From Eubacteriales bacterium (GTDB taxonomy: Bacteria > Bacillota > Clostridia > Oscillospirales > CAG-272), in the NCBI GenBank assembly GCA_045588165.1, contig JAZNDP010000039.1:1-50509 (forward strand): a DNA stretch of 50,509 nt, given 5' to 3'. Below the pieces are notes generated by a model. That model worked only from the letters and a program-made list of their open reading frames with translations. It searched no databases and was not told the origin of the DNA. The translations under genes were made by a program, and so were the position numbers. Positions 1 through 50,509 of the stretch are shown here, piece after piece; position 1 is the stretch's first letter, and each line of letters starts with the position of its first letter.

Positions 1-252
1 GAATCTCACCTTTACGCGATCTTCGTACCTCCTGCTCCGAGCAGGCTACCCCGCGGCACATCAGGTCAACTGCTTAATGCTGCTTGGTTCCCCACCTGAC
101 ATGGTTCACAGCTCCCAATTGCGCAAGACCCGCTCTTCAACACAGCAGAATACGACTCAAACCGTATCAGCTCAACCCTCAAAAAAGGAATGAACCCCTG
201 CTGTAGCGGATTTCAGGTACAGGGCTCCGCTAATTCCCCGGCTGGTATGGCC
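1..252 (-). ncRNA. ffs: Large bacterial SRP RNA (scRNA, Alu + S domain); 3' end probably just outside the window
   Basis: The minus strand has an Alu-like 5' part (GGGGAAUUAGCGGAGCCCUGUACCUGAAAUCCGCUACAGCAGGG) and the helix-8 motif GAACCAUGUCAGG-UGG-GGAA-CCA-AGCAGCAUUAAG. The usual UCC-GGAA-GGA stem is replaced by a compensatory UGG-GGAA-CCA. The 5' boundary is approximate. Confidence 0.93.
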
Positions 253-298
253 TTATTTCACAGTCCGTCCGAACTGTCTGCCAAAGACTTACCAATGT

Positions 299-327
299 AT
301 TATAACAGATTTCTTTGATTTTTTCAA
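299..327 (-). promoter_or_regulatory. sigA promoter for SRP RNA
   Basis: TTGAAA (327-322), 17 bp, TATAAT (304-299), with extended -10 TG. Confidence 0.8.
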
Positions 328-370
328 GTATATTTTTAAATTTTCTCCAGATTTCTTCTCATCAATGATG

Positions 371-406
371 AAAAAGGACGTCGACATTTTGCCGACGTCC
401 TTTTTT
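371..406. terminator. Intrinsic terminator (bidirectional shape) after the N/Q-rich small gene
   Basis: AAAAA-GGACGTCG...CGACGTCC-TTTTTT inverted repeat. Confidence 0.8.
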
Positions 407-445
407 GCCGCAACCCGCGGCATAAATCAGGAAACCGAAATTCGC

Positions 446-616
446 TTACCGATTGTTCTGGTAATTCTGATTCTGGTTATTCTGATTGTTTTGATTCTGC
501 TTGTTCTGGTTCTGGTTGTTCTGATTCTGCTTGTTCTGATTGTTCTGGTTGTTCTGATTCTGCTTGTTCTGGTTGTTCTGATTCTGATTGTTCTGATTCT
601 GATTATTGTTCTGCAT
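446..616 (-). CDS. 56-aa Asn/Gln-rich low-complexity microprotein (candidate spore protein)
   Basis: MQNNNQNQNNQ...QNYQNNR; GGAG (626-623) 6 nt before ATG at 616; terminator downstream; sigG-like promoter upstream; repeats stay in frame and mix AAC/AAT codons. Confidence 0.75.
   Translation of the reverse strand: MQNNNQNQNNQNQNNQNKQNQNNQNNQNKQNQNNQNQNKQNQNNQNNQNQNYQNNR
452..612. repeat. Imperfect tandem repeat of 3-9 nt units (ttctga/ttctgg/ttg) encoding the N/Q tract
   Basis: Recurring TTCTGATTCTGCTTGTTCTG-type units are directly visible. Confidence 0.85.
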
Positions 617-758
617 ATTCAGCTCCGTTTCTCCGTCGACCAACGTAATGCATCGCCGTAACAGCCTACGTCGACGGGATCGGACTGTTACTCTTCCCCA
701 CGGCAAGACGTATGACAATTCCTGCCGAGCTTTGTGAGTCGATTTGGACTCACATCAT

Positions 759-788
759 CAGTATGCGCAGAACTTCATTCGCTTATTC
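759..788 (-). promoter_or_regulatory. sigG-like (forespore) promoter
   Basis: GAATA (788-784), 18 bp, CATACTG (765-759); fits the sigG consensus GnATA-N18-CATAcTA. Confidence 0.6.
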
Positions 789-806
789 AAAACAAAACTT
801 AAAAAA

Positions 807-2180
807 TCATTCCAACATATATTTCGTATCCACGGCGTGACCGATGGCGAACAGGACACGAGCCATCATGCCGATGCAAATGGCGGCAAAGATGGGGGAG
901 ATCAAATTGGCAAAGCCGAAATCGGGAATCAAAAGCAAATAAACAACATCGGAGATTGCGTAAAGCACTGACCATACGAAACCCCAAAGAAGCGACTGAT
1001 TCAGATCGCGGTGAAGCCCTTCGATCATCTTCTCCTCTGCCGTTCCGTACCGCTCTCTTCCTACCACAAAGCCGGTATGCTCTGCGATTACCTTTCGCAA
1101 CCCTTGTACCATCAGGAGCATCAGGGCGATCCATAACAGCGACTGCAAAACGTTCACAATGATCAAAACCGTGTAATCCAGTCTTGCTTCGTCGTTCTTA
1201 ATGATCGCGCTGTATGTAAACTGCTCAAAAAAGTGATTTTCCAGCAAAAATGCGATCACCGCAGTAATGCCAAAGGAAGCGGTTAGCGGGATCCAGATCG
1301 GTTTTGGCGCGCGGAAAAACCGATAAAGTATCCAAAACACCAAGCCCAAAAATATCGCGCTCAGAAAATCCGGTATGTAATTTCGGTTTTCCAGACGAAA
1401 ATCCACCGACAGACACAGGGCGATCAGGAAAAGGATCCGGACCGTCTGAAAACGGGAACAGACAAAGAGTCCCGTTTTGGGGAGGATCTCCTTATGATAA
1501 CGTTCGACAAGACCGTCGATCAAAACCCGATCCCCTCGGATTCTATGAAAATACCCTTCGATCTTTACGAGCCAAATCACTCCAAAAATTAAAACCGGAA
1601 GAAACGCCATCATACGAAGAACGCCAATATACCGATAAAGATTCATCCACTCACTGCCCTCGTCGTATACGTTGTTCGTCAGATCCGCCAGTTCGGGCAG
1701 GAAGGAAAGGATTGCCTTCAAAAACACGAAGACAACCGTCAGATTCCGCATCCGATCCGTCACATTCCTTCTTTTTGACGTTCCCTGAAGGAAAATCGAA
1801 GTGTTGGCATAAAAGTATCCCAGCTGATTGAACCCATCAAACAACCGATAATACGCAAGACCGAGGCAAATCATTTCCGCCACGGCAAACACGAAGGACC
1901 ACAGCAAAAGCGAGGAGGTCTGCTCACTGGGAACCGAAATTCCAAACACCCAAAGCAGCGCCAACCATTTTGCCGCGTCGATCAGAATCATTTTTTTGAA
2001 AATCGACAGCGCTCCATTTACCGATTCGTTCAGATGCGCCAATCGGGAAAGCCCGAGGCACAGGAAACTATAGCCCAAAAAATCCGGAAGCACATCAATG
2101 ATTCCGATGTTGGGATTACAGAAAAACAAGAGCGCTATCGCGATCCAGCCAAATCCCATACTGTTTTTTTCTCTCGTCAT
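807..2180 (-). CDS. Uncharacterised polytopic membrane protein with internal duplication (about 10 TM)
   Basis: 457 aa with many hydrophobic segments; repeated motif DVLPDFLGY / NYIPDFLSA; ATGA overlap with the upstream gene. Confidence 0.85.
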   Translation of the reverse strand: MTREKNSMGFGWIAIALLFFCNPNIGIIDVLPDFLGYSFLCLGLSRLAHLNESVNGALSIFKKMILIDAAKWLALLWVFGISVPSEQTSSLLLWSFVFAVAEMICLGLAYYRLFDGFNQLGYFYANTSIFLQGTSKRRNVTDRMRNLTVVFVFLKAILSFLPELADLTNNVYDEGSEWMNLYRYIGVLRMMAFLPVLIFGVIWLVKIEGYFHRIRGDRVLIDGLVERYHKEILPKTGLFVCSRFQTVRILFLIALCLSVDFRLENRNYIPDFLSAIFLGLVFWILYRFFRAPKPIWIPLTASFGITAVIAFLLENHFFEQFTYSAIIKNDEARLDYTVLIIVNVLQSLLWIALMLLMVQGLRKVIAEHTGFVVGRERYGTAEEKMIEGLHRDLNQSLLWGFVWSVLYAISDVVYLLLIPDFGFANLISPIFAAICIGMMARVLFAIGHAVDTKYMLE

Positions 2181-2881
2181 CTTTTTTCCTTTCTCTGACG
2201 CTTCTCCTGCCGATATTCCGCGTATTCCTTGCGAGCCTTTTCCCGTCGTCTCTCATTTTCCGCGCGGAAGCGATTGACAAACTCGAACCGTGAGGCTTTA
2301 CGCTCCATTTCCAGATCACTCTCGTCGCAGATTCGCATATAGCAGGAGCCGATCAGAATCAGGTTGAGAATCTGACATGCCAGATACACGACCCAGGCAA
2401 TCCAAGTAAGCTCGGCGGCACACGCCTGAACACTGGCGATGGGCAGAAGCTTCACCAGATATACGGTGTAGTAAAGGCAGATAAACACGAAGTTTCTGAT
2501 CGCGCTCCCCGCAATCTTCCCGACCTCCGTCTCCTTGGCGATTGCCCGAATACTATACAGCATGAGTGTCTGAAAGATGAAAAATACCACCTGCTCTATG
2601 GCGCTGAAAACACCCTCGTAGCCCTCCGAGAACAGAGGCTTTTTGATCCATTGCATCTCATAGAAAAGACGGGAGACGTCGGCGCTGACGAGAGCCGTTG
2701 AAAACAGCAGCATAAGAAGCGCGCCCAGCCCCATCCAAAGGAATGACCGATGATACTGCCGCAGACGATAGGCAGACACCAAGACGATCCCATATCCCAA
2801 CACGCGAATATACGCGCCGAAGGAATTCAGAGTCATAAAGGTCGCAACAAAATATCCGATAAAGAGCAATCCAAAGCCCAT
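2177..2881 (-). CDS. Uncharacterised membrane protein (about 5 TM) with a charged C-terminal tail
   Basis: Start reassigned to MGFGLLF (GAGGT RBS); hydrophobic helices, then an R/E/K-rich tail. Confidence 0.82.
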   Translation of the reverse strand: MGFGLLFIGYFVATFMTLNSFGAYIRVLGYGIVLVSAYRLRQYHRSFLWMGLGALLMLLFSTALVSADVSRLFYEMQWIKKPLFSEGYEGVFSAIEQVVFFIFQTLMLYSIRAIAKETEVGKIAGSAIRNFVFICLYYTVYLVKLLPIASVQACAAELTWIAWVVYLACQILNLILIGSCYMRICDESDLEMERKASRFEFVNRFRAENERRREKARKEYAEYRQEKRQRKEKR

Positions 2882-2895
2882 GTTCTTACCTCGTG

Positions 2896-2931
2896 GCATG
2901 ACCGAATCCCTACGCCAAAATTCGGTCATGC
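2896..2931. other. Intergenic stem-loop after secA with no U-tract in the secA direction
   Basis: GCATGACCGAAT-N12-ATTCGGTCATGC, 12-bp inverted repeat. Confidence 0.6.
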
Positions 2932-2940
2932 TTATTTTGA

Positions 2941-5697
2941 TTATTCGTTTTCCCCTCCGGGGGCGCCGCAGCACTTTTTGTATTTCTTACCCGATCCGCT
3001 GGGACAGGGATCGTTTCTTCCCACACTTGCCTCTGCTCTCTTTCTGACAGTAACCTTTTTCGCCTTCTTTTGTCCGTTGTCCTCAAACCCTTCGTTCAGA
3101 GGCTTTGCCAGCTGAACTCTTTTGACCTCGGGGGTCTGAACGGTAACCGAAAGGATCATACGTGTGGTGCGATCCCGAATGTCGCCTACCATGGCATCAA
3201 ACATATCCGCTCCCTGCAAACGGTACTCATTCACGGGATCTCTCTGAGCATAGGATTGCAGACGAATACTGTCCTTCAGATCCTCCATGGCGTCGATGTG
3301 ATCCATCCAGTTCCGATCCACGTTTTGGAGAAGCACTGCCCGCTCCAGTTCACGGAAGCGCTCCGCGCCGATGGCGGTTTCCTTTTCGTGATACAGAGCC
3401 AGGGCACGATCACAAAGCTCCTCGATAATAGCGTCCTGATCCAATCCCTTCAGCTCGTTCTCCTCATACCGATAATCCTCAGCGGTAGTCAGCAAGCCTT
3501 TATACGCTTCCCTCAAGCCGTTGAAATCCCACATCGTGGCATCATCTCCGTGGAGATAAGTCTCGGCGTTTTCTCTGACCGTCGCAAGGATCATCTTCTG
3601 AACCGTGCCGCTAATATCCTCGCCGTTCAGTACGTCGTTTCTCTGCTTATAGATCACGTTTCTCTGCTGATTCATCACGTCGTCATAGGTCAGCACGTAT
3701 TTGCGACGCTTGAAGTTCTGATCCTCGATCCGCTTCTGGGCTGACTCAATGGTATTGGACAGAATCTTGGCATCAATGGGGGTATCGTCGGGCAATCCCA
3801 GACGGTTTACCATGCCGATCAAGCGATCAGAGCCAAAGAGGCGCATCAGATCGTCCTCCAAAGACAGATAGAAACGGGATTCACCAGGGTCCCCCTGCCG
3901 TCCCGAACGTCCCCGAAGCTGGTTATCAATCCGTCGGCTCTCATGCCGCTCGGTACCGAGGATAAACAATCCTCCCGCTTCTCTGACCTGCTCCGCCTCA
4001 GGCGCAATTTCCACCTTGAAGCGCTCATAAAGCTCTCTGAAAATCCGTCTTGCGTTTTTGACTTCCTCATCATCGATCTCCGCCGTTCCCGTCGCCATGG
4101 CGATCAGGTCGTCGTCGATCTCCATCTTCCGCATTTCCTTTTTCGCCATATATTCGGGATTTCCGCCCAGCATAATGTCGGTTCCTCGTCCCGCCATATT
4201 GGTGGAAATAGTGACAGCACCCAGCTTGCCTGCCTGCGCCACGATCTCCGCCTCTCGGTCATGGTACTTTGCGTTCAGAACCGTATGAGCGATTCCCTGC
4301 CGCTTCAGTCGGCGGGAAAGCTCCTCGGATTTGTCAATGGAAACGGTTCCCACAAGAACGGGCTGTCCCTTGTCGTGACAGTCCATGATCTGTCGGATCA
4401 CGGCATTGTATTTCTGATCCACGGTCTTATAGACCGCATCGGCATGATCCTCTCGGATCATGGGCTTATTGGTGGGAATTTCTATGACGTCCAAGCCGTA
4501 AATCTCGCGAAATTCATTTTCCTCAGTCAGCGCCGTACCGGTCATACCGGACAGTTTATTATACATTCTGAAATAGTTCTGGAAGGTAATAGTCGCCAAG
4601 GTTTTGTTTTCCTTTTCGATCTTCACGCCCTCCTTGGCTTCAATGGCTTGGTGCAAACCGTTGGAGTATCTTCTTCCCGGCATCAACCGTCCCGTAAAGG
4701 AATCCACGATCATGACACCGTGCTCGTTGACCACGTAATCCACGTCAAGCTTCATAATGCCGTGAGCGCGAATCGCCTGATTAATATGATGAGAGATCTC
4801 GGAGTTTGCCGCATCGGACAGATTTTCCAGACCAAAGAACTCCTCCGCCTTTCTCGCGCCCGAGGGAGTCAGAATCGCGTTGTTGGCTTTTTCGTCCACA
4901 ATGTAATCGGCTTCGATATCATCGTAGCTTTCCTTGGAATCCATCTCCTTGATCACGTATTTTCGCAAGCGACGGGCAAAGACGTCCGCGCGATCGTACA
5001 AATCCGTGGATTTTTCTCCCGCGCCGGAAATGATCAAAGGTGTTCTTGCCTCATCCACAAGAATGGAGTCCACCTCGTCTACGATCGCAAAGTGATGTCC
5101 GCGCTGAACCATGCGCTCCTTATACACCACCATGTTATCACGGAGGTAATCAAAGCCAAACTCGTTGTTGGTTCCATAGGTAATATCCGCCGCGTACGCC
5201 GCCTTTTTATTCTCGGGAGAAATACCGTGCACCACAAGACCGGTAGTCAGTCCCATAAACTCGTACACACGACCCATTTCCTCGCTGTCTCGCCGCGCCA
5301 GATAGTCGTTGACGGTAACCACGTGAACCCCCTTTCCGCTCAAGGCGTTCAAGTATGCGGGCATGGTCGCCACCAGCGTCTTACCCTCACCGGTCTTCAT
5401 TTCGGCAATTCGTCCCTGATGGAGGATAATACCGCCGATGATCTGCACACGGAAGGGGCGTTTGCCGAGAATACGGTCATCCGCCTCACGAATTGCCGCG
5501 TAAGCATCCGCCATGATATCCTCAAGAGTCTCCCCGTTTGCCAATCGCTCTTTCAGCAGATCAGTGGTTCCCGACAGCTCCTCATTTGTCATTGCCGCGT
5601 ATTTAGGAGCCAGAGATTCTATATAGTCTACGTACTTTTCCAGCTTTTTGAGCTGTCTGTCGCTATAGGTTCCAAAAAGTTTCGTTGCCAGTCCCAT
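2941..5697 (-). CDS. secA: Preprotein translocase ATPase SecA
   Basis: AEMKTGEGKT, VDEVDSILVDEARTPLIISG, TNMAGRGTDI, RRIDNQLRGRSGRQGDPG, C-terminal SEC-C; GGAGG RBS before MGLATK. Confidence 0.99.
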   Translation of the reverse strand: MGLATKLFGTYSDRQLKKLEKYVDYIESLAPKYAAMTNEELSGTTDLLKERLANGETLEDIMADAYAAIREADDRILGKRPFRVQIIGGIILHQGRIAEMKTGEGKTLVATMPAYLNALSGKGVHVVTVNDYLARRDSEEMGRVYEFMGLTTGLVVHGISPENKKAAYAADITYGTNNEFGFDYLRDNMVVYKERMVQRGHHFAIVDEVDSILVDEARTPLIISGAGEKSTDLYDRADVFARRLRKYVIKEMDSKESYDDIEADYIVDEKANNAILTPSGARKAEEFFGLENLSDAANSEISHHINQAIRAHGIMKLDVDYVVNEHGVMIVDSFTGRLMPGRRYSNGLHQAIEAKEGVKIEKENKTLATITFQNYFRMYNKLSGMTGTALTEENEFREIYGLDVIEIPTNKPMIREDHADAVYKTVDQKYNAVIRQIMDCHDKGQPVLVGTVSIDKSEELSRRLKRQGIAHTVLNAKYHDREAEIVAQAGKLGAVTISTNMAGRGTDIMLGGNPEYMAKKEMRKMEIDDDLIAMATGTAEIDDEEVKNARRIFRELYERFKVEIAPEAEQVREAGGLFILGTERHESRRIDNQLRGRSGRQGDPGESRFYLSLEDDLMRLFGSDRLIGMVNRLGLPDDTPIDAKILSNTIESAQKRIEDQNFKRRKYVLTYDDVMNQQRNVIYKQRNDVLNGEDISGTVQKMILATVRENAETYLHGDDATMWDFNGLREAYKGLLTTAEDYRYEENELKGLDQDAIIEELCDRALALYHEKETAIGAERFRELERAVLLQNVDRNWMDHIDAMEDLKDSIRLQSYAQRDPVNEYRLQGADMFDAMVGDIRDRTTRMILSVTVQTPEVKRVQLAKPLNEGFEDNGQKKAKKVTVRKRAEASVGRNDPCPSGSGKKYKKCCGAPGGENE

Positions 5698-5727
5698 CAC
5701 AAGACCTCCAAAAAATATATTCATAAT

Positions 5728-5756
5728 ATTATACTACATTTTCGTCCTTTTTTCAA
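5728..5756 (-). promoter_or_regulatory. sigA promoter of secA
   Basis: TTGAAA-17-TATAAT on the minus strand. Confidence 0.75.
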
Positions 5757-5806
5757 GTCCTTATGGAAATTGAGCCCCTATTTATTGTAAATTTTTTTAC
5801 ATCCCC

Positions 5807-5835
5807 TTGAAAATAGCCCCGAAAAGTACTATAAT
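5807..5835 (+). promoter_or_regulatory. sigA promoter of trmL-mnmA
   Basis: TTGAAA-17-TATAAT. Confidence 0.75.
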
Positions 5836-5871
5836 ATAGGCAAGAAAACCATTAAAATGAAAGAGATTTCC

Positions 5872-6381
5872 ATGAAAAAAATCAACATTGTTTTACACGA
5901 GCCTGAAATTCCACAGAACACGGGTAACATCGCCAGAACCTGCGCCGCCACCGGAGCGTCTCTGCACATCATTCGCCCCATGGGATTTGAGATCGATGAC
6001 AAAAAGCTGAAACGGGCGGGACTGGATTATTGGGATAAGCTGGATATTACCTATTACGACGATTACGCGGATTTTCTTACAAGAAATCCCAATGCCGGGG
6101 CAAAAACCTATTATTTCAGCACAAAGGCGCCAAGAGCTTATACCGAGGTATCCCCCTATCCCGATGGCGTCTACATTATGTTCGGCAAAGAAACCAAAGG
6201 AATTCCCGAGGATATTTTATACCACAATCGGGACTTTTGCGTTCGGATCCCCATGCGGGATACCATTCGCTCCCTTAACCTGTCCAATTCCGTGGCAATT
6301 GCCGTGTTTGAGATCCTGCGCCAATGGGATTTCGACGGCTTACGGGAGGACGGAAAGCTGACCGAAAAGGACTGGTCATAA
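5872..6381 (+). CDS. trmL: tRNA (cytidine/uridine-34 2'-O)-methyltransferase, SPOUT family
   Basis: PEIPQNTGNIARTC, RAGLDYW, FGKETKG, RSLNLSNS; the start could also be 5857. Confidence 0.95.
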   Translation: MKKINIVLHEPEIPQNTGNIARTCAATGASLHIIRPMGFEIDDKKLKRAGLDYWDKLDITYYDDYADFLTRNPNAGAKTYYFSTKAPRAYTEVSPYPDGVYIMFGKETKGIPEDILYHNRDFCVRIPMRDTIRSLNLSNSVAIAVFEILRQWDFDGLREDGKLTEKDWS

Positions 6382-6405
6382 TTCAAAAAAGAAAGTGATG
6401 ACGAG

Positions 6406-7476
6406 ATGAATCCACTTCGTGTTTTAGTTGCCATGAGCGGCGGCGTTGACAGCGCTGTTTGCGCTTATTTATTGAAACAGCAAGGATATTCGGTGGAGGG
6501 GTTGACCATGAAACTTTGGTCAGACACCGAGGTGCTTGATGACGAAGCCGACCCCCATCCCGACCAAAACTGTCTGGACGCCATGGCGGTTGCCGATCAA
6601 CTGAATATTCCCCATCATCGGACATCCCTTGGCATGCGCTTTCGATCTTCCGTGGTGGATCCTTTTGTGGAGGATTATATCGCCGGAAGGACACCGAATC
6701 CTTGTGTGGAATGCAATCGGCATATCAAATTCGGACAGCTCCTGCGCATCGCGAGGGAGAAGGGCTTTGACCGTCTTGCCACGGGACATTACGCCCGTCT
6801 GGAGCAGACTGCCTCCGGCACGTTTCTGCTGAAAAAGGCAGAAGATCCGAGGAAGGACCAATCCTACTTTCTCTGGGGGATCCCCAAAGACGACCTGTCA
6901 AAAATTCTGTTTCCCCTCGGCAAGTTTTCCAAGGAGGAGATCCGCGACATCGCCGCCCGACAGGAGCTCCGTTGCGCGCACCGCTCGGACAGTCAGGATA
7001 TCTGCTTCATCCCCGACGGAGATTACGTTTCCTTTATACAAAAGCAAACTGACCGCTCCTTCCCCGTCGGCTCCTTCATCGGAACGGACGGAAAGGTTCT
7101 CGGACAGCACGGCGGTCTGATCCGCTATACCGTCGGTCAAAGAAAGGGACTGGGCATCGCGCTGGGACAGCCCATGTTCGTCTGTCAAAAAAATTGCGCC
7201 GATAATACCGTCACCCTTTGCTCGGACCGCGAGCTGTATACGAACACGCTGACCGCATCCAAGCTGAACCTGTTGGTGGACGCGCCCTTTGCCATGCCCC
7301 AACGGTTGGAGGCAAAAATACGGTACCGTCACACCCCCGCCACCGCCACGGTTACTCAAATTGACGAGTCACGGATTTCTCTTTTATTTGACGAGCCGCA
7401 ACGGGCAATCGCCCCAGGGCAGTCGGTCGTTTTGTACGACGGAGACACGGTAATCGGCGGAGCAATCATTGACTGA
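6406..7476 (+). CDS. mnmA: tRNA 2-thiouridylase MnmA
   Basis: AMSGGVDS PP-loop, TPNPCVECN, ATGHYA, KDQSYFL, DSQDICF, TVGQRKG, PGQSVVLY. Confidence 0.97.
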   Translation: MNPLRVLVAMSGGVDSAVCAYLLKQQGYSVEGLTMKLWSDTEVLDDEADPHPDQNCLDAMAVADQLNIPHHRTSLGMRFRSSVVDPFVEDYIAGRTPNPCVECNRHIKFGQLLRIAREKGFDRLATGHYARLEQTASGTFLLKKAEDPRKDQSYFLWGIPKDDLSKILFPLGKFSKEEIRDIAARQELRCAHRSDSQDICFIPDGDYVSFIQKQTDRSFPVGSFIGTDGKVLGQHGGLIRYTVGQRKGLGIALGQPMFVCQKNCADNTVTLCSDRELYTNTLTASKLNLLVDAPFAMPQRLEAKIRYRHTPATATVTQIDESRISLLFDEPQRAIAPGQSVVLYDGDTVIGGAIID

Positions 7477-7526
7477 TAAACGGGGCTCCCAACGGAGCCC
7501 TATTCCGCTGTAAGGAGGATACTCAC

Positions 7527-8396
7527 TTGAAAACGCTGCATTTCCCCGAGTTATTTGAGGATATTCCCGTAAAGATCACCTATTGCGATCAGGCGCAGGT
7601 AGCAGAGCACAAGCACGACTTTTTTGAATTGGTTTACGTCTGCGATGGGAAAGCCGAGCATATTTTTGAGAATAAAACAGTCATTATTCAAAAGGGTGAC
7701 TTTTTTCTCGTCAATCTCCACAGTCCCCACCAATATCGTGCCATCGGCTCGAACTCCTTTGCCGTCATCAACTGTCTCTTTCTCCCTCAGCTGATAGACG
7801 TCTCTCTCAAGGATGCCCGTAGCTTTCAGGACATTCTTGACCGATATCTGCCTCAATACGGTGGAGGGGGATTTGACGAATCTCCCACGAGAAGAATCTT
7901 CCACGACGAAACCGGATTTGTCGGTGAGATCACAAAAAACATTCTGTTGGAATTCGAGGAAAAACGGGTGGGATATGCCGACGTGATCCGCAACCTTTTA
8001 ATGACGCTGATCCTGTATCTCGTTCGGCGGGAAGCCCCCTCCGCCTCAAATCCCACCGAGCAAACGATACGCGACATCAAAACCTACGTGGGACGGCATT
8101 ACATGCAGTCCCTGCAATTATCTGCCATCTGTCGGGAAATGAATTTCAGCGTTCCCTACATCAGCGCCCTCTTTCGGCGAGAATGCGGCGTTACCTTTCG
8201 GGAATACCTCATCCGCGTTCGGATCGAAAAATCCTGTCAGCTCCTGCGCGGATCCAAAATGACCGTACAAGAGATCGCCTCCTGCGTCGGCTACAGCGAC
8301 CCCGCCTTTTTCTATAAGACCTTCCGACGGGAAATGTCGTTGTCTCCCGACGAATACCGCAGAAAAAATCAGGTGCCGCAGTCACAGCCCCATTGA
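7527..8396 (+). CDS. AraC-family transcriptional regulator (cupin + HTH)
   Basis: HKHDFFELVYVCDG cupin; C-terminal IASCVGYSDPAFFYKTFRREMSLSPDEYR; TTG start after AAGGAGG. Confidence 0.92.
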   Translation: MKTLHFPELFEDIPVKITYCDQAQVAEHKHDFFELVYVCDGKAEHIFENKTVIIQKGDFFLVNLHSPHQYRAIGSNSFAVINCLFLPQLIDVSLKDARSFQDILDRYLPQYGGGGFDESPTRRIFHDETGFVGEITKNILLEFEEKRVGYADVIRNLLMTLILYLVRREAPSASNPTEQTIRDIKTYVGRHYMQSLQLSAICREMNFSVPYISALFRRECGVTFREYLIRVRIEKSCQLLRGSKMTVQEIASCVGYSDPAFFYKTFRREMSLSPDEYRRKNQVPQSQPH

Positions 8397-8412
8397 TTTT
8401 CACAAAAAAGTC

Positions 8413-8441
8413 TTGAATATTTCCGAATGGTATGGTATAAT
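8413..8441 (+). promoter_or_regulatory. sigA promoter of the plsY operon
   Basis: TTGAAT-17-TATAAT with extended TG. Confidence 0.7.
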
Positions 8442-8496
8442 AATTAAAGTTTGCATTTTTTATTTCATTCATCATTGGAATGAACAGGAGTTATTT

Positions 8497-9321
8497 ATGA
8501 GTATTAATGATTTCTTTCTTTACGGCTTTGTTGGAAAATATCTGGCAACCAATTCTCCGGCAAGTTCCACGTATACCGTTGCCATCCTTCTTTCCATCGT
8601 GGCAATTTGTACCCTGTCCTATCTGTTGGGAAGCTTGAATTTTGCCATTATTATTTCGGGAAAGCAATACCGTCAGGATATCCGTCAGTTTGGATCCAAA
8701 AATGCGGGAATGACCAACATGATGCGTACATACGGCAAGCGCGCGGCGGGTCTTACTCTCTTGGGAGATGCGCTGAAGGCTGTGATTTCTTGTATGATCG
8801 GCTATGCCCTCATCGGTCAGTACGGAGCATATTTTTCGGGTCTTTTCTGCATCTTGGGACACATGTTCCCCATTTACTACCGTTTCCGTGGTGGAAAAGG
8901 TGTTGTAACCGCCGCGATCACCATTTTGATGTGCAATCCTATCGTATTTTTGATCTTGATCCTTATCTTCGTCATCCTCGTATTGTCCACGAAATTCATC
9001 TCCCTCGGCTCCGTGGTTTGCGTGATGCTGTATCCCATCGTTTTGGATCGGATCGAGCGCTCCACGCTCCTGCATGAAAATCCCCCCGAAGGATGTCCTT
9101 ACGTCATTTTTGCCATTCTGATCATGCTTTTGGTGGTCTGGAAGCACAGAGAAAATATTGTACGACTGTATCATGGACAGGAAAGCAAATTCTCCTTTAA
9201 AAAGAGTGTAAAACAGCCCGATGCGGAGGAGTCTCTCACGGAAGAGAACGAGGTAAAAACGGAAAAACATCCCAACAAGAGAACCAATTCGGGAAAGCAC
9301 TACGGCAAAAAGAAAAAATAA
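8497..9321 (+). CDS. plsY: Glycerol-3-phosphate acyltransferase PlsY
   Basis: YLLGS, DIRQFGSKNAGMTN, GHMFP, FRGGKGV, KHRENIVRL; AGGAG RBS before MSIND. Confidence 0.95.
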   Translation: MSINDFFLYGFVGKYLATNSPASSTYTVAILLSIVAICTLSYLLGSLNFAIIISGKQYRQDIRQFGSKNAGMTNMMRTYGKRAAGLTLLGDALKAVISCMIGYALIGQYGAYFSGLFCILGHMFPIYYRFRGGKGVVTAAITILMCNPIVFLILILIFVILVLSTKFISLGSVVCVMLYPIVLDRIERSTLLHENPPEGCPYVIFAILIMLLVVWKHRENIVRLYHGQESKFSFKKSVKQPDAEESLTEENEVKTEKHPNKRTNSGKHYGKKKK

Positions 9322-9339
9322 AACGACAGGACGTTATTT

Positions 9340-10536
9340 ATGAATCAGGATTCAAATCTCTCTCCCCTTGATAAATTGTCATCCATCTTGGTACTGTCCG
9401 CTCAAAAGCAGCTGCTTCGCAAGGCGGTGTTTTCGAAGCCTTGCGATTCCACCCTGCAAAAAGCGGTAATAACTCTGCGCAAAAACGGGGATCGAACCTT
9501 TTTGCAGATCGAGTTTTTCCGCAAGGACAACAAGGTAACACACAAAAATATTTTCTTTGACGACGGGACGGAATCTCAAATTTCCGACTTTGCCAAGGGT
9601 TTTGCGCAGATCAATCTGATCTGCGCGGACGGCGAATGCCAATATAAGAGATCCACTGCGGGAAAGGAAGTTTTACTGGGGCTTGACAAGCTTTTGCGAA
9701 AGGTAGAGAACGGAGGGACAAACTCTATCTCTCCGATCTCCAACAATCGGGAGAAGCAGTATATTTTAGACGGCTCGGAGCCCTTTTTGCGTCTCCTTGG
9801 TGTATCCGATGCCAACGGGCGCGTTTATGACCGAAAGAGAGCAAAGTTCCGTCAGATCAACCGTTTTTTGGAGTTGATCCGCGATGTAGAGGACAAGCTT
9901 CCCACGGGAAAGATCCGCATTTGCGATCTTTGCTGCGGAAAAAGCTATCTCTCCTTTGCCGTATATCACTATTTCGCCAACGTAAAGGAATATTCCGTTT
10001 CCATGACGGGAGTAGACCTGAAAGAGGACGTAATCAATCATTGCAATCAAGTCGCAAAGCAGCTCGGCTTTGAGGGATTGGAATTTTTATGCGGTAACAT
10101 TTGCGATTATACGCCAAAGGAGCTTCCTTCCCTGGTGATCTCTCTTCATGCCTGTGACATTGCCACCGATCTGGTTTTGAACAAGGCTGTGGAATGGAAG
10201 ACCGACGTCATTCTTTCCACCCCTTGCTGTCATCATGAGATGAATCATTCGATTCAATGCGACACGCTTTCCTTTATTACCGACTATTCCATGCTTCGGC
10301 AAAAGCTGTGTGATGCCGCAACCGACGCTCTGCGGCTTTGCCGTTTGGAATCTCAGGGGTATTCGACCGTAGCGCTGGAACTGATCGATCCCGATGAAAC
10401 CCCGAAAAACGTGATGCTTCGCGCGGTTCGAAAAAAACGGTTCGATCCATCCTCCCCTGCCGCCCTTGCCGCCAAGCAACGGTATCTGGATGCCAAGGCA
10501 TTCCTTTGCGGAGATCGATCTGATCTTCATTTTTGA
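9340..10536 (+). CDS. Class I SAM-dependent methyltransferase (substrate unknown)
   Basis: KFRQINRFLE, DLCCGKSYL, SLHACDIATD, PCCHHE, TPKNVML. Confidence 0.88.
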   Translation: MNQDSNLSPLDKLSSILVLSAQKQLLRKAVFSKPCDSTLQKAVITLRKNGDRTFLQIEFFRKDNKVTHKNIFFDDGTESQISDFAKGFAQINLICADGECQYKRSTAGKEVLLGLDKLLRKVENGGTNSISPISNNREKQYILDGSEPFLRLLGVSDANGRVYDRKRAKFRQINRFLELIRDVEDKLPTGKIRICDLCCGKSYLSFAVYHYFANVKEYSVSMTGVDLKEDVINHCNQVAKQLGFEGLEFLCGNICDYTPKELPSLVISLHACDIATDLVLNKAVEWKTDVILSTPCCHHEMNHSIQCDTLSFITDYSMLRQKLCDAATDALRLCRLESQGYSTVALELIDPDETPKNVMLRAVRKKRFDPSSPAALAAKQRYLDAKAFLCGDRSDLHF

Positions 10537-10556
10537 TTTTTGAAAACGGAGACTCC

Positions 10557-11849
10557 ATGACTTACCATAACGCAACAAAATTTTTGATTCAGTCCCCCGA
10601 CGAGCTTCACGAGGAGATTGCCGGTACGCGTATTCGTACGCTGTGGGAGCTGCTGGGGCAGCCACAACGAAATCTGAAATCTCTTCGCCTTGCCGGCAGC
10701 AGTGGCAAAACCGTTTGCGCGGAAATGCTTGTATCCTGTTTTCGAGGCTCTGATTTTAAGGTTGGTTGTCTAACCACACCTCTCCGCCAAGAAATTCGGG
10801 AAAATATTCGGATCGACGGCACACCGCTATCCTTTGAGGAAATGGCTCGCTACGTAGAGCAAATCTATCGGGCTTCGATTGAGATCAACAAAACGCTCAT
10901 GCAAACGGATAGCCCTACCGCAAATGCCGCGCCCACTTCCCCGTATCAGTTGACCAAGCACGAAATTCTCCTAAGCGCCGCTCTTCTTGCGTTCCGTGAC
11001 CGTCATTGCGATCTCTGCATTCTGGAAAGTGACCATACCCATGCGGATCCCACCTGTTTTCTCCCCGCTCCCTTTGCCGCGGCAATTTGCGGAACCATCC
11101 CGAGCGAGGATAAAAAGGAAATTGGACGGATTCGCTCCTACATTGGACACGGGATTCAGGAAATTGTCAGCGCGCCTCAGGATCAGGATGCCTATCGCGT
11201 CATTTCCGATACCTGCGCCGCCATCAACTGTCGCTTAACGATCCCCACCAAATCGGCCTTGGAGATCCATCGCATCTCCTTGAGCGGAAGTGAATTTTCC
11301 TATCGTGAGAGCTCCTATCGCCTCAGCCTTTGCGGAAAATTCCAAATCACCAACGCCACCGTCGTTTTAGAAATTCTTGACATGCTGTCCAGACGGGGAT
11401 TCAAGCTTTCAAGGGAACAGATTTCCTCCGGCCTACACCGTACAAAGATTCCATCAAAGTTTGAAATTCTTTCGGTTTCTCCCACCATTATCTCCGACAG
11501 CACCCATTCCGAGGTTGCGGTGGAAACGGTTTGTCAATCCATGTCGGATTTTCAAACAATCATCGGAAGAAAGGTTCGGCTTTGTCTTCCAAGCGGGGAA
11601 CTGGCGCGTCGCTATGAAGAAGTACTGCATTCGATGTCCTACGAGATCGAGCAGGTTGTTTTGTTTGAAGAAGCCTCCGACGAGGAATTCTCCGAAAAAT
11701 CATGGCAAACTGCTCATAACAGGAAAATTCGCGCCGTGATCGACCACGCCTTAAAAAATCTCACCGCGGAGACGATCCTTCTCATTTCCGGTCCCTTCCC
11801 CTTTACATCGGAAATACGCTATGAAATATTAAAAAAGCTTGGCTTTTAG
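10557..11849 (+). CDS. FolC/folylpolyglutamate synthase-like (Mur ligase fold) protein with degenerate active-site motifs
   Basis: Colinear with FolC (LGQPQ, LAGSSGKTV, TTP..RENIRIDG, FQITNA, PSKFE, SDSTH), but key motifs are diverged; GGAG RBS before MTYHNA. Confidence 0.75.
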   Translation: MTYHNATKFLIQSPDELHEEIAGTRIRTLWELLGQPQRNLKSLRLAGSSGKTVCAEMLVSCFRGSDFKVGCLTTPLRQEIRENIRIDGTPLSFEEMARYVEQIYRASIEINKTLMQTDSPTANAAPTSPYQLTKHEILLSAALLAFRDRHCDLCILESDHTHADPTCFLPAPFAAAICGTIPSEDKKEIGRIRSYIGHGIQEIVSAPQDQDAYRVISDTCAAINCRLTIPTKSALEIHRISLSGSEFSYRESSYRLSLCGKFQITNATVVLEILDMLSRRGFKLSREQISSGLHRTKIPSKFEILSVSPTIISDSTHSEVAVETVCQSMSDFQTIIGRKVRLCLPSGELARRYEEVLHSMSYEIEQVVLFEEASDEEFSEKSWQTAHNRKIRAVIDHALKNLTAETILLISGPFPFTSEIRYEILKKLGF

Positions 11850-11854
11850 TTGAC

Positions 11855-11892
11855 AAAACACCGCTCATTCCCACAAGAATGAGCGGTGCTTT
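11855..11892. terminator. Bidirectional terminator between the folC-like gene and serA
   Basis: CACCGCTCATTC-CCACAA-GAATGAGCGGTG. Confidence 0.75.
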
Positions 11893-11912
11893 CTATTTAA
11901 TATTTAACCCAT

Positions 11913-13073
11913 TTAAATTACCCTGACCTTTACGATTCCGTCCACCGCGGTGAGTTGAGCAATCGCGCTCTCATCAACGGGACCGGTAACATCAACCATG
12001 GTGTACGCGTTATCGCCCTTGGACTTGTTGATCATATTCTCAATATTCAAGCCAATCTGCGCCAAGGTCGCCGTGATCTGGAAGAGCATATTGGGAATAT
12101 TGGCATGGAAGATACAGATTCTCTTATCTCCACTGAAGGGCATGGACACGTTGGGGTAATTGACGCTGTTTTTAATGTTGCCATGACGCAAGAACTCATC
12201 CAGCTGAAGGGCTGCCATGACAGCGCAATTGTCCTCCGCTTCTTCGGTGGAAGCGCCCAGATGAGGAATCGTTACGATACCGGGTACGCCAACCGTATCC
12301 TCCGTAGGAAAATCCACCACGTAAGACGCAACCTTGCCGGACGCCAACGCTTCCTTGATATCCGCGGCATTCACCAGATCCGCACGCGCCAGATTGATGA
12401 TTCTCACACCGTCCTTCATGCCCGCCAAGGAGGAGGCGTTGATCATTCCCTTGGTCTGGGGAGTAGAGGGCACATGAAGAGTTACATAATCCGCAACAGC
12501 GAACACATCCTCATAGGAAGCCGCCTTTACCACATTATGGTCGATATTCCAAGCCGCCTCAATGCTCAGGAAGGGATCGCATCCCACAACATTCATCCCC
12601 AAAGCGATGGCTGCATTGGCGACCAATCCTCCGATGGCGCCGAGACCGATCACACCCAAGGTCTTTCCCTGAATCTCCACGCCCGCAAACTTGGACTTCC
12701 CGGCTTCAACCGTCTTGGCAACGCCCTCGGTTCCCTGCAGTGTATCCGCCCACTTGATACCGCCCACGACATCGCGTGATGCCAGCATCAGCGCGCAAAT
12801 CGCAAGCTCCTTTACGCCGTTGGCATTGGCTCCGGGGGTATTGAATACTACGATTCCCTCCGCGGAGCAACGGTCAACGGGAATATTATTGACACCGGCA
12901 CCCGCACGGGCAATCGCCTGCAACTCGGGTCCAAAGGTCATATCGTGCATGGCTGCAGAACGAACTAAAATTCCGTCGGGATTCTGCACATCGGTTCCAA
13001 TGGTATATTCCGCACGGTCCAGCTTATCGGTGCCGATTGCGGCAATTTTATTGAGACAAAGAATGTTTTTCAT
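11913..13073 (-). CDS. serA: D-3-phosphoglycerate dehydrogenase with C-terminal ACT domain
   Basis: ARAGAGVNNI, NTPGANA, GVIGLGAIG, PHLGASTEEA, ACT tail; directly downstream of serC. Confidence 0.92.
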   Translation of the reverse strand: MKNILCLNKIAAIGTDKLDRAEYTIGTDVQNPDGILVRSAAMHDMTFGPELQAIARAGAGVNNIPVDRCSAEGIVVFNTPGANANGVKELAICALMLASRDVVGGIKWADTLQGTEGVAKTVEAGKSKFAGVEIQGKTLGVIGLGAIGGLVANAAIALGMNVVGCDPFLSIEAAWNIDHNVVKAASYEDVFAVADYVTLHVPSTPQTKGMINASSLAGMKDGVRIINLARADLVNAADIKEALASGKVASYVVDFPTEDTVGVPGIVTIPHLGASTEEAEDNCAVMAALQLDEFLRHGNIKNSVNYPNVSMPFSGDKRICIFHANIPNMLFQITATLAQIGLNIENMINKSKGDNAYTMVDVTGPVDESAIAQLTAVDGIVKVRVI

Positions 13074-13145
13074 AATTTTTCCTTTCTGAATGCAAAGCGC
13101 AGGGCAGGAATTTTCCCGCCCTGCACCGAGTTGCTTGATTGATAT

Positions 13146-14237
13146 TTACGCCTTCGGATTTTCCTCGGCAAACTTCTTCATAAATGCCACCAGCGCCGCA
13201 ACGCCCTCGTAGGGCATCGCGTTATAAATGGATGCTCTCATACCGCCAACAGAACGGTGACCCTTCAAGTTCTTCAGACCTGCCTTTGCCGCTTCGGTTG
13301 CGAATTTCTTATCCAGATCCGCATCTCCGGTTACGAAGGTCACGTTCATCATGGAACGGCTGTCCGTCTTCACGGGCGCAAAATAGTAGCTCTGGCTATC
13401 CAGATAATCATACAGCAGAGCCGCCTTCTTGACGTTTCTCAACTTCATCTCCTCCAGTCCGCCGATGGAAAGGATCCACTCGTAAACCAGTTTTGCCATA
13501 TAGATCGCATAGCAAGGAGGAGTATTATACATAGAACCGTTCTCTGCCATGGTCTTCCACTCCAGCATCGTGGGCATCTTGGGATCCGCATAGTCCAGAA
13601 GATCCTCGCGAACGATGACAAGGGTAAGACCTGCGGGAGCCATATTCTTCTGGGCACCTGCGTAGATCACACCGAACTTGCTCACGTCAACGGGCTCGGA
13701 AATAATGCAGGAGGACAGGTCGGCAACCAACGGAATATCACCGGTATCGGGAATATAGGAATACTTGGTTCCGTAAATCGTATTGTTAAAGCAGATATGA
13801 ACGTAGGAAGCATCGGGACGGAACATATCCTTCGTTACATAGGGAACGTGATCGAAGTTGTCCTCCTTGGTGGTGGCAACGCACTTGACGTCGTAGCCCA
13901 TCTTCTGCGCTTCCTTATATGCCTTTCCGGAGAACTGTCCGGAAACTACGTAATCCGCCTTACCGGTTCTACCGATCAGATTCAGGGGAACTGCGGCAAA
14001 CTGGGTTGACGCGCCGCCCTGCAAAAACAGAACCTTGTAGTTATCGGGAATATTCATCAGCTTGCGAAGCATTGCCTCCGCATCGTTGATGATCGCCTCA
14101 TAGTCCGGAGATCGATGGGACATCTCCATGACCGACATTCCTGATTCGCCGTAGCACACCAGCTCGGAAGCTGCCTTTTCAAGAACCTCCAGAGGAAGCA
14201 TGGACGGACCCGCCGAAAAATTGAATACTCTGTTCAT
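13146..14237 (-). CDS. serC: Phosphoserine aminotransferase
   Basis: FNFSAGPS, EMSHRS, LQGGASTQF, YAGAQKN (PLP lysine), NTPP, GHRSVGGMRASIYNA. Confidence 0.98.
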   Translation of the reverse strand: MNRVFNFSAGPSMLPLEVLEKAASELVCYGESGMSVMEMSHRSPDYEAIINDAEAMLRKLMNIPDNYKVLFLQGGASTQFAAVPLNLIGRTGKADYVVSGQFSGKAYKEAQKMGYDVKCVATTKEDNFDHVPYVTKDMFRPDASYVHICFNNTIYGTKYSYIPDTGDIPLVADLSSCIISEPVDVSKFGVIYAGAQKNMAPAGLTLVIVREDLLDYADPKMPTMLEWKTMAENGSMYNTPPCYAIYMAKLVYEWILSIGGLEEMKLRNVKKAALLYDYLDSQSYYFAPVKTDSRSMMNVTFVTGDADLDKKFATEAAKAGLKNLKGHRSVGGMRASIYNAMPYEGVAALVAFMKKFAEENPKA

Positions 14238-14306
14238 AACAATGAACCTCCGTAAAATGAAACTTTACAGTATGCACTACTACATACAATGCTGTAATTA
14301 AATTAT

Positions 14307-14335
14307 ATTATATAACCATTCATTTTTTTCGTCAA
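14307..14335 (-). promoter_or_regulatory. sigA promoter of serC-serA
   Basis: TTGACG-17-TATAAT on the minus strand. Confidence 0.75.
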
Positions 14336-14427
14336 GGTTTTTTTGGCAAAAAGCCGAACTTTTTGTTCGTTTTCTACATTTCGTTGCATCTTTCCTCAAC
14401 TTTTGGTAGAATAGTTATGCATAATGT

Positions 14428-14457
14428 AACCATGCGAATCAAATCCGCATGGTTTTT
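14428..14457. terminator. Stem-loop at the end of the thyX-like gene; the U-tract is on the plus strand
   Basis: AACCATGCG-N8-CGCATGGTT-TTT. Confidence 0.55.
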
Positions 14458-14459
14458 CA

Positions 14460-15083
14460 TTACTCTCGAATCAGAATCAGTTCCTTTGCGTAAGGCAGAG
14501 ACGCGATCCAATCACAAAGGGTATGCCATTCCGACAGCTTATGCGTCTTTCTGGCATAGTAAATATTGATCAGATTTTCATAATTCATCGTCACGGTCCG
14601 CATTTGATTATAGCTTGAGGGCAGCAGCTGGATCATATTATGCCACGGCTGACGGTTCTCTTTGTTTTCGCAGAACTTTTGACGCTCACACTCCAGATAC
14701 GCAATCAAGGCGTCCAATGCGGCAAGTCCCTCCTCGTCCAAGCGATCGCAGGAAAAGTCGGCTCTCTCAAAGGCTTTGGTATGAATTTTGTGCATAGTAG
14801 AACAGGAATTGGCAACCGTTCCTACCTTGTAGGTATCAAACTCCTTCCACCAGTAAAGAGGCGCGGTAATATCCACGGAAACGAAGATCTGCCGCAAAAA
14901 TTTTCGGTGATCGCTTCCGGCTCTTGCCAACCGTCTCCCCAGATCCAGGTCGTTGGCTCCGAGCACGTAATTTCCTTCCTCGTCATAGGAGCTATCCATT
15001 CTTCCCCAGCTGTTCATGGGGTTTCTGGCGCCACGAATGGCGTTTTCCAGATTCATTACGGAATCTCTCTCAATTTTAATCAT
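14460..15083 (-). CDS. ThyX-like (flavin-dependent thymidylate synthase fold) protein, non-canonical
   Basis: HRKFLRQIFVSVDITAPLYWWKEFDTYKVG, LLPSSY..RTVTMNYENL, RKTHKLSEW follow the ThyX layout, but the RHR signature is missing. Confidence 0.65.
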   Translation of the reverse strand: MIKIERDSVMNLENAIRGARNPMNSWGRMDSSYDEEGNYVLGANDLDLGRRLARAGSDHRKFLRQIFVSVDITAPLYWWKEFDTYKVGTVANSCSTMHKIHTKAFERADFSCDRLDEEGLAALDALIAYLECERQKFCENKENRQPWHNMIQLLPSSYNQMRTVTMNYENLINIYYARKTHKLSEWHTLCDWIASLPYAKELILIRE

Positions 15084-15095
15084 ATCCTCTCCTCC

Positions 15096-15398
15096 TTATA
15101 GCTCACAGTCCAATACTGCGCGGGTCTGGATAACCTTCCGCACATACGTAGATACCTTTACGTGCTCGGGATGCACGGCATAGGTTTTCAGAGCGTCAAC
15201 GCTGTCAAATTCGGTGAGGAGCATCAAATCCATAGACATGTCGGAGCCCGTAATATCGGTGCTGATCTCCATTTTTTTTATCTCCGGAATAACGGAGCAA
15301 AGCGCAAACAGATGCTCTCTGATCCACTCCATATTTTCTGCCTTGGTCTTTCCCTCGGCGTTCTCTTTTAATTTCCACATGACAACGTGTCTGATCAT
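15096..15398 (-). CDS. Dabb-family (stress-responsive alpha/beta barrel) protein
   Basis: MIRHVVMWKLK...EFDSVDALKTYAVHPEHVKV; GGAGG RBS; the longer track ORF overlaps trpS and is not used. Confidence 0.9.
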   Translation of the reverse strand: MIRHVVMWKLKENAEGKTKAENMEWIREHLFALCSVIPEIKKMEISTDITGSDMSMDLMLLTEFDSVDALKTYAVHPEHVKVSTYVRKVIQTRAVLDCEL

Positions 15399-15435
15399 GC
15401 TTCTTTTCCTCCGAAAATCAACTTGAATTATTTTA

Positions 15436-15493
15436 ATGATATCACATTTTCCTTCAAAAGTCAATTGACTTTTTATCTTTTTTATGGTATTAT
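15436..15493. promoter_or_regulatory. Back-to-back divergent sigA promoters (dabb/thyX-like and trpS)
   Basis: Minus strand TTGACT-17-TATCAT (15464-15436); plus strand TTGACT-17-TATTAT (15465-15493). Confidence 0.7.
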
Positions 15494-15560
15494 ATTCATA
15501 TATGCATTTTTTGCCCCATCGGCAAGACAAGCACCGTGGAATCTCAGGAGGTAATACGAA

Positions 15561-16559
15561 ATGTTTAACGATCAAGCGGTTTCCTTTTCCGGCGTTCAGC
15601 CCAGCGGAAACCTGACCATTGGAAACTATCTCGGCGCCATTCGAAACTTCTCTCTTTATTCCGAGAAATATAAATGCTTCTACTGCGTCGTAGACCAACA
15701 CGCCATCACCGTCCGTCAAAATCCCGCCGAGCTTCGCAGACGAACCTACGAAACTCTGGCGCTTTACATGGCTTGCGGTCTGGACCCCGATAAAAACACG
15801 CTGTACGTTCAGTCACACGTACACGAACACGCTGAGCTCGGATGGATCCTCAATTGCTTCACCATGTTCGGGGAGTTGTCCAGAATGACTCAATTCAAGG
15901 ACAAGAGCTCCAAGCACGCCGACAACATCAATGCGGGTCTGTTCACTTATCCCACCTTGATGGCAGCAGATATTCTGCTCTACCAGACCGACGTGGTTCC
16001 CGTTGGAATCGACCAGAAGCAGCACGTGGAGCTTTGCCGCGATATCGCGGAGCGCTTCAATCAGCTCTATCCCGGCACCTTTACGGTTCCTCAGCCCATT
16101 ATTTCCAAGTCGGGTATGAAGATCATGTCTCTGGCAGAGCCCACCAAGAAGATGTCCAAATCCGATGAAAACGTCAACGCCGTCGTTTACATTCTGGACG
16201 ACCGTGACACCATCATCCGCAAGTTCAAGCGCGCCGTGACCGACTCGGAAACCTGCGTTCGCTTTGCGGAGGGCAAGGACGGCATCAACAACCTGATGAC
16301 CGTTTACTCCTGCTTCACCGGCAAAACCATGGAGGAGATCGAGCGAGAATTTGACGGCAAGGGATACGGAGAGTTCAAGCTTGCCGTAGGCGAGGTTTGC
16401 GCTGACGCGCTCTCCCCCGTACAGCAGGAATTCAACCGTCTGCTTTCCGATAAGGCTTCTCTGGAGGCGCAGATGAAAAAGGGCGCCGAGGAGGCCTCCT
16501 GGTATGCCAGAAGAACCCTTGGCAAGGTTCAGAAAAAGCTTGGTTTTGTAAAACTTTAA
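15561..16559 (+). CDS. trpS: Tryptophanyl-tRNA synthetase
   Basis: SGVQPSGNLTIGNYLGA (HIGH-like), YPTLMAADILLY, VPVGIDQKQH, KMSKS. Confidence 0.98.
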   Translation: MFNDQAVSFSGVQPSGNLTIGNYLGAIRNFSLYSEKYKCFYCVVDQHAITVRQNPAELRRRTYETLALYMACGLDPDKNTLYVQSHVHEHAELGWILNCFTMFGELSRMTQFKDKSSKHADNINAGLFTYPTLMAADILLYQTDVVPVGIDQKQHVELCRDIAERFNQLYPGTFTVPQPIISKSGMKIMSLAEPTKKMSKSDENVNAVVYILDDRDTIIRKFKRAVTDSETCVRFAEGKDGINNLMTVYSCFTGKTMEEIEREFDGKGYGEFKLAVGEVCADALSPVQQEFNRLLSDKASLEAQMKKGAEEASWYARRTLGKVQKKLGFVKL

Positions 16560-16572
16560 TCTAAAATTCCCC

Positions 16573-16601
16573 TTGACTTTTCTTCTGCTTTAAGGTATAA
16601 T
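16573..16601 (+). promoter_or_regulatory. sigA promoter of the transketolase genes
   Basis: TTGACT-17-TATAAT. Confidence 0.75.
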
Positions 16602-16642
16602 GTATCTACATAATTAGTATTTTTTGAAAGGTATGGTTTTTC

Positions 16643-17479
16643 ATGGAACAAGTAAAGGCTACTCAACTGAAAAAAACAGCTGCTCAGGTCCGTCTGAACA
16701 TTCTTGAGCAGGTTCACGCCGCTGCTTGCGGTCACCCCGGTGGGTCACTTTCCATTGCGGATGTTTTGACCTATCTGTACTTTGTGGAAATGAAGGTGGA
16801 TCCCTCCAACCCCAAATGGGAGGACAGAGACCGTCTCGTTCTCTCCAAGGGTCACACGGCGCCCGCTCTTTACGGTGTGCTGGCTGAAAAGGGATACTTC
16901 TCCCGCGATATTCTGAAAACCCTCAGACAGCACGATTCGATCCTGCAGGGACACCCCGATATGAAGGGCATTCCCGGTGTGGATATGACCACCGGCTCCT
17001 TGGGTCTGGGATTCTCTGCTGCGTGCGGTATGGCACTTGCGGCAAAGATCGATGGAAAGGATTTTCGTACATACGCCATCCTCGGAGACGGTGAGAGCGA
17101 GGAGGGTCAGATCTGGGAGGCAGCAATGTTTGCCGCTCACTACAAGCTGGATAACCTCTGCGCCATCCTTGACTGGAACGGTCTGCAGATCGACGGTCCC
17201 ATCACCGAGGTAATGAATCCCACCCCTCACGACAAGAAGCTGGAGGCGTTCGGCTTCCACGTCATCACCATTGACGGCCACGACCTCGATCAAATCGAAG
17301 CCGCCCTTGAAGAAGCAAAAACCGTTAAAGGCAAGCCTGTTGCCATCATCGCGGTAACCACGAAGGGCAAGGGCGTTTCCTATATGGAGAATCAGGTCGC
17401 ATGGCACGGCAGCGCGCCCAACGACGAGCAGTATGAAATCGCTGTTGCCGAGATCAAGGCAGCAATGGCAGCGATGTAA
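16643..17479 (+). CDS. Transketolase, N-terminal (TPP-binding) subunit
   Basis: GHPGGSLS, LSKGH, LQGHP, TGSLG, GDGE..EG..WEA. Confidence 0.95.
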   Translation: MEQVKATQLKKTAAQVRLNILEQVHAAACGHPGGSLSIADVLTYLYFVEMKVDPSNPKWEDRDRLVLSKGHTAPALYGVLAEKGYFSRDILKTLRQHDSILQGHPDMKGIPGVDMTTGSLGLGFSAACGMALAAKIDGKDFRTYAILGDGESEEGQIWEAAMFAAHYKLDNLCAILDWNGLQIDGPITEVMNPTPHDKKLEAFGFHVITIDGHDLDQIEAALEEAKTVKGKPVAIIAVTTKGKGVSYMENQVAWHGSAPNDEQYEIAVAEIKAAMAAM

Positions 17480-17490
17480 GGAGGCAGAAC

Positions 17491-18432
17491 ATGGCAGAAA
17501 AAATCGCAACAAGAGAAGCCTACGGCAACGCGCTTGCCGAATTGGGCGAGAAATATGATTTTATCGTAATGGATGCCGATCTGGCGGCAGCAACCAAAAC
17601 CGGAGTCTTCAAGAAAAAATATCCGGAGCGCTTTTACGACTGCGGTATTGCCGAGGGCAATATGATGAGCGTTGCGGCAGGTCTTGCCGCCGCAGGAAAG
17701 GTCGTATTTGCTTCTTCCTTCGCAATGTTTGCAGCAGGAAGAGCTTACGAGCAGGTCAGAAACTCCATCGGATATCCCCACCTGAACGTAAAGATCGGCG
17801 CGACGCACGCCGGCATCACCGTCGGTGAGGACGGTGCCACCCACCAGTGCATTGAGGACCTTGCGCTGATGCGGGCAATCCCCGGCATGGTCGTCATCAA
17901 TCCCGTGGATGCTGTAGAGGCGAAGGCCGCCGTTGAAGCCGCAATCAACTATTACGGTCCCGTATATCTGAGATTCGGACGCTACGCCACTCGGGTTCTC
18001 AACGACAAAGAAACCTACAAGTTTGAGCTTGGTAAGGGCGTTCTGATGAATGAAGGAACCGATCTGACCATCGTAGCAACCGGTATCATGGTTGATATGG
18101 CACTGGAGGCTGCAAAGATTCTTGCTACCCGCGGAATTCAGGCTCGTGTCGTCAATATCCACACCATCAAGCCTCTGGATAAGGAGATCATTCTGAAGGC
18201 AGCGCGGGAGACCGGCGCCATCGTTACCGCCGAGGAGCACACCGTCATCGGTGGTCTGGGATCTGCCGTTGCTGAGGCAGTATGCGAGGGTTGTCCCGTT
18301 CCCGTGATCAAGGTTGGTGTTGAGGATCGGTTCGGTTGTTCCGGAAAGGTTCCTCCCCTGCTGGAGATGTATGGCTTGACCACAGCAAATATCGTAGCCA
18401 AGGCAGAGCTCGCCTTGGGACTGAAAAAGTAA
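17491..18432 (+). CDS. Transketolase, C-terminal subunit
   Basis: GIAEGNM, GEDGATHQ, GPVYLR, TAEEHTVIGGLGS. Confidence 0.95.
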   Translation: MAEKIATREAYGNALAELGEKYDFIVMDADLAAATKTGVFKKKYPERFYDCGIAEGNMMSVAAGLAAAGKVVFASSFAMFAAGRAYEQVRNSIGYPHLNVKIGATHAGITVGEDGATHQCIEDLALMRAIPGMVVINPVDAVEAKAAVEAAINYYGPVYLRFGRYATRVLNDKETYKFELGKGVLMNEGTDLTIVATGIMVDMALEAAKILATRGIQARVVNIHTIKPLDKEIILKAARETGAIVTAEEHTVIGGLGSAVAEAVCEGCPVPVIKVGVEDRFGCSGKVPPLLEMYGLTTANIVAKAELALGLKK

Positions 18433-18437
18433 TCAAA

Positions 18438-18474
18438 CAAAAAATTCCGTCCGAGATCGGACGGAATTTTTTTA
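18438..18474. terminator. Bidirectional terminator
   Basis: AAAAATTCCGTCCGA-GA-TCGGACGGAATTTTTTT. Confidence 0.85.
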
Positions 18475-19320
18475 TTTCTTTCGGTACACGGCAAGTATGA
18501 TGTCAACGGGTGTATCCAATCGATCCAATTTTGTCAGTTTTTCAGAGTCCGTGGAGGATGTTTTCCAGTAATAGGGAGTCATGGCAAAAAGATTTTGCAG
18601 ATTCTCCCTTCCCTCCACCGTAATATCAAAGCGAACCCGCCGCTCCTCTATCAGCTCCATTTCCTTCGGCAGATCGGCTCTGCCGTCGTTCTGCTTTGTT
18701 CGGTCGTAAATTGCCTGCTTTAACCCCATCAAATGATCGGGGCCAGCATAAGCGACCACCAGAACACCGTCGGGTCGAAGCACACGGGAAAACTCCTGCT
18801 CGGCGCAAGGAGCGAACACGTTAATGATCGCCTGAGCGCATCCATCGCAATATGGTAGATCAAAGATACTGGATACGCTAAAAAAGGATTGACCCTGCGC
18901 TGTATGCGCCGCCCGCTTTGCCGCCGCATCCGCGGCAAACTTTGAGAGATCCGCACCCGCTACGGAAAAGCCCAGCCCTGTGGGATAAACCGTGTAATAA
19001 CCCTCGCCGCATCCCCCATCGATCAGAAGTCCGCGAGGAGGTTTCGTATGCCGTTCCAGAATCTCACATATCTCCTGTGCCACAGGTTGATAATGGGAAA
19101 GATTCAAAAACGCGCTTCTGGCCCGAACCGCCTGCTTGGAATCTCCGCCGCCTGCCTGTCCCGGAGGCATTAAATTCACGTATCCGCTGGAAGCAAGATC
19201 AAAACAATGCCTTCTCTCTCCTTCGCAGATCAGGCTGCTATCCCCCTTGAGCGCCATTGACTTTTTACAGATTGGGCACCGCAGAGCCCTCAAAATCATC
19301 TCATTCGGTAAAATTTTCAT
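18472..19320 (-). CDS. rlmA: RlmA-type 23S rRNA m1G745/748 methyltransferase
   Basis: N-terminal Zn motif CPIC...C..HCFD..GYVNL, GDSKQAV.AR..FL, DGGCGEGYY, MTPYYW. Confidence 0.8.
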   Translation of the reverse strand: MKILPNEMILRALRCPICKKSMALKGDSSLICEGERRHCFDLASSGYVNLMPPGQAGGGDSKQAVRARSAFLNLSHYQPVAQEICEILERHTKPPRGLLIDGGCGEGYYTVYPTGLGFSVAGADLSKFAADAAAKRAAHTAQGQSFFSVSSIFDLPYCDGCAQAIINVFAPCAEQEFSRVLRPDGVLVVAYAGPDHLMGLKQAIYDRTKQNDGRADLPKEMELIEERRVRFDITVEGRENLQNLFAMTPYYWKTSSTDSEKLTKLDRLDTPVDIILAVYRKK

Positions 19321-20903
19321 ACTGTCTCTTCCGTTTGCTGAATTTCATAGTCTGCCTCAATATATCCGTTTGAATTGCCCTCTCCGCTTCCCGCGCAAGT
19401 CAATTCAAACCAGAAGGTGGATCCCTCGCCAAGGGTACTCTGCACGCCGAACACCGCATGGTGAAGCTCCAGAATCTCCTTCACGATGGAAAGCCCCAAT
19501 CCCGTTCCCACAGTTGCCCGTCGATGAACCTTGTCCACCCGATAGTACCGATCCCAGATCATCGCCAAATCTTCTTTGGCAATTCCCGTACCCGTATCGG
19601 TCACACTGATCCGAACCCGATCTCCCACGATATCCTGTCGAACGGAAACGTGCCGATCCTCACCGGTATAGTTGATGGCGTTATTGATCAGATTATAGAT
19701 CACCTGCAGGATCATCCCGCGGTCGGCAATCACCTCAACGTCTCGCTCCGCAAAAAATTCGATCTGATAATTGTCCTGCATCATCAGACGCTCGTACCGT
19801 TGCATGGTATCCCGTACCGTAGCGGTCAGACTAAAGATCTGCATGTCCGCATTTCTCGTACCCGCCTGAATTTTGGACAGATCCAGCACATCGTTGACAA
19901 GCTCGGTCAGCCGAGCGGTTTCGTCAATAATGATCTGAATGTTTTCGGGGGTATTTTCTCCGGGAATATCCCGCATCACCTCACCGTACCCCTTGATCAT
20001 GGTCAAGGGCGTTCTTAAATCGTGAGAGATATTGGAGATCAGCTCCTTTTGTAAGCGGTCGGTTTTCGCCAGCTCCCGCGACGCGTAATTCAGCGTATCC
20101 GCAAGCTCACTGATCTCTCGGTATCCCTTCCCCTCAAAATCCGCATCGTAATTTCCCTGCGCCAGTTTTTTTGCCGATTCGTTCATGTTGACGAAGGGCT
20201 TGGTGATAAGTCTGGACATAATCCACGCCATCAGCAACGCAATCATCGACAGCACAACGCCTGTCCACAAGGATTGATCCTGCAGAGTTTTTACCATTGC
20301 CTGAACGGGAGTCAGATTCGTGATCTGCACGATGAGATACTCCCCGCCGTCCTCTTGATCGCAAACCGTTACGTAAAGCGCGCACATTCGTTCCGATCGA
20401 CCGCCAATATAAGGATACGCCTCGGGATCTCCCTCGTTATCCCGATGGATCTGAAGCTCCGATCTGTCGTGAAATTGCTCCATACCAACCAGAGCGATAT
20501 ACCGTCCTCCATTTTCCTCGGCGCTTTGCCGAAGAAGGTCAAATTTTTGGTTCATATCCGTAATCGACTCTTCCCCCGTTCCCTTGGCACCGGTCAGAAG
20601 CGAATCGATTTTATCATTGCTCAAGCGATAGACCCAGATATCGGTATTGTAATTTGTCGCGTATTCATCCGCCACCTGCTCCAGCTGATGGGAATGATTC
20701 AGCTCCGCTTTAAGGGCAGTAGCGGAATGCTCCAATTCCTTATATTTGGTCACCTGAAAGAAATAGTTCATCAGCTGTACCTGAAGAAACCAGATGACCG
20801 CCACCGTAATGCCGATAAAGAGGATCAGAATGGCATACATTTTCCACTGTATTCCGATTCGGATCGGCTCTGTCCGATCCGCGCTCAAATGCCGCCGTGT
20901 CAT
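19317..20903 (-). CDS. Sensor histidine kinase (2 TM, HAMP, HisKA, HATPase)
   Basis: SHDLRTPLT H-box, NLINNAINY N-box, DTGTGI, GTGLGLSIV. Confidence 0.95.
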   Translation of the reverse strand: MTRRHLSADRTEPIRIGIQWKMYAILILFIGITVAVIWFLQVQLMNYFFQVTKYKELEHSATALKAELNHSHQLEQVADEYATNYNTDIWVYRLSNDKIDSLLTGAKGTGEESITDMNQKFDLLRQSAEENGGRYIALVGMEQFHDRSELQIHRDNEGDPEAYPYIGGRSERMCALYVTVCDQEDGGEYLIVQITNLTPVQAMVKTLQDQSLWTGVVLSMIALLMAWIMSRLITKPFVNMNESAKKLAQGNYDADFEGKGYREISELADTLNYASRELAKTDRLQKELISNISHDLRTPLTMIKGYGEVMRDIPGENTPENIQIIIDETARLTELVNDVLDLSKIQAGTRNADMQIFSLTATVRDTMQRYERLMMQDNYQIEFFAERDVEVIADRGMILQVIYNLINNAINYTGEDRHVSVRQDIVGDRVRISVTDTGTGIAKEDLAMIWDRYYRVDKVHRRATVGTGLGLSIVKEILELHHAVFGVQSTLGEGSTFWFELTCAGSGEGNSNGYIEADYEIQQTEETV

Positions 20904-20918
20904 TCTCTCCTCCCGCCG

Positions 20919-21605
20919 TTATCCTTCAAAACGATATCCTACGCCACGCAGGGTCACGATCAGTCCCGCGTACCGTCCAAGACTCTTGCGGAGGAGCTTG
21001 ACGTGAGTATCGAGGGTACGGACGTCGCCGTAAAAATCGTATCCCCACACCTCACTGATCAATCTCTCTCTGGACAGCGCCACGTTTCGGTTTTCCAACA
21101 TGTAGAAAAACAGATCATACTCCTTCGGAGACATATCCACGCGCTCACCGTCAATAAACACCAGCCTTGCTGTGATATCCGCTCTCAAGCCGCCGCCGTC
21201 CATGGAGAACACCACGTTCTCCCGTTTCTGCTCCTCCGGCGTACGGCGAATCCGCTTCATAACCGCCTCAACACGTAACATCAGCTCCTTAGGAGAAAAG
21301 GGCTTGACCACGTAATCGTCTATCCCTAACTCAAATCCGTTGATCTTATCGTACTCCTCCCCACGTGCGGAGAGCATAATGATCGGCGTCTCGGACAGCT
21401 TTCGGATTTGTCTGCAAGCGGAAAATCCGTCAAGCTCAGGCATCATAATGTCCATAATAATGATATCAAAGTTTTGAGCTCGGCAAAGACGAACCGCCTC
21501 CATGCCGTCAATGGCTTCCGTTACGGTATGTCCTTCAAACTCCGCGTATTTCTTGATGATGGAGCGAATCCGCGCCTCATCATCCACAACTAAAATGTGA
21601 TACAT
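20919..21605 (-). CDS. OmpR/PhoB-family response regulator
   Basis: ILVVDDE, DIMMPELDG, DDYVVKPFS, winged helix RTLDTHVKLLRK..IVTLRGVGYRF. Confidence 0.96.
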   Translation of the reverse strand: MYHILVVDDEARIRSIIKKYAEFEGHTVTEAIDGMEAVRLCRAQNFDIIIMDIMMPELDGFSACRQIRKLSETPIIMLSARGEEYDKINGFELGIDDYVVKPFSPKELMLRVEAVMKRIRRTPEEQKRENVVFSMDGGGLRADITARLVFIDGERVDMSPKEYDLFFYMLENRNVALSRERLISEVWGYDFYGDVRTLDTHVKLLRKSLGRYAGLIVTLRGVGYRFEG

Positions 21606-21622
21606 GGCCCCTACCTTTCCTC

Positions 21623-23182
21623 TTACGTATTCGGTTTCTCGGTAAACTCGGCGACAATGCTTACGGTATGCTCCGAAAATTGCAAACCTGACAGACGGCT
21701 GACCGTGATGGAAAGGGTATCCCCCTTCCTCAGCTGATCAAGCACCGAATAATAGTCTCCAATGGACTCGATCGCGCGTCCGTTCATGGATACGATCCGA
21801 TCGTATTGCTTCAGTCCCTCATGCGACGACTGCATGATATAAACGCCATTTGGCATCGCTCTGTTTCCGCCAAACAGGGAGGACACCGTTAAATCGTCCC
21901 GATATTCCGCAGAAAAGGGTAAGGCGAGCTGATTTGTCACGTATCCGTATTGGATCAGGTCGGAGGCTACCTGCCAAGCAACGTCAACGGGAATTGCAAA
22001 TCCGAGCCCCTCGATTCCCGTAGCGGATTGCTTGGCGTTGACGATACCGATCAGGCGACCCGCCATATCAAACAATCCTCCTCCCGAATTTCCGGGATTG
22101 ATCGCCGCATTGGTCTGCAACAGAGTCATTCGGTTGCCGTCTACGATCACCTGCCGATCCTTGGCACTGATGATGCCGTTGGTCACCGTTCCTCCCAGCT
22201 CGCCAAGCGGATTTCCAATGGCAAGTACGCTCTGTCCCACCTTCAGGCTTGAGCTGCTTCCCATCACCGCGTAGGGCAGTCCCGTCGCGTTGATCTTCAG
22301 AATCGCGATATCATGCTGCGCATCCCCCGCCACATACTCTGCCTCATGCTCCTCACCGTTTGTCAATCGAACGGTAATGGCGGTCTGCTCGGGCGTATCG
22401 CCAATCACGTGATAATTCGTAATGATATAGCCCCTTCCCTCCTTATCAATGAGAACACCGCTTCCCGCGCCGCCCGTTACATACTGTCCGTAACCGAACA
22501 TTCCCGTTTGTACCTTCGCCGTTACGATCTCCACCACGGTATCGGCAACACGGTCAACCACCTGCTCAATACCCAGAAGAGTTGCCCCTGAGGAATCGAT
22601 CTCCACGCTCACCTCAATGGAAGAATCGTTTTTGACGACGGTCACCGTTCCGTACTCTCCGTCATGTACAGGCTCGTTTTCCTCCGAAGGGGTTGTGTTC
22701 AAGCCAAGCCGCAAACCAATAAAGGCGCCTCCCAGCAGAGCCAACGCCACCACCAGCACAGCGGGAAGGATCAGCCACGCGCGGGCTTTCCCTCCGTTTT
22801 TCCGTTTGGTTGCCTCTTCTCCCATTTCGTCTACGACGGTGAAATCCGGCACGTAGTAGGGAGGCTTGTAGCTACAGGAATAGTTTTCGGAGTTACCGTC
22901 CTCCTCTATTTCATCTTCCCCGCCTGTCGGATCTCCTTCACCAGCGGACGGTACGTCTTTTTCACGATCTTCGCCTTGTTGCGGATCTGCGCTGGCTTTT
23001 TGGCAAGAAGGATCTTCTTTTTCCTCATGCTCCGCGCCGATCTCTCGAAGGCTTTCCTCGTTTTCCGATACGCCTTCTTCGATATTTTGACCCATCGTAA
23101 CAGTATCATTATCGGTCTCCTTCTCTATCTCTTCGTTTATATGATTTCGATCTTCATTCAAGTTGTCTTGAAACTCCTTCAT
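21623..23182 (-). CDS. htrA: HtrA/DegP-family membrane-anchored serine protease with PDZ domain
   Basis: Acidic N-terminus, one TM, ITNYHVI, DIAILK, INPGNSGG, GLGFAIP, C-terminal PDZ-like region. Confidence 0.92.
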   Translation of the reverse strand: MKEFQDNLNEDRNHINEEIEKETDNDTVTMGQNIEEGVSENEESLREIGAEHEEKEDPSCQKASADPQQGEDREKDVPSAGEGDPTGGEDEIEEDGNSENYSCSYKPPYYVPDFTVVDEMGEEATKRKNGGKARAWLILPAVLVVALALLGGAFIGLRLGLNTTPSEENEPVHDGEYGTVTVVKNDSSIEVSVEIDSSGATLLGIEQVVDRVADTVVEIVTAKVQTGMFGYGQYVTGGAGSGVLIDKEGRGYIITNYHVIGDTPEQTAITVRLTNGEEHEAEYVAGDAQHDIAILKINATGLPYAVMGSSSSLKVGQSVLAIGNPLGELGGTVTNGIISAKDRQVIVDGNRMTLLQTNAAINPGNSGGGLFDMAGRLIGIVNAKQSATGIEGLGFAIPVDVAWQVASDLIQYGYVTNQLALPFSAEYRDDLTVSSLFGGNRAMPNGVYIMQSSHEGLKQYDRIVSMNGRAIESIGDYYSVLDQLRKGDTLSITVSRLSGLQFSEHTVSIVAEFTEKPNT

Positions 23183-23221
23183 CCCAACCTCCGTGTCGTT
23201 TGTTATTGGTTGTCCACCTAC

Positions 23222-23272
23222 ATTATACCATTATACCTCGGGTTTGTGACAGTTTTTTGAAAAAATTTGTAA
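23222..23272 (-). promoter_or_regulatory. htrA promoter with tandem -10 boxes and direct repeats in the -35 region (putative response-regulator sites)
   Basis: TATAAT at 23227-23222 and 23235-23230; TCACAAA / TCAAAAA / TTACAAA at 11-12 bp spacing. Confidence 0.55.
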
Positions 23273-23320
23273 TCCTTACGGAAATTTTTAAAAATCCTCG
23301 GAGCGATCCCCCAAAACCGA

Positions 23321-23349
23321 TTGCTTTTCCTTCGGATTTCTGTTATAAT
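23321..23349 (+). promoter_or_regulatory. sigA promoter of addBA
   Basis: TTGCTT-17-TATAAT with extended TG. Confidence 0.7.
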
Positions 23350-23414
23350 ATTGTTAAAGACACACAAGTGATTCACACAAAAACAATCTTCGGGTTGAGA
23401 AAGGATTGCCCTCC

Positions 23415-26400
23415 ATGATCACATTTCTTTTCGGATCTTACGGAAGTGGAAAAAGCACGGCGATTTTGGAATCCATCTCCAAAGATGTCGAAGCCGGAAT
23501 CCACACATTTTTACTGGTTCCCGAGCAAGAAACGGTACAAGCAGAATACGCCACCCTTTCCGCATTGCCCCCCTCTGCCCAACTGAAGCTGGAGGTTTTG
23601 AATTTCTCCCGCCTTTATAACCGCGCATGCCGTGAATTCGGCGGGTTGAGCTACCGATATATTACCAAGCCCATTCGACATCTGCTGATGTGGCAGAATC
23701 TGAAGGAGTTGGCTCCTCTTCTGGAGATTTACGGACCCCTGTGTGAGAAGGATTCCTCTCTGGGTGAGATCATGCTTTCTGCTCTTGACGAGTGCAGAGC
23801 CTGCGGGATCTCTCCCGATCAGTTGGAGCGAACCGCCAGTCAGTTCTCCTCCGATGATCCCCTTGGGAAGCGGTTGCGGGATCTTGCCCTCATCTTTGCC
23901 TCCTTTGACCGCCTCGTATCCCAAAATTACAGCGATTCCTCCTGTGATCTGGCAAGACTTTATGAGCTTCTGACGAAGGAGCGGTTCTTCCGTGGGTGCC
24001 ACGTTTATCTGGATTCCTTTACCTCCTTTACCGCCATGGAACACCGAATTATTGAGCGTATTTTTGCTCAAGCGGATCACGTCACGGTCGCCATTCCCAT
24101 GTCGGGACCCGATTGCAACGACATCAGCACCGCGGGAATCCGAGAATCCATGAAAAGCCTCATCCGTTCCGCCGAACAGCACGGCGGATATAAAACCGTG
24201 ATCCTGCGTGGAAACAAGCGGGCTCACTCCCCCTCTCTTGCCCATCTGTCGGATGCCCTTTGGCGCATGGATCTTTCGGGCGGTGAGGGACAGGTCTACC
24301 ATGACGGAAGCATTCGGCTGGAGATCTGTGACACCCCTTACGCCGAAGCCGAGGCGACTGCTTTGCATATTCTGGATCTGCTTCGCAAGGGAGAACGCTG
24401 CCGCGATATTTTGGTTCTGATGCGAAATCCCGATCAATACAGAGGGATTCTGGAGCCCGCGCTTGACAAAAACGCGATCCCGTTTTTCTTCTCGGAAAAA
24501 ACCGACCTGTGCTCTCTCCCCCCTCTCAAGCTCCTCCTTTCCGCTCTGCGGATCAAGCAGTATCATTGGCAGAAAAACGACGTGATCTCTCATCTTAAGA
24601 CCGGCATGTACGCCTTTGACAGCCGAGACCTCGACCTGTTTGAGGAATACGTTTCTACGTGGAATATCCGAGGGTCCCGCTTTACGGACAGCGACTGGAC
24701 CATGAATCCCGACGGATTTACCGAATTTGTATCGGAGCGCGGAAAATCGATCCTGCTTGCCGCCAACACGGTTCGGAGACGGCTTGTTGAGATTCTGGAG
24801 AAATTCTTTATTCTTCTGGATGCCTCTGAAAACGTACCCGATATGTGCCGCGCCGTATACACCTATTTTGTGGATATCGAGCTGGAGGATCGGCTGAACG
24901 ACCTTGCCGCCAAGGAACTGGAGTATGGGAACCGTAAGGAAGCCGCGGAGCTTCAATCTCTGTTCGGCGTTTTGCTGAACACTCTGGCGGATATTGCCGC
25001 CGCTATGCCCCAGGAAGCGGCGTCTACCGAAGAGTTTTACCATATTCTTCGCATCGTATTCCGCCAATCCGATATCGGAACCATCCCCACATCGGTGGAT
25101 GAGGTGACCGTAGGATCCGCGGCAATGCTGCGAGGCTCCAACCCCAAATACGTATTCGTTCTTGGGCTGTGCGAGGGGGTATTCCCCGCCGCCACCAACG
25201 ACACGGGACTCTTTACCTCCGTTGAGCGCGCAACCCTTGCCGATCTTGGCATTACCCTTTCCGCCGATTGCGACACCCGCTCCGCCGATGAGCTGATGTT
25301 CGTTCATCGCGCCTTTTCCGCGCCCTCACACGGACTGTTTTTGCTGACCTCCCTCGCCGATTCCGCGGGATCTGCCCGCAATCCGTCTCTGCCCTTCAAT
25401 CGGGTTCGGGAGCTTTTTGCCAATCTTGAGCCCCACCGCTTCTGCGGCAATGACATTCGTTATCTGGTTGGTACTCCCCGATGCGCCGCGGCGCATCTTC
25501 GCACCATAGCTGACCCTGAGGATGCAGGAGCGCTGAAGGACGCTATCTCTCTCTTTTTACCCGAAACAGGGAAATTGTCCGCTCTTTCCTCCTCTATGCC
25601 CGATTGTTCTCTGTCACAGGAGCTTGCCTCCTCTCTCGTGGGAAAATCCGTCCGCTTTTCCTCCACTCGGTTTGAGAGATACGTGGAGTGCCCCTTCCAA
25701 TATTACTGCACATACGTTCTCGGACTTCGGGAAAAGAAGCGGGGCGATTTTCGAGCCTCCAATATCGGAACCTTCATCCACTATATTTTGGAGCAGCTGC
25801 TGCGGTTCGCCGTGGAGCCCGGGGAGGACGGAACTCTCCCCACCGACGAAGAGTTAGTGGAAAGAACAGAGGAAACGGTTTCTGCGTACATTGAGAAAAT
25901 TTGTCCCGACGAATGGAAATCATCCCATCGGCTCCGTCACCTCTATACACGTCTGAAGCGGCTCTCTCTTCTGATGATCCGCAATCTGGTGGAGGAATTT
26001 TCCCAAAGCGAATTCCAACCCATGTTTTTTGAGTTGAACACCAACGGACAGGAGAACAATCCCCTTCCCATGGAATTTGTTTTGCAGGACGGCTTCCGCG
26101 TATCCTTCTCGGGGATCATTGACCGCGTGGACGTTTTAAAGAAGGATGGCGAAGTGTATATCCGAATCGTGGATTACAAAACGGGGACTAAGATTTTCTC
26201 TTTGGAGGACGTAAAGCACGGCATCAACATTCAGATGCTGCTTTACCTGTTTACCCTCTGCCGCAATTCCGATTCCCCCTTCTGCCGCTCTCTCGGTCTT
26301 GCCGATGGCAAGACGCCCACTCCCGCCGGTGTGGTCTATCTGTCCGCCAACGTTCCCGTTGTTTCGGTGGAGGACTATGACGGTGAGGAAGCGGTACTCA

Positions 26401-26717
26401 AGAAAGCCTCCGCTTCTTTGAAGCGAAGCGGACTTTTACTGGCGGAGGAGGATATTCTCAAGGCAATGAACGCCTCTCTCTCCCCCACCTTCCTTGCCGG
26501 AATCAAGAAAAACAAGGACGGCGTTCTGGTAGGAGATGCTCTGACCGATCGGGAATCCTTCAATAAACTGTATGAGCAAATACGGTCCACGGTGGAATCG
26601 ATCACGGAAGAGCTCCGAGGCGGCGTAGCCGACGCAAGACCGTTGCAATATCATCAATCCAAGGACCCCTGCGCCTATTGCCAGATGAAGCCCATCTGCC
26701 GCAGGAATGAAGAATAA
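23415..26717 (+). CDS. addB: ATP-dependent helicase/nuclease subunit B
   Basis: GSYGSGKST, LVPEQ, CPFQYY plus C-terminal CAYC..PIC (Fe-S staple), GIIDRVD..IVDYKTG nuclease motif. Confidence 0.92.
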   Translation: MITFLFGSYGSGKSTAILESISKDVEAGIHTFLLVPEQETVQAEYATLSALPPSAQLKLEVLNFSRLYNRACREFGGLSYRYITKPIRHLLMWQNLKELAPLLEIYGPLCEKDSSLGEIMLSALDECRACGISPDQLERTASQFSSDDPLGKRLRDLALIFASFDRLVSQNYSDSSCDLARLYELLTKERFFRGCHVYLDSFTSFTAMEHRIIERIFAQADHVTVAIPMSGPDCNDISTAGIRESMKSLIRSAEQHGGYKTVILRGNKRAHSPSLAHLSDALWRMDLSGGEGQVYHDGSIRLEICDTPYAEAEATALHILDLLRKGERCRDILVLMRNPDQYRGILEPALDKNAIPFFFSEKTDLCSLPPLKLLLSALRIKQYHWQKNDVISHLKTGMYAFDSRDLDLFEEYVSTWNIRGSRFTDSDWTMNPDGFTEFVSERGKSILLAANTVRRRLVEILEKFFILLDASENVPDMCRAVYTYFVDIELEDRLNDLAAKELEYGNRKEAAELQSLFGVLLNTLADIAAAMPQEAASTEEFYHILRIVFRQSDIGTIPTSVDEVTVGSAAMLRGSNPKYVFVLGLCEGVFPAATNDTGLFTSVERATLADLGITLSADCDTRSADELMFVHRAFSAPSHGLFLLTSLADSAGSARNPSLPFNRVRELFANLEPHRFCGNDIRYLVGTPRCAAAHLRTIADPEDAGALKDAISLFLPETGKLSALSSSMPDCSLSQELASSLVGKSVRFSSTRFERYVECPFQYYCTYVLGLREKKRGDFRASNIGTFIHYILEQLLRFAVEPGEDGTLPTDEELVERTEETVSAYIEKICPDEWKSSHRLRHLYTRLKRLSLLMIRNLVEEFSQSEFQPMFFELNTNGQENNPLPMEFVLQDGFRVSFSGIIDRVDVLKKDGEVYIRIVDYKTGTKIFSLEDVKHGINIQMLLYLFTLCRNSDSPFCRSLGLADGKTPTPAGVVYLSANVPVVSVEDYDGEEAVLKKASASLKRSGLLLAEEDILKAMNASLSPTFLAGIKKNKDGVLVGDALTDRESFNKLYEQIRSTVESITEELRGGVADARPLQYHQSKDPCAYCQMKPICRRNEE

Positions 26718-26727
26718 GGAGGGTTTT

Positions 26728-29700
26728 ATGGAGAAAAAATGGACTCCCGCCCAAAGCGCGGCTATGAACATACGAAACAAGACCCTTCTGGTCAGCGCTG
26801 CGGCGGGCTCGGGAAAAACCGCTACCCTGACCGAACGAATTATCCGCAGTCTGACCGATCCGTCTCATCCCTCCGACATCTCAAAAATGCTCATCGTTAC
26901 CTTTACCAGAGCCGCCGCGGAGGATCTGAAGAACCGAATTTTTTCCGCTCTCGGACGGGCGTTGGCAAGGGATCCCTCCAATCGCCATCTGAACACCCAG
27001 CTCGTCAAGCTGGGAAGCGCCAGAATCTGCACCATTGACTCCTTTTATCTGGATCTGGTCCATTCCCATTTTTCCGATCTGGGAATTCCCGCGTCCTTGC
27101 GGATTGGAGACGGTGTGGAGCTGGAGGTGCTGAAGAGGGCAATCATGGAGGAGTCCGTGGACTTTTTCTACGATACGGATGAGCAATTTCCCGCCTTTGC
27201 GGAATGCTTCACGGCTACGAGAAGCGCAGACCGTCTGACGGATATTTTACTGGCTCTCTATACCTCGGTCTCCTCTGTGCCGGAGGGCATCGAATTTTTG
27301 CGGATCAATGCCGAGCAAACAAAGTGTCACGCAGATCGGCACGATGACTTTTTCTCCACCGCGTACGGCGCCGTTTTGCGCTCCAGAGCCATCGATCGGG
27401 TCCAATACTGCTATTCTATTTTTGAATCCGCCTGCCGGTATCTGTCTCTCTCGGAGGAGCATGCCAAATGCTTGCTTCCCTCCTTTGAGCATGATCGGAT
27501 CTTTTGTCTCTCCCTCTTGGACGCCTTACGCGACGAAGGGGCGGGATATCATCGGACCAAGACGCTGCTCGAATCCTTCAAGCCCCTCACCCTCAAGCGC
27601 ATGAGCGCAGATTTTGCCACGGAGGAGAGTGAGGAGTACAAGAAGCTTCGTACGGGTCTACACAAGCAAATTCGGGATCTTGCCCAAAAATCCTTTTCCA
27701 AGGATGAGGACTCCATTATCCGAGCCATGGCGGACACCGCAAGGTACATCGATCTGCTCCGTCGGGTATTGACGCACTTTGAGACGGCATACACCGAGGA
27801 AAAATTGAGACGCGGCGTCATGGAATTCAATGATGTCCGCCGCTTGACTCTGCGGCTTTTGGTGGATCAGAACGGAGATCCCACCCCCATCGCCAAGCAG
27901 TACGCCCGAGAATTTACCGATATTTACATCGACGAATATCAGGATGTGGATCGGGTGCAGGACATGATCTTCCGCGCCATTTCCTCCCCCACCAACCGCT
28001 TTATGGTTGGAGATATCAAGCAAAGCATTTACGGGTTCCGCGGTGCCGAGCCGCAGGTGTTTGCCGACTATCGGTCCGGCCTCCCGAATCACGAGGAAGC
28101 GGATGGCTCCGATGGTGCCACCGTGTTTATGTCCGAAAACTTCCGCTGTGACCAGTCTATCATCCGCTTTACCAATCTGATTTGCTCCCGCATGTTTTCT
28201 GCCTGCGCGGAAAGCATCGGGTACTGTGAGGACGATGATCTCGTTTTCTCAAAGCATAATCCACCGGAAGACTATCAAGCCACACCCGCGGAGGTGGTCG
28301 TTCTTTCCACGGCAGTCTCTGATACGGAGCTTGTATCAGAGGAGAATGAGGACAAGGAACCGCCCGAAAAATTTGAAATCGAAGCAGCGTATATTGCCGC
28401 GGAGATTCACCGTTTGATCACCGAGGAGCACAAGGCAGACGGAACTCCCATTTTTCCCGGTGATATCGCCGTTCTGTTCCGCTCCAGACGGATCAGTTCC
28501 TATCTCGTTGAGGCGCTGAAGGAATACGGCATTCCTTCCTCGGAAAGCGACGGAGACCGCTACTTTGAAAACCCTGACGTTCTGATGGTACTGTGTCTGT
28601 TGAACACCATCGACAATCCCCATCGGGACATCTTTTTGGCGGGAACGCTCCGTTCTCCCATCTTTGGGTTTTCCATGGAGGATCTGATTCTCATCAGACA
28701 GGGCTGTGACGATTCCTATTCGCTATACGACGCTCTCCTTTCCCGTGCGGAGGGGGAGGATCCTCTGGCTGACAGGTGCCGCGAATTTGCCGAAATTCTG
28801 AATCGGTACAGACAGGGCGCAATGGCCCTCCCCGTAGACCGTTTTCTACGAACGCTCTTTGAGTCCGACCGCTTTATTGCCTCGGGGCTTGTCAGCGACC
28901 GCACCGAGAGCGGCGACGGAGGAAATCTTCTTCAACTTTACGAATACGCCAGAACCTTTGAGGCGGGATCTTTCAAGGGACTTTATAATTTCATTGAATT
29001 CATCAATACCGTGATTGAGGAAGATAAAAAAATGAAGGTTCCTCCCAAAGGGACCTCTCCCGACCGTGTCAATCTTATGACCATTCACCAGTCAAAGGGA
29101 CTGGAATTCCCCGTTTGCTTCATTTGCGGCGCGGGGGGCAGGTTTAACCGAGAGGATCAGAAAAACAGTCTGCTGTACGAATATCCCATTGGCGTTGCCA
29201 TGAAGCTTTCCGACAGCACGGGATTCGCAAGGATCAATACACCCCTGCGAGAAGCGCTTGCCGCAAACAACGCCATTCGTCAAAGCGAGGAGGAAATGCG
29301 AGTACTCTACGTGGCGCTGACCAGAGCCAGAGAACGGCTCTACGTCACCGCAACGAGCAAAGAGTCTCCCGAAAAGCTGATGGCAAAAGCAGCCTCTCGC
29401 GCAAAATTCTCCGGACGCTATACACTCCTTTCCTGCAGCTCTTATCTGGACTGGATCCTGATCCCCCTTGCTGATCCGTCCTCGGAAAAAGATTTCTGGC
29501 GCCTCAGCTTCTATTCAGCGGAGGAATTGCCTCGGTACTCGATTTCGTCATCGGAGGAAAATTTGATTCAAGCGCAGCAGGAGACTCCGCACCTTTCGGA
29601 CAGAGCACTTTACGAGGATTTAAAGGAGAAATTCTCCTTCCGTTACCCTTTTGCGGATTTTCGTCGTATTCCCGCAAAAATGACGGTCTCCCGTCTGTCT

Positions 29701-30393
29701 CCCAACGTTCTGGATGAAAACGACACCTCCGTAGAGTTGGTTCAGGAACAGAAAAAAAACGCTGTGCCCGACTTTTTCATAACGGGAAAGCCCTCTCGCG
29801 CCAGCGCCGCCGAACGGGGTACTGCCACCCATCTTTTCCTCCAATTCTGCGATTTTCCGAACGCAAAAAGGAAGGGTGTCAAGGAGGAGCTGGAGCGTCT
29901 TGTCGAAAAACAATTTCTCCCCCGTAATCTGGCAGATCTTGTCTACGTGGAGGAGTTGGAGAAATTCCTTGGTGGCGAACTGATGGCAAAGATCGAGGAG
30001 GCAAAAGAGATCATTCGGGAGCAACGCTTCAATCTCTTCCTGTCCCCCGAGCACCTCACCTGTGACCCTGACCTTCGGAGATTGCTTCGTGACGAGCAAA
30101 TGGCAGTTCAAGGAGTTGTGGACCTTGTTCTGGTTGATTCCGACGGACATCTCGGTTTATACGACTATAAAACCGACCGTCTCAGTACAGAGGAGCTAAA
30201 GGATCCGTCTCTTGCCGCCAAGCGGATCAATGAGCGTCACGGATTACAGCTTTCTTATTACGCCAAAGCGGTTTCTGTGCTGTTTGACCGCCCCTGCGAC
30301 CGTGTTTGCGTGTATTCCACCCATGCGGGACGGCTATTCGACATCGATCTGCTCCCGCTGACCGTTCCGGAAAAACTCATCGACACGCTTTGA
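26728..30393 (+). CDS. addA: ATP-dependent helicase/nuclease subunit A
   Basis: SAAAGSGKT, TFTRAAA, DEYQD, VGDIKQSIYGFR, TIHQSKGLEFP, YVALTRA, QGVVDL..DYKTD; GGAGG RBS. Confidence 0.96.
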   Translation: MEKKWTPAQSAAMNIRNKTLLVSAAAGSGKTATLTERIIRSLTDPSHPSDISKMLIVTFTRAAAEDLKNRIFSALGRALARDPSNRHLNTQLVKLGSARICTIDSFYLDLVHSHFSDLGIPASLRIGDGVELEVLKRAIMEESVDFFYDTDEQFPAFAECFTATRSADRLTDILLALYTSVSSVPEGIEFLRINAEQTKCHADRHDDFFSTAYGAVLRSRAIDRVQYCYSIFESACRYLSLSEEHAKCLLPSFEHDRIFCLSLLDALRDEGAGYHRTKTLLESFKPLTLKRMSADFATEESEEYKKLRTGLHKQIRDLAQKSFSKDEDSIIRAMADTARYIDLLRRVLTHFETAYTEEKLRRGVMEFNDVRRLTLRLLVDQNGDPTPIAKQYAREFTDIYIDEYQDVDRVQDMIFRAISSPTNRFMVGDIKQSIYGFRGAEPQVFADYRSGLPNHEEADGSDGATVFMSENFRCDQSIIRFTNLICSRMFSACAESIGYCEDDDLVFSKHNPPEDYQATPAEVVVLSTAVSDTELVSEENEDKEPPEKFEIEAAYIAAEIHRLITEEHKADGTPIFPGDIAVLFRSRRISSYLVEALKEYGIPSSESDGDRYFENPDVLMVLCLLNTIDNPHRDIFLAGTLRSPIFGFSMEDLILIRQGCDDSYSLYDALLSRAEGEDPLADRCREFAEILNRYRQGAMALPVDRFLRTLFESDRFIASGLVSDRTESGDGGNLLQLYEYARTFEAGSFKGLYNFIEFINTVIEEDKKMKVPPKGTSPDRVNLMTIHQSKGLEFPVCFICGAGGRFNREDQKNSLLYEYPIGVAMKLSDSTGFARINTPLREALAANNAIRQSEEEMRVLYVALTRARERLYVTATSKESPEKLMAKAASRAKFSGRYTLLSCSSYLDWILIPLADPSSEKDFWRLSFYSAEELPRYSISSSEENLIQAQQETPHLSDRALYEDLKEKFSFRYPFADFRRIPAKMTVSRLSPNVLDENDTSVELVQEQKKNAVPDFFITGKPSRASAAERGTATHLFLQFCDFPNAKRKGVKEELERLVEKQFLPRNLADLVYVEELEKFLGGELMAKIEEAKEIIREQRFNLFLSPEHLTCDPDLRRLLRDEQMAVQGVVDLVLVDSDGHLGLYDYKTDRLSTEELKDPSLAAKRINERHGLQLSYYAKAVSVLFDRPCDRVCVYSTHAGRLFDIDLLPLTVPEKLIDTL

Positions 30394-30419
30394 CAAAAAT
30401 TTGTCCTGATGAATATCCT
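30393..30419 (+). promoter_or_regulatory. sigK/sigE-like mother-cell promoter
   Basis: ACA-16-AATATCCT resembles the sigK consensus mACa-N16-CATAnnnT (one mismatch); no sigA promoter seen. Confidence 0.35.
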
Positions 30420-30480
30420 TGTAAAGAGAGGTAGCCAAAATGAGCTATGCCTCTTAATTCCATTTGAACAGGAGATATTC

Positions 30481-31344
30481 ATGGCAATTATTGAAAATTT
30501 TGCAACGGTTCGTTACACCTCCGGCGGTGTAACGAATACCGCTGTTTCCAATCTGGCAGAGGTTGAGCTGGAGGCGTCGGTTACTCTGGGCAAGACTTCT
30601 TTGGGGAACACCTATGAGGATTCTTCCCTTCTCACCTACGTGCTGACCATTCAAAACACCTCCGGCGCTCCCCTGACCAATCTTCGCATTGAGGACGATC
30701 TGGGCACCTTTCTCGCCGACACCTTGGAGCTGACACCCCTGACCTATGGCGGGAATGCGATTCTGCTGATCAACGGTCAGGATACAACCGTCCAGCTTAC
30801 CGTGGACGCCTCTCAACCGTCCCTCCTCGTCTTTACCATTCCCTCCTTGGCCACCGGGGCAACCGCCAATATCGTATACGATGCCCGAGTCAACAATTTC
30901 GCGCCTCTTACCCTTGACTCGTCCATCGTCAATACGGCAACCCTTTCCGCAGATACGGAGTGCGAGTCCGCTACCGCCTCCGAAACCGTAACCGTTGAAA
31001 ATGGTGCTAATGTCAGTGTATTCAAACAGATGTCGCCCAATCCTGTGGTATGCGGCGATTCCCTGTCCTATCTGATCCGTATTTCCAATTACGGAAACTC
31101 GCCCGCAGAGGACGTTCAGATTACGGATGCCTTTGATCCTGCGCCCGACAATATCACGATAACGAGAAACGGCATTCCCCTTGTTGCAACCGACTACACC
31201 TACGTGAACGGAGTTCTCACTCTTCCGCCCGACGGAAGACCCGGCGACACCGTTCCCGCCGCTACCTTTACAAGAAATCCCATCACGGGCGAGGTAACGA
31301 CAACTCCCGGAATTGTAGAATATATCATCACGGGAACGATCTAA
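30481..31344 (+). CDS. Tandem DUF11-like (conserved repeat domain) beta-rich protein, no signal peptide
   Basis: Two repeats: LGKTS..LLTYVLTIQNTSGAPLTNLRIEDDL and VFKQMSP..GDSLSYLIRISNYGNSPAEDVQITDAF; Thr-rich; AGGAG RBS. Confidence 0.8.
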   Translation: MAIIENFATVRYTSGGVTNTAVSNLAEVELEASVTLGKTSLGNTYEDSSLLTYVLTIQNTSGAPLTNLRIEDDLGTFLADTLELTPLTYGGNAILLINGQDTTVQLTVDASQPSLLVFTIPSLATGATANIVYDARVNNFAPLTLDSSIVNTATLSADTECESATASETVTVENGANVSVFKQMSPNPVVCGDSLSYLIRISNYGNSPAEDVQITDAFDPAPDNITITRNGIPLVATDYTYVNGVLTLPPDGRPGDTVPAATFTRNPITGEVTTTPGIVEYIITGTI

Positions 31345-31384
31345 AAAAAAGACCGTCTCTGCCATGGCAGAGACGGTTCTTTTC
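31343..31384. terminator. Bidirectional terminator
   Basis: AAAAAAAG-ACCGTCTCTGCC-AT-GGCAGAGACGGT-TCTTTT. Confidence 0.85.
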
Positions 31385-31400
31385 ATTTCGTAATCATCAG

Positions 31401-33050
31401 TCAGTTTTCCTGACGAAGAGCGCGAAGTCGTTTCATCACGTCGTTCTCGCCTCGTCCGAAGTAGTCGTGGAGTTGACGGTATTCCTGATACAGCCGATCA
31501 TAAATTGCCACGTTACTCGGTATAGGCTCGTAGTTTTTCCCCTCCCGAACGGCAAGGGATTCTGAAGCGAGGGACAGATCGGGATACGCGCCTGCGGCTA
31601 CCGCGGCATAGATGGCGCTTCCGCGAGAAGAAGACATGGGAGCGTTGGGAACGGTAATGGTGCGACCCAAAACATCCGCATAGATCTGCATGGTCATATC
31701 ATCCTTTTCCGCAATTCCTCCCCCCGCCATGATTCGCGCGGGAGAAATCCCCGCCTCCTCAAAGGTTTCCAGAATCATACGGGCGCCATATGCGGTTCCT
31801 TCAATAAGAGCACGGTATATCTCCTCCGGTTTTGTTTGAAGGGTCAGACCGAGAATCATTCCGCTCAAGGAGGCATCAGTCAGAACACTGCGGTTTCCGT
31901 TAAACCAATCCAACGCTAACAATCCGCTCTCTCCGGGGGAGAGTGTCTGCGCCTTGGCACGAAGAAAATGGTGAAATCCCATTCCGGATTCCCTTGCTTC
32001 TTCCGCATATTTTGCGGGCAAGCATTGCTTGACAAACCAGTCAAAATGGTCGCCGCAACAGATCTGACCCGCCTCATAGGTATAATATCCCGGAACCACG
32101 CCGTCCTTCACAACGCCACAAATTCCCCTGATTTCTCTTTTTTCCTTGGAGTGGATCATCTGTACGCCGGAGGTACCAAGGATCAGAAGCATATTTCCCT
32201 CATCCACAAGTCCTACGGCGGGCATTGACGCGTGGGCATCCAAAACAGGCATCGAAACGGGTGTTCCGACCAAAAGTCCCGTCAATGCCGCCCCCTCCTC
32301 GCTCAATCTGCCGGCGATCTGACAAATCGAATTGGTATCGGAGGGCATTTTATTCCCAATGAGATCTCTCATTTTCGGATCTAACGCCTCAAAATAATCC
32401 GCCGACGGGAATCCGTCCTCCTCATTCCAAAACGCTTTATATCCCGCAAAGGGCGCGCTTTGGGTAAGACAGCCCGTCAATCGGTAAGAAATCCAATCCG
32501 CCGTTGTCATAAACCGAGCGGTCCTCTCGTATATCTCGGGCGCTTCATTCAGGATTTGCCATATTTTGGGGATCATCCACTCGCAGGACACCTTTCCTCC
32601 GTATCGCGCAAGCCACCTCTCCCCTCTCTCCTCCGCGATCCGAGTTGCCATCTCCGCTTCCTCGGTCGCCGTTTGATGCTTCCAGAGCTTGACGTAAGCG
32701 TGGGGCGCCTCCTGATATTCCTCCATCAGGCACAGAGGATCGTATCCTTCGTCCACGGGCAACATGGTACACGCGGTAAAATCAAAGCCAAGTCCGATCA
32801 CCTCATCGGGAGCGATTCCCGACAGAGACAAAAGCTCGGGAACCGTATGACGCAAGGTCTGAATATAGTCCTGCGGATGCTGGAGAGCGCTCCCCCGCGG
32901 CAACGCTGTCCCACACGGCAGCTGCTCATCCATCACACCGTGAGGATAGTCATACACCGAGGAGGCAACGATCTCTCCCGTATCGACATCAAGCATAACG
33001 GCGCGTCCCGACAGAGTACCGAAATCAATTCCTACCGTATATCGTCCCAT
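31401..33050 (-). CDS. araB: Ribulokinase (FGGY family)
   Basis: GIDFGTLSGRA, LQHPQDY, DFTACT, YVKLWKH, YEAGQ, LDWFNGNRS; GGAG RBS before MGRYT. Confidence 0.88.
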   Translation of the reverse strand: MGRYTVGIDFGTLSGRAVMLDVDTGEIVASSVYDYPHGVMDEQLPCGTALPRGSALQHPQDYIQTLRHTVPELLSLSGIAPDEVIGLGFDFTACTMLPVDEGYDPLCLMEEYQEAPHAYVKLWKHQTATEEAEMATRIAEERGERWLARYGGKVSCEWMIPKIWQILNEAPEIYERTARFMTTADWISYRLTGCLTQSAPFAGYKAFWNEEDGFPSADYFEALDPKMRDLIGNKMPSDTNSICQIAGRLSEEGAALTGLLVGTPVSMPVLDAHASMPAVGLVDEGNMLLILGTSGVQMIHSKEKREIRGICGVVKDGVVPGYYTYEAGQICCGDHFDWFVKQCLPAKYAEEARESGMGFHHFLRAKAQTLSPGESGLLALDWFNGNRSVLTDASLSGMILGLTLQTKPEEIYRALIEGTAYGARMILETFEEAGISPARIMAGGGIAEKDDMTMQIYADVLGRTITVPNAPMSSSRGSAIYAAVAAGAYPDLSLASESLAVREGKNYEPIPSNVAIYDRLYQEYRQLHDYFGRGENDVMKRLRALRQEN

Positions 33051-33067
33051 GGTATACTCCTTTCCCA

Positions 33068-33811
33068 TCAGCGGAAAGGTGAGAAATCCTCCCTCATCAA
33101 GGAGGTTCTTACAATCGAATAGTATTCCCTTGTGGGGTCTCCCTGCAGGATCCCGTTTTTCAGCTTCAGCGCCGTGATCAGCATCTCGGGATTCAGATAT
33201 TCTCCCACCGTTGCTCTCAGGACGGTCCGAATTTTTACACTCCCCTCCTTCTCATCGAAGGAAAACTCCGCCGAATGGATCAGAGGAACGATATCAATTT
33301 CCTTTTCTCCCGACTTGGTCTTTTTCGTCAGCATCAGGGGAGAGACAGAAAGGGTATGGCGAAGCCCCTCCACGTCCGCCTCCGTGATGCCCTCGGAGTG
33401 GAGCTCCAGCTCGTAGGACGCCCAAGCGATTTCGGAGAAATCACTCTTGGGCACGTAGGCACTCTCGATCTGAAGCTCCTCCGTCAATTCCCCGTTGAGC
33501 CGCTCCTTGATCTCCTCGCAATCCATCTCCCGATCGATCCGAATATCCAAAAACTCGTACACGCTCTGGGCGCCTACGCTCAAAGGAGTGGAAAATACAA
33601 GCTTTGCGTGGGGATTGAAGCCCTTGGTATACCACGCGGGAATACAGGCGCGGGTAATCACGCGGTTAAAGGTCCGCTGCACGTCCAAATGAGAAATATA
33701 CTGCAGGCTTCCAACCTTTCTGAATTTCAGTCGAACGGTGCGGGGGAGCTCCAGCTCGGGCAGAGACAGCAACCGCTTCCGTTCCGTTAATTTTTGACCT
33801 TGGGACAGCAT
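33068..33811 (-). CDS. Radical SAM-linked protein (TIGR03936/DUF2344 type)
   Basis: RLKFRKVG..YISHLD..R, GFNPH, LSVG..S..E; overlaps the radical SAM gene. Confidence 0.9.
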   Translation of the reverse strand: MLSQGQKLTERKRLLSLPELELPRTVRLKFRKVGSLQYISHLDVQRTFNRVITRACIPAWYTKGFNPHAKLVFSTPLSVGAQSVYEFLDIRIDREMDCEEIKERLNGELTEELQIESAYVPKSDFSEIAWASYELELHSEGITEADVEGLRHTLSVSPLMLTKKTKSGEKEIDIVPLIHSAEFSFDEKEGSVKIRTVLRATVGEYLNPEMLITALKLKNGILQGDPTREYYSIVRTSLMREDFSPFR

Positions 33812-35646
33812 GTGCGCTCACCTCCCAGCTTATTTGCTCCGCATCCGCTACACTTTTCACGGCAATTGGGAGTAGTAGACTCCGCATAGGCGCGATCGTG
33901 CTCTCTGCGCAAAAATTCCTTGCTGACACCGCAATCGATAATATCCCAAGGCAGCACCTCGTCAAGACCATATTTGCGGTTCGCATAGAAGGCAGGATCC
34001 GCTCCCGTTCTTTCCAGAACCGAGATCCAGCGATCGTAATCAAAGCACTCATCCCACGCGTCAAACATAAATCCCTCACGGCAGGCAAGCCCCAGAGCGG
34101 GGGCGAGACGGCGGTCTCCCCGCGCCAACACCGCCTCAATTCGGCTGACCTTGGCATCGTGGTGGGTATAGCGGATCTTCTTATCGGTAATCAGGCTTCC
34201 CAGATACTCCTGTTTCTCCGCCAGCATCTCCAGGGTATCCTGCGCTTCCCACTGGAAGGGGGTGAAGGGCTTGGGGATAAAGCAAGAAACGCTGATGGTC
34301 ACCTGAGGCTTTTTCGTCCGATTACGGTTGGGACAACGGTAATATGCGTCGACGACGTGAGAAGCAAGCTCCGCGATACCGGCAAGATCCTCATACGTCT
34401 CGGTGGGAAGTCCTGACATGAAGTAGAGCTTCACCGTATTTTTTCCCGCCTCAAACGCAACGTTCACCGCGCGAAGGAGATCCTCCTCCCGCACATTTTT
34501 GTTGATCACGTCCCGCAGTCTCTGACTTCCCGCCTCGGGCGCAAAGGTCAGCGAGGAGGACCGAACCGATGCGATCTTATCCATCAATTCCTTTGTAAAG
34601 CTATCCACTCGCAAGGAGGGCAAGGACAGGCTGACCATATTCTCATCCGTCCATTCGAGAAGTTTAGTTGTCAGCTCCTCCAGATGAGTATAATCGCTGA
34701 TGGACAGCGAGGTCAGGGAGATCTCGTCATATCCCGTGGACTCAAACAGGCACTTTGCCTGTTCGTTCAATACCTCGGGGGATTTTTCCCGTACAGGACG
34801 GTAGATAATCCCCGCCTGACAGAAGCGACAGCCGCGGATACAACCGCGGAACACCTCCAACATCACTCGGTCATGAACGGTTTCAATATAGGGCATGACC
34901 ACCTCCTTCGGGAAGAAGGCGGTATCCATATCCTTCATGATCCGCTTGGTGATCTTTTGGGGAATATCATCGTAAATCGGCGTATATTCCCGAATGGTTC
35001 CATCCTCATGGTAGCTGACACGGTACAGGGAGGGCACGTAGATTCCCTCGATCGTTCTCGCCGCCTCATGGAGATACTCCGCCTTGGTGTATCTTCCCTC
35101 CTCCTTCATACGGATATACAGACGGCACAGCTCGGGCAGCATTTCCTCCCCTTCTCCGATGTTGAACAGATCGAAGAAATCAGCAACGGGCTCGGGGTTA
35201 TAGGCGCAGGGACCTCCTCCGATAATCAGAGGATAGCTGTCATCCCGATCCTTCTGCCACAGGGGAATATTGGCGAGATCCAGCATGTTGAGAACGTTGG
35301 TATAGCTCATTTCATATTGCAGAGTAAAGCCGATCATATCAAAATCGGTCAGAGGATCTCCGCTCTCACAGGCACACAGAGGAATGTTATGCTTTTTCAT
35401 CTGCTCCTGCATGTCGATCCACGGATCGTACACCCGCTCGCACCATACGTCCTCCTCCCGGTTCAGGACACCGTAAAGAATCCGAATTCCAAGATTGGAC
35501 ATTCCGATCTCATAGGTATCGGGAAAGCAGAAGGCAAATCTTGCCTTTACTTTGGATTTATCCTTTATAATCTGGCCGTATTCTCCGCCGGCATACCGTC
35601 CCGGCTTTGAAACAGCCTTTAAAATCGTGCTGATGTTTTTATTCAT
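33787..35646 (-). CDS. B12-binding radical SAM protein (TIGR03960 type)
   Basis: KPGRYAGGE, FPDTYEIGMSNLG, RGCIRGCRFCQAG (CxxxCxxC), FAPEAGSQRLR, C-terminal CREKCSGCG. Confidence 0.93.
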   Translation of the reverse strand: MNKNISTILKAVSKPGRYAGGEYGQIIKDKSKVKARFAFCFPDTYEIGMSNLGIRILYGVLNREEDVWCERVYDPWIDMQEQMKKHNIPLCACESGDPLTDFDMIGFTLQYEMSYTNVLNMLDLANIPLWQKDRDDSYPLIIGGGPCAYNPEPVADFFDLFNIGEGEEMLPELCRLYIRMKEEGRYTKAEYLHEAARTIEGIYVPSLYRVSYHEDGTIREYTPIYDDIPQKITKRIMKDMDTAFFPKEVVMPYIETVHDRVMLEVFRGCIRGCRFCQAGIIYRPVREKSPEVLNEQAKCLFESTGYDEISLTSLSISDYTHLEELTTKLLEWTDENMVSLSLPSLRVDSFTKELMDKIASVRSSSLTFAPEAGSQRLRDVINKNVREEDLLRAVNVAFEAGKNTVKLYFMSGLPTETYEDLAGIAELASHVVDAYYRCPNRNRTKKPQVTISVSCFIPKPFTPFQWEAQDTLEMLAEKQEYLGSLITDKKIRYTHHDAKVSRIEAVLARGDRRLAPALGLACREGFMFDAWDECFDYDRWISVLERTGADPAFYANRKYGLDEVLPWDIIDCGVSKEFLRREHDRAYAESTTPNCREKCSGCGANKLGGERTCCPKVKN

Positions 35647-38309
35647 GAACCTTTTTTCTTTCCTTTATTTGCTTTTCGTTGTTTATTTTTTTGGAGCTTC
35701 TCTGCCGCGCCAACCAATTCCGCGCTCCATGATTCCAAGGTGAAATAATTTTTTTGGGGGAATACAAGGACGGCGAGGATCAGAACACCGAGGAGCGGTA
35801 GCGTCTGAAGCAGCATCACCCAGTACTGGTTGACATGGGGCATCCATCCGCATCCTAAGCAAAGCCCCGCCATCAATGCTCCAAGAATCAAAAACACGGC
35901 AATCAGAACTTTATTATATCGGAGGATCTTGGCAAGTCGCTTGCACCATACCGCCGCCTCCACTAATTTTAACCGAGAGGAGAGTGTCAGGATCTCGGTC
36001 ACAGGTCCTCTGCTTTTTCTTCTTCCGCCCTGTCTGAGATCCTCCGCGTTTTTGTGTACCACACTGACGGGGGTCACACCGAAGCGCCGCTGCTCCAGAA
36101 CGAAGGCGGAGTGGATCATCGGGTCAAAGGTTTCGATCACGCATCGGATCCCGTTCTCCTCCATACGCTCGATCAGCATCTCAAAAATCGGCTCGATCTC
36201 GTACGCGGCGCTGATCTTCGCGGAAACCTTTCCGTCAAGAGACACGCACAGCGTAGCTCTGCCATCCCATTCCTCGTTCATCGGGAAGGAGAGTCCGTAC
36301 CGTTGCAGATATCCCGCATCTCCCACAATCAAAACGTGCTTCCGATCGATGATTGCCTCAATTCCGTTTCTGGCAATTCTCCGAACAGAAATTCGGTCAT
36401 GCCGATAGCGCTCCGGTACCGATTCAAAAATTTTCGCCATAGGTCCGCCGATCTTCGCATACAACAGTTGTAAACAACCGAACAGATCCGACGTCTGACC
36501 CGACTCGTAGATGACCATTCCGGTATCCTTCGTTTCGCACTTTTTGAACAGGTGCAGATCGTTGAACACCAGATAATCCACATCCGAATAGCTAACCGTT
36601 CCATCCGTCCCTGTCAAGGCAATTCCGCGACGGGTCAATCGATAGGAGGACAGTCCCAGGGTGATGAGCGGAATCGAAATCACGGCGCATGGCAGCATCG
36701 CAAAAAGGGTCGCGACCGCCGTGGTACAAACCACCGCCAGGCTCTGCTTCAGCAATATGACGATCATTCCCGCCACCAGACTCAACAGTACGGCGGGAAG
36801 AAGGATCCACCGAATCATCGGATTGCTCATGTGATTTTCTCCCCGTACCGAACGGAAGAATCCTCTTGGGAAGGAAACCGACGCAGGGGCAAAGATCCGC
36901 TTCGTCCCGTCTATGCCGCCATGATACATCTTCTCCGCAACCGATCGGGCACCCTCATCCAATTCCAGCGTAAATTTGCTCGAATCGGAGGAGAAGACCA
37001 AAAACAGCCGTCTTTCTCTCCGCACCAAAACAAGCTCCGCGCAGGCGGTCAGGAGCATCCACAAAACACAAACAAAATGGAATACGGGTGGCTGATATCC
37101 CTCCGTGGGGACAAAGGCAATGAGCGTGTCATACGCCGCCGTGTAAAGCACCATCACCCCAAGAACGGAATAGACATCGGAACGGATGGTTACCAGCCGT
37201 TTGATTCCATTCCACATGGGTCGTCCCAAGCATACCGCCGCGATCAGCACAAACTGTAATCCGACGAAGAGATAGGACCCGAAATATGTATGATAATCGA
37301 TCAGCCCACCAAATTCTACACCGAACAAAGGCAAGGTATCATAGAGGAATACCAGAACAGCCATGGCGCCGATTCCCAACAGCCGCAGAAGGGCGCGAAT
37401 GGACCTATGGCGGTAGTCAGCAAGAATTTCCTCATTCTGCTCCGCGCCTCGGTACTCTCCGTCATCCTCCGCCGATTCGTCTTCCTCGGCAAATTCCTCC
37501 GTCACCTCGTCCTCCGCGATCTCCTCCAGCTCATCCTGACAACCAAATTGCAGCATGAGATCAAAAATCGATTCGTTGACGCAAAATTCCGCCGTTGCGC
37601 CCACCGATACCTGTTCTTCTTCCAAGGTTTCCTCTGACAACAGCGCGGACAGATCCTCTGTCTCTTCACACGTCTCTCCCGACAAAAAATCCTGTGTCAG
37701 CTCGGGCATGGCGATGGTTTCAATTTCGGGAAACGCATCGTACTCCTCCTGCTCCTCCACGCCAAACTCTGCCGTCGGCTCCTCCGCCACGAGGCGGATC
37801 TCCTCGTGGAGACAGGAAACGGGCTCCGGATCAGGCTCGGTCTGCAAAAGAGCCTCTGCATCCGAGACCTCTTCTTCTATTCGGATCTCTTCAGACTCCT
37901 CCGCAATCACATCGGTAGCCTCCTCGGCAATCGCTTCGACAGGGTCTTCCCACGGCGCGCAATCGAGCTCTTCCGCATTGGAACTCTCAACCTCTTCTTC
38001 AACTCCATCTTGCGCCAAGATCTCGTCCTCTCCCTCGTCCAATGCGAGAGAAGAATCACGGTCTTCCTCTGTCGTCTCAAATTCCAACAAAAGCTCCCGA
38101 TCAAACGCGTACTCATCCGAGTCCGATGCTTCGCTGTCCCCTGACAGACCGGCTCCATATTGCGCCCGAAGCTGCTGCTTCAGCTTTTTCTCGCTCAAAT
38201 TGGCGTTTTTCTTCCCTTCGGCTGTCTTTGGAGCCTCGTCTGCGGAATCTCTTTCCACGGATTCCTTGAGCAATTTCAGAATATCATCAATGTTATGTTC
38301 GTTATTCAT
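35643..38309 (-). CDS. Membrane protein with acidic disordered N-terminus and a degenerate P1B-type ATPase-like C-terminal half
   Basis: About 290 aa Glu/Asp-rich region, about 8 TM; LPCA..P...RRGIALTG, VDYLVFNDLHLF and NGIEAIIDRKHVLIVGD echo P1B motifs, but there is no DKTGT. Confidence 0.75.
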   Translation of the reverse strand: MNNEHNIDDILKLLKESVERDSADEAPKTAEGKKNANLSEKKLKQQLRAQYGAGLSGDSEASDSDEYAFDRELLLEFETTEEDRDSSLALDEGEDEILAQDGVEEEVESSNAEELDCAPWEDPVEAIAEEATDVIAEESEEIRIEEEVSDAEALLQTEPDPEPVSCLHEEIRLVAEEPTAEFGVEEQEEYDAFPEIETIAMPELTQDFLSGETCEETEDLSALLSEETLEEEQVSVGATAEFCVNESIFDLMLQFGCQDELEEIAEDEVTEEFAEEDESAEDDGEYRGAEQNEEILADYRHRSIRALLRLLGIGAMAVLVFLYDTLPLFGVEFGGLIDYHTYFGSYLFVGLQFVLIAAVCLGRPMWNGIKRLVTIRSDVYSVLGVMVLYTAAYDTLIAFVPTEGYQPPVFHFVCVLWMLLTACAELVLVRRERRLFLVFSSDSSKFTLELDEGARSVAEKMYHGGIDGTKRIFAPASVSFPRGFFRSVRGENHMSNPMIRWILLPAVLLSLVAGMIVILLKQSLAVVCTTAVATLFAMLPCAVISIPLITLGLSSYRLTRRGIALTGTDGTVSYSDVDYLVFNDLHLFKKCETKDTGMVIYESGQTSDLFGCLQLLYAKIGGPMAKIFESVPERYRHDRISVRRIARNGIEAIIDRKHVLIVGDAGYLQRYGLSFPMNEEWDGRATLCVSLDGKVSAKISAAYEIEPIFEMLIERMEENGIRCVIETFDPMIHSAFVLEQRRFGVTPVSVVHKNAEDLRQGGRRKSRGPVTEILTLSSRLKLVEAAVWCKRLAKILRYNKVLIAVFLILGALMAGLCLGCGWMPHVNQYWVMLLQTLPLLGVLILAVLVFPQKNYFTLESWSAELVGAAEKLQKNKQRKANKGKKKGS

Positions 38310-38339
38310 CCTGCCCTCCGTTTTTATGAAATAAGACCG

Positions 38340-39170
38340 TTACTGCTTTCTGTGCTGATGGGAAATTTCTGCCAGAATGACAGAGGCGGCGGTGGACACA
38401 TTAAAGGAATTTACGTGCCCGTACATGGGGATCGACACGATATAATCGGCGCACTCCTTCACAAGTCGGGAAACACCGTCCCCTTCACTGCCCATCACCA
38501 GAGCGCAGGGGCAGTTAAAGTCGGTATCGTAATAAGCAGGGCCCCCTGCCTCTGCCGCGAAAATCCAAATTCCCAGCTTTTTCAGCTCCTCAATGGTTGC
38601 GGAAAGGTTCGTCACCTTCGCGATTGCCAAGTGCTCAATGGCGCCGCAGGACGCCTTGGTTACGGCGGGAGTCAGTCCAACGGCACGTCGCTTCGGAATG
38701 ATCAGTCCGTGAGCGCCTACGCCCTCGGCGCATCGGATCAGCGCGCCCAGATTGTGAGGATCGGTAATGCCATCGGCGATCACCAAAAAGGGCTTCTCTC
38801 CCCGATCCGCGGCGATCTGCAAAATATCCTCAACGGAGCAGTATTCCTTCTCCGCCGCCATGGCGACCACACCTTGATGAACCGCATAGCCCGTCATGGT
38901 ATCCAGCTTGGATTTTTCGGTTTCCACCACGGGAATGTGCCGCTCAATCGCTTCGGCAACCAAAACCACGATAGAGCCCTCCCGCTCTCCGCGCTGAACC
39001 AGAAGCTTATCAATATCCCGACCCGACTTCAACAGCTCACGAACGGCGTTTCTTCCAATCACCAACCCCTCACACACGGGCTCGGTCTCCGAACGGCGCT
39101 CTCTTCTCTCGTCTGTGCGATTTTTTGTCGGTCGTTTTTTGGCATAATACTCTTTTTTGTTCTTTTCCAT
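38340..39170 (-). CDS. rlmB: 23S rRNA Gm2251 methyltransferase (TrmH family)
   Basis: GRNAVRE, HQGVVA, DPHNLGALIR, MGSEGDG, SFNVSTA. Confidence 0.93.
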   Translation of the reverse strand: MEKNKKEYYAKKRPTKNRTDERRERRSETEPVCEGLVIGRNAVRELLKSGRDIDKLLVQRGEREGSIVVLVAEAIERHIPVVETEKSKLDTMTGYAVHQGVVAMAAEKEYCSVEDILQIAADRGEKPFLVIADGITDPHNLGALIRCAEGVGAHGLIIPKRRAVGLTPAVTKASCGAIEHLAIAKVTNLSATIEELKKLGIWIFAAEAGGPAYYDTDFNCPCALVMGSEGDGVSRLVKECADYIVSIPMYGHVNSFNVSTAASVILAEISHQHRKQ

Positions 39171-39288
39171 GGTGTTCCTCCATGCAAATAAAATTTACCC
39201 CAAAAGGTATAACTATACTTATTTTAATTATATCATAAAATTCCTATTTTGTATATAGACAATGCAAAGCTTTTTTAAAAAATAAGGA

Positions 39289-39318
39289 AAAAAGAGCGAT
39301 TGCACGCAACCGCTCTTT
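39289..39318 (-). terminator. Terminator after the aldo/keto reductase
   Basis: Minus strand AAAGAGCGGTTGCGTGCAATCGCTCTTTTTT. Confidence 0.7.
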
Positions 39319-39332
39319 GGGATTTCTCTTCG

Positions 39333-40439
39333 TCAATTCTCAAACAGGTTACCGACCTGCTTCAGCTGCTCCATGATCTCAATTTTTTGCGGACATTTTT
39401 CCTCACACTGTCCGCACCCGATACAGTCCGACGCCCGTCCTCTCGTCCGGCTCAGTTCCCCGTAGGATGTACGCTCTCTTACGCCGTCGCCCCTCTTTGC
39501 TTGATTATACAGCTCAAAATATTCGGGGATCGCGATAGTCATGGGGCAATCCACCGAGCAATACTGACAGGCGGTACACGGAACGGCAATCGTCCCCTTG
39601 ATCATATCTGCCGCCGTCATGACCTTGCTCTGCTCCTTTTCCGAAAGAGGAGAAAATTCCTTCATATACGAGGTGTTGTCCGTCAGCTGATCCATATCCG
39701 ACATGCCGCTGAGCACCATGATCACGCCCTCAAGCCCCGCGGCAAAACGAATTGCCCAAGAGGCAACCGAGGCGCGGGGATCAGAATTGTGAAAGAGCTC
39801 CGCTACCGCATCGGGAACTCGGGCAAGGGCTCCTCCCTTGACGGGCTCCATAACGATGATGGGCTTTCCGTGCTTTCTCGCTACCTCATAGCAAAGACGG
39901 GATTGCACCTTCTCGCTTTCCCAATCCAGATAGTTCATCTGAAGCTGTACCACATCCACCTCGGGATGGTCGGTCAAGATCCTGTCCAAAACGGCGGCGG
40001 AATCGTGGAAGGAAAAGCCGATCTTTTTTACCTTGCCTTCCTTCTTTTTTTGCATGACGAAATCAAACGCCCCAAGGCGGGTTGCGGTCTCGTAATGAGC
40101 GATGTTCAGGTTGTGCACCAGATAATAATCAAAATACTCCACTCCGCATCTCTCAAGCTGTTCTCCGAAAATGCGCTCCATGTCCTCTTTTTCCTTCAGA
40201 TACATGGTGGGAAGCTTGGTGGTAAGAATAAATCGGTCTCTCGGGTATCTCTCCACCAGCGCTTTGCGAACGACCCGCTCGCTCTGGGCGTCGTGATACA
40301 TATATGCCGTATCAAAATAGGTAAATCCCTGCTCCAGAAAGGAATCCACCATGCAGCACAGATGCTCCATGTTAATCGATTTTTTATCTTCAGGGTTTGT
40401 GAGCGGTAACCGCATCAAACCAAATCCAAGCTTTTTCAT
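39333..40439 (-). CDS. Aldo/keto reductase with C-terminal 4Fe-4S dicluster domain
   Basis: LGFGLMRLP, YFDTAYMY, GFSFHD, MEPVKGG, CTACQYC..CP and CIGCGQCEEKCP; AGGAG RBS. Confidence 0.92.
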   Translation of the reverse strand: MKKLGFGLMRLPLTNPEDKKSINMEHLCCMVDSFLEQGFTYFDTAYMYHDAQSERVVRKALVERYPRDRFILTTKLPTMYLKEKEDMERIFGEQLERCGVEYFDYYLVHNLNIAHYETATRLGAFDFVMQKKKEGKVKKIGFSFHDSAAVLDRILTDHPEVDVVQLQMNYLDWESEKVQSRLCYEVARKHGKPIIVMEPVKGGALARVPDAVAELFHNSDPRASVASWAIRFAAGLEGVIMVLSGMSDMDQLTDNTSYMKEFSPLSEKEQSKVMTAADMIKGTIAVPCTACQYCSVDCPMTIAIPEYFELYNQAKRGDGVRERTSYGELSRTRGRASDCIGCGQCEEKCPQKIEIMEQLKQVGNLFEN

Positions 40440-40455
40440 GACCTTTCTCCTTTTT

Positions 40456-40488
40456 AAAAACACCTGCGGAGGAAACCGCAGGTGTTTG
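40456..40488 (-). terminator. Terminator after guaB
   Basis: Minus strand AAACACCTGCGG-TTTCCT-CCGCAGGTGTTTTT. Confidence 0.75.
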
Positions 40489-40498
40489 ATTGACGGAA

Positions 40499-42044
<1,546 letters not shown>

Positions 42045-42164
42045 CGATTTTTTCTTTTTTTATTCGATAAAAATTCAAGATCTTTTTTGCCGTATTTTGT
42101 GTTTTTTGATCATCTTCTCACATATGCTTTTCTAAAGGCATCTCAAATCCATGGGAGTGGCGCT

Positions 42165-42908
42165 ATGAAAACTCAAATTTGCGATTCAAAAAAATATATT
42201 CTCCGCTATCTTTTCTTCGTTCTCACCTTTCTTCTCTCTCTGGGGTTCCTGTTTTTTCTCAAGACACATCTGGTTCGAAAGGATTCTCCCACACAAGCCT
42301 CTCCCTCACCTTCTCCCGTGGTCGTCATTGATGCGGGTCATGGGGGGGAGGATTGCGGCGCGATTGGAACGAACGGAGCGGAGGAAAAGGATCTCAATCT
42401 CGGGATTGCGAAAAATCTGGAAGCCATCCTGAGGGCAAACGGAATACAGACCGTGATGACACGAAGCGAGGACGTTCTGCTCTATGACAAAAATTCGGAT
42501 TATCACGGACAAAAAAAGGTGCAAGATCTTGCCACCAGACGATCTATCGCGGAGCAATACGATACCGCTCTGTTCATCAGCATTCATATGAACTCCTTTC
42601 CGGAGTCCCAATATAACGGACTTCAGGTCTATTATTCGCCAAACCATGAAGCCTCCCAAACGTTTGCGCAGGACATTCAGGAGCTGACACGAAGGACGCT
42701 CCAAGGGAAAAACAACAGAAAAATCAAGGCTTCGGGTGAGGGCATCTATCTTCTTGACCGCCTCGCGTGCCCCGCCATCCTTGTGGAATGCGGATTTCTT
42801 TCCAACGACGAGGAATGCGAGCGGCTATGCGACCCCGTCTACCGTCAACAGTTGTCTCTGGTGATTGCTCTGGCAATTTTAGAAAATTTATCCCCTGCTC
42901 TCCCTTGA
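42165..42908 (+). CDS. cwlD: N-acetylmuramoyl-L-alanine amidase (Amidase_3), CwlD-like
   Basis: N-terminal TM, IDAGHGGED, EKDLNL, KVQDL..R, FISIHMNSF, GLQVYY, LVECGFLSN; sigE-like -10 CATATGCT at 42121. Confidence 0.75.
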   Translation: MKTQICDSKKYILRYLFFVLTFLLSLGFLFFLKTHLVRKDSPTQASPSPSPVVVIDAGHGGEDCGAIGTNGAEEKDLNLGIAKNLEAILRANGIQTVMTRSEDVLLYDKNSDYHGQKKVQDLATRRSIAEQYDTALFISIHMNSFPESQYNGLQVYYSPNHEASQTFAQDIQELTRRTLQGKNNRKIKASGEGIYLLDRLACPAILVECGFLSNDEECERLCDPVYRQQLSLVIALAILENLSPALP

Positions 42909-42933
42909 TTTTTTCGAGGTTTTATTGTATAAT
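42905..42933 (+). promoter_or_regulatory. sigA promoter of radA
   Basis: TTGATT-17-TATAAT. Confidence 0.65.
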
Positions 42934-42971
42934 AGGGTCATAGAAGAATCGTCGTGTCCGCGGAGGTCAAA

Positions 42972-44357
42972 ATGAAAGGAATCAAAACCGTTTTTATTTG
43001 CTCGGAATGTGAATATGAAAGCCCAAAATGGCTGGGTAAATGTCCTCGCTGCAATTCCTGGAATACCTTCGTCGAGGACGTGGTGGAAAAGGAGATCCCC
43101 TCTGCCGCCTCTCCTCGCGCCGCTTCTCTTCGCGGCGGAGAGAGTCACGTATCTCCCTTTGATCAGCTTCATGCCCCCGATTATATCCGTTCAGGGACAG
43201 GTCTTGCGGAGCTTGACCGAGTGCTTGGCGGAGGTCTTGTGACGGGATCGGTGGTTCTGCTGTCGGGTGAACCCGGTATTGGAAAATCCACCCTTCTGCT
43301 CCAGATCTGCGACACGCTGGGCGAGAGCAAAAAGGTTCTCTACGTGTCGGGAGAGGAATCGGGCAGTCAGCTGAAGCTTCGGGCGGAGCGCCTCCGTGTC
43401 AGCGGAAAGAATCTTTATATTCTCACCGAGACCAACATGGAGCAGATCCTCTCCGAGGCAAAAAAGCTCTCCCCCGACGTGATCATCGCCGACTCGGTTC
43501 AGACCATGTATTCCGATCGGGTGGCTTCCGCCCCCGGCAGCATCTCCAACGTCAAGGAGGTTGCCATGGCGTTTATCGCCAAGGCGAAGACGGAGGGAAT
43601 TTCCGTGATCCTCGTAGGACACGTGAACAAAGAGGGCGGCATCGCGGGTCCCAAGGTGCTGGAGCACATGGTGGATGCCGTGCTGAATTTCGAGGGGGAT
43701 CGAAGACAGTCCTATCGAATTATCCGCGCCCAAAAAAACCGCTTTGGCTCCACCAATGAGATCGGCGTGTTTGAAATGACCGACGCAGGGCTTCGTGAGG
43801 TGCCCAATCCCTCGGAAATGCTCCTCGCCGACCGCCCCGCCGACACCTCGGGCAACTGCGCCGTCTGTATTTTGGAGGGTACCCGTCCCCTTGTGGCGGA
43901 GATTCAGGCGCTGGTCACTCCCACCACCTTCCCCGCTCCCAGACGAACCTCCAACGGCATCGACTATAACCGTACCTATCTGATCCTCGCCGTCCTGGAA
44001 AAGAGGCTGGGACTGAAATTCTCCGCAAACGACGTCTATCTCAACGTCATTGGAGGTGTGCGCGTGGACGAGCCCGCGTCAGATCTGGGAATTGCCCTTG
44101 CGCTGATCTCCTCCATGACCGATCGGGTGATCCCCGACGACCTGATCGCCATCGGCGAGCTGGGTCTTGCGGGAGAGTGCCGCGGCGTTGCCAACGCGGA
44201 ACAGCGAGTCCGCGAAGCCGCCCGCCTCGGCTTTACCCGAGCCGTCGTCCCCGTCCACAACCTCCAGAGCTGTGAGGATATCAAGGGAATCCAAGTCACC
44301 GCCGCCAAGAACATCTACGACCTGCTGAATTTTTTAAAGGCGCCGAAAAAGGAATAA
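42972..44357 (+). CDS. radA: DNA repair protein RadA/Sms
   Basis: C4 zinc finger CSEC...CPRC, GEPGIGKSTLL, KNRFG, Lon-like C-terminus. Confidence 0.98.
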   Translation: MKGIKTVFICSECEYESPKWLGKCPRCNSWNTFVEDVVEKEIPSAASPRAASLRGGESHVSPFDQLHAPDYIRSGTGLAELDRVLGGGLVTGSVVLLSGEPGIGKSTLLLQICDTLGESKKVLYVSGEESGSQLKLRAERLRVSGKNLYILTETNMEQILSEAKKLSPDVIIADSVQTMYSDRVASAPGSISNVKEVAMAFIAKAKTEGISVILVGHVNKEGGIAGPKVLEHMVDAVLNFEGDRRQSYRIIRAQKNRFGSTNEIGVFEMTDAGLREVPNPSEMLLADRPADTSGNCAVCILEGTRPLVAEIQALVTPTTFPAPRRTSNGIDYNRTYLILAVLEKRLGLKFSANDVYLNVIGGVRVDEPASDLGIALALISSMTDRVIPDDLIAIGELGLAGECRGVANAEQRVREAARLGFTRAVVPVHNLQSCEDIKGIQVTAAKNIYDLLNFLKAPKKE

Positions 44358-44365
44358 TAAATCAC

Positions 44366-44400
44366 AAAGAAGCCGTCCCGCGTGGGACGGCTTCTTTTTT
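44366..44400. terminator. Bidirectional terminator between radA and glyQS
   Basis: AAAGAAGCCGTCCC-GCGT-GGGACGGCTTCTTTTT. Confidence 0.85.
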
Positions 44401-44405
44401 CTCAA

Positions 44406-45809
44406 TCAAAACTCGATTGCTTTTTCTACGTATGCCTTCAGCTCGGTGATCGGGATTCTTACCTGCGCCATGCTGTCTCTGTCACGGACGGTTACGCAGC
44501 CGTCGGTCTCGGACTCGAAGTCGTAGGTAATACACAGAGGTGTTCCAACCTCGTCCTGACGGCGGTAGCGCTTACCGATGGATCCTGCCTCGTCGTAATC
44601 CACACTGAAATACTTGGACAGCTCCTCGTAGATGGCGCCCGCGCCCTCTGCGAGCTTCTTGGACAGAGGCAGAACCGCCGCCTTGAAGGGCGCCAGAGCG
44701 GGATGCAGGTGCATCACTACGCGGACGTCATTCTTCTCGGGGTCCACGATCTCCTCGTCGTAGGCATCGCACAGGACTGCCAGCACGCTTCTCTCTACGC
44801 CAAGGCTGGGCTCAACCACGTAAGGAATATAGTGCTCGCCCGTCTCCTGATCGAAGTAGGTCAGGTCCTTACCGGAGGTATTCTGATGCTGGGTCAGGTC
44901 GTAGTCGGTTCTGTCGGCTACGCCCCACAGCTCTCCCCATCCAAACGGGAACAGAAACTCGAAGTCGGTGGTTGCCTTGGAATAGAAGCAAAGCTCCTCG
45001 GGATCGTGGTCACGCAGACGGAGATTCTCCTCCTTCAGACCGATGGCAAGGAGCCAATCGCGGCAGAAGCTTCTCCAGTAGTTGAACCACTCCAGATCGG
45101 TACCGGGCTTGCAGAAGAACTCCAGCTCCATCTGCTCAAACTCACGGACACGGAAAATGAAGTTACCGGGGGTGATCTCATTACGGAAGGACTTACCGAT
45201 CTGCGCGATACCGAAGGGCAGCTTCTTTCTTGTGGTTCTCTGGACGTTTACAAAGTTGGTAAAGATACCCTGCGCCGTCTCGGGACGGAGGTAAACGGTA
45301 TTCTTTGCGTCCTCGGTAACGCCCTGGAAGGTCTTGAACATCAGGTTGAACTGACGGATATCGGTAAAGTTATGCTTACCGCAGGTAGGACAAGGAATGT
45401 TGTGCTCCTCCACGAACGCCTTCATCTCGTCGTGAGAGAACGCGTCGATGGGCTTGGGCAGCTCAAATCCCGTCTCACCGCACCACTCCTCAATCAGCTT
45501 ATCGGCACGGAAGCGCTCGTGGCACTCCCGGCAATCCATCAGAGGATCCGAAAATCCCGCAAGGTGTCCCGATGCGACCCATGTCTGGGGGTTCATCAGG
45601 ATAGCAGCGTCAAGGCCTACGTTATATTTATTCTCCTGAACAAACTTTTTCCACCAAGCCTTCTTGACGTTATTCTTCAGCTCCACACCGAGAGGACCGT
45701 AGTCCCAGGTGTTTGCCAGACCGCCATAGATCTCGGAGCCGGGGAAAATAAAGCCGCGCGTTTTACAAAGCGCTACGATTTTGTCCATTGTTTTTTCCGT
45801 ATTTTTCAT
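44406..45809 (-). CDS. glyQS: Glycyl-tRNA synthetase, alpha2 (homodimeric) type
   Basis: [63 protein letters not shown]. Confidence 0.97.
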
Positions 45810-45850
45810 GGTTTCCTTCCTTTTCTCGCAATGAATTTCAATTAAAGAGT

Positions 45851-45879
45851 ATTATATCACAAAAATCGATCACTGTCAA
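45851..45879 (-). promoter_or_regulatory. Consensus sigA promoter of glyQS
   Basis: TTGACA-17-TATAAT with extended TG. Confidence 0.8.
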
Positions 45880-45886
45880 TAGATAT

Positions 45887-47230
45887 TTACTGTCCCGCGA
45901 CGCTTATTTTCCGAATCAGCGTATCGGGAGCGCCGTACACCGTAAAGCCCGAGGGGATTCCGAATTCCACCTTGTTGGCAATTTCCTCGATATTCTTCAG
46001 GAGCTCAAAGAAATTTCCCGCTACGGTAAAGGATTTTACCGCCTTGCCAAGGACTCCGTCCTTGACAAGATACCCCGCACTCTCAATGGAAAAGTCGCCC
46101 GTCACGGCGTTGCATCCCGCGTGCATTCCCTTGAACTCGGTGATATACAAGCCGTCTCCCAGCATCCTTTTCAATTCCTCGGGAGACTGCTCTCCGCCAG
46201 CGATATAAAAGCTATAGGGACGGATGCTGACCGGCTCGGAATATCCCACTCGCTGACCGTTTCCCGTGGTGGTCACACCCGCGCGGTCTGCCGTTGCCAG
46301 ATCGTAGAGCAAGGTGTTCAGAACCCCCTTTTCGATCACGTTCTTCCGATAGGTGGCAACGCCCTCGCCGTCGAAGGAAGTCTGCATGGGACAGCCCTCT
46401 CTCATGGGATCGTCCACAAGGGTGATTTTCTCACACGCCACCCGCTGCCCTTCCTTTCCCTTCAGCAGAGATAGCCCCAGCTGCGCGCTCTTCGCGGAGA
46501 ACGCGGAGGAAAAGGCGGAAAGCAGGGAGCGCATCTCACGGGCGCTGATGATCACGTCGTATTTTCCGGACGGGATCTCCTTGGCGCCAACCTTGGAAAG
46601 CGCCTCTTCAAGTGCGCTCTCCGACAGAGCGGAGAGAGAAGCTTCACTCAAATCCAGAGTAAAATCAAAGGCGTCCTGCGCCTCCCCGTCCTTCTGTATC
46701 ACGGCCTGCACGTAAGCGCCGCTGATCGCGCCACCTCCCGACAGACGAAGTCCGTGAGAATTCATCAGCTCCATATGAAATTCGTTGGTAAACACTGCCG
46801 ATTGCGTTCCATCCGCCACGTGCTCGCTCATCTTATAGGTATTTTCCTGAATCGTCAGCGCCATTTTTTTGGCATCCGCCGCATCGGGAGATTCCCCTTC
46901 GGGACGAGTTACCGACGAGTATCGGTCCGACCCGTCAAAGAGGATCGCCTTATCCTCGCTTTCAATACACCGCGCGTTTGCGATGGCGCGCAAAACCAGC
47001 TCTCTCATTTCCGTCTCGGTCAGGAGCTCGGTAGAAGCACTTCCCATATGCCCATCCACGATACAGCGGAAGCAGATTCCGCCTCGTACGCCGGAGGAAA
47101 AGGAGGATATTTCATTCTTCAGCGTTTCGGTGCTCAAATCAGAGGACTGAGCAAAATAGATCTCGTATTCCGCAAGTCCTGCCCGATTCGCCTCGGCAAT
47201 CAGACAGTCCTTTACTCCATCAAAATTCAT
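45887..47230 (-). CDS. pmbA: TldE/PmbA family protein
   Basis: SFDGEGVAT, TTGNG, N.VTGDFS, GYLVKDG..VKSFTVAGN; no HExxxH motif; follows tldD. Confidence 0.88.
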   Translation of the reverse strand: MNFDGVKDCLIAEANRAGLAEYEIYFAQSSDLSTETLKNEISSFSSGVRGGICFRCIVDGHMGSASTELLTETEMRELVLRAIANARCIESEDKAILFDGSDRYSSVTRPEGESPDAADAKKMALTIQENTYKMSEHVADGTQSAVFTNEFHMELMNSHGLRLSGGGAISGAYVQAVIQKDGEAQDAFDFTLDLSEASLSALSESALEEALSKVGAKEIPSGKYDVIISAREMRSLLSAFSSAFSAKSAQLGLSLLKGKEGQRVACEKITLVDDPMREGCPMQTSFDGEGVATYRKNVIEKGVLNTLLYDLATADRAGVTTTGNGQRVGYSEPVSIRPYSFYIAGGEQSPEELKRMLGDGLYITEFKGMHAGCNAVTGDFSIESAGYLVKDGVLGKAVKSFTVAGNFFELLKNIEEIANKVEFGIPSGFTVYGAPDTLIRKISVAGQ

Positions 47231-47243
47231 CTTTCTCCTCCTC

Positions 47244-48623
47244 TCACCGTCCGCCAACGGTTATCTTCTTGACACGGATCAAGGGCTGTCCCACGTCGGT
47301 GGGGACGCTTCCGCTGGAGGACCCGCACACGCCCTGCCCCGTGGCAAGATTTTGTCCGACCATGTCGATATCCCGCAGAATCTGGGATCCCGTTCCGATC
47401 AGGGACGCACCCCGCACCGGCTCGCAGATCCTTCCGTTGCGAATCATATATCCTTCTCTGACGGAGAAGTTAAACGCACCCGTCAGGGGATTGACCGAAC
47501 CGCCTCCCATTTCTTTGGCGTACAAGCCAAACTCAATCGAGGCAATGATATCCTCGTTTTTATCGGGTCCGTTATCAATGAAGGTATTGGTCATACGCGA
47601 GGTAGGCTCGTAGGTATATCCCTCGCGGCGGCTATTGCCCGTCATGGGCATTCCCATCCGCCGAGAACCGAGACGGTCGATCATATAGCTCTTCAGCACA
47701 CCCTTTTCGATCAGAACGTTTCTTCGGGTGGGATTTCCCTCGTCGTCGATATTCACCGAGCCCCACGCGCCCGCGATGGTTCCGTCGTCAATGGCGGTGA
47801 TCTTTTCATTGGCAACGGTCTGTCCCAGCTTTCCGCACATTTCCGACATGCCGACCCCCACCTGAGTTGCCTCTAAGGAGTGTCCGCACGCCTCGTGGAA
47901 GATCACCCCGCCAAAGCCGTTTTCGATGGCAACGGTCATCTGTCCTGCCTTGCAGTAATCGGCGCGGAGATTCGTCAGCGCCATATCCGCCGCGCGCCGT
48001 CCCACCTCGCATGGGTCGATCTGCTCAAACAGCTCCATTCCCATTCCCCGACCGGGGGCACAGCTTCCCGACTGATTTTCTCCGTTGGCGGAAGCCACGG
48101 TATTCACGATCAAGCGAGTGCGCACGTGTCTGTCACGCGCCAGAAGCCCCTCACTGTTTGCCACAAGGATCTCATGATCCACACCCAAAAGAGTTCCCTG
48201 CACCTGAGAGATCAGCTCGTCTCTCTCCATCGCGGCTCTGCACGCGGTTTTCAAAACATCTGATTTATGGGACAGCTCTGCCGTGCAAGGATTGACCCTG
48301 ACGGGATGACGGTCAAGAACCGTTTTGGGCGTCAGGCAAATAGAGATCTGCGCCTGTCCCTCTCCCATGGCATCCGCCGCCGAGCGGGCGCACCGAAGCA
48401 GTCCTTCACGCGTCAGGTCAGAGGTGGAGGCATAGACCGTTCTCTGCTCCCGAAAAACACGGATTCCCACACCGGACAGAACGGTATCTCCCACGCGGTC
48501 GATCTTCCCGTCCACAAATTGCAGACTGTTGTTTCTGGTATGCTGGGCATAGACCTCGGCAAAGTCTCCTCCGGTCGACATGGCAACCGAAATCAACTCC
48601 TCCATAAGAGTTTGTTTGATCAT
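47244..48623 (-). CDS. tldD: TldD metalloprotease
   Basis: GVIFHEACGHSLE (HExxxH), DDEG, TGNSRRE, RMTNT, GVCG (Cys ligand), VGQP. Confidence 0.93.
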   Translation of the reverse strand: MIKQTLMEELISVAMSTGGDFAEVYAQHTRNNSLQFVDGKIDRVGDTVLSGVGIRVFREQRTVYASTSDLTREGLLRCARSAADAMGEGQAQISICLTPKTVLDRHPVRVNPCTAELSHKSDVLKTACRAAMERDELISQVQGTLLGVDHEILVANSEGLLARDRHVRTRLIVNTVASANGENQSGSCAPGRGMGMELFEQIDPCEVGRRAADMALTNLRADYCKAGQMTVAIENGFGGVIFHEACGHSLEATQVGVGMSEMCGKLGQTVANEKITAIDDGTIAGAWGSVNIDDEGNPTRRNVLIEKGVLKSYMIDRLGSRRMGMPMTGNSRREGYTYEPTSRMTNTFIDNGPDKNEDIIASIEFGLYAKEMGGGSVNPLTGAFNFSVREGYMIRNGRICEPVRGASLIGTGSQILRDIDMVGQNLATGQGVCGSSSGSVPTDVGQPLIRVKKITVGGR

Positions 48624-48638
48624 GAGGCTCTCCTCTCG

Positions 48639-49775
48639 TCAGCTTTGGCTTCTCTCGCCAAGAATATTTCTGTATTTCTGATAAAAGCTTTCAAAATATC
48701 CGCCGTCAAGCGCCTTACGAATCTCTCGGGTCAGACTGTTGTAGAAGTAAAGATTGTGGGCGACGGCAAGGCGCATACCGAGGGATTCCTTTGCCTTGAT
48801 CAGATGTCTGATATAGGAACGGCTGTAATTCCGACAGGCGGGACAGCCGCAGTTCTCGTCAAAGGGCCTAGGATCCTTGGCGTACTTCTCGTTCAGCAGA
48901 TTCATCTTTCCGTGCCAGGTAAAGAGGTTTCCGTGACGGGCGTTTCGGCTGGGCATGACGCAGTCAAAGAAATCCACGCCCATATGAACCGCCTCCAAAA
49001 TGTTACAAGGCGTACCTACGCCCATCAGATAACGGGGCTTATCCTTCGGCATATGGGGCTCTACCGCGTCAATGATCCGATACATCTCCTCGGTCGTCTC
49101 TCCCACTGCAAGCCCGCCGATGGCGTATCCCGCCAGATCCAGCTCGGCAATCTGTTGCATGTGCGCAATCCGAAGATCCTCGTAGGTTCCTCCCTGATTG
49201 ATTCCGAACAAAAGCTGGTTTTTGTTGATGGTCTCGGGCAGGGTGTTGAGCCTGTCCATCTCTGCTTTACAGCGCACCAACCAACGGGCAGTTCTTGCGC
49301 AGGAATCCTTGACATAATTGTACGGCGCGGGGTTTTCCACGCACTCGTCGAATGCCATGGCAATCGTGGAGGCGAGGTGGGACTGAATCTGCATACTTTC
49401 CTCCGGTCCCATGAAGATCCGCTTTCCGTCGATATGGGAAGCGAACCGAACCCCCTCCTCAGTTATTTTACGCAGTTGTGACAGGGAAAATACCTGAAAT
49501 CCGCCGCTGTCGGTCAGAATGGGTCTTTCCCAGTTCATAAATTTGTGCAAGCCGCCCATCTCGTGGATCAGCTTATCTCCGGGACGGAGATGCAGATGAT
49601 AGGTATTGGAAAGCTCCACCTGACAATCCAGATCGATCAGCTCTCTGCTGGAAACACCGCCCTTGATTGCCGCGCAGGTTCCCACGTTCATAAACACAGG
49701 GGTTTGGATATCTCCGTGTACCGTATGTAATACGCCGCGTCTGGCGCGACCGTCCGTTGTTAAAATCTCAAACAT
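48639..49775 (-). CDS. tgt: tRNA-guanine transglycosylase (bacterial preQ1 type)
   Basis: TPVFMNVGT, NTYHL, TDSGGFQVFS, FDEC, GGLAVGE, RYLMGVG, DCVMP, Zn site CGCPAC..H. Confidence 0.97.
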   Translation of the reverse strand: MFEILTTDGRARRGVLHTVHGDIQTPVFMNVGTCAAIKGGVSSRELIDLDCQVELSNTYHLHLRPGDKLIHEMGGLHKFMNWERPILTDSGGFQVFSLSQLRKITEEGVRFASHIDGKRIFMGPEESMQIQSHLASTIAMAFDECVENPAPYNYVKDSCARTARWLVRCKAEMDRLNTLPETINKNQLLFGINQGGTYEDLRIAHMQQIAELDLAGYAIGGLAVGETTEEMYRIIDAVEPHMPKDKPRYLMGVGTPCNILEAVHMGVDFFDCVMPSRNARHGNLFTWHGKMNLLNEKYAKDPRPFDENCGCPACRNYSRSYIRHLIKAKESLGMRLAVAHNLYFYNSLTREIRKALDGGYFESFYQKYRNILGERSQS

Positions 49776-49792
49776 AGTTTCCTCTTTATTTC

Positions 49793-50509
49793 TTACGTTC
49801 TTTCAAACTGGTGATCCAGATTTTTCTTCGACAGCTCCATGGCAACGGGTCGTCCGTGAGGACAAACCGTGATATCCTCCAGCTCCATCAGCTTGGAGAC
49901 CAACCACGCAAGGTGTCCCTCCGGGTAGGCTCTGCCCGCCTTGATCGCCGCCTTGCAGGACGCCCCATAAAGCGCCTTTTCAAAAAGGATATCACGCGTC
50001 AGCTTTGCCGAGCCCGTATTGCTCTTCACCCGCTCCGCGATCACCGCCAGCATATCCGACACCGCGTCGGTAGAAATTCCCTCGGGAATTGCCGTCACGC
50101 TGACGGTATACTTTCCCGTGGTAAATTCGAAGCCCACCGCCTCGATCTCCTCGCGATAATCGGCAATTGCCTGAATCTCATCGCTTGTCAGCATGACCTC
50201 CAGAGGGAGCATCAGCATCTGGGACGCCTTCCCTCCCTGTTGCATGCCCGCCTTGAGCTGTTCAAACAGAATCCGCTCATGGGCGGCGTGCTGGTCGATC
50301 ACTAGCAGCTTATCCTCCACCTCTACCAGCACGTAGGCGTGAAAGGCGTCTCCGATGATTCGGTAGCTCTTGCTCTTGCTCTCCCTCTCCTCGACTACGG
50401 CGGGAGGAACGACAACGGGTTGCTCGGGGGGAGAAGCCACGGGCTCTTTCTTGATGGGCGCCGCAGACTCGGCTTTGGGAAATTCTGCCAAGGTCGGCTC
50501 CCGCTTCGG
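49793..50509 (-). CDS. mutL: DNA mismatch repair endonuclease MutL, C-terminal part (5' truncated by the window edge)
   Basis: DQHAAHERILFE, clamp-binding-like QMLMLP, SCKAAIK, CPHGRP; the frame stays open to the window end. Confidence 0.95.
   Translation of the reverse strand, partial: PKREPTLAEFPKAESAAPIKKEPVASPPEQPVVVPPAVVEERESKSKSYRIIGDAFHAYVLVEVEDKLLVIDQHAAHERILFEQLKAGMQQGGKASQMLMLPLEVMLTSDEIQAIADYREEIEAVGFEFTTGKYTVSVTAIPEGISTDAVSDMLAVIAERVKSNTGSAKLTRDILFEKALYGASCKAAIKAGRAYPEGHLAWLVSKLMELEDITVCPHGRPVAMELSKKNLDHQFERT

Follow-up and report, generated by a model that had tools for sequence, protein, structure and literature searches.

In the window, by which we mean the whole 50,509-nucleotide stretch of DNA analysed, we find a small gene for a 56-residue protein made almost entirely of asparagine and glutamine. 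The product contains 30 N, 20 Q, 3 K and one each of M, Y and R, so that 50 of its 56 residues (89%) are N or Q. Judged by their sequences, this protein and its relatives of 39 to 72 residues are a previously undescribed family. The account that best explains the whole, and to which we give a little less than an even chance, is that this stand-alone gene would encode a SASP-like Asn/Gln reserve protein made in the forespore, SASPs being the small acid-soluble proteins of spores. A preliminary description of this DNA had reported the 56-residue N/Q open reading frame (ORF) with a ribosome binding site, a terminator and a promoter; all were found, and we place them on the minus strand, which that description had not given. 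In order of transcription the features are:

784..788, minus strand: -35 box GAATA of a forespore-type (sigF/sigG-like) promoter, conserved in relatives
759..765, minus strand: -10 box CATACTG, 18 nt downstream of the -35 box
734..753, minus strand: hairpin GTGAGTC / GACTCAC (-11.5 kcal/mol, z = -5.1, equalled by 0 of 200 shuffles)
633..689, minus strand: leader pseudoknot, in which stem P1 pairs 689..683 with 666..660
677..670 (CCGTCGAC) with 640..633 (GTCGACGG), minus strand: pseudoknot helix, its second strand just 5' of the Shine-Dalgarno sequence
626..623, minus strand: Shine-Dalgarno sequence GGAG, 6 nt 5' of the ATG
446..616 including the stop codon, minus strand: coding sequence of the Asn/Gln-rich protein, with ATG at 616..614 and stop at 448..446
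371..406, minus strand: intrinsic terminator, a hairpin with a T-run (-23.6 kcal/mol, z = -6.6, 0 of 200 shuffles)

The single locus by itself does not make a convincing case for a gene. Four of the six frames are fully open across its repeat region, so an open frame there proves nothing, and the case rests on conservation. We gathered 39 related loci from the genus and the order, each with an ATG, a Shine-Dalgarno sequence and a product of 39 to 72 residues; these loci are mutually related and do not count as independent observations, and the presence of both start signals in all 39 is partly an effect of selection. Despite the spread in length, every locus keeps the N/Q frame unbroken across the whole ORF. 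In 14 orthologue pairs (646 aligned codons), differences at codon positions 1, 2 and 3 number 76, 33 and 192, respectively, in alignments guided by translation of that same frame. The nearest relatives of the window gene also keep the block GGAGAAACGGAGCTGAA 5' of the ATG. The preliminary description had named in advance what would speak against its reading, namely frameshifting length changes in orthologues or loss of the ribosome binding site or start, and none was seen. Its view of the ORF as a genuine gene is thus borne out by the conserved frame, ATG and Shine-Dalgarno sequence and by differences that fall mainly at codon position 3, and we conclude that the ORF is very probably translated. 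The hydrophobic ORF on the opposite strand was considered as a gene in its own right and rejected: of 75 open antisense frames, just 9 have any start codon with a Shine-Dalgarno sequence.

Across the 39 loci, N and Q make up 52-90% of each protein (median 80%), with N exceeding Q (median ratio 1.7). Net charge lies between +1 and +7 in every case, and hydrophobic residues account for only 25 of 1974. The residues other than N and Q that recur in the protein alignment are K, R, S, a C-terminal aromatic and a final R or K. Cut at its Lys and Arg, the protein would yield tryptic peptides 10-18 residues long. Of 40 loci fetched from relatives, 24 held a small N/Q ORF with an ATG and a Shine-Dalgarno sequence, as did 18 of 30 from the wider order. 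When we searched for an N-Q-N-N-Q-N coding pattern, 42 of 301 order genomes had a match, compared with 5 for the reversed control pattern. Ten of the 42 carry the pattern on at least two contigs or places; the one second place that was looked at, in genome G113, proved to hold a small N/Q ORF. Within the genus, the pattern is found in 29 of 71 genomes (about 40%) and missing from about 60%. Outside the order, it occurred in 30 of 401 genomes of a phylum sample, about equal to the reversed control, and none of the 28 phylum-sample loci examined held a comparable small N/Q ORF. Carriers comprise members of the window genus and of many further families within its order of uncultured gut Clostridia; public records with family members are labelled Acutalibacteraceae, Faecousia, Oscillospiraceae and similar.

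Existing annotation does not recognise these proteins. Scans of the 56-residue product against Pfam-A and NCBIfam returned no family at E <= 10, in keeping with the earlier proposal that it is not homologous to SspE, and the alpha/beta-type SASP profile (PF00269) did not match it. None of 11 family proteins was present in an exact look-up in a collection of 15 billion proteins. The preliminary description had predicted that gene callers would miss the gene or call the antisense ORF instead; the absence of all 11 proteins agrees with the first half, and the second gained no support, the exact 98-residue antisense ORF also being absent from the same collection. None of the 1066 word candidates that a homologue search turned up among proteins of 30-98 residues reached E <= 0.001, and a profile search yielded no match among 1.84 billion representatives; because the composition defeats both methods, neither result says whether relatives are absent. 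A protein atlas offered just feature-similar clusters of "hypothetical protein" from Bacillota, 44-61 residues long, at a recognition value below the meaningful level. In the literature, we found no published description of an Asn/Gln-rich small gene family.

The argument for expression in the forespore comes from the promoter. A relaxed motif, G[ACT]ATA-N17/18-xAxAxTx, lies upstream of the ORF in 36 of the 39 loci, compared with 3 of 39 in the reverse-complement control and a mean of 2.1 (maximum 6) in shuffles; the strict motif is found in 23 of 39 loci, compared with 1 of 39 on the reverse complement. Spacers of 18 nt (21 loci) outnumber those of 17 nt (15 loci). A T precedes the -35 box in 28 of the 36 motif loci, at a position that the pattern does not fix, and position 5 of the -10 box is only ever C or A although the pattern leaves it free. 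The resulting -10 consensus, (C/A)A(T/A)A(C/A)T(A/G), derives from a matrix that covers the 39 stored loci. Among 26 additional small N/Q ORFs from named public records, 19 have the motif; about 65 such ORFs were gathered in all. One of these records, Oscillospiraceae bacterium LCP25S3_E10, seems to come from an isolate, and its N/Q ORF (locus L185) encodes 65 residues behind GAATA-N17-AATAATA. Genes with sporulation functions share this architecture: in the window genome, GTATA-N17-GATACTA lies upstream of spoVT and GAATA-N18-CAGATTA upstream of spoVAC, and two genus genomes have it upstream of sigG. A sigma-70-type scan of both strands of window positions 1..3000 placed no site between 614 and 800.

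Several observations temper this picture. The motif was upstream of the canonical forespore gene gpr in none of 5 genomes, and by eye the alpha/beta SASP gene of the genus has no clean match. The loose pattern occurs 34 times in the 1.56-Mb window genome and 33-42 times in 5 shuffles, and since it is no commoner genome-wide than in shuffled sequence, one promoter site alone weighs little; by crude ORF picking, the ORFs downstream of these matches are not obviously sporulation genes. The textbook sigG -10 box ends in A, whereas that of the window ends in G and has another G directly upstream. Saujet et al. (PMC3789822) describe such features for sigF-type promoters. The preliminary description had identified the promoter as the sigG consensus; a promoter of forespore type is supported by conservation in 36 of 39 loci, the terminal G departs from that consensus, and it is equally possible on sequence that sigF, or both sigma factors, drive the gene instead. 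We consider it likely that forespore RNA polymerase, carrying sigG and/or sigF, transcribes the gene from GAATA-N18-CATACTG.

The host has sporulation genes. The window genome encodes an alpha/beta SASP (100 bits, contig C48), GPR (228 bits) and SpoVAC (166 bits), together with a SpoVT-like gene scoring 226 bits against a cut-off of 236. Of 41 genus genomes, 32 have a SigG-like gene, scoring 380-417 bits; the assembly that contains the window, which is 85% complete, gave no SigG, its best match reaching 148 bits. SpoIVA was above cut-off in all 5 other carriers tested. Alpha/beta SASPs occur in 266 of 301 order genomes, and because nearly the whole order is SASP-positive, co-occurrence with sporulation genes does not discriminate. 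We also considered genes for making the two amino acids. A glutamine-synthetase-like ORF of about 700 residues is present in 5 of 5 genomes and AsnA in 3 of 5, AsnB in none of the 5, and AsnA was not found in the window genome; these genes give no clear argument for or against auxotrophy.

The locus is a self-contained unit, as the preliminary description had claimed: a monocistronic arrangement of promoter, leader, Shine-Dalgarno sequence, ORF and terminator. In 34 of 38 related loci, a terminator-like hairpin with a T-run lies within 130 nt past the ORF. An A-run flanks the window hairpin opposite the T-run, so the terminator could act in both directions. The next gene in the window, ffs, has a near-consensus sigma-70 promoter of its own, with 11 of 12 matches and the TG. 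Downstream genes are transcribed convergently in 13 of 36 loci, and the neighbours fall into Pfam families with no relation to one another; co-directional genes include dnaX, a UvrD-type helicase, a beta-lactamase-fold protein, a DinB-type polymerase, DpaA and others.

Between promoter and ORF lie two candidate RNA structures. The hairpin at 734..753 would stand at the transcript's 5' end or close to it, a position we infer from the promoter, and by eye the relatives have hairpins of differing sequence at the same spot just after the -10 box. Nearer the start codon, the pairing of the leader pseudoknot is kept in 90.3% of cells across 13 leader sequences, compared with 19-56% when the partners are slid. 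Six base pairs have changed on both sides, and the pseudoknot helix is 98% paired, one of its pairs appearing as U-A, C-G and U-G. Nested folding of the leader gives z = -0.2; the pseudoknot is shown by covariation, not by folding energy. A covariance model of this leader (R1) found 18 matches at E <= 3e-8 in the 71 genus genomes, one per genome, and all 18 lie directly upstream of an N/Q ORF. Outside genome G000, the 40 other genomes of a family sample (39 from other genera and one from the same genus) gave no match. We regard the leader pseudoknot as a candidate new cis-acting RNA that appears specific to the genus.

These elements can be assembled into a proposed sequence of events. During sporulation, forespore RNA polymerase (sigG and/or sigF) would transcribe the gene from the conserved promoter. 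The mRNA would open with a hairpin and, in the window genus, would also carry the pseudoknot 5' of a strong Shine-Dalgarno sequence; the leader structures may stabilise the mRNA or support efficient translation. The spore core would build up the product as a small protein of acid-soluble type, and its degradation after germination would release Asn and Gln, supplying amide nitrogen and Asp/Glu carbon skeletons for outgrowth. Acid solubility and a place in the spore have indirect support in the net charge of +1 to +7, the scarcity of hydrophobic residues (25 of 1974) and the predicted disorder. Both the 56-residue window protein and the family range of 39-72 residues lie within SASP size, below about 10 kDa. 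The storage role itself, which would make the protein an analogue, though no homologue, of SspE, the gamma-type SASP of Bacillales, is suggested by composition and by analogy; we hold it possible, with rather less assurance than the scheme as a whole. GPR cleaves at a site that needs Glu and Ala or hydrophobic residues. The window protein contains no Glu, Ala, Ile or Phe, which makes the canonical site impossible, so degradation at germination would need a protease other than GPR. The patchy spread of the family (29 of 71 genus genomes) fits the ease with which SASP genes are duplicated and lost, as reported in PMC3533761.

A forespore protein of this composition might serve as structure or protection rather than as food. 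Packed very densely in a spore core that holds little water, the N/Q-rich chains would form a hydrogen-bonded gel, a glass or a reversible polar-zipper (amyloid-like) matrix; or, being a basic polymer, they would coat nucleic acids or ribosomes and so aid dormancy or resistance. The composition resembles that of prion-like domains, N/Q-rich (89%, with N > Q), low in complexity and disordered: an AlphaFold2 model of the 56-residue protein shows no secondary structure, at a mean pLDDT of 51.5. All 39 loci encode a positively charged product, and there is a clostridial precedent in GerG of C. difficile, whose Asn-rich repeats gel in vitro (PMC5241399). On the other side, Lys and Arg recur throughout and hydrophobic residues are nearly absent, which together would favour solubility over amyloid. 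The family is moreover dispensable, about 60% of the sampled genus genomes having no match to the pattern, and the GerG repeats are themselves dispensable for function according to PMC5241399. We judge a structural or protective role unlikely. Its boldest form, in which a reversible hydrogen-bonded matrix (polar zipper, gel or glass) helps to immobilise the spore core as a functional, prion-like dormancy material of bacteria, its synthesis gated by the pseudoknot in one genus, strikes us as improbable.

A real small protein need not belong to the spore; it could be expressed during vegetative growth or under stress, perhaps to act as a general hydrophilic stress protein or as a sink for nitrogen. 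The lack of genome-wide enrichment of the loose promoter pattern would allow this, as would the gpr and alpha/beta SASP genes of the clade, which have no clean motif. It sits poorly with a motif held at a fixed distance in 36 of 39 loci from many families (3 of 39 in the control), with the same box upstream of spoVT, spoVAC and sigG, and with the empty sigma-70-type scan between 614 and 800. We give such a role little weight.

The repeats raise the further question of whether RNA or DNA is the functional product, either an A-rich (AAY/CAR)n transcript that binds or titrates an RNA-binding protein or a slippage-prone non-coding repeat. Besides the four open frames, tandem-repeat periods of 6, 9, 15 and 24 in the window locus are what such a product might show, and weak Rfam matches cover the 3' part of the ORF (CrcZ, 15.4 bits with a cut-off of 95; Thr_leader, 26.7 with 55). 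CrcZ is an A-rich sRNA, and the Thr_leader match also overlaps the terminator. Both scores are far under their gathering thresholds, every repeat period is a multiple of 3, the ATG and strong Shine-Dalgarno sequence are conserved, and variation is concentrated in codon position 3. A frameshift would create no stops, yet every locus stays in the N/Q frame, and the aligned proteins share recurring K, R, S, the C-terminal aromatic and the final R or K. A functional repeat is very improbable by these measures, and a non-coding repeat was rejected on the conserved frame, ATG, Shine-Dalgarno sequence and codon-position-3 bias.

Hardly credible, finally, is a leader peptide with a regulatory role, in which an attenuator would respond to the charging of Asn- or Gln-tRNA and control a downstream gene. 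In its favour, a terminator comes straight after a stretch of identical codons, and there is the Thr_leader match (E = 0.075), which at 26.7 bits is far under the gathering score of 55. It was rejected because no conserved operon that depends on read-through lies downstream in the same direction: ffs has its own promoter, and the other downstream genes are convergent (13 of 36) or unrelated between loci. Neighbours that vary in this way imply that the ORF is not a leader peptide. Known leader peptides are, besides, far shorter than 39-72 residues.

If the family is indeed a spore reserve, a non-homologous and more extreme N/Q protein behind a forespore promoter would represent convergent evolution with SspE, and it would give access to spore biology in the Oscillospirales of the gut, which are abundant and for the most part uncultured. 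Because these genes are absent from the collections checked and have no family profile, metaproteomic and comparative studies are presently blind to them. To our knowledge, proteins made almost entirely of N and Q are very rare in bacteria, and the family would offer a natural setting in which to study how cells cope with sequences of prion-like kind.

Set beside known systems, the family shares extreme N/Q content and predicted disorder with yeast prion domains and other Q/N-rich prion-like domains. It differs in that the N/Q tract is the whole protein, with regularly spaced Lys and Arg and almost no hydrophobic or aromatic residues, and in being bacterial and probably spore-specific. With GerG of Clostridioides difficile it has in common a clostridial, sporulation-associated origin and a low-complexity, Asn-rich, prion-like composition. 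As PMC5241399 describes it, GerG acts on the incorporation of Csp proteins into spores and is about 30% Asn, in Met/Pro/Ser/Gly-containing repeats that gel spontaneously in vitro, are predicted as prion-like by PLAAC and vary in number between strains. Measured against that description, the window protein is much smaller, at 56 residues where the predicted prion-like domain of GerG alone covers 43-270, and it is near-pure N/Q behind a forespore-type promoter.

Another comparison is with the SASPs, whose genes, according to PMC3533761, are sigG-dependent, easily duplicated and easily lost, with a patchy, lineage-restricted distribution. Like the minor SASPs (SspH, SspI, SspK-P, Tlp) and the alpha/beta type, the N/Q genes are very small, forespore-type and patchily distributed, sometimes with more than one copy per genome. 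They show no homology to any of these, and the window genome has its own alpha/beta SASP elsewhere (C48); no DNA-binding helix-turn-helix-like fold is predicted, the model being disordered.

SspE has several traits in common with the family. It is small, repetitive and Gln/Asn-rich, as these proteins are, and here too a single stand-alone gene has a forespore-type promoter and a terminator. The differences are equally plain: there is no sequence homology (no Pfam or NCBIfam family at E <= 10), N and Q together reach 80-90%, the window protein has no Glu, Ala, Phe, Gly or Thr and no possible GPR site, and the proteins are shorter, at 39-72 residues. Gamma-type SASP has been proposed to be an amino-acid reservoir that is degraded at germination (bioRxiv 10.1101/2021.03.29.437554 and PMC7649253). 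Clostridia are reported to lack gamma-type SASP, which serves Bacillus spores as a store of amino acids (PMC3533761; bioRxiv 10.1101/2021.03.29.437554), and their genomes to contain no SspE (PMC3533761); the N/Q family would fill that gap. On the reading we favour, the Asn/Gln-rich family consists of SASP-like forespore proteins that are not homologues of SspE and are probably its analogues.

In the window, the preliminary description had claimed a 56-aa Asn/Gln-rich (N/Q) ORF with a ribosome-binding site, a terminator and a GAATA-N18-CATACTG promoter, and each of these is present as claimed, in a compact transcription unit on the minus strand (788..371). The 56-residue product consists of 30 N, 20 Q, 3 K and one each of M, Y and R.

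Features of the N/Q unit and its surroundings
788..784, minus strand: -35 box GAATA
765..759, minus strand: -10 box CATACTG, 18 nt after GAATA
753..734, minus strand: hairpin after the -10 box (-11.5 kcal/mol, z = -5.1)
Between the 753..734 hairpin and GGAG, minus strand: leader of ~100 nt
626..623, minus strand: Shine-Dalgarno sequence (SD) GGAG
616..446, minus strand: ORF of 56 residues, ATG at 616, stop at 448..446
406..371, minus strand: terminator, hairpin and T-run (-23.6 kcal/mol, z = -6.6)
327..299, minus strand: near-consensus sigma-70 promoter of ffs, TTGAAA-17-TATAAT with an upstream TG
250..1, minus strand: ffs (SRP RNA, RF01854, 147 bits), directly downstream of the N/Q unit and cut by the window's end
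807-2180 and 2177-2974, minus strand: genes for 457-aa and 265-aa products, between secA and the N/Q gene

The 457-aa and 265-aa products, which have no Pfam or NCBIfam match, are apparently membrane proteins (hydrophobic stretches judged by eye). Across many members of the genus, the N/Q gene is preceded by a conserved neighbor, the 457-aa gene (product ending ...KYMLE). In several relatives, dnaX lies 3' of ffs.

Taken alone, this locus is not convincing. Its repeat has TRF periods of 6, 9, 15 and 24, and no stop interrupts four of the six frames across it; one of these holds a 98-aa hydrophobic ORF on the antisense strand. Scanning the 1.56-Mb assembly with a loosened promoter pattern gave 34 matches, compared to 33-42 in five shuffles. 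The ORF is the sole N/Q-rich one of its genome and has a G+C content of 37% (genome, 51%).

When 61 relatives were searched at the DNA level, many members of the genus matched the ORF region, frequently with ffs on another contig, and 24 of 40 loci had an ATG-started N/Q ORF with a strong SD. Searching the wider order with an 18-base degenerate pattern coding N-Q-N-N-Q-N gave matches in 42 of 301 genomes (34/151 genera), compared to 5 genomes for the reversed pattern. A small N/Q ORF was present in 18 of 30 such loci; the remainder were the window itself, seven loci lacking an N/Q window and four encoding longer, different proteins. We assembled 39 non-redundant loci for comparison, leaving out L026 (16 nt of upstream sequence only), L040 (ORF truncated where its contig stops), L067 (covering the L035 locus again) and L059 (the window's own locus). 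The preliminary description had proposed looking in relatives for N/Q ORFs of variable length behind a conserved box; the 39 proteins are 39-72 aa long (median 50), with a forespore-type box upstream in 36. They contain 52-90% N+Q (median 80%), carry a net charge of +1 to +7 that is positive in all 39, and include only 25 hydrophobic residues out of 1974. A frameshift within the repeat would give a Thr/Ile/Arg or Ser/Glu/Gln product without new stops. Despite many length changes, the N/Q frame is kept from ATG to stop in every locus, contrary to the frameshifting changes that had been named as evidence against a gene. Differences at codon positions 1, 2 and 3 numbered 76, 33 and 192 in 14 overlapping orthologue pairs (646 codons, in an alignment guided by the N/Q frame itself). 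Antisense frames were open in 75 cases, but an SD-like sequence accompanied any start codon in only nine, with no consistency among them. Judged from these comparisons, the N/Q ORF is very probably a conserved, unannotated protein-coding gene.

A leader peptide is rejected, as a terminator-like hairpin with a T-run lies within 130 nt 3' of the ORF in 34/38 loci, the downstream neighbor is convergent in 13/36, and the other downstream genes are mutually unrelated (dnaX behind ffs, a UvrD-type helicase, a beta-lactamase-fold protein, a DinB-type polymerase, DpaA and others). Weak matches to Rfam Thr_leader (26.7 bits, cut-off 55) and CrcZ (15.4 bits, cut-off 95) are attributed to the A-rich stretch of codons and, in the case of Thr_leader, also to the terminator. 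By its genomic context, the N/Q gene is a stand-alone unit. At one locus (L060) it adjoins dpaA (dipicolinate synthase subunit A), and at another (L069) a Hydrolase_2 cell-wall hydrolase gene, of the family that includes the spore-cortex lytic enzyme SleB; these sporulation-related neighbors may be coincidental, because other loci have unrelated ones. A further locus (L068, G074:C11) encodes a 164-aa protein in which an N/Q-rich N-terminus is followed by a Pro-rich linker and then by a hydrophobic C-terminus resembling a membrane segment, so N/Q tracts in the order are not limited to microproteins.

The motif G[ACT]ATA-N17/18-xAxAxTA occurs on the sense strand within 250 nt upstream of 23/39 ORFs, compared to 1/39 on the reverse complement and a mean of 0.68 (maximum 5) in 200 shuffles. 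Freeing the last -10 base raises this to 36/39 (reverse complement, 3/39; shuffles, mean 2.1, maximum 6). In those 36 loci, the unforced position before the -35 box is T in 28, the first -10 base is C in 19 and A in 11, the fifth is C in 25 and A in 11 but never G or T, and the last is A in 23, G in 9 and T in 4. Helmann and Moran reportedly give the sigG consensus as GHATR-N17/18-CATXHTA, and we take the family box to match this textbook form, unlike those of sigE or sigK. The comparison shows a conserved forespore-type promoter motif at the sequence level. According to passages of Saujet et al. (PMC3789822), the consensus sequences of sigF and sigG closely resemble each other, a G immediately 5' of the -10 marking sigF and an A on its downstream side marking sigG; for sigE and sigK, the -35 reads ATA or AC and the -10 follows the CATATTAT / CATATAAT type. 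The window's -10 has the upstream G and lacks the downstream A. We therefore call the box forespore-type, with sigF and sigG both possible; the sigG-type assignment made earlier holds as to the forespore class and conservation, but its distinguishing A is absent here.

Similar boxes precede spoVT (GTATA-N17-GATACTA at -67) and spoVAC (GAATA-N18-CAGATTA at -63, similar in two other genomes of the genus) in the window's genome, and the sigG gene in two genomes of the genus (GAATA-N18-CAATACT). A regular-expression search found none upstream of gpr in five genomes. There, all five loci (L099-L103) share an inverted repeat, TGCACAA, ~18-20 nt, TTGTGCA, about 40-80 nt upstream, a candidate operator or RNA hairpin. 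No clean GxATA-N17/18 box was seen by eye upstream of the genus's single-copy alpha/beta SASP gene (C48:4100-4370 of the window's genome, L044-L049); its long 5' region has conserved blocks, such as ACAATAATA-CAGAGCACGG and one ending ...TACAGCGTAAG. In ten N/Q loci (L024, L025, L029, L031-L033, L093, L095-L097), the terminator hairpin of the preceding gene carries the -35 box (GAATA/GTATA) in its loop, and that terminator's T-run serves as the promoter spacer, an unusually compact overlap. Forespore expression of the N/Q gene appears likely.

In 13 loci of the genus, the leader hairpin loop base-pairs with a segment immediately 5' of the SD (CCGTCGAC with GTCGACGG in the window), and the comparative alignment establishes an H-type pseudoknot that covaries across the genus: 90.3% of cells are paired, compared to 19-56% with the partners slid, the pseudoknot helix is 98% paired, and six pairs changed on both sides. 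One helix pair is U-A in 6, C-G in 4 and U-G in 3 loci, and another is A-U in 10 and G-C in 2; the U-G pairs favor RNA pairing over a DNA operator. A covariance model found 19 matches in 71 genomes of the genus, at most one per genome. Eighteen with E ≤ 3e-8 (13 training, 5 new) each immediately precede an N/Q ORF, and the nineteenth (E = 6e-4), within an open frame of ordinary protein-like composition, is probably false. The model had no match in the 40 remaining genomes of the family sample (39 from other genera, one from the same genus), and in other members of the N/Q family the leader is short and lacks the pseudoknot. Because the functional SD is free of the pairing, the pseudoknot would stabilize the mRNA or support efficient translation instead of acting as a switch.

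Within the genus, 29/71 genomes match the N-Q pattern (reversed control, 1/71), and at least three more have divergent copies that it missed (L032, L033, L037). Only 8/16 genomes at least 90% complete match, so the gene is accessory. Outside the order, the pattern occurs in 30/401 genomes and the reversed control in about as many, which is background; none of 28 such loci examined held a comparable small N/Q ORF. A one-genome-per-species scan gave at least 120 stretches, and the 80 examined contained at least 26 small N/Q ORFs. Among the matches listed, public-record labels were Acutalibacteraceae and 'Clostridia bacterium' (at least 6 each), Faecousia (at least 5), Oscillospiraceae and 'Eubacteriales' (at least 2 each), and Candidatus Pelethomonas, Candidatus Cacconaster, Acetatifactor, 'Bacillota bacterium' and Neomarinimicrobiota (at least 1 each, the last doubtful at 30 aa); 19 of these 26 listed ORFs have the box upstream.

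The window's genome, 85% complete, encodes one alpha/beta SASP (100 bits), GPR (228 bits), SpoVAC (166 bits) and a SpoVT-like protein (226 bits, cut-off 236); SigG was not found in it (best match 148 bits). A SigG-like ORF scoring 380-417 bits (cut-off 457) occurs in 32/41 genomes of the genus, and SpoIVA exceeds its cut-off in 5/5 genomes, namely three carriers without a SASP match and two of their relatives. As alpha/beta SASPs are present in 266/301 genomes of the order, co-occurrence of the N/Q gene with sporulation is uninformative. In this genome and four others of the genus, AsnB-type asparagine synthetase was found in 0/5, AsnA in 3/5 (not in the window's genome) and a glutamine-synthetase-like ORF of ~700 aa in 5/5.

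HMMER-based homologue searches returned nothing, owing to the N/Q composition, and none of 11 exact sequences is present in a collection of 15 billion proteins. A protein atlas gave only 'hypothetical protein' clusters, and a full-text literature search found no paper describing such proteins. Composition and analogy to SspE tentatively suggest an amino-acid or nitrogen reserve, which would be located in the spore core, although we regard this as somewhat short of even odds. The main rival, a protective or gel-forming protein, is unlikely. The nearest precedent for such proteins is GerG of C. difficile, which is much larger, ~30% Asn and gel-forming (PMC5241399). The N/Q protein is outside the SspE family, as had been anticipated: it has no Pfam or NCBIfam match and no homology to SspE, and its composition cannot accommodate a GPR site. 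By analogy, it may work like SspE.

Follow-up and report, generated by a model that had tools for sequence, protein, structure and literature searches.

Gene organization of the locus

The window, by which we mean the whole 50,509-nt stretch of DNA analysed, carries on its reverse strand a run of four genes: rlmB, a gene for a protein that resembles a P1B-ATPase pump (hereafter the pseudo-P1B-ATPase), and two genes that match TIGR03960 and TIGR03936 (Table 1). The initial annotation had read the same run, and the TIGR models recover its rlmB, TIGR03960, and TIGR03936 genes with scores over their cut-offs. The pseudo-P1B-ATPase ORF is uninterrupted over 888 residues, and its stop shares ATGA with the start of the TIGR03960 gene, both as first described.

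Table 1 Features of the locus. Residue numbers refer to the 888-residue protein.
Feature	Position	Strand	Evidence and remarks
Promoter-like site TATACA-17-(TG)-TATAAT, upstream of rlmB	39227..39255	-	Consensus match only, 10/12
rlmB, 23S rRNA Gm2251 methyltransferase	38340..39170	-	TIGR00186, 220 bits, over cut-off; 30 nt before the pseudo-P1B-ATPase gene
Pseudo-P1B-ATPase ORF, 888 aa	35643..38309	-	Reading frame, LpCopA profile match, structure model, Foldseek, VIA
Acidic, predicted disordered N-terminal arm, residues 1-290, in place of metal-binding domains	37440..38309	-	Composition and pLDDT
N-terminal amphipathic acidic helix, residues 7-22, IDDILKLLKESV	38244..38291	-	Homologue counts and predicted helix
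Membrane helices MA, MB, M1, M2, residues 296-439	36993..37424	-	Alignment to canonical P1B and model
Actuator-domain remnant, residues 440-496, predicted strand-helix-strand-helix, TGES core deleted	36822..36992	-	Length comparison; DSSP of model
LPC at the CPC metal site	36687..36695	-	Only Pro conserved: P 53/67; second Cys position C in 1/67
NDLHLFK, in the place of DKTGTLT; consensus in the family xDxD(L/I/V)FP	36543..36563	-	D584 55/67, F588 59/67
N-domain fold, residues 593-700; GP in place of HP, H 0/66	36210..36533	-	Alignment; Z 12.2, rmsd 2.4 Å against 2kmv, the N domain of ATP7A
TFDP at the TGDN position	36120..36131	-	D729 66/67; no other acidic residue is conserved as well across the family
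Membrane helices M5, M6, residues 781-849; CopA YN and MxxSS ligands gone, new WxxP in M6	35763..35969	-	Alignment and conservation
TIGR03960 gene (B12-binding radical SAM), a neighbour only locally	33787..35646	-	Over cut-off
TIGR03936 / DUF2344 gene, associated with radical SAM; a neighbour only locally	33068..33811	-	TIGR03936 over cut-off

Throughout the order, the upstream neighbour of the gene is rlmB (63 of 66 loci), and in 59 of the 61 loci where the gap between the two was measured, it spans -25 to +73 nt. The linkage is broken in two genomes, and the pseudo-P1B-ATPase gene is intact when apart from rlmB. The promoter-like site upstream of rlmB is among the two best between positions 31000 and 39500 and is the sole one with TG; 12 sites were counted, versus 7.1 in shuffled sequences. 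The link to rlmB may be due to promoter dependence only. At the locus of one member, contigs from RNA runs cover 30 of 30 bins across 12 kb, and because every bin is covered they speak for neither expression nor co-transcription.

Descent from P1B-ATPases

The 888-residue protein has no match in Pfam, and its match to TIGR01525 is weak (E 3.7e-4, far under the cut-off). In contrast to these models, a profile match to Legionella CopA (LpCopA, 3rfu) has an E-value of 4.5e-6, Foldseek places the modelled protein with CopA structures at 5.1e-13, and the VIA comparison of the model with LpCopA gives a Z-score of 20.9. The likeness to P1B-ATPases that had been proposed from the sequence thus extends to the predicted structure, and the homology goes beyond chance. 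The segments LPCAVISIP, RRGIALTG, VDYLVFNDLHLF, and NGIEAIIDRKHVLIVGD are all present and align without gaps to CPCALGLATP, GILIK, VDTVVFDKTGT, and segments of the N domain, respectively, with canonical P1B-ATPases of related genomes and LpCopA 3rfu as references. MA and MB, six core helices, and the P and N domains are found in the P1B order, and the eight-helix body and P/N head are predicted to fold as in CopA.

A profile of the family gives scores of 127-214 bits to 44 CopA-type proteins, which were chosen as best matches, and of 79 and 66 bits to two other P1B proteins. In a tree of 33 members and 19 canonical P1B-ATPases, a long branch (SH-aLRT 100) separates the members from the canonical proteins, and the members mostly cluster by host family. 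An intact CopA is encoded elsewhere in the same genome, indicating that the pseudo-P1B-ATPase is a repurposed duplicate.

Loss of the pump parts

A P-type ATPase depends on the phospho-Asp, TGES, and GDGxND to go through the Post-Albers cycle. DKTGT, TGES, GDGxND, and CPC are each absent from all 67 order-wide members, which extends to this order-wide sample the losses seen initially in the window, and DKTGT is likewise absent from two sets of search matches (0/59 and 0/127). An Asp stands at the canonical phospho-Asp position in only 13 of the 66-67 members. From the TGDN motif, T/S and D are retained and G (0/66) and N (0%) are not; the P-domain Lys of motif III remains in 3%. The losses are also deletions. 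The actuator region measures 47-84 residues, as compared with 125-126 in the 44 CopA proteins, so that most of it is missing, and the segment that bears GDGxND in CopA is shortened from 83-86 to 46-65 residues, beyond mutation. None of the P1B-1 CopA signatures (CPC in M4, YN in M5, MxxSS in M6, HP in the N domain) is kept. In the membrane helices, Cys, Met, and His all stay below 40% in every column, and none of the CopA metal ligands remains. Of 153 columns that are at least 90% conserved in the 44 CopA proteins, 12 persist at 50% or more in 66 members. The protein lacks the motifs on which phosphorylation, dephosphorylation, and metal binding depend.

New conserved residues and the acidic arm

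The family conserves residues of its own, namely xDxD[LIV]FP, K599, Y703, and D729/N731, which line the former active site. Residues 584 and 586 are both acidic in 53 of 66 members, 599 is K/R in 60 of 66, and 727 is T/S in 49 of 67; among close relatives of the window protein, 586 is a His in 56 of 58. Conservation is concentrated in the head: 25 of 220 columns in the P and N domains are at least 60% conserved, versus 11 of 278 in the membrane segments, where the conserved columns are mostly Gly, Pro, Leu, and Trp, and where Q835 (31/66) is the sole notable inner polar column. Order-wide members share only 12-19% identity with the window protein; the conserved patch is therefore limited in extent, and structural needs alone, such as helix caps or hinge packing, could account for it.

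Residues 1-290 contain 99 D+E (34%) versus 15 K+R, in agreement with the roughly 290 acidic residues and short amphipathic helix described at first. In the model, this arm has pLDDT mostly below 50 (residues 85-117 and 121-244), with short helices at 7-22, 40-51, and 246-274. Neither the window protein nor eight distant members have any Pfam match, to the N-terminal HMA metal-binding domain or otherwise, and the region is predicted to be disordered. Across the family, the arm is usually 100-600 residues long, and it is wholly absent in three members, all of one family (f5); since that family lacks it, the arm is probably an accessory. The first helix, with the family form (F)S(L/I)DDIL(A/K)EF (SLDDILAEF-like), is carried by 49 of 58 close homologues. 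Order-wide, the motif occurs in 34 of 67 N-termini versus 4.5 in shuffles, an enrichment counted in the very sequences from which the pattern was derived, and it is weak or absent in about half of the members. Among the 1425 ORFs of the window's genome, no other acidic-arm membrane protein convincingly shares it.

Distribution and selection

Of 151 genomes of the window's order, 149 carry the family, mostly in single copy, and one further genome has the gene cut at a contig end. The order is Oscillospirales, as inferred from member names. The family was not found in any of 288 genomes of other orders. In 10 of the 12 closest pairs, the ten with measurable dS, dN/dS is 0.06-0.14, and the gene is in two pieces or has an internal stop in only 2 of 68 loci. 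The pseudo-P1B-ATPase gene is a near-universal gene kept by selection throughout one order of gut Clostridia, and the order-wide loss of DKTGT and TGES together with these dN/dS values rules out recent decay.

The family comprises 991 clusters (50% identity, E<=1e-30) and has no Pfam or NCBIfam model. In the protein atlas, 30 near clusters have no Pfam family in common, and the nearest named ones are HAD or P-type Cu+ transporters. Cultured species carry the family, annotated as 'hypothetical protein'; they include Ethanoligenens harbinense (ADU27562.1), [Clostridium] cellulosi (CDZ24420.1), Butyricicoccus pullicaecorum, and Lawsonibacter hominis. Databases now and then give it a wrong transporter label: one entry is called a magnesium transporter, and one cluster was automatically named a Cu+-exporting ATPase. 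A literature search, with most subscription papers and all supplements outside its scope, returned no description of the family, nor did it return any published free-standing bacterial pseudo-pump family.

A proposed scaffold at the membrane

On balance, we consider it likely, with modest confidence, that this CopA-derived protein, kept as a core gene of the order, is a non-catalytic membrane scaffold that holds a putative partner protein at the membrane. In such a scaffold, the new residues D584, D/E586, F588, P589, K/R599, Y703, D729, and N731 would sit at the former active site and the N-P hinge, where they would lock the P/N head in one rigid shape and leave an acidic docking cleft. The acidic arm would be a flexible tether, and its short amphipathic helix would catch the partner. 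As a housekeeping gene, the gene would draw its expression from the promoter of rlmB. Leading candidates for the partner would be factors of translation or ribosome maturation, as suggested by the neighbours RlmB, an EF-G paralogue, and Era, together with division or envelope proteins. The initial annotation had suggested a pump body reused as a sensor, scaffold, or channel. Its non-pumping reuse is supported by motif loss and selection; its channel is disfavoured, the membrane helices having no strongly conserved polar core.

More tentatively, a duplicated copper pump may have become, in the ancestor of the order, a membrane hub that is essential and defines the order, in which the locked head and the arm tether a core machine. 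This machine might be made up of ribosome maturation and translation factors, or might be the FtsZ ring. FtsA scores over the cut-off in none of 61 order genomes; however, 87 of 150 class genomes are also without an FtsA match at E<=1e-25, so the complementarity with the family is unspecific and serves as a lead only. Replacement of DivIVA is ruled out, as DivIVA is present in 56 of 61 order genomes.

Alternative functions

The new conserved residues give some room to a membrane sensor, a possible though rather unlikely reading, in which the rebuilt cleft binds a cation, a nucleotide, or another small ligand, and a partner receives the signal from the P/N head via the arm. The acidic D/E584, D/E586, and D729 could equally well bind a cation or small ligand; together with K/R599 and T/S727, they fall by alignment on the former ATP-phosphate site, and the N-domain fold is retained. 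However, the ATP-binding His of HP and the Gly of TGD are lost from all 66 members, the Mg site of GDGxND is gone, and no linked output domain or regulator gene was found at the loci.

It is unlikely that the pump's membrane body became a passive channel or facilitator after actuator loss. The eight helices are retained with prolines in M3, M4, and M6 plus the new WxxP, and the lowest rmsd values of the model are to several ligand-bound E1 structures (5.2-6.3 Å), but the remaining E1 structures are matched no more closely than E2 structures are (8q73, 8.1 Å; 7zrh, 9.9 Å), and the membrane helices offer neither a conserved Cys, Met, or His column nor a polar one beyond Q835.

Slightly less likely still is a new HAD-type enzyme, a phosphatase or phosphotransferase working through the DxD of xDxDLFP. 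This DxD-like pair ends strand 1 of a HAD-fold domain that also keeps T/S727, but in the ungapped alignment it lies one residue off the nucleophile position, close relatives have the His at 586, and the depleted motif III Lys and lost motif IV (GDGxND) leave the protein outside the HAD enzymes.

The radical SAM pair follows the gene directly in 32 of 32 close loci, with stop/start overlap at 10 of 31 measured junctions. The initial annotation had proposed that the two are coupled. An anchor or accessory subunit of the TIGR03960/TIGR03936 system is nevertheless highly improbable. Order-wide, only 4 of 66 loci have the pair next to the gene, all in the window's own family; TIGR03960 occurs in 71 of 78 other-order genomes, where the pseudo-P1B-ATPase family was not found, and was not found in five order genomes that carry the gene; and in two single-contig genomes the pair and the gene lie about 0.17 and 0.88 Mb apart. 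The coupling is rejected on these linkage and co-occurrence counts. The literature search, with subscription papers mostly outside its scope, found no paper that names two of TIGR03960, TIGR03936, DUF2344, and radical SAM.

It is just as improbable that the protein serves a P2A-type ATPase, whether live or dead, as an accessory subunit. A P2A-type gene stands directly before rlmB in four loci of two families (f20 and f13), three of these copies being dead and one near-intact, and dead copies occur in at least six families, with a partly decayed one in a seventh. Against this, the P2A neighbour is present in only 4 of 68 loci, and 6 of 71 order genomes have no P2A match at E<=1e-30, all six with the pseudo-P1B-ATPase gene; obligate pairing is therefore unsupported. 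A functionless relic riding along with rlmB, to which the two split or interrupted loci might point, is refuted by the selection, the retention across genomes, and the intactness of the gene when apart from rlmB.

Implications and comparison with known systems

P-type ATPases are usually treated as pumps, and this family is a large non-pump branch. Being near-universal within an order that includes many abundant gut commensals and not found outside it, the gene marks the order and is a strong candidate for a core function. If the hub reading is true, a free-standing pseudo-P-type ATPase would belong to the core biology of the cell throughout a bacterial order. Presence in cultured species makes knock-down, localisation, and pull-down feasible. 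The family also indicates which parts of a P-type ATPase folding can spare.

The closest known systems are CopA (Legionella 3rfu/4bbj, Archaeoglobus 7r0g), ATP7B, and HMA4, which have in common with the family the MA-MB-M1..M6 topology, the P and N folds, and the G/P positions. CopA has the phospho-Asp motif, TGES, GDGxND, HP, CPC, YN, and MxxSS, whereas the family is without all of them and has instead an actuator remnant, an acidic disordered arm for the metal-binding domains, and a place behind rlmB. The degenerate P4-ATPase-like domain of Plasmodium guanylyl cyclase beta is of eukaryotic P4 origin and sits in one chain with an active cyclase, whereas the family is bacterial, P1B-derived, stand-alone, and without a catalytic domain. 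PopZ, HubP/FimV, and ZipA have an acidic flexible arm and a short amphipathic helix, a resemblance that serves as a lead only. KdpB of KdpFABC matches the fold with Z-scores of 12-13. It is a P-type ATPase body that works within a complex, and differs from the family in being catalytically active with all motifs present.

A P1B-ATPase fold without pump motifs

The window gene is an uninterrupted ORF encoding 888 residues, as the initial annotation proposed, and every motif quoted there is found in its product. The protein has no Pfam match, and its TIGR01525 match is weak (E 3.7e-4). The proposed kinship to P1B-ATPases is borne out by profile, Foldseek and VIA-align matches. A profile of 33 close cores (the protein outside its acidic N-terminal arm, residues 1–290) matches LpCopA (3rfu) with E 4.5e-6, and the phosphorylation segment aligns gap-free. 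In the AlphaFold2 model, based on a 58-row alignment, 501 residues have a pLDDT of at least 90, nearly all from residue 290 onward, and the arm is disordered. The top Foldseek match of the model is CopA (4bbj, E 5.1e-13). The VIA-align Z score is 20.9 for 3rfu, 15–20 for other P1B structures, and at most 13 for Kdp and P2 pumps. Most of the lowest rmsd values (5.2–6.3 Å) come from E1 structures with bound ligand, which may suggest an E1-like conformation of the model; other E1 entries, however, match it no more closely than E2 entries do.

To compare the family across its order, which we take from the names of its carriers to be Oscillospirales, 69 loci are fetched. Two loci with a split gene are left out, as is one that turned out to hold a canonical CopA from a different order, and the 66 retained loci plus the window protein form the 67-sequence set. 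The DKTGT, TGES, GDGxND and CPC motifs are each present in 0/67, in agreement with the earlier claim that the phosphorylation, TGES and GDGxND motifs are lost. No member retains the HP His, the TGD Gly or the hinge Asp (each 0%). The canonical phosphorylation position is Asp in 13/66, without the remainder of the motif, and never in 58 aligned close homologues (58 of 59 hits, one fragment being left out). In a comparison of 66 members with 44 CopA (one further sequence, whose core resisted trimming, is omitted), the members retain 12 of the 153 columns that are conserved in CopA. The M2–M3 region spans 47–84 residues in members and 125–126 in CopA, and the segment after TGD spans 46–65 and 83–86, respectively, with four CopA rows mis-trimmed there. 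It is well established that the pump cycle needs these P-type motifs (PMC7858053, PMC6592433). Judged from their sequences, the family proteins cannot run that cycle. Because none of the catalytic and ligand features tested holds, we assign the family as a homologue of the P1B-1 pumps and not as a member of the active family.

The order-wide profile scores 127–214 bits for 44 CopA-type proteins, which were chosen as best hits, and 79 and 66 bits for two other P1B proteins. In addition, the window's genome encodes its own intact CopA. Therefore, the ancestor of the family was most likely a CopA duplicate, although this is qualified by the choice of the 44 proteins and by a tree that has no root. 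In that quick IQ-TREE run, 33 members lie on one side of a branch and 19 canonical P1B proteins on the other (SH-aLRT 100), and members mostly cluster by host family.

A rebuilt head and an acidic arm

In place of DKTGTLT, members carry xDxD(L/I/V)FP (D584 in 55/67, F588 in 59/67, P589 in 47/67). K599 is fixed in 46/67, D729 in 66/67 and N731 in 50/67, and Y703 occupies the hinge Asp position in 62/67. By alignment, these residues appear to cluster at the old active site and the hinge. In M6, W838 (58/67) and P841 (52/67) are fixed as well.

The N-terminus was described as acidic and capped by a short helix, and both features are found. Residues 1–290 contain 99 Asp+Glu and 15 Lys+Arg, and 49/58 close homologues match a helix pattern resembling (F)S(L/I)DDIL(A/K)EF. 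Order-wide, this pattern, which is derived from the same set, matches in 34/67, against an average of 4.5 in shuffled sequences. The median arm length is 255 residues (range 0–894), and the arm is net acidic in 57/63. It is absent in three members of one family; therefore, the conserved function is carried by the core. These three, at loci L126–L128 (host family f5), are minimal members of 543–545 residues, still with rlmB upstream. Among 1425 ORFs, one other membrane protein with an acidic arm is found, an HtrA-family protease.

The best reading, held with some reserve, is that the family protein is probably a membrane scaffold without catalytic activity. Its membrane body would serve as an anchor, the rebuilt P/N head would be locked and present an acidic docking cleft, and the flexible arm with its helix may recruit a candidate partner. 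A ligand sensor is an unlikely though plausible alternative. A passive channel is improbable. In the membrane helices of members, every Cys, Met and His column stays below 40%. Of 220 columns in the P and N domains, 25 are conserved in at least 60%, compared with 11 of 278 in the membrane segments. A new HAD enzyme at the rebuilt site is quite improbable: the acidic pair sits one residue away from where the nucleophile should be, and HAD motifs III and IV have been lost, making a phosphatase unlikely.

Genomic neighbourhood

RlmB, TIGR03960 and TIGR03936 are all above cut-offs in the adjoining genes, as first reported, and the window gene stop and the TIGR03960 start share ATGA. The window gene starts 30 nt downstream of the rlmB stop and is preceded by GGAGG. 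Upstream of rlmB there is a promoter-like site whose -10 element is extended (consensus match only). The last gene of the rlmB run is of the ribulokinase family.

The radical SAM genes were proposed to be coupled to the window gene, and this does not extend across the order. A radical SAM gene is downstream in 32/32 close loci. Order-wide, the pair adjoins the gene in only 4/66 loci, all in the window's family, and in 0/60 loci of other families (four with less than 2.2 kb downstream). TIGR03960 is present in 71/78 other-order genomes and is not found in 5/61 order genomes, all five of which have the gene. The radical SAM link is local synteny, and a role as radical SAM anchor is very unlikely.

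The rlmB gene is upstream in 29/29 close loci that extend far enough. Order-wide it is directly upstream in 63/66, with one locus at a contig edge and two truly separated, and the gap is -25 to +73 nt in 59/61 measured. On the downstream side, the most frequent neighbour is an EF-G paralogue (NF009381), which directly follows the gene in 13/64 loci listed. The neighbour genes point weakly to translation as the process. Three loci have era-recO-mutS2 downstream, and three have dipicolinate synthase genes.

At least six families of the order also have a second kind of dead P-type ATPase, which is P2A-like and lacks DKTGT, GDGxND and PEGL; a seventh family has a partly decayed form of it (L225). 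In families f20 and f13 it lies immediately upstream of rlmB, where locus L154 has a near-intact P2A version. In the window's genome it follows a Clp-ATPase-like gene and is truncated by the contig end. A quick tree, in which long branches may attract, places the dead set apart from 40 canonical P2A proteins. The same genome has a P2A-type gene in two halves about 18 kb apart, presumably separated by an integrated element, with recombinase-like and repressor-like ORFs after the first half. A role of the family as a P2A accessory subunit is also very unlikely.

Features located in the window and in related loci
Sequence	Positions	Strand	Feature
Window	35643-38309	-	Window gene
Window	31401-33068	-	Ribulokinase-family gene
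Window	31351-31378	both	Terminator-like hairpin, between ribulokinase-family and DUF11 genes
Window	30409-31344	+	DUF11 repeat gene, converging on ribulokinase-family gene at the hairpin
Window	21623-23182	-	HtrA-family protease; 130-aa acidic N-terminal region ahead of membrane helix
G000 (window's genome), C124	990-3470		Intact CopA
G000, C26 (L221)	33354-35005		Dead P2A-like copy
L049	4970-7411		Dead P2A-like copy
L152	7851-10061		Dead P2A-like copy
L153	8122-10578		Dead P2A-like copy
L252, L254-L256, L260, L261, L266, L281, L282, L287			Further dead P2A-like loci
G000, C100	11956-12918		P2A-type gene, one half
G000, C100	31244-32998		P2A-type gene, other half
L046	2877-4073		RlmB with long basic N-terminal extension (~140 aa, 30% K+R)
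L049	8221-10448		Family gene split in two or with internal stop (error or real break)
L164	5268-6560		As for L049:8221-10448
L024			As for L049:8221-10448
L130, L139, L148, L150, L152, L154-L158, L166, L167, L169, L171			Downstream-neighbour loci

Distribution and selection

The gene is found in 18/18 genomes of the window's genus and, with a broader profile, in 149/151 order genomes covering all 26 families (best E ≤2.8e-43). Of the two misses, one has the 5' part of the gene at a contig end downstream of rlmB, and the other has neither rlmB nor the gene. A single match per genome is the rule; three multi-match genomes, on re-examination, have one full-length member plus partial P1B-type matches. 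With a 74-row profile, 12/12 same-order genomes give E ≤4.8e-93 and 0/288 other-order genomes reach 1e-44 (at most four candidates scored per genome; one genome unscored). Outside the order, the best matches fetched (22 in the class and 19 in the phylum) all proved to be canonical CopA; a sister order may still hold a highly diverged orthologue. A representative library yields 991 clusters at E ≤1e-30. Named members are labelled 'hypothetical protein' or 'Uncharacterized protein', and named carriers, cultured species among them, include Ethanoligenens harbinense, [Clostridium] cellulosi, Lawsonibacter, Anaeromassilibacillus, Butyricicoccus, Intestinibacillus, Feifania, Oscillospiraceae and Acutalibacteraceae.

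Core dN/dS is 0.06–0.14 in 10 of the 12 closest pairs (those with measurable dS) and 0.12 between the window and its nearest locus. Together with an ortholog alignment that retains the motifs in none of 67 sequences, this supports the suggestion of conserved loss under selection and not recent decay. The family is old, vertically inherited and under selection, and a functionless relic is scarcely credible.

For the favoured scaffold, the order's want of FtsA points weakly to division as the process: FtsA is over cut-off in 0/61 order genomes, with weak partial matches only, to MreB-sized frames. However, FtsA is also unmatched in 87/150 class genomes, and DivIVA is present in 56/61 order genomes. 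DivIVA is absent from all three genomes of family f11.

Relation to known systems

The family is a pseudoenzyme of P1B fold with a core-gene distribution. A literature search, mainly of open-access papers, finds no description of it; the family is real, conserved and, within that literature, undescribed. The closest precedent there is Plasmodium GCbeta, whose degenerate ATPase domain differs in being fused, eukaryotic and P4-derived (PMC6592433).
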